From contig JACOZN010000006.1 of assembly GCA_016181305.1 (NCBI GenBank), positions 1 to 35,959 on the forward strand: a DNA stretch of 35,959 nt, written 5' to 3'. Shown in pieces: positions 1 to 35,959 of this stretch. The stretch is from Candidatus Woesearchaeota archaeon. Lineage in GTDB: Archaea; Nanobdellota; Nanobdellia; Woesearchaeales; GW2011-AR4. The translations under genes and the position numbers were made by a program. The notes under the pieces are model-generated. The model saw nothing but the letters and a program-made list of their open reading frames with translations. It ran no database searches and was not told the DNA's origin. Numbering within the stretch: the stretch's first letter is position 1; every line of letters starts with the position of its first letter.

Positions 1-131
1 GAGGCTATTACTTCGGCAACATGCCTATAGTAAAGGAGAATTTCACGATTGTGATTTTGATTATAATAATTTTGTCATTTATGCCGATGGCCTGGGAGTT
101 TTGGAAGCATAAAAAGAGAAAAGAAAGATAG
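1..131 (+). CDS. DedA/VTT-family membrane protein, C-terminal fragment (5' partial)
   Basis: The frame starting at nt 3 reads GYYFGNMPIVKENFTIVILIIIILSFMPMAWEFWKHKKRKER* (TAG 129-131). GYxFGNxPxVKxNF followed by a TM helix is typical of DedA C-termini. Confidence 0.65.
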   Translation, partial: GYYFGNMPIVKENFTIVILIIIILSFMPMAWEFWKHKKRKER

Positions 132-138
132 TTGATTT

Positions 139-669
139 TTATATAACAGTTTTATAGGCATGAAGGAACGCCAATGGCTGGCTCTTGTTCCTGATATCTT
201 CGTTTAGCCGTACATACACTGAGATTTCGTCCTTAACATAGCTTACTTTAAAGGCATTTGAAGCATCAAAAACCCCGAATCTGTTTTTTGGCATTGCTTT
301 CAGGCAGTCCTCAAGGCTTCTTTCAAAGGTTTTCCTTATCAAATTTTCCCTGAATTCAGGGTCATCCTCTTCTTCCAGATGGAAAACAACACTGCCTTTT
401 CTCGATATATATGAGCCGAGAATGTTGTAGCCTATATTCCTGATTATCCCTTTTTGCTTTAGGCTAAGTAGCGCATCCCTATAGCTGTTTTTTAGCTTTA
501 TATATCCAAAGTACTCCTGCGATTTCTTAAACCCAAGCTCCAACACCAAACCCATCAAATCCCTAAAATCGGCATCCCGATATGCCTTCTTTTGGAAAAA
601 CTCCTCTGTGAATCTTGACAGCTCTTCGTCTATTGAAAATGGTTTTTTATGCTCTGCTGGCATAGCCAT
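139..669 (-). CDS. Hypothetical protein, 176 aa
   Basis: Long ORF with a TTTATAAA box shortly upstream on the minus strand. No recognisable motif. Confidence 0.6.
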   Translation of the reverse strand: MAMPAEHKKPFSIDEELSRFTEEFFQKKAYRDADFRDLMGLVLELGFKKSQEYFGYIKLKNSYRDALLSLKQKGIIRNIGYNILGSYISRKGSVVFHLEEEDDPEFRENLIRKTFERSLEDCLKAMPKNRFGVFDASNAFKVSYVKDEISVYVRLNEDIRNKSQPLAFLHAYKTVI

Positions 670-737
670 TTAAGCATAGAACCTAGGTTTATAAACCTTT
701 TTTAAGCCATTATCGCTTTAAAAATATCTTAAAAACC

Positions 738-745
738 TTTATAAA
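738..745 (+). promoter_or_regulatory. Archaeal TATA box (TTTATAAA) for the purM-like gene, leaderless arrangement
   Basis: The box lies 22 nt before ATG 768. Similar spacing is seen before lonB, 24561, 25750, 27215 and 28419. Confidence 0.6.
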
Positions 746-767
746 CACCAATCCTTACTCTTTCTGC

Positions 768-1821
768 ATGAAGCCGAGCTACCAGGAAGCTGAGTCAAAG
801 GCTGTTGCAGCCATAAAAAAAGCCATTCCAATTGTTTGAAAACAATGAGGTTTTTCCGAGGCATTACCTTGCCAGTACAATTGACGGCGTAGGCACAAAA
901 TCCATAATTGCAGAATTGATGGACGAATATGGTACAATTGGAATTGACTGTGTTGCTGTAAATGCCAACGACTTGGCAACTTTGGGTGCAGTAAGCCCAT
1001 TCTTGTTCATGGACTGCATCTTGTGCCAGCCTGAAATTTTGGAAAAAGCAATAACGGGCGATATAGTAAGAGGAATGTCAAAAGGCTTGGAGCAGTGCAA
1101 TGCATCAAATATACTGAGAAACTCTATAAAAATAAATTTTGGAAAGGGGGAAACCGCTTCCGTTGATGAGCTGTTAAGCTCGCCTAAGCGCGGATACGCT
1201 TTTGAGGCATTCGGCTCCATGGTTGGGTTTATACTAAAAAATAAATTTGCAAAGCACAAAATCATGGCTGGCGACAAAATAATCGCATTAAAAAGCTCAG
1301 GGGCGCATTCCAACGGCTACACTGACTTAAGAAGGCATCTGTTAAAGGGAGATTTTGAGACAAGGCAGGAATACAAAAGGTTGTACAAAGGCAGGTTTTC
1401 CTTGCATGACAGGTTTGACGGCTCAACAATCGGCAAAATACTGCTTGAGCCGACAAAAATCTATATTCAAACAATGGCAAAAATATCGAAAAATTTTGAT
1501 GTTGCGGGATTTAACAACACAGGCTATGGGCTGAAGAACCTAAATCGCGCAAAGGAAAATGTCGAGTTCAGGATCAACAAGCCGTTAAAGCCGCAGCCTA
1601 TTTTCGAGCTGATGCAGAAGGAATCAGGATTTACCGATGAGCATATGTACTCGACTTTCAACATGGGTATGGGATTTTTTGTTGTCTGCGATAAAAAAGA
1701 TGCAGATGATATTCTTAATATTGCAAAAGAAGCGGATGTTGTCGGTGAAGTAAGGAAAAGCAATAAGGCAATCACAATTCTGGAAAAAAACAGCAAAAAG
1801 ATTATGTTTGAAGGATATTAG
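768..1821 (+). CDS. purM: Phosphoribosylformylglycinamidine cyclo-ligase (AIR synthetase) homologue, N-terminus frame-broken
   Basis: The 832-1821 frame has DGVGTK, DCVAxNxND, GETA, SSGxHSNGY, PTKIY and TFNMGMG. The likely true start, ATG 768 (MKPSYQEAESKAVAAIKK), is in a different frame and stops at TGA 837-839. There is an A7 run at 815-821. Confidence 0.8.
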
Positions 1822-1862
1822 AAAATTTTCATCTGTTTATTGCAATAAGGCCGTCAAGCAGC

Positions 1863-1961
1863 TTATTTCATCAGAAACTCGCCCATATTGTCGTCAAAGT
1901 CCTCCAATTTCAGGCTCCTGACCAAATCCTGCTCTGCATCGGATTCTTTTATGTTTTTCAT
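1863..1961 (-). CDS. Acidic microprotein, 32 aa (MKNIKESDAEQDLVRSLKLEDFDDNMGEFLMK)
   Basis: Hand translation. A GGAGG SD lies at the end of the upstream micro-ORF, and the ATG follows that ORF's TGA after 1 nt. Confidence 0.45.
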   Translation of the reverse strand: MKNIKESDAEQDLVRSLKLEDFDDNMGEFLMK

Positions 1962-1962
1962 T

Positions 1963-2091
1963 TCAAGTGCCTCCATCTCTTTTGTTGTTTTGTGTTAGCA
2001 TTTCAATAACCTCCATCGCATTTTCTTCGCTTATAAGCGGAATCATGCTGCACAAATGCCTTTTTAACTGAAATATCTTTAAATTCAGCAT
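1963..2091 (-). CDS. Microprotein, 42 aa (MLNLKIFQLKRHLCSMIPLISEENAMEVIEMLTQNNKRDGGT)
   Basis: Hand translation. A GGTGA SD lies 5 nt before the ATG. Confidence 0.4.
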   Translation of the reverse strand: MLNLKIFQLKRHLCSMIPLISEENAMEVIEMLTQNNKRDGGT

Positions 2092-2123
2092 TGTATTCAC
2101 CTTTTTGCATTTTAACTGCAATC

Positions 2124-2264
2124 CTACAGATACCTGCGCTCAATTGACATGACTTCCCTGTATATTGTGCCTTCGCAATCCATGCAAAGGGCTTGCATAT
2201 CATTTGGCATTTCATTGCCGCAAAAGTCTGCTGCAGAACCGCAGCACGGGCATATTATATCCAT
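2124..2264 (-). CDS. Zinc-ribbon microprotein, 46 aa (MDIICPCCGS...ALCMDCEGTIYREVMSIERRYL)
   Basis: Hand translation. CxxC...CxDC pairs, with a GGGGGT SD immediately upstream. Confidence 0.6.
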   Translation of the reverse strand: MDIICPCCGSAADFCGNEMPNDMQALCMDCEGTIYREVMSIERRYL

Positions 2265-2346
2265 AAAACCCCCTTTTGTATAATCTTTTTAGGCAGTATA
2301 TATTTGATGCATAATATATATTTTATCCTTACACTATGCTTATAGG

Positions 2347-2360
2347 AGCATATATATGCT
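2347..2360. promoter_or_regulatory. Perfect 14-bp palindrome AGCATATATATGCT in a divergent promoter region
   Basis: Self-complementary. Lies between the micro-ORF cluster and the AbrB-PhoU regulator. Confidence 0.4.
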
Positions 2361-2438
2361 TATTTTTAAATTACGCAAATAAACGAAAATTATATATACT
2401 AGTTAAACAATATACCCAACATTGCAGTAAAGCATAGG

Positions 2439-3386
2439 GTGGTAATAATTAAAAGAAAAGTTGTCCAGCACGGGCCTTCTACATTAATCATATCGCTGCC
2501 TTCCAAGTGGGTTAGGCAGCATAATGTGAGGAAGGGGGATGAGCTTGACGTAGAAGACACGGGAAACAATATTGTGATAAGCCCGCAAAAAAGAGAAAGT
2601 CTGGAAAAAGTCACTCTCGACATCAGCGCATTTGGGAATATGATTCCAAGAACTATATACTCCATGTACAGGAGGGGGGTTGACGAATTAATTATTTCAT
2701 TCAAAAACCAGGATTCTTTCAGCTTAGTACAAAGTTCCCTGGGAAAGGAAACTGTGGGTTTTGAGATACTGGAAACAGGTAATAACCATTGCTTAATAAA
2801 AAATGTATCAGAGGGGGGCAAGGAATTTAACCATCTGCTAAGGCAGACATTTTTATTGCTGTTGTCTATGGCGGAAGAGGGGCATAAAGCCTTAAAGCAG
2901 GGAAATTTCAAGCTGTTAGGCAATTTAATATCTTTGGAGGAGGCAAATAACAGGTTCACAAACCTATGCAGGAGGTACTTAAACACCAAAGGCAGCGAGG
3001 ATTTTGACAAAATCGGGCCAATTTATTATATAATCGAGCAGCTGGAAAAAATTGCAGATACATACAAGTATATGTACTCTTATTTGGCGGGCATAAACAG
3101 AGAAAATTTAAAAGTTAACAAGGAATTGCTGGAAAATTTTTATGAAATCAACAAAACCTTAAGAAAATACTATGACTTATTCTATAAGTTTTCCCCCCAG
3201 CAAGTTGCAGAATTAAAGGATGGGAGGGATAAAATAATAAAAGAGCTTTATTTAACGTCATCCAAAATAAGCAAGCCATATGACATCATATTTTTTCACC
3301 ACTTGATGGAGCTGGTCACTGAAATATTTTCTTTGGTTGATCCCTATTTGATACTCTCAATCAAGGATTCAGCTAAAACAGGATGA
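2439..3386 (+). CDS. AbrB/MazE N-domain + PhoU-domain phosphate-uptake-type regulator (copy 1). Start may be ATT 2448
   Basis: N-terminal KRKVVQHGPSTLIISLPSKWVRQHNVRKGDELDV is an AbrB swapped-hairpin signature. Helical PhoU-like C-terminus (EEANNRFTNLCRR, LEKIAD). Confidence 0.85.
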   Translation: MVIIKRKVVQHGPSTLIISLPSKWVRQHNVRKGDELDVEDTGNNIVISPQKRESLEKVTLDISAFGNMIPRTIYSMYRRGVDELIISFKNQDSFSLVQSSLGKETVGFEILETGNNHCLIKNVSEGGKEFNHLLRQTFLLLLSMAEEGHKALKQGNFKLLGNLISLEEANNRFTNLCRRYLNTKGSEDFDKIGPIYYIIEQLEKIADTYKYMYSYLAGINRENLKVNKELLENFYEINKTLRKYYDLFYKFSPQQVAELKDGRDKIIKELYLTSSKISKPYDIIFFHHLMELVTEIFSLVDPYLILSIKDSAKTG

Positions 3387-5335
3387 GGGACCATATGCCT
3401 GCTGCACGATTTCAAAAGGTAGTGCATCCTGTCTTGCAGGCTGCTGCTGTCTCTTAATTTCGGCTGCGGCGCATGAAGCAAGCCTTTCTTATAAGCCTCA
3501 AAATCAGTCTGCCCTAGATTTTCTTTGATTTCTCTAAAGCTTAAGCCCTGTTCCAGATATCCTGCAACCAAATGCCCTAGCGATGCAAACCACAAAGCTT
3601 GGTTGCCCCAGTGCAGGGCTTTTCTTGCATAATCCTCCATGTCAGCCCTGTACTGCTCTTGGCCGATACGGCTTCTCTTAGCGTTATAATGCTTCTGATA
3701 TGAACCAACATGCTCAGTTAAAATACGGCACTGCCTCCATATGGACTTGTACAAGCCAACTGAAGCATAATCCATCCAATGATAGGGGGTTGGATTATCA
3801 CCAAATTTTTTTGTAGCTAAATCAGAAAAATGATTTATTATTTCCGGTGGTGTTAATCCAGCTTCAAGGCTGTTAAAAAAATTAACAAAATCTTCATAGG
3901 TATGCGCTATCCTATGGTGGCTGTCAACTAAAGTGCGCCTATTCCTCATAAAACTCAATGCACTCTGTTTTAAGCGCCAGTCGGGCTTGTCCTTCAAAAT
4001 GTCCCCAATAGCTTTATCTTTATCTTTACTTTTGTCAGGGATTTGATGTGAGAAAATTTGCTCATAGAGTTGCTCACGTGTCGGTTTTCGAATTCCTAAA
4101 TCCATGATGAGATTTCCATGGCTGTTGTCCGATAGCAAAGAGTAGACCCCTGTCCCTATAGTATGGGCGCTTAACCAGCTGAAACCATCCAGTGCCATAG
4201 AAAATTGCCCGATTTCCGAGTCTGAAATCCTTCTGTCTGCATGAGATTCGGCTGGACTTTTGCCGATAAGCTCCATTACCCTCTGTTCTATTGACTTTTC
4301 AGCCAAAGCCCTCAAACTTTTAATAACCTGGCCGGAATAGTAAGGCCTGGCTTTTTCAGCTTCTGCCAATTCATCTATTTTTGGGCTTATATTATTTTGC
4401 CAGTTCATCATCAATTTTGCATTTTCCTCTAAGAGCGTATTTTTTAGCAAAACAGATATCCTGTCTTTTCCCAGCATAGCAAAAACATCCGCATAGCTCT
4501 GGCCAATAACCAAAGGAATTAATGCAAAACACCTGCCATCATTGCCGTAATAAACGGCGGTTGGCCTTGCATGATTTATCCCGGATTCGGATCTGTAGCA
4601 TCTTTCAGAGTTCTCTATAAATGCTTTTATTTCAATTTGAGAGAATTCTTTTATTATATACGCTTCTTGATTTCTGCCATAAAATGTGGTTGTATGCACT
4701 GGTTTAAATGGGATGGCGCCCCCTTTTGCATCAACAATAAATGCAGGTTCGGTCCCCAAAATCCTGTCGTGCAATACCTTCAATACTTCTCCAATATCAG
4801 GGCCCACTTCCGCATATGTTTTTTTCTCGAAATGCTGATGCAACTGATATTGCCCATACAACTTCCAAAATTCTGCATGAAGTTTGTGCTCTCTTGAGCG
4901 CCGTGTGTGCGTCAATATAGCTTCTATGGTATCTCCTAATTCAATATGCGGTTTGGACAAGTATCTTACTATATTCTCATTTTCTACAGCTTCTTTTGCT
5001 GTCTTAAGAGAAGGATGAGCAGTTGCGATTGCGCAAGCAGCAGTCGGATCGTATTTTTTCAGTTCCTCAATTAACTGTAACCCATTCCTTTCCTCACCCA
5101 GCCTCAAATCAATAATGCTGCCGTCAGGAGAGTATTCATCAAAGGTTTTGACAGCCTCATCAAAGGTGCTGGCTGTGACTACGTTTAATCCAGCGTTTTC
5201 AATAGCCTTGCTGAGTATTTCTAAAAAAGAAGGGTGGTCATCAACTACCAAAATTAATGGTTTATCTCGCAAAAGCCTCAGTTCTAGTCCTGATTTGTTC
5301 AAATCTAATTCTGGCTTACTCATAGTAATACTCAT
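3344..5335 (-). CDS. Response-regulator receiver domain fused to a long, probably kinase-like (APH/ePK-fold) domain
   Basis: Receiver motifs are intact: LILVVDD, IIDLRL (phospho-Asp), IATAH, YLSKP. The C-terminal part has a DxxxxN loop (LSDNSHGNLI) and a later LVD. Confidence 0.7.
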   Translation of the reverse strand: MSITMSKPELDLNKSGLELRLLRDKPLILVVDDHPSFLEILSKAIENAGLNVVTASTFDEAVKTFDEYSPDGSIIDLRLGEERNGLQLIEELKKYDPTAACAIATAHPSLKTAKEAVENENIVRYLSKPHIELGDTIEAILTHTRRSREHKLHAEFWKLYGQYQLHQHFEKKTYAEVGPDIGEVLKVLHDRILGTEPAFIVDAKGGAIPFKPVHTTTFYGRNQEAYIIKEFSQIEIKAFIENSERCYRSESGINHARPTAVYYGNDGRCFALIPLVIGQSYADVFAMLGKDRISVLLKNTLLEENAKLMMNWQNNISPKIDELAEAEKARPYYSGQVIKSLRALAEKSIEQRVMELIGKSPAESHADRRISDSEIGQFSMALDGFSWLSAHTIGTGVYSLLSDNSHGNLIMDLGIRKPTREQLYEQIFSHQIPDKSKDKDKAIGDILKDKPDWRLKQSALSFMRNRRTLVDSHHRIAHTYEDFVNFFNSLEAGLTPPEIINHFSDLATKKFGDNPTPYHWMDYASVGLYKSIWRQCRILTEHVGSYQKHYNAKRSRIGQEQYRADMEDYARKALHWGNQALWFASLGHLVAGYLEQGLSFREIKENLGQTDFEAYKKGLLHAPQPKLRDSSSLQDRMHYLLKSCSRHMVPHPVLAESLIESIK

Positions 5336-5381
5336 TTAACTCGCTCTCAGAGCATTTTAAATTATGCTATTTTTCGGAAAG

Positions 5382-6023
5382 CTATGCGACAATTGGCAAT
5401 TTTCGAGCATAATCAACTACTCTTTGCCAATCAGTTGCTATATAGATGTGATCTCCTGCATTCCTCTTGTCTTTTCCCTTCCCAAATAAGATAAGGTGCA
5501 TGCCGTCAACAGGCTTATCAGGCAAATGCCTCTTATCATCATCTACTAAAAGCCAGGCGCCCAGTGTTAGTGCAATATCAGCCTTCATAGTGCCAGTGAC
5601 ATTCTTTATGTTAGCATATTTTGGGCTGTATAATGATAAAACTCCCTGAATGCAATCAGATAGCTTTAACCCCCCTAACCTTTCCCTGAGGCTTCTAATT
5701 TCTTCGGCGTCCCTGTTTGATAAGACATAAACCAAGCCTAACCTGCTAAGTTCTTGAACGCCTTCTAAAGCCCCCTCCAACGGGTGAGTATTCAAGGTTG
5801 ATTCCCTAGATTTAGAGTAATCATTTGCCTCAGTGTACCATGAGCTTCCAATTATTGGGGTAAGTTCTGTGCGGCTGCATTGGTATGGCTGGATACCCTT
5901 AATGATTTCTTGGTCCGGATAGCGCTCCCTTAGGAATTCAAGTTTTTTTTTGCCTGTTTCAAGCAAAACATCATCAGCATCCAATACAGACACTAATCCC
6001 CTCACAAGCTTTGATTCTGCCAT
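5382..6023 (-). CDS. HAD-superfamily hydrolase (5'-nucleotidase/NT5C-like)
   Basis: Motif I LDADDVL, motif II VLSNR, motif III K and motif IV LLVDD. Confidence 0.7.
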   Translation of the reverse strand: MAESKLVRGLVSVLDADDVLLETGKKKLEFLRERYPDQEIIKGIQPYQCSRTELTPIIGSSWYTEANDYSKSRESTLNTHPLEGALEGVQELSRLGLVYVLSNRDAEEIRSLRERLGGLKLSDCIQGVLSLYSPKYANIKNVTGTMKADIALTLGAWLLVDDDKRHLPDKPVDGMHLILFGKGKDKRNAGDHIYIATDWQRVVDYARKLPIVA

Positions 6024-6182
6024 TTCCGTTTTTCGTCTTTTAAAGTACGATATTCATAAACTAGTAAGCAACAATCTTATTTAAATGTTATTGAGTGAGT
6101 TAATAATATTCAATATCGAAAAAGCATATTCTGCATATAATGTCCACTAAAATTACTTATAATCAAAAATCAAAGGTTATGT

Positions 6183-9148
6183 ATGAAAAAATACGGGAAG
6201 ACAAGCTTATATTCAATTACAGTTTTAGTAGTAGTATCACTTCTAAGTTTTGTGTTTTTGGGCGGTGTAATTGTAAATGGACAAAACCTAAATACTTCTG
6301 ATAGTTTGCCTGCTCAGCAAATAACAAGCTCTGTTGGAGTTCCAAATACCATTCCCCCACTCCAGAACATTGTAGGCGAACTCCCAGCCACTATCGGATT
6401 GCAGCTGCCCACCATCATTACCGACACAACATACCAAATCCTGCTTCCGGGCAGAACTATCCGCAATGTTAGGCACGACTGCACAGGATTCGCTAACTGC
6501 CACACCGACTTGCAGCCTGCGCTTGACGAAGCCCAGCCAGGCGACGAAGCGCAAAAAAGACAGCTCTGACTGGATTACGATAACAACCTCCAATCCGGAG
6601 GCATTGCCGCCACAAGGAATCAGGATAACCCCCGCATACGCTGATGTTCTGCCAAAAATTGTAACTCCAAACACAGCGCCTGCATTAAATTTTGAGCCGG
6701 GCGCTAACCATTACAGGCTTCTGGGGCTGGAGATTACAGGCACCCACTCCAACACAGATTTTACACTTTACAATGTTGTCTTAATGGGCTATGATATTAC
6801 TGGCAACATAGAAGTAGCATCGCTTTCTGAACTTCCCCATGACATAGTCTTTGAGCGCGTTTACATCCACGGAACTCCGACAGGAAATGTAAGGCGCGGC
6901 ATAATGCTGAACGGCATAAGACTGTCTGTGATTGATTCCTATGTTTCAGACATTCATGAAGTAGGGCAGGATTCCCAGGCGCTTGCGGGATTTAACGGGC
7001 CAGGGCCAATCAAAATCATAAACAATTATCTGGAAGGGGCCGGGGAAAATATAATATTCGGGGGCGCCCCCTCAGTCTCGCCGGATTTTATACCCCAAGA
7101 CATTGAAATTCGCGGAAACCACTTCAGACAGCCGCTTCACTGGAGGATAGAAGACCCGAGCTACGCAGGCATCCCCTGGACGGTGAAAAACCTTTTTGAA
7201 CTGAAAAACGCAAAAAGGGTTTTAATAGACGGGAATATTTTTGAGTATCATTGGGCCCAAGCCCAGTCCGGGTCTGCCATAGTTCTTACGGTGCGGAACT
7301 CCGATGGCAACGAAACCTGGGCGACAATAGAAGATGTGATTTTCTCCAACAACATAGTGAGGCACAGCGCCGCAGGCATAAACATACTTGGGCAGGACGA
7401 CCTTGGCCCAAGCGGGCAGGCAAAGCGGTTTTTGATTAAAAACAACCTCTTTGAGGATATAGATGCAAACAGGTGGGGAGGCGGAGGCTGCTGCCTCGGG
7501 TTCCTTCAGGTGCTGAACGGCATAGCAGACTTGATTGTGGAGGGCAATACTGTACTGCACACAAACAATTTCATCATAGCTGATGGCATTCCCAATACGG
7601 GATTTGTTTTCCGCAATAATATTATTCAGAACAATTTGTATGGGCTCAGCGGAACCAATAAAGCACCTGGAAATGATGCATTGTCATCATTCTTCCCTGG
7701 CGCTGTTTTCCTTGATAACGCAATAGTCGGCGGCAGTCCTGCAGTATACCCTCCAGGCAATTTTTTTCCTTCTTCCATAGACGAGATTGGATTTGCAGAT
7801 GTTGCATCCGGTGATTACAGGATTTTGGCAGGAAGCCCATTAGCAGGCTTATTGCCTAAAGGTATTGGCGCAGATATTGATGCTATTTACGCTGCAACTT
7901 CAGGAGTAGCAAGCGGAGTATTTGACAATGCACCTCCAGCGCCACTTCCAGACTCTGACTCAGACGGCATTGCGGACATAAATGACAGGTGCCAATCCAC
8001 AACTCCTGATTTTAAGCCGAATATTTTTGGATGCCCCTTGCCCCAAGCTACAAAATTTGAAGATGCATTAACAACAAACTTCCTTAATGTCGACTTGAGG
8101 AATTTCACGGGGTTCAAAATAGGCGCTGACAGCCTTGGGCAGATAGATTATGGCAGCAGCATGGTCAGCCTTCTTAATGGAAGCAAGGCTGTTGATTTAG
8201 ACAGCCTTATCCTGTTTTTCCCGCGCAGGATTGTTGTGCGCTCTGAAGCATTTCCTGAGCTGAACAAATCCGCTACAATAACCTTTTTCAATGTCACAAT
8301 GGCAAATCCGCTCATACGCAAGGATAATTCCACTTGCACTGAATGCACTATACCGAGCTTTAGCTCTGGCATCCTTAAATTTACCGTACCTCATTTTACA
8401 GAATACTCAATCGATGAAGGCAGCTTTTGCGGAGACTTGTTTTGCAGCAGCCTTGAAAACTGCTCGAGCTGCGCCAGTGACTGCGGGGCATGCCCTGCGC
8501 TAGAAAGTCCTCCAGATGGGGGGAATTCAGGAGGTGGAAGCGGCTCTTCTGGAGGGGGAAGCTCAAGCGGAGGTGGAGGTGGTTCTTCCGGTGGCGGAGG
8601 TTCAAGCGGAGGAGGCGGCTCAGGAGGTGGAGGCGGAAGCGCTGGATTTGTATGCAACATGGACTGGAAATGCACAGAATGGAGCGTTTGCGACAATGGG
8701 ATGCAGACAAGGCAGTGCGATTTTGTAAATGTCGGCACAATGCCCCTCCAAGTCAAGTCCGCCCCCAACAACCCAGAAATGTGCTTTGCCAAAGCAGCCT
8801 GCTCCCCAAGTCTCGTGCAGTGACAGAATCAAAAACCAGAATGAGGAAGGCGTAGACTGCGGAGGAGCCTGCAAGCCTTGCAGCCAAAAAAATTTTACTG
8901 TGAAAAAAACAGAAACTCAAAAGCCATCAAAAGCGCAAGCCCCGGCAAAAACAATGCCTATTGGAATGCTGCTTCTTGGCATAAGCTTGCCGATTGCCAT
9001 ATACCTTGTAATCTTGGCGGTGCTGGCTTTTATAAGTTCTAAAAGGAAAGAGAATGTCCAAAAAATAAAATCAAGTGATATAACACGAAAAATAAGTTTG
9101 CAGAAAGGCAATGAAGTTAAAAAAAGAACTAAAAGGGCAATCAAATAA
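6183..9148 (+). pseudogene. Large membrane-anchored surface protein split into three frames (6183-6569, 6466-8823, 8729-9148)
   Basis: Order of parts: N-terminal hydrophobic signal; right-handed beta-helix repeats (IRGNHF, IDGNIFE, FSNNIV); DSDSDGIADINDRC Ca-binding motif; Gly/Ser linker; CxxDWxCxEWSxC and SCSDxIKNQxEEGVDCGGxCxPC modules; C-terminal TM helix with basic tail. +1 frame breaks lie near 6550 and 8730. Confidence 0.7.
8515..8646 (+). repeat. Low-complexity Gly/Ser linker (GGNSGGGSGSSGGGSSSGGGGG...)
   Basis: GGA/GGT/GGC-rich run in the 6466-8823 frame. Confidence 0.8.
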
Positions 9149-9168
9149 AAAATAAAAGGCTAAAACAG

Positions 9169-10197
9169 CTACTCACAGCACATTACCATCCTTGCAGCAA
9201 GCCTTATCTCTGCTGCTGTTGCCTTCAGGTTTTCCACAATTTTGGCTACTGCAACAAGGCCTGTATATTCTGGCTTGCGCTTGCGGCTTCCGCATTCATG
9301 GCTGTACTCTTCAAGTATCCTGTCGCATGCGGATGTCCTATCCTTATGGGAATCCTCGATCAGGAAAGAAACTTGCCTGTCATTGGTGTAATATGCCTTC
9401 ATAACCTCATTGTAAGACTCGCTTATGTCTGTGTGAACCCTGTCCAGCTGTGCAAGGGTAGCCCTGTCAAGGCTGGATGTGCATACATACCTTGCAATCC
9501 TTTTCTGCCTGTCAGCTATTTTCTCAAGCCTCAGGATGATATGCGAGTCATTATGAAGCTGCCACACATTCAATCCAAGCGATTTTGCAATTCTTGGGTT
9601 TTTCATCGCATTTTTTATAACCCTGTAGCCCAGAAAGAACAGCCTGTTCACGTCAGTGTCCCTGTTTACTATGCTGTCGTAATTGCACTCCCCCCTGCAG
9701 CACAAGATGCAGTCCTCCATCATCGCCCTTGTTATTATGTCCATCCGCCTTATTATGTTGGCAATGGATATATCATTCACGTTGATCAGGTTTTTTGCAG
9801 TTATCCTGGTTGAAGTCTGCTCCATGATCTCCAGGCCTGAAAGGTTCCTTATTATCTCTTTTATCCTTGGGACTTCCTTGCTGCCGCTCTCAAGCAGGAT
9901 GGTGATTGTGTCGTAGCCGTTAAGGTAGGAGCTTACAATCTCTGACTTAAGAATTCCAAGGCTCTTGCCCTTGGCGTCTATGCTCGCTTCTTTTGAGTCC
10001 GGCTTTTTCTCCTGCTGTCCCGCGCTTAATACAAGCTCAACCCCGTCGTCGCTTACAGAAATCAAGTCGCCTTTTTTCAGGTTATTTTTTTCAACCCAGC
10101 CCTTCGGCATTGACACAATGTAAGAGCCCTTGCCAAAGCTTATCAGTTTTCTGACGTCAATGATTACCACCCTTTGTTTTAGCAGGTTGTGCATCAA
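9169..10197 (-). CDS. AbrB/MazE N-domain + PhoU-domain regulator (copy 2). Start may be ATT 10161
   Basis: DVRKLISFGKGSYIVSMPKGWVEKNNLKKGDLISV AbrB motif. PhoU-like RDTDVNRLFFL and LEKIAD. Confidence 0.85.
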   Translation of the reverse strand: MMHNLLKQRVVIIDVRKLISFGKGSYIVSMPKGWVEKNNLKKGDLISVSDDGVELVLSAGQQEKKPDSKEASIDAKGKSLGILKSEIVSSYLNGYDTITILLESGSKEVPRIKEIIRNLSGLEIMEQTSTRITAKNLINVNDISIANIIRRMDIITRAMMEDCILCCRGECNYDSIVNRDTDVNRLFFLGYRVIKNAMKNPRIAKSLGLNVWQLHNDSHIILRLEKIADRQKRIARYVCTSSLDRATLAQLDRVHTDISESYNEVMKAYYTNDRQVSFLIEDSHKDRTSACDRILEEYSHECGSRKRKPEYTGLVAVAKIVENLKATAAEIRLAARMVMCCE

Positions 10198-10348
10198 AAT
10201 ACCTATATAAAGATTGTTATTGGGAGTTATAGATATTGGAGAATATATTCTACTATATAGGGAGTTTAATTTTTATATATTATATATGTTATATAGATTA
10301 ACTATTTATATTCCTTTAATGATTATCAATAAAGAGGGGGTGATGAGG

Positions 10349-10495
10349 ATGCTGAAAAGGAAGTACCAAAGGGATGAAGAGAGCGACGACGACATAAGCA
10401 TCTATTCAAAGAGCGTGCGCGAGTCGCTGCTCGACGACGACGAGCTTAGCCCCATGGAAGAGGCGTTCATGAATGGCTATGAGGACGCTGTATAA
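10349..10495 (+). CDS. Acidic microprotein, 48 aa (MLKRKYQRDEESDDDISIYSKSVRESLLDDDELSPMEEAFMNGYEDAV)
   Basis: GGGGGTGA SD at 10336-10343. The track's TTG extension to 10214 runs through AT-rich promoter DNA. Confidence 0.7.
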   Translation: MLKRKYQRDEESDDDISIYSKSVRESLLDDDELSPMEEAFMNGYEDAV

Positions 10496-10536
10496 AATAA
10501 TCAATGCAAGAATTAATTGTGAAAAGGGTGGTAAAA

Positions 10537-10677
10537 ATGGCCAGATACATCTGCATCAATTGCGGGACATTCATCACAAAGAGTGCCTTAAGCGACCCTT
10601 ACATGTGCAGGGACTGTGAAAAATTGCTTGAAGGCGAAGGCAGGGAAGAAAGGTTTACATACCTTGACAATTACTGA
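10537..10677 (+). CDS. Zinc-ribbon microprotein, 46 aa (MARYICINCGTFITKSALSDPYMCRDCEKLLEGEGREERFTYLDNY)
   Basis: Hand translation. CxxC...CxDC, with a GGGTGGT SD 4 nt before the ATG. Not in the ORF track. Confidence 0.7.
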   Translation: MARYICINCGTFITKSALSDPYMCRDCEKLLEGEGREERFTYLDNY

Positions 10678-10682
10678 TCAAA

Positions 10683-10964
10683 ATGAAGCTTCATCAGCAG
10701 TTTGACTTGAACCTGAAAACCATAAACGATTTTGGAAGAGAGCTGTTGGCTATTCCTCCTTACATAGTGGAGGAGCTGGCGGCAAAACTCACAAAAAAGG
10801 GCTATACGGTCATTAAGTCATCTGCGTACTACATGGGCATTCCCCAAAGCATAACGGTCATAAAGGACTTTACAGGGCCTTTTGTAACAAGGTTTTCCAT
10901 GAAGATAAGGGAAGATTTCAGCGATGTTTCCAAAGCCCTTGGAATTGAGAAATTGTTTGAGTGA
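10683..10964 (+). CDS. Hypothetical protein, 93 aa
   Basis: Starts 5 nt after the zinc-ribbon ORF stop, so probably co-transcribed. Confidence 0.65.
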   Translation: MKLHQQFDLNLKTINDFGRELLAIPPYIVEELAAKLTKKGYTVIKSSAYYMGIPQSITVIKDFTGPFVTRFSMKIREDFSDVSKALGIEKLFE

Positions 10965-11459
10965 CTACAGCAGCAATTCCAGCTGGTGGAACTTGTATCC
11001 GGCAACTTCAATGTCTCCTTTTTTCTCGAAGCCAAATTTTTGGTAAATCTCCATGGCTTTTTCAAAGTCAGGAGCCGCTAATGTGCGGATGCGCTTGAGC
11101 CCGTATATTGCAGTTTTGGCAACCCCGATTATTATGCCCAATATGGTTGCTTCTATATTATGTTCTTGATATTTTGGATCTATGCAAACATGGTACAGAA
11201 ACGAGTCGCTTTTTCCGTCAAACTCGAATGTTGGAGGGCTGCCGCGGATCAAAAAGCCGCTTCCGACTAAAGTTTCTTTGTTGTTTGCAAAAACATAAAA
11301 CAGATGTTTGTATTTAAGATGAACGCCTTTCATCAGCCTGTGCTCAGCCTCAACCTGCTGGGCACCCCTATCGCTTGCGCTGTACCTTTTCACTAAATCT
11401 GAGAGGTGCATTGCGCGCTCCGGGTTCATATCGCTTTCCAGCTGGTAGAGTAAATCCAT
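10965..11459 (-). CDS. GNAT-family N-acetyltransferase
   Basis: LVGSG, LYHVCIDPKYQEHNI (motif A) and AMEIYQKFGF (motif B). Confidence 0.7.
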   Translation of the reverse strand: MDLLYQLESDMNPERAMHLSDLVKRYSASDRGAQQVEAEHRLMKGVHLKYKHLFYVFANNKETLVGSGFLIRGSPPTFEFDGKSDSFLYHVCIDPKYQEHNIEATILGIIIGVAKTAIYGLKRIRTLAAPDFEKAMEIYQKFGFEKKGDIEVAGYKFHQLELLL

Positions 11460-11589
11460 ACATGGCTAATATGGATTTTTGAGCTTATAAACTTATTTTG
11501 CATATTATATGCTTAATATGCGTAAATACCGCCATCTTTAATCCGGGCTTGTCGAGAATTTATGATGACAGAAAAATTTTTTGAGTGAA

Positions 11590-12180
11590 TTAAACTGCAA
11601 TTGTTTGGGCTGGGTTTAAGCTTAATTCTACTCTTGGAAAACTAAATTTAAAATCCCCAATGGTGAATTCAACTTCGCCTGTTTTTCTATAGCCAAGGCT
11701 TAAATAATGCTTAAGGTTTTTTTCAAAGATAGAAAAAGCATCAATAGTCCTTATGCCGCAATTTCCAGCCCGTTCTATAATAATATCATAAATTTTTTTC
11801 CCCAAAAGATGCTTCTTATATTCAGGGCGGACATACATTCCATATAAAAATGCATCAATGCCATTGGCTGCAAAGTCGGGAAACTTTCCATGAGCCAAAA
11901 AGCCGTTTCCTGCCAAAACTCCATTATCAAATGCAAAAACAGAAATTACAGGATTTTTCTTCAATACACTAATTTCGTCTGGAGAGTACATTGACAGATA
12001 AGTTTCCAGTTCCCTTTGCGAAAAAGCATTCTGGCGCTTATTCGCATCATCCAGCGATGACTTAACAACATTATGGACTTCTTCAGCCAAATCCCTTCCC
12101 AATACGGGGCTGGTAGTTAACAGGTACTCTATCATTTTTACAAAGCCAACAGGGCATGATTTATAAAGATATTGCCGCAT
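11590..12180 (-). CDS. GNAT-family N-acetyltransferase
   Basis: LAGNG, LYGMYVRPEYKKHLLGKKI and YLSLGY. The true start may be an internal Met. Confidence 0.7.
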   Translation of the reverse strand: MRQYLYKSCPVGFVKMIEYLLTTSPVLGRDLAEEVHNVVKSSLDDANKRQNAFSQRELETYLSMYSPDEISVLKKNPVISVFAFDNGVLAGNGFLAHGKFPDFAANGIDAFLYGMYVRPEYKKHLLGKKIYDIIIERAGNCGIRTIDAFSIFEKNLKHYLSLGYRKTGEVEFTIGDFKFSFPRVELSLNPAQTIAV

Positions 12181-12341
12181 ATAAGGGGGTTATATTGAAA
12201 AATTGATGTTGTTTAAAATGGCAGAATTTGCCCATTTTAACCATTATAAAGCCATTCTGGGAGCGAAAGATTTATATAGTCCGAGCCTATAAAAAATAGT
12301 GAATTCGGGTGCTGTTTTATAGACGATAAAATTGGTTTTAA

Positions 12342-14324
<1,983 letters not shown>

Positions 14325-14351
14325 GAAGTATATTTCTGAATATAACAAGCT

Positions 14352-14412
14352 ATTACAAGCGGGTTTCCTCCTTCATGCATGCATCAAGAGGACGCTCACG
14401 TGTTTTTTGAAT
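14352..14412. repeat. Dispersed ~60-bp intergenic repeat, copy 1
   Basis: ATTACAAGCGGGTTTCCTCCTTCATGCATGCATCAAGAGGACGCTCACGTGTTTTTTGAAT. It differs from 32708-32767 by 5 substitutions and 1 indel. Confidence 0.85.
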
Positions 14413-14497
14413 ATTTTTATATCCCTTAATGCTTTTTTGACAGATTTTAAATACACATTTACTAAACATTGCTATGTGTTTTAAGTCAAACTTATCC

Positions 14498-15226
14498 TTA
14501 TTTTCTTAATCCTGTGAACCTATAAGCAAAGTAAGGAAGTATATCTCCTTTTGCATTATATGGTTTTTTGCTCCGAACTAAAACTGGGCTTTCTACTGAC
14601 TCCGGGTTGTGATATTTTCTTATCACGTTCTCCAAACTTGGCGAATTCAAATCAGGAAGCCTTTCAAAAGCAACATGACTTTTAGCTCCTGTTTCTACAG
14701 AATACCGATATGCAATATAATTTCCACCTGATTTCATTAGTAGCAGGCCTCTGCCAAGAATTTCATCGCCCAATATATTATCCGGGGTGATTTGGACTTG
14801 AAATCTTACATTCTCCGATAATTCCTTGATAATTGATTCAACATGCTGTTCATAAGGCAAAAGAAATTGTTGGAGTATCCGCGAGTCTGCAAGATTCTTG
14901 GAATCCGCATAAGCGTGGCCGGGTATCATAAAATGAATAAGGGATGCTAGTGGCTCCAAGCTGCCAGTTTGCCTTGCACGTTCCAGTAATCTATGCATAG
15001 ATTCTCCTGTTGCCTTGCCAATAAATTCCTTGAATGGCAGCTTTGCATTATGGTCAAAACCAATTCTCGCCGCCACTTCTCGGCTTCTGCTGGCAAGTTC
15101 ATCTAATAATGGAAAATCTCCAACTTGAATCCCTCTTATTGGATATACAAGTCTGACTGGATGCTGTTCGTTCATAGGCCTTAAAGAACTGTTTTGGATT
15201 TTTAAATATTTCGTTTTTGTAACCAC
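14498..15226 (-). CDS. Hypothetical protein, up to 242 aa
   Basis: Long ORF with no recognised motif. The start is uncertain. Confidence 0.6.
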   Translation of the reverse strand: MVTKTKYLKIQNSSLRPMNEQHPVRLVYPIRGIQVGDFPLLDELASRSREVAARIGFDHNAKLPFKEFIGKATGESMHRLLERARQTGSLEPLASLIHFMIPGHAYADSKNLADSRILQQFLLPYEQHVESIIKELSENVRFQVQITPDNILGDEILGRGLLLMKSGGNYIAYRYSVETGAKSHVAFERLPDLNSPSLENVIRKYHNPESVESPVLVRSKKPYNAKGDILPYFAYRFTGLRK

Positions 15227-15348
15227 CCTTAAGTCAATAAAATTTATTCACCGGATTTGGATTGGATCACTTACAATTCTATAAATACCACATCATTAAA
15301 AAACTTTAAATACACATTCTTGAATTTTCAATCAAAAAGGGGTGGAAG

Positions 15349-17217
15349 ATGAGGATTTATTTACCTGCATTAGTTTTTATTTTATTAAGCTTTGATTCTT
15401 ATGCTTTCTGGCAAACCTACCAGAATGACTTGAGGAACACGGGCAGTTCTAATGGCACAGGGTATTTTCCGCTGAAGACAGCAAATTTTAGTGTTGATAT
15501 AGGAATGGATTTCCAGCCTCTGGCGGATGACTTGGACAACAACGGCAACACTGAAATTGTGATTTTTTCAAACAATTCACTGGTAATATTCAATCCGCAA
15601 TTGGATATTTTAACTCAAACAAAAATCGGCGCAATACTTGGGCAGCCTGCCCTATTCAATTTTGACGATGACAATCCGGTTGAAATAATATTCAATGCAA
15701 GGCAGAATTCAACAGATTATTTTTTTGGCTACCAATTCGGCAATTCAAGCCTGCAGCAGGAATTCAACATAACGCTTGCAAACAATGCCAGCTTTGGAGG
15801 GATAAAATGCTATTCTGACGGCTCTGGCTATTGCGTATTCAAGGACAAGAAAAACTATGTGCACATAGTGAATTTAAGCACTAGGACAGACAGCTCCTAC
15901 AACACGTCAGTTTATGAAGAGATTCAGCAGACAGTCCCCGCTATAGGCGACATTGACAATGACGGCAGCTTGGAGGCTGTTTTCTGGTTCAACGAGGACA
16001 ACAACTTTGACTATGGGTTTCTTGTATTTGACCTTGGCAACAGGAGTCTAGACACAAATTTTAATGGAAGGGGGATTATTGACAATATATACGAGCCGTT
16101 TGCATCCAATTATGTGCTGAAAGGGCAGCCTGTTTTGGCGGATTTAAACAATGACGGCAAACTGGAGATTGCGGCAAGCGTTTTTTTTGATGATGTTACA
16201 AATGTCGATGCTACAACTGACTGGTTTACAGAGCTCTTTGTATTTAATAACAGTGGTGGTAAATTATTTTCAAAATGCAGCCAAAGTTCCGGGGGAAGCT
16301 GCAATGATGAATCCAGCGAAAAGAGCAAATGGGAAGGCACAAACCCTTTTGTCATGGATTATGATAAAAATGGGGTTGATGAGATTTGCTTTATAAAAGA
16401 CAAAAAAGGAGGATCGATTTCCATGGCAATCAATTGCTATAATTATTCCGGAGATCAAATTCTGGAGTCACGGGTAACCCCATCAACAGTTACTGTCAAA
16501 ACAGCAATAACTGCGGATATTAATAATGATGGTAATAAAGAGATTATAACTGAAAAACAGGTATACACTCAAAATGGAAGCTCTATTTTTGAGCTTCAAC
16601 TTGGCTCTAACTTTGTTATCCCTGTTGACTTAGACGGCAACAATGGCTTGGATTTAGTTTGGACTTCAGGCAGCCAGACAAAAGTGTTTCTGGACAACGA
16701 TAACTACAGCATTGATTTAAGCGTTAATAGTAATGATATCAGTTTCTTGAAAATAAACAAAACCCATGTAAATGTCTCTGCAATGGTTAATAACATTGGA
16801 GAGGTTGAAGCTAACGGAATTAAAACAATAATTTATAATGCTGAGACACTGGAGAATAAAACTGCATTATTAAACATAAGAAAAGGAAGTAATTTGACTT
16901 TTAGCTCTGTTTTAGCTTTGAAAGAAAATGAAAAAGTCATGGTAAGCGCTGATTTTGACAATGAGATAAATGAAAGCAATGAAGAGAACAATTTTGCATT
17001 CAGGGAGTTTATTGATTTGCCTCTTGTCTTTGTAAGTGCAGATGTTGAGCCTTTTACCCTAAATTCAGAGTTCAGGGATTACATTAAAAACAAGCTGGTT
17101 TCAGGGTATTATACAGCAGACTCGGGCAGGGCTGATGTCGAGGTTTACATCGGCAAGAACAACCCAAGGAACAAGGACAATAACATCAGAACATTGAGGG
17201 AGTTTGAGTTTGGATGA
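15349..17217 (+). CDS. Secreted FG-GAP/VCBS-repeat (beta-propeller) protein with CARDB-like Ig domain
   Basis: Signal peptide. Repeated DxDxDGxxE/D loops (DLDNNGNTEI, DIDNDGSLEA, DLNNDGKLEI, DYDKNGVDEI, DINNDGNKEI, DLDGNNGLDL). VNNIG...ADFDNEINESNEENN CARDB signature. GGGGTGG SD. Confidence 0.85.
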   Translation: MRIYLPALVFILLSFDSYAFWQTYQNDLRNTGSSNGTGYFPLKTANFSVDIGMDFQPLADDLDNNGNTEIVIFSNNSLVIFNPQLDILTQTKIGAILGQPALFNFDDDNPVEIIFNARQNSTDYFFGYQFGNSSLQQEFNITLANNASFGGIKCYSDGSGYCVFKDKKNYVHIVNLSTRTDSSYNTSVYEEIQQTVPAIGDIDNDGSLEAVFWFNEDNNFDYGFLVFDLGNRSLDTNFNGRGIIDNIYEPFASNYVLKGQPVLADLNNDGKLEIAASVFFDDVTNVDATTDWFTELFVFNNSGGKLFSKCSQSSGGSCNDESSEKSKWEGTNPFVMDYDKNGVDEICFIKDKKGGSISMAINCYNYSGDQILESRVTPSTVTVKTAITADINNDGNKEIITEKQVYTQNGSSIFELQLGSNFVIPVDLDGNNGLDLVWTSGSQTKVFLDNDNYSIDLSVNSNDISFLKINKTHVNVSAMVNNIGEVEANGIKTIIYNAETLENKTALLNIRKGSNLTFSSVLALKENEKVMVSADFDNEINESNEENNFAFREFIDLPLVFVSADVEPFTLNSEFRDYIKNKLVSGYYTADSGRADVEVYIGKNNPRNKDNNIRTLREFEFG

Positions 17218-18403
17218 TGGCGGAAGGGTAAAAATAATGATTGTCGGCAATGAGATTGAAGGGGATATTAATGGGGCTAAGGAGTTTATCAAAAATCAGG
17301 CAACGCTGCTTAATGCTAAAGATAAAGATGCAGTATTTGTTGATGATGAAAATGCCGATGCTGTGAAAGTTTATGATTATTTGCATTTAGGGGGCAATGA
17401 AGAGCATTATAAGCTGCAAAATGAGGAGTTCAGGAAAATAGTCAAAAATGCCTTGAATGACGAGATGTTCAGTGTTTTTGACAAGGATGTATTAACCAGC
17501 AACGGAATAACATTAAGGCTGAGGAATTTGAAGCCGAATATTTCAAGCGATTATCTGGAGTATTTGAATTCTACAGGAGTTCCAACAGAGCTGCCTGTGG
17601 TGCTGGCTCATGGCTTGTTCAGCAATTTAACAACCTGGGAAGTTTTAGGAGCTGAGATTTCCAACACCGGAAGGGACACATGGCTTATTGAAATAACAGG
17701 AGGCACAGGGCAGGACTGCGATAACTGCATTGACTACACTTTTTATAATTTGACTGACATTTTTGTTCCTGCACTGCTGAATGGCATTTTGAATTTTACC
17801 AATAAAGACAAAATACAATATGTCGGATTCAGCAATGGCTGTCGTGCAGCTTTGGACAGTTTGGAAAGAGGAAAGTTTGATTCAAACAAGGTTGAGATGT
17901 TTGTGGCTGTTGGGTGTCCGGGAGGGTTTGAGGGGAATAGTACTATGGGAAATATAATAAAATCAAAAAATGGTCAAATTTCAAGAAACTTAGAATCTAA
18001 GAATATTAAGCATCCATCGTTTGGGGAATTAGCGGTAATCGGACTTCTGGACAAGAATTATATCTCAAAAACACAAGAAGGTAGAATCTCTTTAAATTTA
18101 TATAAATTTTATGAAAATATAATATCTTCAATTAATGACTCGGAACCTGGTAATATTCCTATTCAAAATTTTATTATTGTTCAGGGTAGTGCTCTTTCAA
18201 GTGATGATGGAATAGTCACAATTAAGGATGAAGAGAAAATTTATCAAAACATTGATTCAACTAATAAAAAATATTTTGATATATTCGCTACACATATAAG
18301 TTTAGATGATAGACAAAGTACTAAAAACATCGTAAGAAAATCATTAAATAAACAACCATACAATTTTTATGAAAGAACCATAAACTTAATAAATGAAAGT
18401 TAA
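17204..18403 (+). CDS. Alpha/beta-hydrolase (lipase-like), possibly the frame-broken C-terminus of the 15349 protein
   Basis: PVVLAHGLFS oxyanion motif, VGFSNG nucleophile elbow (GxSxG), and candidate Asp (DDGIV) and His (ATHISL). No ATG at the 5' end; overlaps the upstream ORF in the +1 frame. Confidence 0.75.
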   Translation: MSLDDGGRVKIMIVGNEIEGDINGAKEFIKNQATLLNAKDKDAVFVDDENADAVKVYDYLHLGGNEEHYKLQNEEFRKIVKNALNDEMFSVFDKDVLTSNGITLRLRNLKPNISSDYLEYLNSTGVPTELPVVLAHGLFSNLTTWEVLGAEISNTGRDTWLIEITGGTGQDCDNCIDYTFYNLTDIFVPALLNGILNFTNKDKIQYVGFSNGCRAALDSLERGKFDSNKVEMFVAVGCPGGFEGNSTMGNIIKSKNGQISRNLESKNIKHPSFGELAVIGLLDKNYISKTQEGRISLNLYKFYENIISSINDSEPGNIPIQNFIIVQGSALSSDDGIVTIKDEEKIYQNIDSTNKKYFDIFATHISLDDRQSTKNIVRKSLNKQPYNFYERTINLINES

Positions 18404-18668
18404 TAATGATGGAAAAATGATAAAAAACAAACAATTATTGTATATTCTCTTAGTAGGTTTGTCTTTAAGTTTGGTAATGGGGCTTATTAGCTATATAACA
18501 CTTCAAAAATGTACTGACAATATTGGTTGTCTCTTATATTTTACAATACCCCTATTACCAGGTATATTACTAAATTTGAAGGGTAATATAAGTATAATGG
18601 TTAGTCTTATCTTCTGGTTCCTTCTCGGCTCTTTAATCGGCTTTTTGGTTTATAAGGTAAAAAAATAA
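18393..18668 (+). CDS. Small membrane protein with 2-3 TM segments
   Basis: Hydrophobic stretches; overlaps the hydrolase stop. Confidence 0.65.
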   Translation: MKVNNDGKMIKNKQLLYILLVGLSLSLVMGLISYITLQKCTDNIGCLLYFTIPLLPGILLNLKGNISIMVSLIFWFLLGSLIGFLVYKVKK

Positions 18669-18674
18669 ATATTT

Positions 18675-19613
18675 TTAATAAATACTCTCAAAGAATTGTG
18701 GATAATATTTATAATAAATACAATATTTTTTAAGTACTTCTGTTTTTATACCTATCTTTTTACTTGGATTTGATCTTAGTTTTTTATCTTGCTTGATAAG
18801 GGAATCTATATGCATTTTTTCTTTTAATGAGATTATAGGACAATCTATATCTAGAATTTCTTGAGTATTCCTGCAAAAATAGAAATTTGATAATTCTTTT
18901 TTTAATATTCCTATATCCAACTCTTTACAGAATATAACACCGAATGTATACATTCTTTTTGTATCCTTATAGGATAAATTGAACATAGGTATATATGCAA
19001 TCTCTTCTATTTGATTTCTTAACCCATTTTGAATCGAGGTTATTAAAATTGAATTTAACATTTTTGGAAAGTCTTTGATATCTTTTAGCATTACTTCTCC
19101 AGGGAGGTATTGTTGATATTTCGTCTTGAAATTTTTTAATGCTTCTAAACTACTTGGAGATTCACCTTCAATAGTCACCAAAAGAAAGTCATTCGCTTTA
19201 GCATGTGATGAAATTATTTCCACATCAGATATCATCGATTCATCTATTTCTTTATCATAATCTAACCATACAAATAATTTGTCATTCCAAGGTGCAAATC
19301 TTTGAAAATATTCTTGAGAATCGCAAATATTTAACTTTACAAAGTCAAATGGTTTATTAAATTTAAATCTAATCTTATCATCTTTTTTATTTTCAATCGA
19401 AGTCATTTTATTTATGTTAAGATACTTATGGAACATAATAAAATCTGCAAAGTAAACAGAACCAAACCCAATATAATGATATTTATCTATTTCAATTTTT
19501 ATAGAAGCACTTAGGTGTAATAATGCCTCAATGATAAGCTTACGCTCAATTTGCTTTTTAAGACGTAATAAATAATTTACTTTCTCATAACTATACTCTA
19601 CTAGATTAGTCAT
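18675..19613 (-). CDS. Uncharacterised class I SAM-dependent methyltransferase (putative O-methyltransferase type)
   Basis: VNYxLRxxKxIERK N-terminus, YIGFGSVYFADF glycine loop, SIE acidic motif and VWLDYD. 8-nt overlap with the upstream ATPase. Confidence 0.65.
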   Translation of the reverse strand: MTNLVEYSYEKVNYLLRLKKQIERKLIIEALLHLSASIKIEIDKYHYIGFGSVYFADFIMFHKYLNINKMTSIENKKDDKIRFKFNKPFDFVKLNICDSQEYFQRFAPWNDKLFVWLDYDKEIDESMISDVEIISSHAKANDFLLVTIEGESPSSLEALKNFKTKYQQYLPGEVMLKDIKDFPKMLNSILITSIQNGLRNQIEEIAYIPMFNLSYKDTKRMYTFGVIFCKELDIGILKKELSNFYFCRNTQEILDIDCPIISLKEKMHIDSLIKQDKKLRSNPSKKIGIKTEVLKKYCIYYKYYPQFFESIY

Positions 19614-20922
19614 TTGTTATCTCCTCTATTTCAATATAATAGTCAAAAGTTTTTTCTCCAACCGATCTATTGGACATTGAGGAATCTCCAAGTTTCTTTT
19701 TTACCTTTTTTACTAGTTCTTTTTCTTTTGAGTAAGATATATTTGTCCATTTTGATATCGGTGCATCTTTATAAACAATATCACCCTTAACAACAGGTAT
19801 AATACCCTTTGATTCTTCTTTAATATCCTTTCTTGCAATTTCAGTAATTCCTTTAAAAAGAGATCTACCTATTGTATCTCCAGTTTCTTTATCTTTTGTT
19901 CTACCAGCAAGTCGTATTACTTCAACAAAAAGATTAGTAACCGATCTCATTTCAACTTGTGCTTTTCGATATATAGGTGAATCTTCTTGTATATCTTCTT
20001 TAGTAGTATGCCATGGTAATGAGATTGGATTATCTGATCTAAAAAAAACTAATCCTAAAAACTTATTATCTTCGGCATAATGATAAATTTTACCATCTGA
20101 CCCACCCCAACCTGTTTTTGTAGTCGTGTCATTTCTAATAATCAATCGATCGTTACAAAAGACATACCAACCGTATGTTTTAACCTCCCAAATGTCTCCT
20201 GGGGTAAAACCCGCATAAATTTCTACTTCTACTTCCCCCCAATTAAATTTTTTATGATAAGGTTTAAATTTTTTATTCTCAGATAAAAAATTGAATTCAT
20301 ATGGTTCTACTGGTATATTCTTTACATTAATTGTTACTTTTTCAGTTATTAAAATTGAATATGTATTCTTTATCTTCTCTCTAAGAGTATTTTCAAAATG
20401 AACTGTATCAAATTCCTTGCTAATCCCAGAATATAACTCGGTTATAGTAATTCTTGTCATCGGTTTTCCCTTGGATTTTGTTTCTTTCTCAAAACTGAGT
20501 TTCCAGTTTTCTTCATCAATAATCCATTTTTCATTAATTCTAATAGAATAATAATCATGACCATCATCAGATTCAATAAGTATATTTTTACCCATCTTGA
20601 ATATTGCTCTCTTCATGCCTACCCCAAATACACCGATAGTTTTTACTTTTACCTCTTTTAGCATTCCAAATCTGAATACCTTATCATAGATATTTTCTTT
20701 TTTTATACCTCCACAATCGTCTTCTATAACAAATTGATCTTTAGAAAAGTTGACTGAAATGTTTTTTCTTCCTTTCAACTTATTCTCAATATATCCATCT
20801 ATGGAGTTATCAATAAGATCGAGTACTGCATCAGTTAGTTGTATATCTCTAACAAGAGTTGCGATAAAGAAACTTTTAGTTGGAGATGCATCTATTTCGC
20901 TACTGGGCAAAGATTTAGGCAT
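19606..20922 (-). CDS. GHKL (Hsp90/MutL/MORC-type) ATPase
   Basis: N-box LDLIDNSID, G1 IEDDCGGI and G2 IGVFGVGMKRA. S5-like second domain (GWYVFCNDRL...LPWHTTK). No nuclease domain seen. Confidence 0.85.
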   Translation of the reverse strand: MPKSLPSSEIDASPTKSFFIATLVRDIQLTDAVLDLIDNSIDGYIENKLKGRKNISVNFSKDQFVIEDDCGGIKKENIYDKVFRFGMLKEVKVKTIGVFGVGMKRAIFKMGKNILIESDDGHDYYSIRINEKWIIDEENWKLSFEKETKSKGKPMTRITITELYSGISKEFDTVHFENTLREKIKNTYSILITEKVTINVKNIPVEPYEFNFLSENKKFKPYHKKFNWGEVEVEIYAGFTPGDIWEVKTYGWYVFCNDRLIIRNDTTTKTGWGGSDGKIYHYAEDNKFLGLVFFRSDNPISLPWHTTKEDIQEDSPIYRKAQVEMRSVTNLFVEVIRLAGRTKDKETGDTIGRSLFKGITEIARKDIKEESKGIIPVVKGDIVYKDAPISKWTNISYSKEKELVKKVKKKLGDSSMSNRSVGEKTFDYYIEIEEITND

Positions 20923-21026
20923 ATTACCACCCCATTAATTAACAACAAAACAAGTATATAAAAATCTTATGTTTTGTAACCGATATAAACTATACATTTT
21001 TATACTAGTATTTATAAGAGTAGATT

Positions 21027-21881
21027 ATGAACGTAAAAACTCCAACATTCTTAAAATGGGCTGGTGGTAAACAACAATTATTATCTCAATTCTCTAACTA
21101 TTTCCCAACAAATGTTGATTACTATGTAGAACCTTTTTTGGGAGGGGGGGCAGTTTTTTTCTATATCTTAAAGTACAAGCATCCAAAATCTGCAAGGGCA
21201 TTTGACAGTAATAAAGAGTTGATTAATGTATATTTGCAAGTTAAAAATAATATTGATGAACTTATAAAACAACTTGAAATACTAGAAAACGAACATAATA
21301 ATACAAACGACCCATTAAAATACTATTATTCAAAAAGAACAGAATTTAATCATTTAATATCAAATAAAAGACATCTTAGGAAAAATGATATTAAAAAGGC
21401 AGCTATTTTTATATATTTAAATAAAACTTGTTATAATGGATTATATAGAGTAAATTCTTTAGGCGAATTTAATGTTCCCTTTAATGGGTGTGAAAAAGTC
21501 AATCTGTTTGATAAAGAAAATTTAATTGAAGCCAATAATTTAATTAAAGACATAAATTTTGAATGTAAAGATTTTAGAGATGTCAAATTTTATAAAAAGG
21601 AAACAATATATTTTGACCCACCTTATTGGCCCAAAAAAAATGGGTTTATAAGCTATACTAATCCCCAATTTAGTCAAAATTCTCAAATTTTATTAGCAAA
21701 TTTATTTAAAAAACTTCATGCAAAAGGGTACAAATCATTGATATTAAGTAATAGTGATACTCAATTTATAGATCAACTTTATAATGAGTTTAATATATTT
21801 AAAATAAATGCTAGACGAATGATTAATTGTAATGGTAATGGGAGAACTAAGATTAACGAAGTATTAATCACTAATTATTAG
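21027..21881 (+). CDS. Dam/D12-class N6-adenine DNA methyltransferase (alpha class)
   Basis: LKWAGGK, EPFLGGGAV (motif I), YLNKTCYNGLYRVN, YFDPPY (motif IV) and EVLITNY. Confidence 0.92.
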   Translation: MNVKTPTFLKWAGGKQQLLSQFSNYFPTNVDYYVEPFLGGGAVFFYILKYKHPKSARAFDSNKELINVYLQVKNNIDELIKQLEILENEHNNTNDPLKYYYSKRTEFNHLISNKRHLRKNDIKKAAIFIYLNKTCYNGLYRVNSLGEFNVPFNGCEKVNLFDKENLIEANNLIKDINFECKDFRDVKFYKKETIYFDPPYWPKKNGFISYTNPQFSQNSQILLANLFKKLHAKGYKSLILSNSDTQFIDQLYNEFNIFKINARRMINCNGNGRTKINEVLITNY

Positions 21882-21922
21882 ACATAAAGTTTATATAGAC
21901 CACTATTATAATAAATTCCAAA

Positions 21923-22069
21923 ATGCCTAACGTAATAAAATCTGAATGCCCAAAATGTGGTAAAAAAGGAAAGAATTATGAACAGATTGAAGATAAATTC
22001 GGTTGGAGAATAATTAAGGGTAAAAAGAGGCCTCAATCTTATTGTAGGGAATGTAGGAGAAGATTTTGA
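21923..22069 (+). CDS. Zinc-finger microprotein, 48 aa (MPNVIKSECPKCGKKGKNYEQIEDKFGWRIIKGKKRPQSYCRECRRRF)
   Basis: Hand translation. CPxCG...FGWR...PQSYCRxCR. Lies antisense to the track's 21878-22081 ORF, which lacks motifs. Confidence 0.75.
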   Translation: MPNVIKSECPKCGKKGKNYEQIEDKFGWRIIKGKKRPQSYCRECRRRF

Positions 22070-22134
22070 AAACCGCAACATTTATATATGTGTTTACTTC
22101 GTGCGTTCTATGTGGTTAAATATATATAAGCTGG

Positions 22135-22151
22135 TGCATTCATAGAATGCA
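22135..22151. promoter_or_regulatory. Inverted repeat TGCATTC-ATA-GAATGCA overlapping the start of the wHTH-MTase operon (candidate operator)
   Basis: Perfect 7-bp arms, lying just downstream of a TATATA box. Confidence 0.5.
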
Positions 22152-22423
22152 TGGAAAGACAAATTATTAAAGGTATAAGCCTTATCAAAAACTCTGATTA
22201 CAGGAAAAGAATATTAATCAGTTTAAGTGACATAAACTATTTAACCCCATCAGAAATTTCACAAAAAACAAAAATAAGACTTAATCATGTCAGTAACTTT
22301 TTAAAAGACCTAAAAGATAGCAAATTAATATTGTGTCTAAATGATGAGGACAAAAGAGGCAGATTATATCAAATTACAGATTTAGGAAAAAAGGTGATTA
22401 AAGAAAATGGAACTCAAGATTAA
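22151..22423 (+). CDS. Winged helix-turn-helix regulator (controller upstream of the MTase)
   Basis: RKRILISL...TPSEISQKTKIRLNHVSNFLKDL...GRLYQITDLG. Confidence 0.85.
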   Translation: MERQIIKGISLIKNSDYRKRILISLSDINYLTPSEISQKTKIRLNHVSNFLKDLKDSKLILCLNDEDKRGRLYQITDLGKKVIKENGTQD

Positions 22424-23210
22424 CCAAATAATTCCAGGAGATTGTTTGGACACATTTAAAAAAATCCCAGATGAGTTTGTTGATTTAATAGTCACTGATC
22501 CACCTTTTAATATCGGCAAAAATTACAAGACCTACAAAGATAGGATGACAAAAGAAGGGTACATTAAGTGGTGTGAAGAATGGCTTGCCGAATGTATAAG
22601 AATTCTAAAACCTCATGGCAGTTTATACTTATTCAATTATCCGGAAAATAATGCTTATTTAATGCCCTTTCTTGACAAAAACATGATTTTCAAAAGATGG
22701 ATGACTTGGCATTATCCTACAAATACTGGAATGTCCCCAACAAACTATACAAGATCACAGCACAGCATACTTTTTTACACAAAAACGGAAAAAGCAACGT
22801 GGAATAAAAATTCAATAGCAGAGCCATATAGGAACCCGACAGATAAGAGAATCTTGGATAGACTAAAGAATGGAAGTGCAGGTAAAACTCCTTACGATGT
22901 TTTTAATTATAATATTGTCAAAAATGTAAATAAAGATAAAACTGAACATGTTTGCCAGTTGCCTGTTGAATTGGTTGAAACACTCATTAGGGCAAGCAGT
23001 AATGAAGGGGATTTAGTTTTTGATCCTTTCATGGGTTCTGGAACTGTGGCAGTAGCAGCTAAAAAGTTAGGTAGGAATTATTTGGGTTGTGAAATCGATA
23101 AGTATTATTGCAAAATAATCAACGAACGATTATCGAAAATTGAAAAACCATTAAGTAGATTTACTGAAATAAAGGCAAAGAACATGGCAGCAATTACAAG
23201 CTTTCTATAA
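22407..23210 (+). CDS. Site-specific DNA methyltransferase (beta-class N4-C/N6-A)
   Basis: Motif IV DPPF precedes motif I DPFMGSGT. Also HxCQLPxxL and YLGCEI. Confidence 0.92.
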   Translation: MELKINQIIPGDCLDTFKKIPDEFVDLIVTDPPFNIGKNYKTYKDRMTKEGYIKWCEEWLAECIRILKPHGSLYLFNYPENNAYLMPFLDKNMIFKRWMTWHYPTNTGMSPTNYTRSQHSILFYTKTEKATWNKNSIAEPYRNPTDKRILDRLKNGSAGKTPYDVFNYNIVKNVNKDKTEHVCQLPVELVETLIRASSNEGDLVFDPFMGSGTVAVAAKKLGRNYLGCEIDKYYCKIINERLSKIEKPLSRFTEIKAKNMAAITSFL

Positions 23211-23750
23211 TTTTACTTTTTCTCGCTTTAGCTTTACAGTATTTCTAGGAGTTATTTCAAAATCTCCAAAGAAAACAATTTTATCTTTTTTCTCATAAAC
23301 TGCTTTTGCTGTTAATGTTGGTCCATAAAATTTCTTTTTAATGTTAGATTTCCAATCGACATTTTTAAGTTGGGTTAAACAACAAAAAAATTCGTCAAAA
23401 TTCCCTCCCCAAGATATTAGTAAATAATCAAATGGTCTTTGACTAAATTCACCACCTGTCCAAGCGTTTTCAGTTGAGGTCATTTTTATTTCCATAGGCT
23501 TATTTATTTTAGTGAATAAAAGGTCTGGTTCTCTATCAGCCAATGCCCTTTTTACTTTGTAACCTAATCTCTTTGTAAAGACATCAGACGCCACCTTTTC
23601 CATAATTTTGCCTATGATTTCAGATAAATTCTTATTACTAAAACTGAGGTCGTATTCGTCCATAAGTTCTTTTTTGAATTTCTGCATCCTAAAAGAAACC
23701 CCTTCAAGAATTTCTACTACCATATCTTTAGTAATATTAAATTCATTCAT
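23205..23750 (-). CDS. Putative type II restriction endonuclease (PD-(D/E)xK)
   Basis: EPDLLF...MEIK catalytic pattern, convergent with and abutting the MTase. Confidence 0.65.
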   Translation of the reverse strand: MNEFNITKDMVVEILEGVSFRMQKFKKELMDEYDLSFSNKNLSEIIGKIMEKVASDVFTKRLGYKVKRALADREPDLLFTKINKPMEIKMTSTENAWTGGEFSQRPFDYLLISWGGNFDEFFCCLTQLKNVDWKSNIKKKFYGPTLTAKAVYEKKDKIVFFGDFEITPRNTVKLKREKVKL

Positions 23751-23998
23751 TTTGTTGAAAGCACCTCTCCTTTTTTTGTTATAACATACAATTTTCCAAT
23801 CTTATCTTTAGGATTAACACATTCTATCAACTTTTTATTAGAAAGTTCCTTTAAAGTAAAAGAAGCCTGAGAAATGGCTATTTTCAGCGATTTCTTGATA
23901 TAATTAGTAGATAAAGGCTTATCCGATTTTGCAAGTAACTCTAATACACTCTTTCTTCTAGAGCCTCTATTAACCCAAGCATACAGCCCCCAATCCAT
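23747..23998 (-). CDS. Winged helix-turn-helix regulator (controller upstream of the endonuclease)
   Basis: RRKSVLELL...LKELSNKKLIECVNPKDKIGKLYVITKKG, paralogous to 22151-22423. 4-nt overlap with the endonuclease. Confidence 0.85.
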   Translation of the reverse strand: MDWGLYAWVNRGSRRKSVLELLAKSDKPLSTNYIKKSLKIAISQASFTLKELSNKKLIECVNPKDKIGKLYVITKKGEVLSTK

Positions 23999-24013
23999 AA
24001 ACTATAGAAAAAC

Positions 24014-24056
24014 TTAAATATATATTTAAATTAAGTTAAGAAAATGTTAAGAAAAT
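24014..24056. promoter_or_regulatory. Palindromic TATA element TTAAATATATATTTAA (24014-24029) plus tandem 11-bp direct repeat GTTAAGAAAAT x2 (24035-24056)
   Basis: Read directly from the divergent intergenic region. Confidence 0.5.
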
Positions 24057-24075
24057 TAAAGGTGAGGTAATTAAC

Positions 24076-24252
24076 ATGAAACATAATGAAATAGAAAAAA
24101 TCGCCGTTGTTTACGGCAACAAAGATTTAGTCAAATACTTTGTTGAACAATTCAACATGGATAGGCTTCATGGTAGAGAAGAAATAAAAGCAATTTTAGT
24201 TAAAGATGATTTAAAGAAGGATTTAAAGCATTTCATCTATAAAGGCGGTTAA
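24076..24252 (+). CDS. Hypothetical protein, 58 aa (MKHNEIEKIAVVYGNKDLVKYF...HFIYKGG)
   Basis: Hand translation, with a strong GGTGAGGT SD. Confidence 0.6.
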   Translation: MKHNEIEKIAVVYGNKDLVKYFVEQFNMDRLHGREEIKAILVKDDLKKDLKHFIYKGG

Positions 24253-24253
24253 A

Positions 24254-24535
24254 ATCAAGCTCCAACAAACTCTTTTAATCAAGCGCTTTACTGTTGAGCA
24301 TAAAGTCAAAACCTATTATGTCGAATACGCCAATTCTGATGGTGTTGCTGGCTACATATTTAATAGAGATACTTGGGAAATCTTAGACGAAGAACTTGAA
24401 GAATTATGCGTCTGTGAATTTCAAGATGATACCAAAGAAGAAAAACAGCAAATAAAAAATAACATAAAGCTGGCAGACAAGCTAATCAACTTTTGTATCA
24501 AACATTTCAACGATTACAAGCCGAAACATTTATAA
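24254..24535 (+). CDS. Hypothetical protein, ~93 aa, with no ATG/GTG/TTG start (ATC at the SD-appropriate position)
   Basis: Open frame IKLQQTLLIKRFTVEHKVKTYYVEY...FNDYKPKHL*. GGCGGT lies 4 nt before the ATC. Confidence 0.5.
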   Translation: MKLQQTLLIKRFTVEHKVKTYYVEYANSDGVAGYIFNRDTWEILDEELEELCVCEFQDDTKEEKQQIKNNIKLADKLINFCIKHFNDYKPKHL

Positions 24536-24568
24536 GTAACTAATTACTTATATTAGTAAAATGTTACT
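24531..24568. promoter_or_regulatory. Tandem operators TATAAGTAA-CTAA-TTACTTATA (24531-24552) and AGTAA-AATG-TTACT (24555-24568)
   Basis: Inverted repeats with 4-nt spacers covering the TATA box and start codon of the HTH-MNT gene. Confidence 0.6.
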
Positions 24569-25154
24569 TAATAATACAGAACTACTAATCATTGAGCCTT
24601 TTGTCCTGAATTACAGGGCGAGGCTTACAGGCAGCGCTATAGCAAAAACCAAAAAGCTGAACCAAAAAACAGTCTCAAATTATCTAAAGAGCCTTGAAAG
24701 CCAGAATTTCCTGAAAAGCGCAGAAGAGGGCAGGAACAGGCTGTACTTCCTGAATCTGAATGATGAGCAGCTTATAGTAAATTTCATCTCAGCGGTTGAA
24801 AATGCGAGAACAATAAATTTTTATCAAAAGCATATACTAATAAAGGAAATAGCGGCGAAGATACTGCCGCATACCAGGGGAATCTCATTGATATTTGGAA
24901 GCTATGCGAAAGGAAATGAGAAGGAAGGCTCGGATTTGGATATTTTTATTGCAGGAAGCGCAGATGAAGGCCAAATTGATAAAATTGCTAATGTATACCA
25001 TTTGGAGATCAGTATCAAAAAATACACGATGCTGGAATTCAAAAAAGCTCTAAAGGAAAACGACCCGTTAATAAAAGAGGTAATAAACAACCACATTTTA
25101 ATGCAGAATGCGCAGGAATTTGTGGGATGCGTGAGGGATGCCGAAAATGATTGA
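24561..25154 (+). CDS. HTH + minimal nucleotidyltransferase (MNT) antitoxin
   Basis: N-terminal wHTH and a GSX10DXD motif (GSYAKGNEKEGSDLD). Confidence 0.88.
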   Translation: MLLNNTELLIIEPFVLNYRARLTGSAIAKTKKLNQKTVSNYLKSLESQNFLKSAEEGRNRLYFLNLNDEQLIVNFISAVENARTINFYQKHILIKEIAAKILPHTRGISLIFGSYAKGNEKEGSDLDIFIAGSADEGQIDKIANVYHLEISIKKYTMLEFKKALKENDPLIKEVINNHILMQNAQEFVGCVRDAEND

Positions 25155-25641
25155 ATGGTGCATGAAGCTGAAAAACGGAATTGAGCTTGCAGCCCCAAAC
25201 GACAACCTTTGCAGAGCTTATATGCAAAAAGCAGAAACAGCGCTAAGTGCAGCTTCAGCATTGAGCGGGAATAAAGAATGGGAAGTATCTTCAAGCTATT
25301 ATGCCATGTACTTTTCCCTGTATGCGGTTATGAGCAAGATTGGAGTCAAATGCGAGAATCATAGCTGCAGCATCGCTTTCATGAAAGAGTTCCTGTCTGA
25401 AAAATTCAAAAAGGCTGATTCGGATTTTCTCAAAAAGGCCATGCATGCAAGGATCGATATGCAATATTATTCAAACAGGGGCATTGATGACGAATTCTAC
25501 CAGAAAATGATGAAAAATGCCCCGGTTTTTCTTGTTGAGTGCAAGGAGATAATTAACTCAATAAAGCATGAGGAAATAACCCAAATAAGGGATGAATTGG
25601 AAAAAATAAAAGAAGAGCTCAGTAAAAATCCAAATAAGTAA
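25138..25641 (+). CDS. HEPN-domain protein (toxin partner)
   Basis: SSYYAMY, KCENHSC and RIDMQYY. Overlaps the MNT gene. Confidence 0.85.
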   Translation: MPKMIEWCMKLKNGIELAAPNDNLCRAYMQKAETALSAASALSGNKEWEVSSSYYAMYFSLYAVMSKIGVKCENHSCSIAFMKEFLSEKFKKADSDFLKKAMHARIDMQYYSNRGIDDEFYQKMMKNAPVFLVECKEIINSIKHEEITQIRDELEKIKEELSKNPNK

Positions 25642-25729
25642 CAAAATCCTTGCAAACAACCTAATCTCCTTCTGCATAAGGCATTTTGATGATTATGAGC
25701 CAATAATAAACCAAAAGATTTAAATACTA

Positions 25730-25749
25730 ATGTAACAAATATGTTACAT
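25730..25749. promoter_or_regulatory. Operator palindrome ATGTAACA-AATA-TGTTACAT
   Basis: Perfect 8-bp arms between TTTAAATA (25719-25726) and ATG 25750. Confidence 0.6.
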
Positions 25750-26289
25750 ATGAAACAAAAATTATACAATACTATTTTGAACCTGCTTAATGGGGACAAC
25801 CATCTGAGGCAGATAGCCAAGGACATCAAGACAAACCATATGACAGTAAAAAGAGCCCTCGATATTTTAATAAAGGAAAACGTCCTTGATGTGAGGAAAG
25901 AGGGGAAAAACAGCATATATTCGATAAAGAAGACTTTGGAAGCGCAGAACTTCGTCTTTATGGCGGAAATCTACAAATTCAACAGCTTAATAAAAAAGCA
26001 CCCTGAATTAAAGCAGGATTTAAAGGAATTAAAAAAACTGCATATTAACATTATTGCAGTCTTCGGAAGCTATGCCAAGAGCATTGAAACAGATAAAAGC
26101 GACATTGACATGTATATCGAAACTCAGAATGGTAAAATAAAGAGGGAAGCTTCCAAAATAAACAGGAAATTCAGCATCAAAACAGGCTTATACGCCAAAG
26201 ACAGCCTGCTTATAAAAGAAATTGAAAAAAACCACATAATCGTGAAAGGGGTTGAAATTTTTTATGAAAAAAATAAATTTTTTGATTAA
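25741..26289 (+). CDS. HTH + MNT antitoxin (second pair). Start is probably ATG 25750
   Basis: wHTH (HLRQIAKDIKTNHMTVKRAL) and GSX10DXD (GSYAKSIETDKSDID). Confidence 0.88.
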   Translation: MLHMKQKLYNTILNLLNGDNHLRQIAKDIKTNHMTVKRALDILIKENVLDVRKEGKNSIYSIKKTLEAQNFVFMAEIYKFNSLIKKHPELKQDLKELKKLHINIIAVFGSYAKSIETDKSDIDMYIETQNGKIKREASKINRKFSIKTGLYAKDSLLIKEIEKNHIIVKGVEIFYEKNKFFD

Positions 26290-26739
26290 GCTCAAGGAAG
26301 AGGGAAAGCTCTCCATTACAGATCCAAGCGAAGAAGTCAAGGAATCTTATATAAGGAAATCCGCAAGTTCGTTAAAATCGGCGGAATTTTATTGGGAAAT
26401 GGGCAGGTGGAAGATGCAGTACCCATGGCGTATTATTCCATGTACAACATGCTCACTGCCCTTCTCTATAAAGCAGGCATAAAATGCGAAAACCATTCGG
26501 CATCCATAATCATTTTAAAAGAATTATTTGGCATAGAAAATTCAAAGATAATCTTCGCAAAAAAGGAAAGGGTGGATAAGCAATACTATGTGGATTTTAA
26601 AATAACAAAAGAAGAAGTCGGAAATATGATTAAATCAGCGGAGCAGTTTAATTCAATGCTCTATGATTTTATTGACAAATTAACGGCAAAAAAGGCATCA
26701 GAGTACAGGAAAGAGTTTGAAGACAGTTTAGTAAATTAA
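26264..26739 (+). pseudogene. HEPN-domain protein with a 1-nt frameshift near 26387
   Basis: MKKINFLIKLKEEGKL...SLKSAE continues in another frame as LLGNGQVEDAVPMAYYSMY...KCENH...RVDKQYY. Adding one base at GAA/TTTT restores a single ORF. Confidence 0.75.
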
Positions 26740-26791
26740 CTTCATCTGTAAAGGTGATTAAAATCAAACAGCAAAAATAGCTATTCCCAGA

Positions 26792-27010
26792 TCAAATATC
26801 TTTACTTCTTTCCTGCGCTGTACTGTACATCTGCCAGCTTAGATACCCGGTCACAACAACTGCAACATAGCTGTACCACACAGGCACGTCAAAGCCGCCT
26901 ATGTTCGCTTCCCAGCTGAAAATGCTCCTCAGCAAATGCAGCAGAGCTATAATGCCGAAAATCACAGCTGCCAGCATCAATAATTGGTTTTTGTCCATAA
27001 ATTCATCCAT
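26792..27010 (-). CDS. Small membrane protein with 2 TM helices
   Basis: IFGIIALLHLLR and YSYVAVVVTGYLSW. TATA spacing favours the second Met (26998). Confidence 0.65.
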   Translation of the reverse strand: MDEFMDKNQLLMLAAVIFGIIALLHLLRSIFSWEANIGGFDVPVWYSYVAVVVTGYLSWQMYSTAQERSKDI

Positions 27011-27214
27011 TATATTTGAAGTATTTAAATATTAGTAGTTTTTATGGCTTTGGGCAGCGAGGAGTACTTTCCTGAGCTGGGTTCCCATTATAGTATGCAG
27101 ATGGTGGGAAGCGACGTATTTTTTAAGTTGTTATGGGTTTTTATTTTATCCAATTCATTTAATTTTCAAAACAGCAACCTTTAAATATATCTTACTAGAA
27201 TAATTTACTTTAAA

Positions 27215-28339
27215 ATGGTAATCAGCCGCATAAAGAGGTTCTTTGAAAGCCAGAGAAACAAGCTTGCCGAGCGCAGAAGGGAAAAGGAAAGCGCAGAGTC
27301 TTTCAAGGAAACAGAGGAGATGCGCAAGGCAGAGGAATTAAAGAGGGAAGCAGACAGATTAGCGCAATTAAAGCAGTACCAAACCGCAATTGAAGAATAC
27401 AACAAAGCATTGGAATTCTACCCTTACAAGGGCAATGAGCAGGACTTGTTCAAGAATGCAGCAGAGTTTTTGTTCAAGTGCAACTACAACATGGCAGCAT
27501 GCTATTCCTACCTTGACAATTTTGACGCGGCAATAAGCTACTTCAACAATGCGCTGCAAATCCAGTCAGCAGAGGATGAAAACAAGGTAAGGGCATTGAT
27601 GGGGAAGGGAAGCACTTACTACAGGAAGAAATTGTTTATCGAGGGAAGGTACAGGGCAGGCGCTTACAGGATTTCAATGGACACAGACTGGGAAGTAAGC
27701 GACAGGAAGATCGAGGAATACAAGAAAGAGGACAGCAAAAAAAGCTACATAAAGATGGCGCATGAGTGCTTTTCAAACTCCGCAGAGCTTGACAGGAGCC
27801 ATGCAGAGGCATGGTACAGCAAGGGGCACATGGAAGTTTTAATGAACAAAATCAAGGATGCAGTGCAGTCATTCGACAATGTGCTGAACATCAGCAAGAG
27901 CTATGAAAACAAGGAAAACATATCATTGTTTGACGAAATCAAGAGGGAAAAGGGAATTTCAATCAAGGCTTCTGAGATAATGGAAAGAAGCGAAAGCTCA
28001 GAGCCAAGCTTCAAAACCAAGACAGGGCATCTTGTCAGGACAAGGGCGGAAATGGAGATTGCAAACTTTTTGTTCGACAATAATTTATTGTTCCAGTACA
28101 ATGCAGTTGCAACATGGGCTGACAAGGACGATTTCAGGGCTTCATTCTACGTGCCGAAGCTTGACTTGTACATAGACCATCATCCTTATGATTATCTTAA
28201 GGAATACCAGAAAGTCATGAAAGCCAAGATAAAGCAGTACGAGAAGCACAAGAAGAAGCATGTTTACATTACTTCCGAGGACGAGAAGAACATTGAGGAA
28301 GCTATAAAATTAAAGATGAAGCCGTATATCATATTGTAG
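27215..28339 (+). CDS. TPR-repeat protein with C-terminal PD-(D/E)xK-like domain
   Basis: TPR patterns (AIEEYNKALE, AISYFNNALQ, AWYSKG...AVQSFDNVL). C-terminal TKTGHLVRTRAEMEIANFLF resembles the HelD/UvrD-associated nuclease-like domain. Confidence 0.8.
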   Translation: MVISRIKRFFESQRNKLAERRREKESAESFKETEEMRKAEELKREADRLAQLKQYQTAIEEYNKALEFYPYKGNEQDLFKNAAEFLFKCNYNMAACYSYLDNFDAAISYFNNALQIQSAEDENKVRALMGKGSTYYRKKLFIEGRYRAGAYRISMDTDWEVSDRKIEEYKKEDSKKSYIKMAHECFSNSAELDRSHAEAWYSKGHMEVLMNKIKDAVQSFDNVLNISKSYENKENISLFDEIKREKGISIKASEIMERSESSEPSFKTKTGHLVRTRAEMEIANFLFDNNLLFQYNAVATWADKDDFRASFYVPKLDLYIDHHPYDYLKEYQKVMKAKIKQYEKHKKKHVYITSEDEKNIEEAIKLKMKPYIIL

Positions 28340-28418
28340 AGTTCTGGATTAGGCAATTTAGAATAATTAAAGACTTAATCAGCTAATATTTATAAATTAA
28401 GATAGATTGCTTGAGATA

Positions 28419-29081
28419 ATGGGGCAGGATATATCTCATCTTGTGGAAATCATGGAAAAAATCAAGGATGTGGGGAGGTTGCCGACTTACGAGGAGGTGC
28501 AGTACTTCCTCAGGGCTGTCTCTGAAAACAAGGGAGGCATTAGAAGCAAGTTAGGGCTAATTTATCCGCATGACAGCTACAGCATTTACACTGGCGAATT
28601 TGTTGATGAGCTGGCATCCGTCATAAGGGGACTAAATGAGCACCCGATCATAGAGATATGTGCAGGCAACGGAAAGCTGTCCTATCATTTAAGGAAAAGA
28701 GGGTTAGAAATCAAGGCAACAGACGACTATTCTTTAAAAGAAATAGAAAGGCAGGAAGAGCTTGTGGAAAGAGCCACTCATAATGAAGCTTTGCGAAGAC
28801 ACCAGCCAAGAATTGTCCTTGGCTCATGGATACCTAACCAAACAAGAATAGGGTTTGATGTTCTGGGATTCCCGACAGTAGGGTACTTCATTGATATAGG
28901 GGAGGATAATCTGGCAGAAGATAGAAATAGGCATGGCTGGAGGACTCTAGACTTGTATATGAGGGAAGATTTGCAGGTAACCCATTTGGCAAGTGCTCAA
29001 AAATATCACTGCAGCCACTGGAATCCAGATGTTGTCTTGTTTGTAAAGAAAGGGAATGGCTCAGGCAGCACAACGTTATAA
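28419..29081 (+). CDS. SAM-dependent methyltransferase-like protein
   Basis: IIEICAGNGKLS motif I and ATDD acidic motif. TTTATAAA at 28390 supports ATG 28419. Confidence 0.6.
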   Translation: MGQDISHLVEIMEKIKDVGRLPTYEEVQYFLRAVSENKGGIRSKLGLIYPHDSYSIYTGEFVDELASVIRGLNEHPIIEICAGNGKLSYHLRKRGLEIKATDDYSLKEIERQEELVERATHNEALRRHQPRIVLGSWIPNQTRIGFDVLGFPTVGYFIDIGEDNLAEDRNRHGWRTLDLYMREDLQVTHLASAQKYHCSHWNPDVVLFVKKGNGSGSTTL

Positions 29082-29194
29082 GATTATAAATATACCCCAT
29101 TCTAAAACAACACTTAGCCAGCTTTGCCCAAAAACCCGCCACTGGACATCTGCTAACGCAGGCTATTTAAGGGAGTTCTGCATTGCTTTGCTTA

Positions 29195-29959
29195 ATGATA
29201 ACCTCCACATTCATCTTTTTGGAAAGAATAGGCGATAAGATTGAAAAAAACATATGGAACAATGGGATATCTGACTGGCACTCGTTCCTCAACAGAAAAT
29301 ACATCAAAGGCATGTCAAGGCACAGAAAGCTGCACTATGACAGGAAAATACTGAATGCAAGAAAAGCGCTCTATAATTTTGATTCAGGATATTTCCTTGA
29401 TTTACTGCCACAATCAGAAATGTGGAGATTGTATGATTTCTTCAGGGAAGATGCCGTTTTCCTGGACATTGAAACAACCGGCCTGAGCAAAAGCAATGAT
29501 GACATAACAGTTTTCGGGCTTTATGACGGGATAAGCACAAAAATAATGATAAAGGGAATGAATCTTCACTACAATTCGCTGAAAAAAGAACTGCAAAAAT
29601 ACAAATTGATTGTAACCTTCAATGGAGCTTCTTTTGACCTGCCTTTCATTGAAAAAAGATACCCGGATTTGCTGCCCAAAGTGCCTAACTTTGATGTGAG
29701 GTCAGTTACAGACAGGCTTGGCCTGAAAGGCGGCTTGAAAAATATTGAAAAGGCTTTGGGAGTCAAAAGAAGCGGCATAGTTGAAAAATTATACGGCGGA
29801 GACGCTTTAAGATTATGGAGAATGTACAGGGCAACTGGCGATGATTACTATCTTAATTTACTGGTTGAATACAACGAGTGCGATATTATCAATCTGAAAA
29901 TTGTGGCTGAGCATTGCGTGAAGAAAATAAAGGAGAAGATGTTTAATTTATTCCATTAA
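29195..29959 (+). CDS. RNase H-like DEDD exonuclease (YprB/RNase_H_2 type)
   Basis: FLDIETTG, VTFNGASFDLPF and YNECD. Confidence 0.85.
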   Translation: MITSTFIFLERIGDKIEKNIWNNGISDWHSFLNRKYIKGMSRHRKLHYDRKILNARKALYNFDSGYFLDLLPQSEMWRLYDFFREDAVFLDIETTGLSKSNDDITVFGLYDGISTKIMIKGMNLHYNSLKKELQKYKLIVTFNGASFDLPFIEKRYPDLLPKVPNFDVRSVTDRLGLKGGLKNIEKALGVKRSGIVEKLYGGDALRLWRMYRATGDDYYLNLLVEYNECDIINLKIVAEHCVKKIKEKMFNLFH

Positions 29960-30001
29960 TCAACAAACCAATTATAAAATCAAAAAACGAGAAATGCAAA
30001 A

Positions 30002-30259
30002 CTATTCAATCACAACTTTGCTCCCGATGCTCTGCCCCGGCATTCCACTCTCGAAAATAACCCTCAATGCGCCTGAGTTGCCGTGCGCAGATGCAATCTT
30101 GCCCGCCAACACTTTGCCTGCAGAAGTCTTCCACTCAACCATTCTGCCAACAAGCTTTGAAGCCTTTTCCTTTGAGTCAATGCTGCTGACTTGTATAATC
30201 ATGTGGTTGCCTTTCTTAACCCTTCTCGAGCCCCTGTAATTGACTATCGTCCCTTCCAT
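30002..30259 (-). CDS. rpl35ae: 50S ribosomal protein L35Ae
   Basis: GTIVNYRGSRR...GKIASAHGNSGALRVIFESGMPGQSIG. Confidence 0.95.
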   Translation of the reverse strand: MEGTIVNYRGSRRVKKGNHMIIQVSSIDSKEKASKLVGRMVEWKTSAGKVLAGKIASAHGNSGALRVIFESGMPGQSIGSKVVIE

Positions 30260-30314
30260 GAGAATTCAGGAAAATATGGTATTTTAAAAAGGTTGCTGTT
30301 TTTGTATATTCACG

Positions 30315-31076
30315 CTATGAACATGTGGATAGCATATCCTCTATGCTTAAAAGGCTTACATTAGAATGGCCCTGCCCTAAGAAATCCACTAAATTGTCTT
30401 TTCCTTCTGTATCTTTTGAGCTTCTGAATCTTACAACAACAATTTCTCCATTGCTAGTCTCTGTATTCCCGGTAAAGGGCACTACTTCAATTTTTGAGCC
30501 ATTATCACCTGTTACTTTCTTTATCCTATACCCAATGGGCTCTGAAGAAGGTTTCTCCAGCCTGTCCGGTATTGCAATATCCAACCTCCTTGAAGGGTAT
30601 AAAAAATCAATGAATGCTTTTAATCCAACTAATGGGGAGTATGCTTTCAAGACAACATGATTATCAGCACCATACGCAACCTTTGCAATATGCCTGAGTT
30701 CCCATTCCAGCTTATCTGGGTGGTAACGCATTAGCCTGCCCAAACCCCTGCCATCTGCTGAAATGTCTCCGAATTTAAAATAAGTGCGGACTCCGCGCCT
30801 TGTTTCTGATATTTCAACGAAATGCTCTCTTATTTCCTGCTCTGCTTTTTCATAGCTACCGCCGTCCAATATAGAATTAGCAATCTTGCCAATAAGCTCC
30901 TGCTGGGACTCTGGCTTTTCATGTAAAGATTTGATTGGAAGGATAAATCCAATCCCCCCATATATGTTAGTGGGCAGCGATAAGACTTCTTCTTTATTAA
31001 ATATTCCCCTGCCATAACGCATGGCGTATGAGGCGCCTTCGGTAAGCCCCTTTGGGCTATTCAAGCTTGGATTCAT
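30315..31076 (-). CDS. Hypothetical protein, 253 aa
   Basis: Long ORF with no recognised motif. The start is uncertain. Confidence 0.55.
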   Translation of the reverse strand: MNPSLNSPKGLTEGASYAMRYGRGIFNKEEVLSLPTNIYGGIGFILPIKSLHEKPESQQELIGKIANSILDGGSYEKAEQEIREHFVEISETRRGVRTYFKFGDISADGRGLGRLMRYHPDKLEWELRHIAKVAYGADNHVVLKAYSPLVGLKAFIDFLYPSRRLDIAIPDRLEKPSSEPIGYRIKKVTGDNGSKIEVVPFTGNTETSNGEIVVVRFRSSKDTEGKDNLVDFLGQGHSNVSLLSIEDMLSTCS

Positions 31077-31130
31077 ATTTTCGTGGTAATTGCAGCGATT
31101 TTAAAAGATTTTTCATTTTTGCTATGTAAG

Positions 31131-32342
31131 TTATATCAAATTCACCAAAATAATCGGTACAAGCAGGCAGGCCATTGAGTTGCTCCTTGAGACGTCAACA
31201 ATGTTCGGGATTAGCCCAATGAATGTCGCAATTATCAGGATTAAAAACCCAACAATCCCGGAGAAATACAAAACCATCAGCCCAATGAAGGCGATAATCC
31301 CGATGCTGAGCATTGAGTAATTCAGCCTGTTCATTATTGAGGAAAACACCTTGCTTGTGTACAAAGTGAAAAATGTGGCAATCCCTCCTGCAACAAGGGC
31401 GGCAGACATGAATAAAACAAGGATATTGAGGTTTATGTTCTGCAGCAATTGCTGCACCACAATAATAGAGCCGTTCCTTGCCTTTTCAATCGTGAAAAGC
31501 GTTATAAGCGACAAAATCATTGAAACTGTATTAATTCCACCCACCAAAACCAGATAGGCAGCAACTTCTATCTTGCCTACAACCTGCCCTGCGACCACAG
31601 CAGCCTGCGCAGGCCCCAGGCCCGGAAATATAGAGACAAGCGAGCCTGAGAAAATTCCCGATGAAAGGGCCTTTGCCATGTCTTTTGTTTTTACCTTTAT
31701 CATTTCTGTCGTTCTTTGGACAGGCAGGCTGGTTTTCTGAGTCAAACTCAAAAGCAGGACGCTGACTCCAAACAGTCCGCTTAACATCGGCAGCAATGGA
31801 TCCTTCAAATTCGGCACATTAAAAACAACCAGCCCCAAAATTCCTGACAGGGCAGCGACAGCAAATGCCCAGAATTTTTTATTCGCATTTTCCTCCCTTA
31901 AAATCATGAAAACAACGACTGCAAGCAGAATCCATCCAATGTAATCCTTGAGATAAGCAAAGATTATCGGGACAATGAATATGAGCAATGGCGACAAAAC
32001 AACAGTCAGAATCAGGCACAGCAGGCTCCCTATAACAGCCAGTTTTACCGCCTCGTGCCCCATACCTTCCAGAAGCATCCTGTGCGCAGGCAGCACAGCC
32101 AATGCAGTGTCGTCAGCAGGCGCCCCAAGATAAGTCGCGCTTATAAAATCAGCAAAAGTATGCGTTATGGACATTGCTATTATGAAGGACGCAACAGCAA
32201 TGACATTGGTGTAGCCCAAAAGAAATGGAGAAATGCTGAACAAAATCAATGCAACAAGATTTATGTGCAGGCCGGGAGTCAGGCCCGTCACAACGCCCAT
32301 AAGGCAGCCAAGGACAATTGCAATTAATATTTCCAAAAACAC
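31131..32342 (-). CDS. Tripartite tricarboxylate transporter TctA-family (DUF112) membrane protein
   Basis: GLTPGLHIN, THTFADFI, LGAP...VLPAHRMLLEG, LSGLFG and PGLGPAQA; polytopic. Confidence 0.85.
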   Translation of the reverse strand: MFLEILIAIVLGCLMGVVTGLTPGLHINLVALILFSISPFLLGYTNVIAVASFIIAMSITHTFADFISATYLGAPADDTALAVLPAHRMLLEGMGHEAVKLAVIGSLLCLILTVVLSPLLIFIVPIIFAYLKDYIGWILLAVVVFMILREENANKKFWAFAVAALSGILGLVVFNVPNLKDPLLPMLSGLFGVSVLLLSLTQKTSLPVQRTTEMIKVKTKDMAKALSSGIFSGSLVSIFPGLGPAQAAVVAGQVVGKIEVAAYLVLVGGINTVSMILSLITLFTIEKARNGSIIVVQQLLQNINLNILVLFMSAALVAGGIATFFTLYTSKVFSSIMNRLNYSMLSIGIIAFIGLMVLYFSGIVGFLILIIATFIGLIPNIVDVSRSNSMACLLVPIILVNLI

Positions 32343-32689
32343 TATCCGGTCACCCTTATTTTCTGGGCAATAATCTCATTCCTGCCCTTGTATTCCTGGA
32401 CCTCGCCAATGACTTCCACATTGTCGCCATCATGCAATTTTAATTTGTCATCGTCTGTGAACAGGACAACTGTTACGGGATTTTGCTGGTTGACATCAAT
32501 GAAAACAGCACTTCCACTGTCTGTTATCTTTGTTACAACGCCGTTCAGCTTTACATCATCTCCTACGTTTTTGTTTAATATATTTGGCTTGTAGTCTTTT
32601 ATCTCGATTTTGGTTGATATAAAATAAAGGGCAACTAGCCCCACTAAAGAGCAAATAAGCGCAATTTTCAATAATGTAGCTTCTTTCAT
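32342..32689 (-). CDS. Membrane-anchored OB-fold protein
   Basis: N-terminal TM helix, then VKLNGVVTKI...GDNVEVIGEVQEYKGRNEIIAQKI. Confidence 0.8.
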   Translation of the reverse strand: MKEATLLKIALICSLVGLVALYFISTKIEIKDYKPNILNKNVGDDVKLNGVVTKITDSGSAVFIDVNQQNPVTVVLFTDDDKLKLHDGDNVEVIGEVQEYKGRNEIIAQKIRVTG

Positions 32690-32707
32690 TTTTCAAATAC
32701 GCCGATA

Positions 32708-32767
32708 ATTACAAGGGGGTTTCCTCATTCATGCTTGAATCAAGAGGACGCTCTCGTGTTTTTGAAT
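32708..32767. repeat. Dispersed ~60-bp intergenic repeat, copy 2
   Basis: Matches 14352-14412 in the same orientation. Confidence 0.85.
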
Positions 32768-32871
32768 CTATCATTTTTAATGTGTTATTTTTATTAATTG
32801 TTTATAATATTTCCTATGCCCCGAGTTATAATAGCAACCTTTAAAAATGCCCAAGCACTTACAATACAGGG

Positions 32872-34734
32872 ATGGTTTCCATTAAATTCAATTCAACAGC
32901 GGACATTAAAATACCGAAAAAGCTTATAGAGCAGGTCATAGGTCAGGATGAGGCAGTTGAAGTCATAAGGAAGTCTGCCCAGCAGAGAAGGCACGTCCTC
33001 CTGATAGGCGAGCCGGGCACAGGCAAGTCCATGCTTGGATTGGCTCTCGCAGAGCTTTTGCCCATGGAAAAACTCACTGATACTATTGCATTTCCCAATC
33101 CGAATGATGAAAATGCGCCCTTGATAAGGACGGTTCCTGCAGGGCAGGGCAGGGATTTGGTTGCAAGGGCAAGATTGCAGAGCATGGCAATGTTCAAGAA
33201 CCAGAACATAATAGTTTTCATACTGGTGCTTATCGCCATGTTTGCCCCGTGGTGGGTGCGCTCCTACTACAAAAGCGACATAATGTTTGCAGCCTTCTTT
33301 TTGGGCGGCATGGTATTCCTTGCATCGTTTGTCATTTTCATGAACTTGAGCAAAAGAGTCGAAACCAAGGTGAAAATCCCAAGAGTCATAGTCGACAATT
33401 TCAGGAAAAAACAGGCGCCTTTCAACGACGCAACAGGAGCACATGCAGGAGCTTTGCTTGGAGACGTGCTGCACGACCCGTTCCAAAGCGGCGGATTGGG
33501 AACACCGGCCCATGAAAGGGTTGTTGCGGGCATGATTCACAAATCCCATATGGGAGTTTTGTTTATCGACGAGATAGCAACTTTGCAGCCGGCAACCCAG
33601 CAGGAATTGCTGTCAGCTTTGCAGGAAAGGAAGTTTGCAATTACGGGGCAGAGCGAGAGAAGCGCAGGCGCGATGGTAAGGACAGAGCCGGTCCCTTGCG
33701 ATTTCATACTTCTTGCAGCAGGCAATCTTGAAACCATCAAGCACATGCATCCTGCGTTGAGAAGCAGGATTTCAGGCTATGGGTACGAGATTTACATGAA
33801 AGAGACAATTCCCGACACAGAGGAAAACAGGAACAAGATTGCTGTTTTTGTCGCGCAGGAAGTCACAAAGGACAAGAAAATACCCCATTTCAGCAGGGAG
33901 GCAGTTGAAGCCATTGTCGAGGAAGCAAAAAGAAGGGCCAACAGGAAAGGGCATTTGACGTTAAGATTAAGGGAGCTTGGCGGCTTGATAAGGGCGGCTG
34001 GCGATTTGGCTGTGGAAGACAAGGCAAAGCTTGTCATGAGAAAGCACATTATCGGCGCAAAAAAAATAGCAAGGACGCTTGAGCAGCAGCTTGCCGACAA
34101 GTATATCGAGCAGAAAAAGGAATATGAAGTCATTGTTACTTCAGGAAAAAGGATTGGAAGGGTTAACGGGCTGGCTGTGATTGGGGTTACTCCACCTTAC
34201 TCTGGAATTATCCTGCCGATTGAGGCAGAGGTTACGCCCGGAGGGAAGGAAAGTGAGATAATCGCCACCGGAAAGCTAGGCGACATTGCAAAAGAAGCGA
34301 TAAAGAACGTAACCGCAATCATCAAAAAATATTTCGGAGAGGACTTGAAGGAAACTTACGATATTTATGTCCAGTTCCTGCAGACTTATGAGGGCGTTGA
34401 GGGTGATTCTGCAAGCATCGCAGTTGCCACATCTGTAATTTCGGCATTCAAGAAACTGCCCATAAAGCAGGACTTTGCAATGACCGGAAGCCTGAGCGTC
34501 AGGGGGGAAGTGCTGCCGATTGGAGGGGTAACGGCAAAAGTTGAAGCTGCAATAGAAGCGGGCATAAAGAATGTTGTTGTCCCAAAAACGAATTTGAAGG
34601 ATATAATAATTGACAAGGAAAAGATGAGTAAAATTAAAATCATTCCGGTCGAGACAATACAGGATGTTCTCAAGGTTGTGCTGGACTGGCATGGCAAGCA
34701 GAGGATTTACAGGCAGATTGTTGCTGCTGATTAG
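32872..34734 (+). CDS. lonB: Archaeal membrane-anchored Lon protease
   Basis: Walker [11 protein letters not shown] insert, Walker B LFIDEI, and protease GDSAS (Ser) with VTAKVEAA (Lys). Confidence 0.95.
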
Positions 34735-35715
34735 TCACCTCCACTTCACTTCCACATCATCAGTCCTTTCATAAGGCTTGATGTCTAAAGAATTATAATT
34801 TGTTGTTGCCTGTTTTCTCTGCAAAATCCCGAGCCAGCTTATCATAAGCCCGTTGTCAACCATGACTTCGTTTGGAGGAGCATAAAACCTGCCGTTCCTT
34901 TCATTGCACATTATCGTGCACATCTCCCTCAGCCTTTTGTTGCAGCCGACACCGCCTCCAATAACCAACTCGTTCTTGTTGCAGTGCGCCATTGCACGCT
35001 CAGAAACCTCGACAAGCATGGCAAAAACAGTTTCCTGCAAAGAAAATGCCAAGTCTTCAGTATTATATTTTTTTGAGTCGTATTTTTGCTTTAAATTTGT
35101 CAAAATCCCCGAAAAGGAAACGTCCATTCCTTTTACAACATAAGGCAGCTCAATGTAGTTTTTGCCCTGCAATGCCAATTTCTCAATCTTCGGCCCGCCT
35201 GGGAATCCCAAGCCGATGTATCTTGCAAAGGCATCAATGAAATTTCCAACTCCCTGGTCCAGAGTTTCTCCAAACACCCTGTATTTTCCGCCGTCATAGG
35301 CAATGACTTGCGTGTTTGCCCCGCTCGGGTACAGCAAAACAGGGTCTTTTGCCTTTGTTAATAGCTTGCCAATCTCGAGATGGGCTATGCAGTGGTTTAC
35401 TCCAACAATTGGAATATTCAATTTTTTTGCCAATTCTGTTGATTTTTTTAATCCCACCAGCAGGCAAGGCGCCAATCCGGGCCCTTGGGAAAAAGAAATC
35501 AAATCAATATCTTCCGGTTTTAAATTTGCAGCTTTCAAAGCATCTTCCACAACCTTGTCCTTTGCATTTTCGTGATGCTGCTTTGCCTCTGTTGGATGAA
35601 TGCCTCCTTTTTCTGTCTTGTACGCATCCGTAACATTGGCAAGGATTCTTCCTTTATCATCAATTATTCCGCAGCCGAAAGTGTGGGCTGTTGATTCTAT
35701 GCCTAGGCAGTTCAT
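34735..35715 (-). CDS. kae1: tRNA N6-threonylcarbamoyladenosine synthase Kae1/TsaD
   Basis: LGIESTAHT, HPTEAKQHH, SQGPG, VNHCIAH, SGANTQ, GETLD and DNGLMI. Confidence 0.95.
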   Translation of the reverse strand: MNCLGIESTAHTFGCGIIDDKGRILANVTDAYKTEKGGIHPTEAKQHHENAKDKVVEDALKAANLKPEDIDLISFSQGPGLAPCLLVGLKKSTELAKKLNIPIVGVNHCIAHLEIGKLLTKAKDPVLLYPSGANTQVIAYDGGKYRVFGETLDQGVGNFIDAFARYIGLGFPGGPKIEKLALQGKNYIELPYVVKGMDVSFSGILTNLKQKYDSKKYNTEDLAFSLQETVFAMLVEVSERAMAHCNKNELVIGGGVGCNKRLREMCTIMCNERNGRFYAPPNEVMVDNGLMISWLGILQRKQATTNYNSLDIKPYERTDDVEVKWR

Positions 35716-35867
35716 AGCAACTTAGAAAATGATATCCAATAAAAACATTTCTAATAGAAATAAAATACAAAAACCATAGCCACCCCTCTTCGTTCCTAAT
35801 TTTTATTTTCTTTGTAGATTAATCTAGTTCTAACAAATCAAAAAAGAAAAACGTGGTTGAAAAAAAT

Positions 35868-35959
35868 ATGAAAACCATGCATAGGCTTGATCCTGCAATT
35901 AAACTAGAGGTATGGACTGTTAGTGAGCGCATGCTGAACATCTCGCCGAAGCTTGATGC
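35868..35959 (+). CDS. Possible CDS start, 3' partial (MKTMHRLDPAIKLEVW...)
   Basis: Open frame to the window end, divergent from kae1, with a weak SD. Confidence 0.3.
   Translation, partial: MKTMHRLDPAIKLEVWTVSERMLNISPKLD

Follow-up and report, generated by a model that had tools for sequence, protein, structure and literature searches.

In plants and animals, MORC ATPases act together with DNA methylation to silence foreign DNA, and to our knowledge there is no experimental study of their prokaryotic relatives. Such relatives were predicted in 2008 for restriction-modification (R-M) systems by Iyer, Abhiman and Aravind (PMC2292703), whose main text places MORC and paraMORC ATPases, made of GHKL and S5 domains, in R-M operons and describes a minority of MORC neighbourhoods with methylases or restriction enzymes and without a helicase. 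The gene pair studied here, located in a window of 35,959 nucleotides (the whole stretch of DNA analysed), has much in common with the families covered in that text: GHKL and S5 domains with the signature motif, a patchy and laterally mobile distribution, and operons with DNA methylases. The partners described in the main text are helicases, nucleases and TIR proteins, with no methyltransferase-fold protein among them. Here, unlike in that text, the obligate partner is a methyltransferase-fold protein of Pfam family PF20553 (Methyltransf_35), and no nuclease accompanies it.

In the Mza system (MzaABCDE), the MutL-like subunit MzaB is also a GHKL ATPase tied to a DNA methyltransferase. However, the likeness to MzaB is limited to a weak N-terminal match (15 bits against an NCBIfam cut-off of 850), PADLOC did not recognise the window protein, and neither Z1 nor AIPR was seen as a recurring partner family in the loci collected; the pair is not a Mza system. 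BREX, DISARM and Hma employ a methyltransferase to mark self, as proposed for the present locus, but they are far larger, have other core genes, and none of their PADLOC models hit the pair; BREX is itself without a recognised nuclease. Tiamat and Shedu-type GHKL-nuclease systems (10.64898/2026.09.30.754977; PMC12137116) act against phages with a GHL ATPase clamp and, like the pair, often lie near DNA methyltransferases. Their ATPase is fused to a PD-(D/E)xK nuclease, whereas the window ATPase has no nuclease by Pfam or in its structure model and drew no PADLOC hit, and thus belongs to neither. The HEC/PDC genes of Payne et al. (10.1101/2024.01.29.577857) are nested in Hma, DISARM or Dnd-type systems, like the pair, but HEC-01 to HEC-09 are ABC ATPase, GmrSD-like and RNase systems, and no PADLOC-DB v2.0.0 model matches the pair. 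HEC and Tiamat, both tried as the identity of the pair, were rejected as descriptions of other systems. When the window pair and five more pairs were run against PADLOC-DB v2.0.0, the only match was one ATPase that weakly resembled MzaB at its N-terminus, and the searchable literature on PF20553 (Methyltransf_35) and on HATPase_c_3 in defence names no such system. The preliminary description of this DNA had named no characterised system made of this pair and proposed a PADLOC search; PADLOC-DB v2.0.0, NCBIfam and the searchable literature all agree with it.

The two genes lie on the minus strand. The MORC-family GHKL (GHL) ATPase gene (438 aa, 19606..20922) overlaps the gene for the PF20553 protein (312 aa, 18675..19613) by 8 nt, ATGACTAA (19606..19613, minus strand), which hold the ATPase stop and the PF20553 start. 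The overlap indicates translational coupling; GAGGAG lies directly upstream of it. On the other side of the ATPase gene, an AT-rich divergent intergenic region of 104 bp with TATA-like runs (20923..21026) is a putative promoter region common to the pair and to a Dam-family gene on the plus strand (21027..21881), in a host that is an archaeon, as the TBP gene found in its genome indicates. The GC content drops to 25-32% over 18-24 kb, against 41% genome-wide, and the Dam-family gene is followed by an N6_N4 methyltransferase and two MNT-HEPN pairs, in an island that holds an R-M system. The overlap, the divergent spacing of about 100 bp and the AT-rich island of R-M and TA genes had all been proposed from the sequence, and each was recovered here.

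The intact Dam-family protein (284 aa) is a D12, alpha-class N6-adenine DNA methyltransferase, matching PF02086 with 190 bits and TIGR00571 with 240.8 bits (cut-off 114.85), with FLGGG and DPPY read in the alpha-class order. It falls below the cut-off of the E. coli Dam equivalog (150.8 against 441 bits), and the family match does not imply GATC specificity. The only open reading frame after the gene encodes 67 aa, so no endonuclease adjoins it, as the preliminary description had held for what it called an alpha-class adenine methyltransferase. A search of the 78%-complete genome for a DpnII-type endonuclease was also negative, and in that genome this enzyme is the only match above the D12 model cut-off. 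Compared with a type II R-M system, the cassette has the methyltransferase and no recognisable nuclease fold or motif, and the Dam-family enzyme is a candidate modification partner of the pair at this locus.

The ATPase matches PF13589 (HATPase_c_3, E 2.8e-13) and no nuclease domain was detected by Pfam or in its AF2 model (pLDDT 83.7), which shows a Bergerat fold and an S5 transducer and ends in a short helical tail that is conserved. The best Foldseek matches of this model are MORC2 with DNA, MORC3/4, Hsp90, MutL and GyrB, while searching the PDB by sequence returned nothing significant. The hallmarks of GHKL/GHL ATPases are all present (D35-x3-N39, D68-x-G-G, G97-x2-G100-x-G102, G-T156 and T-T-K308) and are found in 67-69 of 69 homologues; N39, D68, G72, G100, G102 and K308 are kept in 68-69 of them, and position 35 is acidic in 68. 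The S5 motif GWYVFCNDRLI (G251-W-Y-V-F-C-N-D-R259-L-I) fits the MORC signature GhXhhpXXRhl given in the text of Iyer et al., and its G251, N257 and R259 are invariant across homologues. By this motif and by its top fold matches, MORC2/3/4, the predicted protein is a member of the MORC family in the sense of that 2008 study. Both the MORC-type assignment and the nuclease-free GHKL ATPase of 438 aa first read from the DNA hold.

The 312-aa partner matches PF20553 with 252.2 bits (gathering cut-off 27), covering model positions 2-307 of 309, and all 25 aligned relatives match the same family, which Pfam already catalogues as "putative O-methyltransferase". The Pfam search that had been proposed identified both members of the pair, through PF20553 and PF13589. 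The closest homologues are metagenomic, at 65% and 60% identity; no NCBIfam model matched the partner, a PDB search by sequence found no significant match among solved structures, and BFVD and the ESM Atlas gave only generic methyltransferase neighbours. Its AF2 model (pLDDT 89.4, pTM 0.88) has 216 PDB matches at E <= 0.001 by Foldseek, mostly methyltransferases, headed by Trm1 (1.5e-7) and then cation-dependent O-methyltransferases. VIA placed Tt1595 and Trm1 at the same Z of 13.9, with the longest alignment to Trm1 (220 residues, rmsd 4.0), which the C-terminal part resembles. Spermidine synthase, the SAM cyclase AzeJ, Rv0187 and CysG are also among the fold matches, and there were weak hits to TylF and Methyltransf_24. 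WLDYD was at first considered as the mark of a Toprim-like nuclease, which was abandoned when the model proved to match methyltransferases throughout.

Seven residues (G49, G51, D57, N86, W116, D118 and Y215) are found in 65 of 65 PF20553 homologues, and position 74 is E or D in all of them. The G49/G51 loop and the acidic position 74 form a predicted SAM-binding signature, and the modelled protein is a class I SAM-methyltransferase fold with a conserved SAM loop and acidic residues, a type defined by seven Rossmann-like strands, a glycine-rich loop following strand 1 and an acidic residue closing strand 2. It has this fold in common with Trm1 (m2,2G26) and with cation-dependent O-methyltransferases of the Rv0187, CysG and TylF type, but it matches no solved structure at the sequence level and lacks the DPF/DPPF amino-methyltransferase motif. 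The DPPY/NPPY and PC motifs are also absent: the motif IV position reads W-L-D-Y/F-D, with no PP, and neither motif IV nor PC with ENV is present, so that by its motifs the protein is not a DNA amino- or C5-methyltransferase. The D-x-D after strand 4 and the D/N after strand 5 resemble the metal site of O-methyltransferases. A non-canonical Rossmann methyltransferase with YIGFGS and WLDYD and without DPPY/NPPY or PC had been described from the sequence, and both motifs and fold support it.

To place the pair in context, 80 loci were collected through PF20553 peptide patterns with one genome per species, and the counts that follow hold for that sample. The loci span many bacterial and archaeal phyla. 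In 75 of them the ATPase gene immediately precedes the PF20553 gene on one strand, and the other five are truncated by a contig end, so that the co-occurrence proposed for checking was confirmed. Over 64 homologous pairs the gap between the genes ranges from -56 to +10 nt and is mostly -1, -4 or -8. A reverse search in 401 genomes of one phylum gave six strong ATPase matches, five of which adjoin PF20553. This pairing is far beyond chance and defines a strict two-gene module. No fused long form of either protein came up in searches, which is weak evidence, and 24 genomes of the same genus and 16 of the same order yielded no copy of the pair. In the case of a distant sister of the ATPase, the coupled gene encodes a TIR-domain protein; therefore, the position of the partner gene looks like an effector slot.

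The neighbourhoods show a second recurring element. In 58 of 80 loci a DNA methyltransferase, either a PF01555 or a PF00145 enzyme, lies within 300 nt of the pair, in 51 of these in the same direction; at a distance of up to 2.5 kb the count is 67 of 80. The median gap between methyltransferase and pair is -4 nt, and four loci devoid of a methyltransferase carry Dnd phosphorothioation genes instead. The type of methyltransferase follows the ATPase tree, with 26 changes where shuffles give 43, and on this tree host taxonomy is scrambled. A Dam-type partner was found in 0 of 80 related loci. The conserved feature is a DNA-modification gene of one kind or another next to the pair (N4/N6, C5, MmeI-like or Dnd), not Dam. 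With the modification partner so varied, the proposal that the pair reads a Dam-type mark proved too specific; it is the part of the preliminary description that was not supported as worded, whereas the coupled module, the absence of a named system, the link to defence and mobile DNA, and the MORC-like and non-canonical methyltransferase identities were.

These observations also weigh on a reading in which the pair is an abortive-infection or toxin module free of DNA methylation, the ATPase sensing a phage cue and the PF20553 protein methylating an essential RNA or consuming SAM, with the methyltransferases as neighbours through island clustering or as self-protection cargo. The tRNA methyltransferase Trm1 as best structural match, the presence of spermidine synthase and AzeJ among the folds, and the location of the pair in defence islands and prophage cargo regions would fit. 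Nevertheless, we consider it rather improbable, as the operon-like spacing, the co-directionality and the tracking of the ATPase tree go beyond what loose clustering in islands would give. It is hardly credible that the pair is an ordinary O-methyltransferase for small molecules with an ATPase of chaperone type, apart from nucleic acids or conflict: the Pfam label, the Rv0187, CysG, TylF and Methyltransf_24 matches and the Hsp90 likeness of the ATPase are consistent with it, but no biosynthetic neighbours recur in the loci, the distribution is patchy and scrambled with respect to taxonomy, and the association of the pair with DNA-modification and defence genes is strict.

A few neighbourhoods could suggest repair. 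HhH-GPD glycosylase genes precede the C5 methyltransferase at three loci (L007, L028 and L040) and a Vsr gene precedes the ATPase at another (L091), which, with MutL among the ATPase fold matches, could make the pair a MutL-like accessory for damage or mismatches arising from the neighbouring methyltransferase, as Vsr and glycosylases are for C5 enzymes. Most partners are N4/N6 enzymes, however, which are expected to raise no T:G problem; a repair accessory would leave the SAM enzyme with no role, and the settings in DISARM, Hma, Pbe and prophage cargo speak for conflict. We regard this explanation as very unlikely.

The link of the pair to defence genes, already suggested from its island, is seen in several settings. 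At one locus it sits between drmMI-like and drmA genes of a DISARM operon, preceded by the MmeI-like methyltransferase; elsewhere it adjoins HmaA, HmaC and PbeA genes or BamHI R-M cassettes. Taken globally, the contexts found are DISARM, Hma, Pbe/Dnd, R-M and prophage cargo, and none of the 40 related genomes yielded the pair. A coupled pair that almost everywhere has a DNA-modification gene as its neighbour and sits on mobile or defence DNA is probably, on balance, an undescribed nuclease-free, R-M-like immune module together with its modification neighbour. This reading draws on gene coupling, adjacency to modification genes, embedding, folds and the conservation of catalytic residues, which both predicted proteins keep across the family, and it suggests a MORC sensor or motor and a methyltransferase-fold effector tied to DNA modification.

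Mechanistically, we infer a defence activity with a self/non-self logic. Host DNA would carry a mark set by the DNA methyltransferase, at this locus the divergent Dam-family enzyme, and the MORC ATPase, as an ATP-driven dimerising DNA clamp, would sense or entrap mark-free DNA. In turn, the ATPase would license its translationally coupled PF20553 partner, presumably through contact of the two proteins, for which the conserved C-terminal VGExTFDYF tail and the R17/K20/E23/R24 helix are candidate interfaces. With the help of SAM and, probably, of a metal site (D118, D120, D/N149), this partner would modify a hydroxyl-bearing nucleic-acid or nucleotide target, or would otherwise block the invader. 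A narrower form, in which recognition of mark-free DNA by the clamp activates a metal-dependent SAM-fold effector that puts a nucleic-acid or nucleotide target out of action by O-methylation (for example of a terminal ribose or a DNA 3' hydroxyl) or by SAM consumption, is a speculative proposal; if true, it would represent a new effector chemistry for prokaryotic immunity and a bacterial and archaeal antecedent of the eukaryotic partnership of MORC and DNA methylation in silencing.

Several observations run against the immune module. No nuclease or known toxic domain was found in the cassette, and therefore no restriction activity is evident; the 160-aa C-terminal extension of downstream-type N4/N6 methyltransferases has no Pfam match and no nuclease motif was seen in it. 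With 0 of 80 Dam-type partners and a methyltransferase that is divergent rather than co-directional here, the Dam link is one of adjacency alone. Three unrelated methyltransferase classes and Dnd as partners make one conserved protein contact unlikely. Furthermore, where the pair adjoins BamHI, DISARM or Hma genes, the methyltransferase next to it is already part of a complete system. The pair may therefore have its role on the side of modification, either as an ATP-dependent second modification enzyme, with PF20553 methylating DNA or a modified base, or as a loader or regulator of its neighbour. The fully conserved SAM-binding signature, the missing nuclease and the adjacency to modification genes inside systems with their own effectors (DISARM, after the MmeI-like methyltransferase, Hma, Dnd and BamHI R-M) argue for such a role. 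The protein lacks DPPY/NPPY and PC motifs, though, its nearest folds are RNA and small-molecule methyltransferases, and the sister ATPase has a typical effector, a TIR protein, as its partner; we hold a modification-side role to be possible but unlikely. The closest relative, from Methanoperedens (L002), has no methyltransferase within 3-6 kb, which counts against this role and against the immune module as well.

The module is compact, with three genes and no nuclease, and is present in bacteria and archaea. If protective, it would show how a MORC clamp stops an invader without cutting and what a methyltransferase-fold effector does. The pair also lies, with a C5 methyltransferase, in the cargo region of the Pseudomonas phage PfAC20, from a Pseudomonas aeruginosa clinical isolate, where other Pf phages hold defence genes. 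The methyltransferase of PfAC20 has been called "orphan" or "incomplete" (PMC11878078), and calls of this kind may hide complete systems; this copy is a possible starting point for experiments. Two IMG/VR contigs carry the pair as well.

The ATPase and the PF20553 protein form a strict two-gene module. In the window, the PF20553 gene (18675-19613, minus strand; 312 aa) matches Pfam PF20553 (Methyltransf_35, 'putative O-methyltransferase') with 252 bits, the ATPase gene (19606-20922, minus strand; 438 aa) matches PF13589 (HATPase_c_3), and the D12/Dam-family N6-adenine methyltransferase (21027-21881, plus strand; 284 aa) has profile matches and intact FLGGG and DPPY motifs; all three reading frames lie where the preliminary description had placed them. 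The 8-nt overlap between the ATPase and PF20553 genes reads ATGACTAA and is preceded immediately 5' by a purine-rich GAGGAG stretch, and an AT-rich gap of 104 bp separates the pair from the Dam-family gene.

A pattern scan restricted to one genome per species yielded 80 loci spread over many phyla of bacteria and archaea. An ATPase homologue lies directly upstream of the PF20553 gene on the same strand in 75 of them, and in the remaining five the PF20553 gene lies within 470 nt of the end of its contig. The two genes are spaced by -56 to +10 nt, most commonly by -1, -4 or -8. For the reverse test, the ATPase profile was run against 401 genomes of one phylum and gave six strong matches, five of them adjoined by PF20553; the remaining one lacks PF20553 and is preceded by a Vsr gene. 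With 2,226 clusters among 1.84 billion representatives, the PF20553 family is small, and the best 150 of these clusters all show a single matched stretch and lengths of 242-367 aa. Searches turned up no fusion of either protein, a weak indication. A search of 24 genomes from the window's genus and 16 more from its order detected no member of the family. In Clostridium tanneri (locus L079, 40-8741), the PF20553 homologue has 426 aa, is matched by the model in two stretches, and is flanked by a HerA-like protein (1372 aa) and a KAP NTPase.

The PF20553 protein is modelled (pLDDT 89.4, pTM 0.88) with the class I fold of SAM methyltransferases. Among structural matches, the tRNA methyltransferase Trm1 aligns over the greatest length; behind it come RNA enzymes of the RsmD and RlmI types, cation-dependent O-methyltransferases and aminopropyl transferases. 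DNA-methyltransferase motifs are absent from the protein. The 65 homologues compared share the glycine loop, an acidic residue following strand 2, W116-x-D118-Y/F-D120, D/N149 and an N-terminal helix of basic/acidic character. The D-x-D after strand 4 and the D/N after strand 5 may resemble the metal site of O-methyltransferases; weak TylF and Methyltransf_24 matches agree with the O-methyltransferase label.

The ATPase is modelled (pLDDT 83.7) as a GHL ATPase that bears an S5 transducer and a short tail of helices; it is best matched in fold by DNA-bound MORC2, MORC3 and MORC4, and contains no nuclease domain. Every ATP-site motif, like the transducer lysine, is kept in 67-69 of 69 homologues, and the S5 stretch G-W-Y-V-F-C-N-D-R-L-I fits the MORC-defining motif of Iyer et al. 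(2008, PMC2292703). The window's genome encodes another HATPase_c_3 protein elsewhere (558-aa frame; contig C16, 19478-19849).

The preliminary description had tied the pair to a Dam-type enzyme, an association that is not conserved: none of the 80 related loci has a Dam-type partner, and the conserved feature is therefore an adjacent DNA-modification gene of some kind. In 58 of the 80 loci the pair has a DNA methyltransferase no more than 300 nt away (co-directional in 51 of these), and in 67 loci there is one within 2.5 kb; the median gap is -4 nt whichever side of the pair it occupies. These partners belong to the N6_N4 (PF01555) or C5 (PF00145) families, and the 11 aligned downstream-type N6_N4 partners carry an SPPY-type motif. 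About half of the 13 loci without a methyltransferase end at a contig edge, and four carry Dnd genes (DndE, DndA-like, DndD-like or DndB-like). On the ATPase tree, partner type and side follow clades (26 changes vs 43 in shuffles) and host taxonomy is scrambled; the window's pair clusters with one from Methanoperedens that lacks a methyltransferase in its vicinity.

Downstream N6_N4 (SPPY) methyltransferases bear a 160-aa C-terminal extension (loci L006, L009, L011, L014, L016, L027, L034, L038, L049, L056 and L059) with few conserved residues (L-R-K-x-K and one Tyr) and no Pfam match in the six scanned; the extension may serve as a domain for target recognition or docking. In three Pyrinomonadaceae loci (L007, L028 and L040), the triad's C5 methyltransferase gene comes after an HhH-GPD glycosylase gene, typed in L028 and assigned to that cluster in L007 and L040, which may be a mismatch-repair companion of the C5 enzyme.

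Taken globally, we infer, as for every functional statement here, that the cassette is most likely an R-M-like system. Mechanistically, the methyltransferase (or Dnd) would mark self, the MORC clamp would detect or entrap DNA lacking the mark, and the PF20553 protein would then act. Since a nuclease is absent from the cassette, the block of the invader would be non-nucleolytic, by analogy with BREX. A sister ATPase bears on the division of labor: in locus L093 (1444-3967), a 538-aa ATPase distantly related to the family (E 4e-38 against its profile) and bearing the same S5 motif is encoded by a gene overlapping, in translational coupling, a downstream TIR-domain gene (27.1 bits, just under the Pfam cut-off of 28). 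Because this ATPase is coupled to a TIR-domain protein, the downstream slot is suggested to be that of an effector and the ATPase a sensor or motor. The arrangement recalls the TIR-linked paraMORC4, and the split matches the logic proposed for MORCs in R-M operons, both from Iyer et al. (PMC2292703).

The main rival explanation assigns the pair to the modification side; in its favour, the pair adjoins a modification gene even where the system has effectors of its own.

The pair also lies among known defence genes. A Microvirga terrae plasmid carries it, annotated as 'ATP-binding protein' and 'O-methyltransferase', within a class 1 DISARM operon, flanked by the MmeI-like methyltransferase and drmA. 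Elsewhere, a full-length HmaA follows the pair (L008), HmaC precedes the methyltransferase (L013), PbeA is adjacent (L066 and L073), and the BamHI endonuclease and its methylase stand beside the pair in four loci, three of them with a C-protein gene. Other genes in the vicinity encode Type IIG and Type ISP enzymes and NTPases of the KAP and HerA-like kinds.

The triad is found on mobile elements as well. The Pseudomonas phage PfAC20 begins with the ATPase, PF20553 protein and C5 methyltransferase genes, in the stretch that holds TA, IetAS or Avs in other Pf phages, and its published PADLOC analysis reported only an incomplete R-M (PMC11878078); two IMG/VR contigs carry the same triad. On pSymA of S. 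meliloti KH46 (L084, 2671-7816), a ~3-kb insertion, perhaps an IS, interrupts a decayed copy in which the ATPase is intact and the PF20553 gene begins only at residue 52; an intact C5 methyltransferase lies 3 kb away. MORC-type ATPases in R-M-like operons have been known from comparative genomics since 2008 (PMC2292703). The pair has no name in PADLOC-DB v2.0.0, NCBIfam or the searchable literature; what appears new is that the PF20553 partner is obligate and that the three-gene form lacks a nuclease, neither of which we found described in the accessible literature, including the main text of the 2008 paper.

The host, an archaeon since TBP is present, has a small genome (1.07 Mb assembled, 78% completeness). 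GC falls to 25-32% over 18-24 kb of the window, vs 41% genome-wide. Beyond the Dam-family gene, a winged-helix gene (22151-22423) overlaps an N6_N4 methyltransferase gene identified by Pfam (22407-23210), followed by a convergent 181-aa frame (23205-23750) with neither Pfam nor PADLOC match and by an 83-aa winged-helix gene; together these genes (22151-23998) probably make up a type II R-M of their own that has two controllers. A DpnII-type endonuclease was not found in the host genome, at 78% completeness. GATC is the most avoided 4-base palindrome genome-wide (observed/expected 0.23; GGCC 0.34), and nine of the window's 35 GATC sites fall inside the 3 kb that the pair and Dam gene occupy (18772-21771), a clustering that fits either an island acquired recently or a protective effect of the Dam-family enzyme. 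Two consecutive MNT and HEPN toxin-antitoxin-type pairs lie at 24561-26739; their MNT nucleotidyltransferases have an N-terminal extension, which in the first gives weak SoFic-like_C and Penicillinase_R (winged-helix-type) matches.
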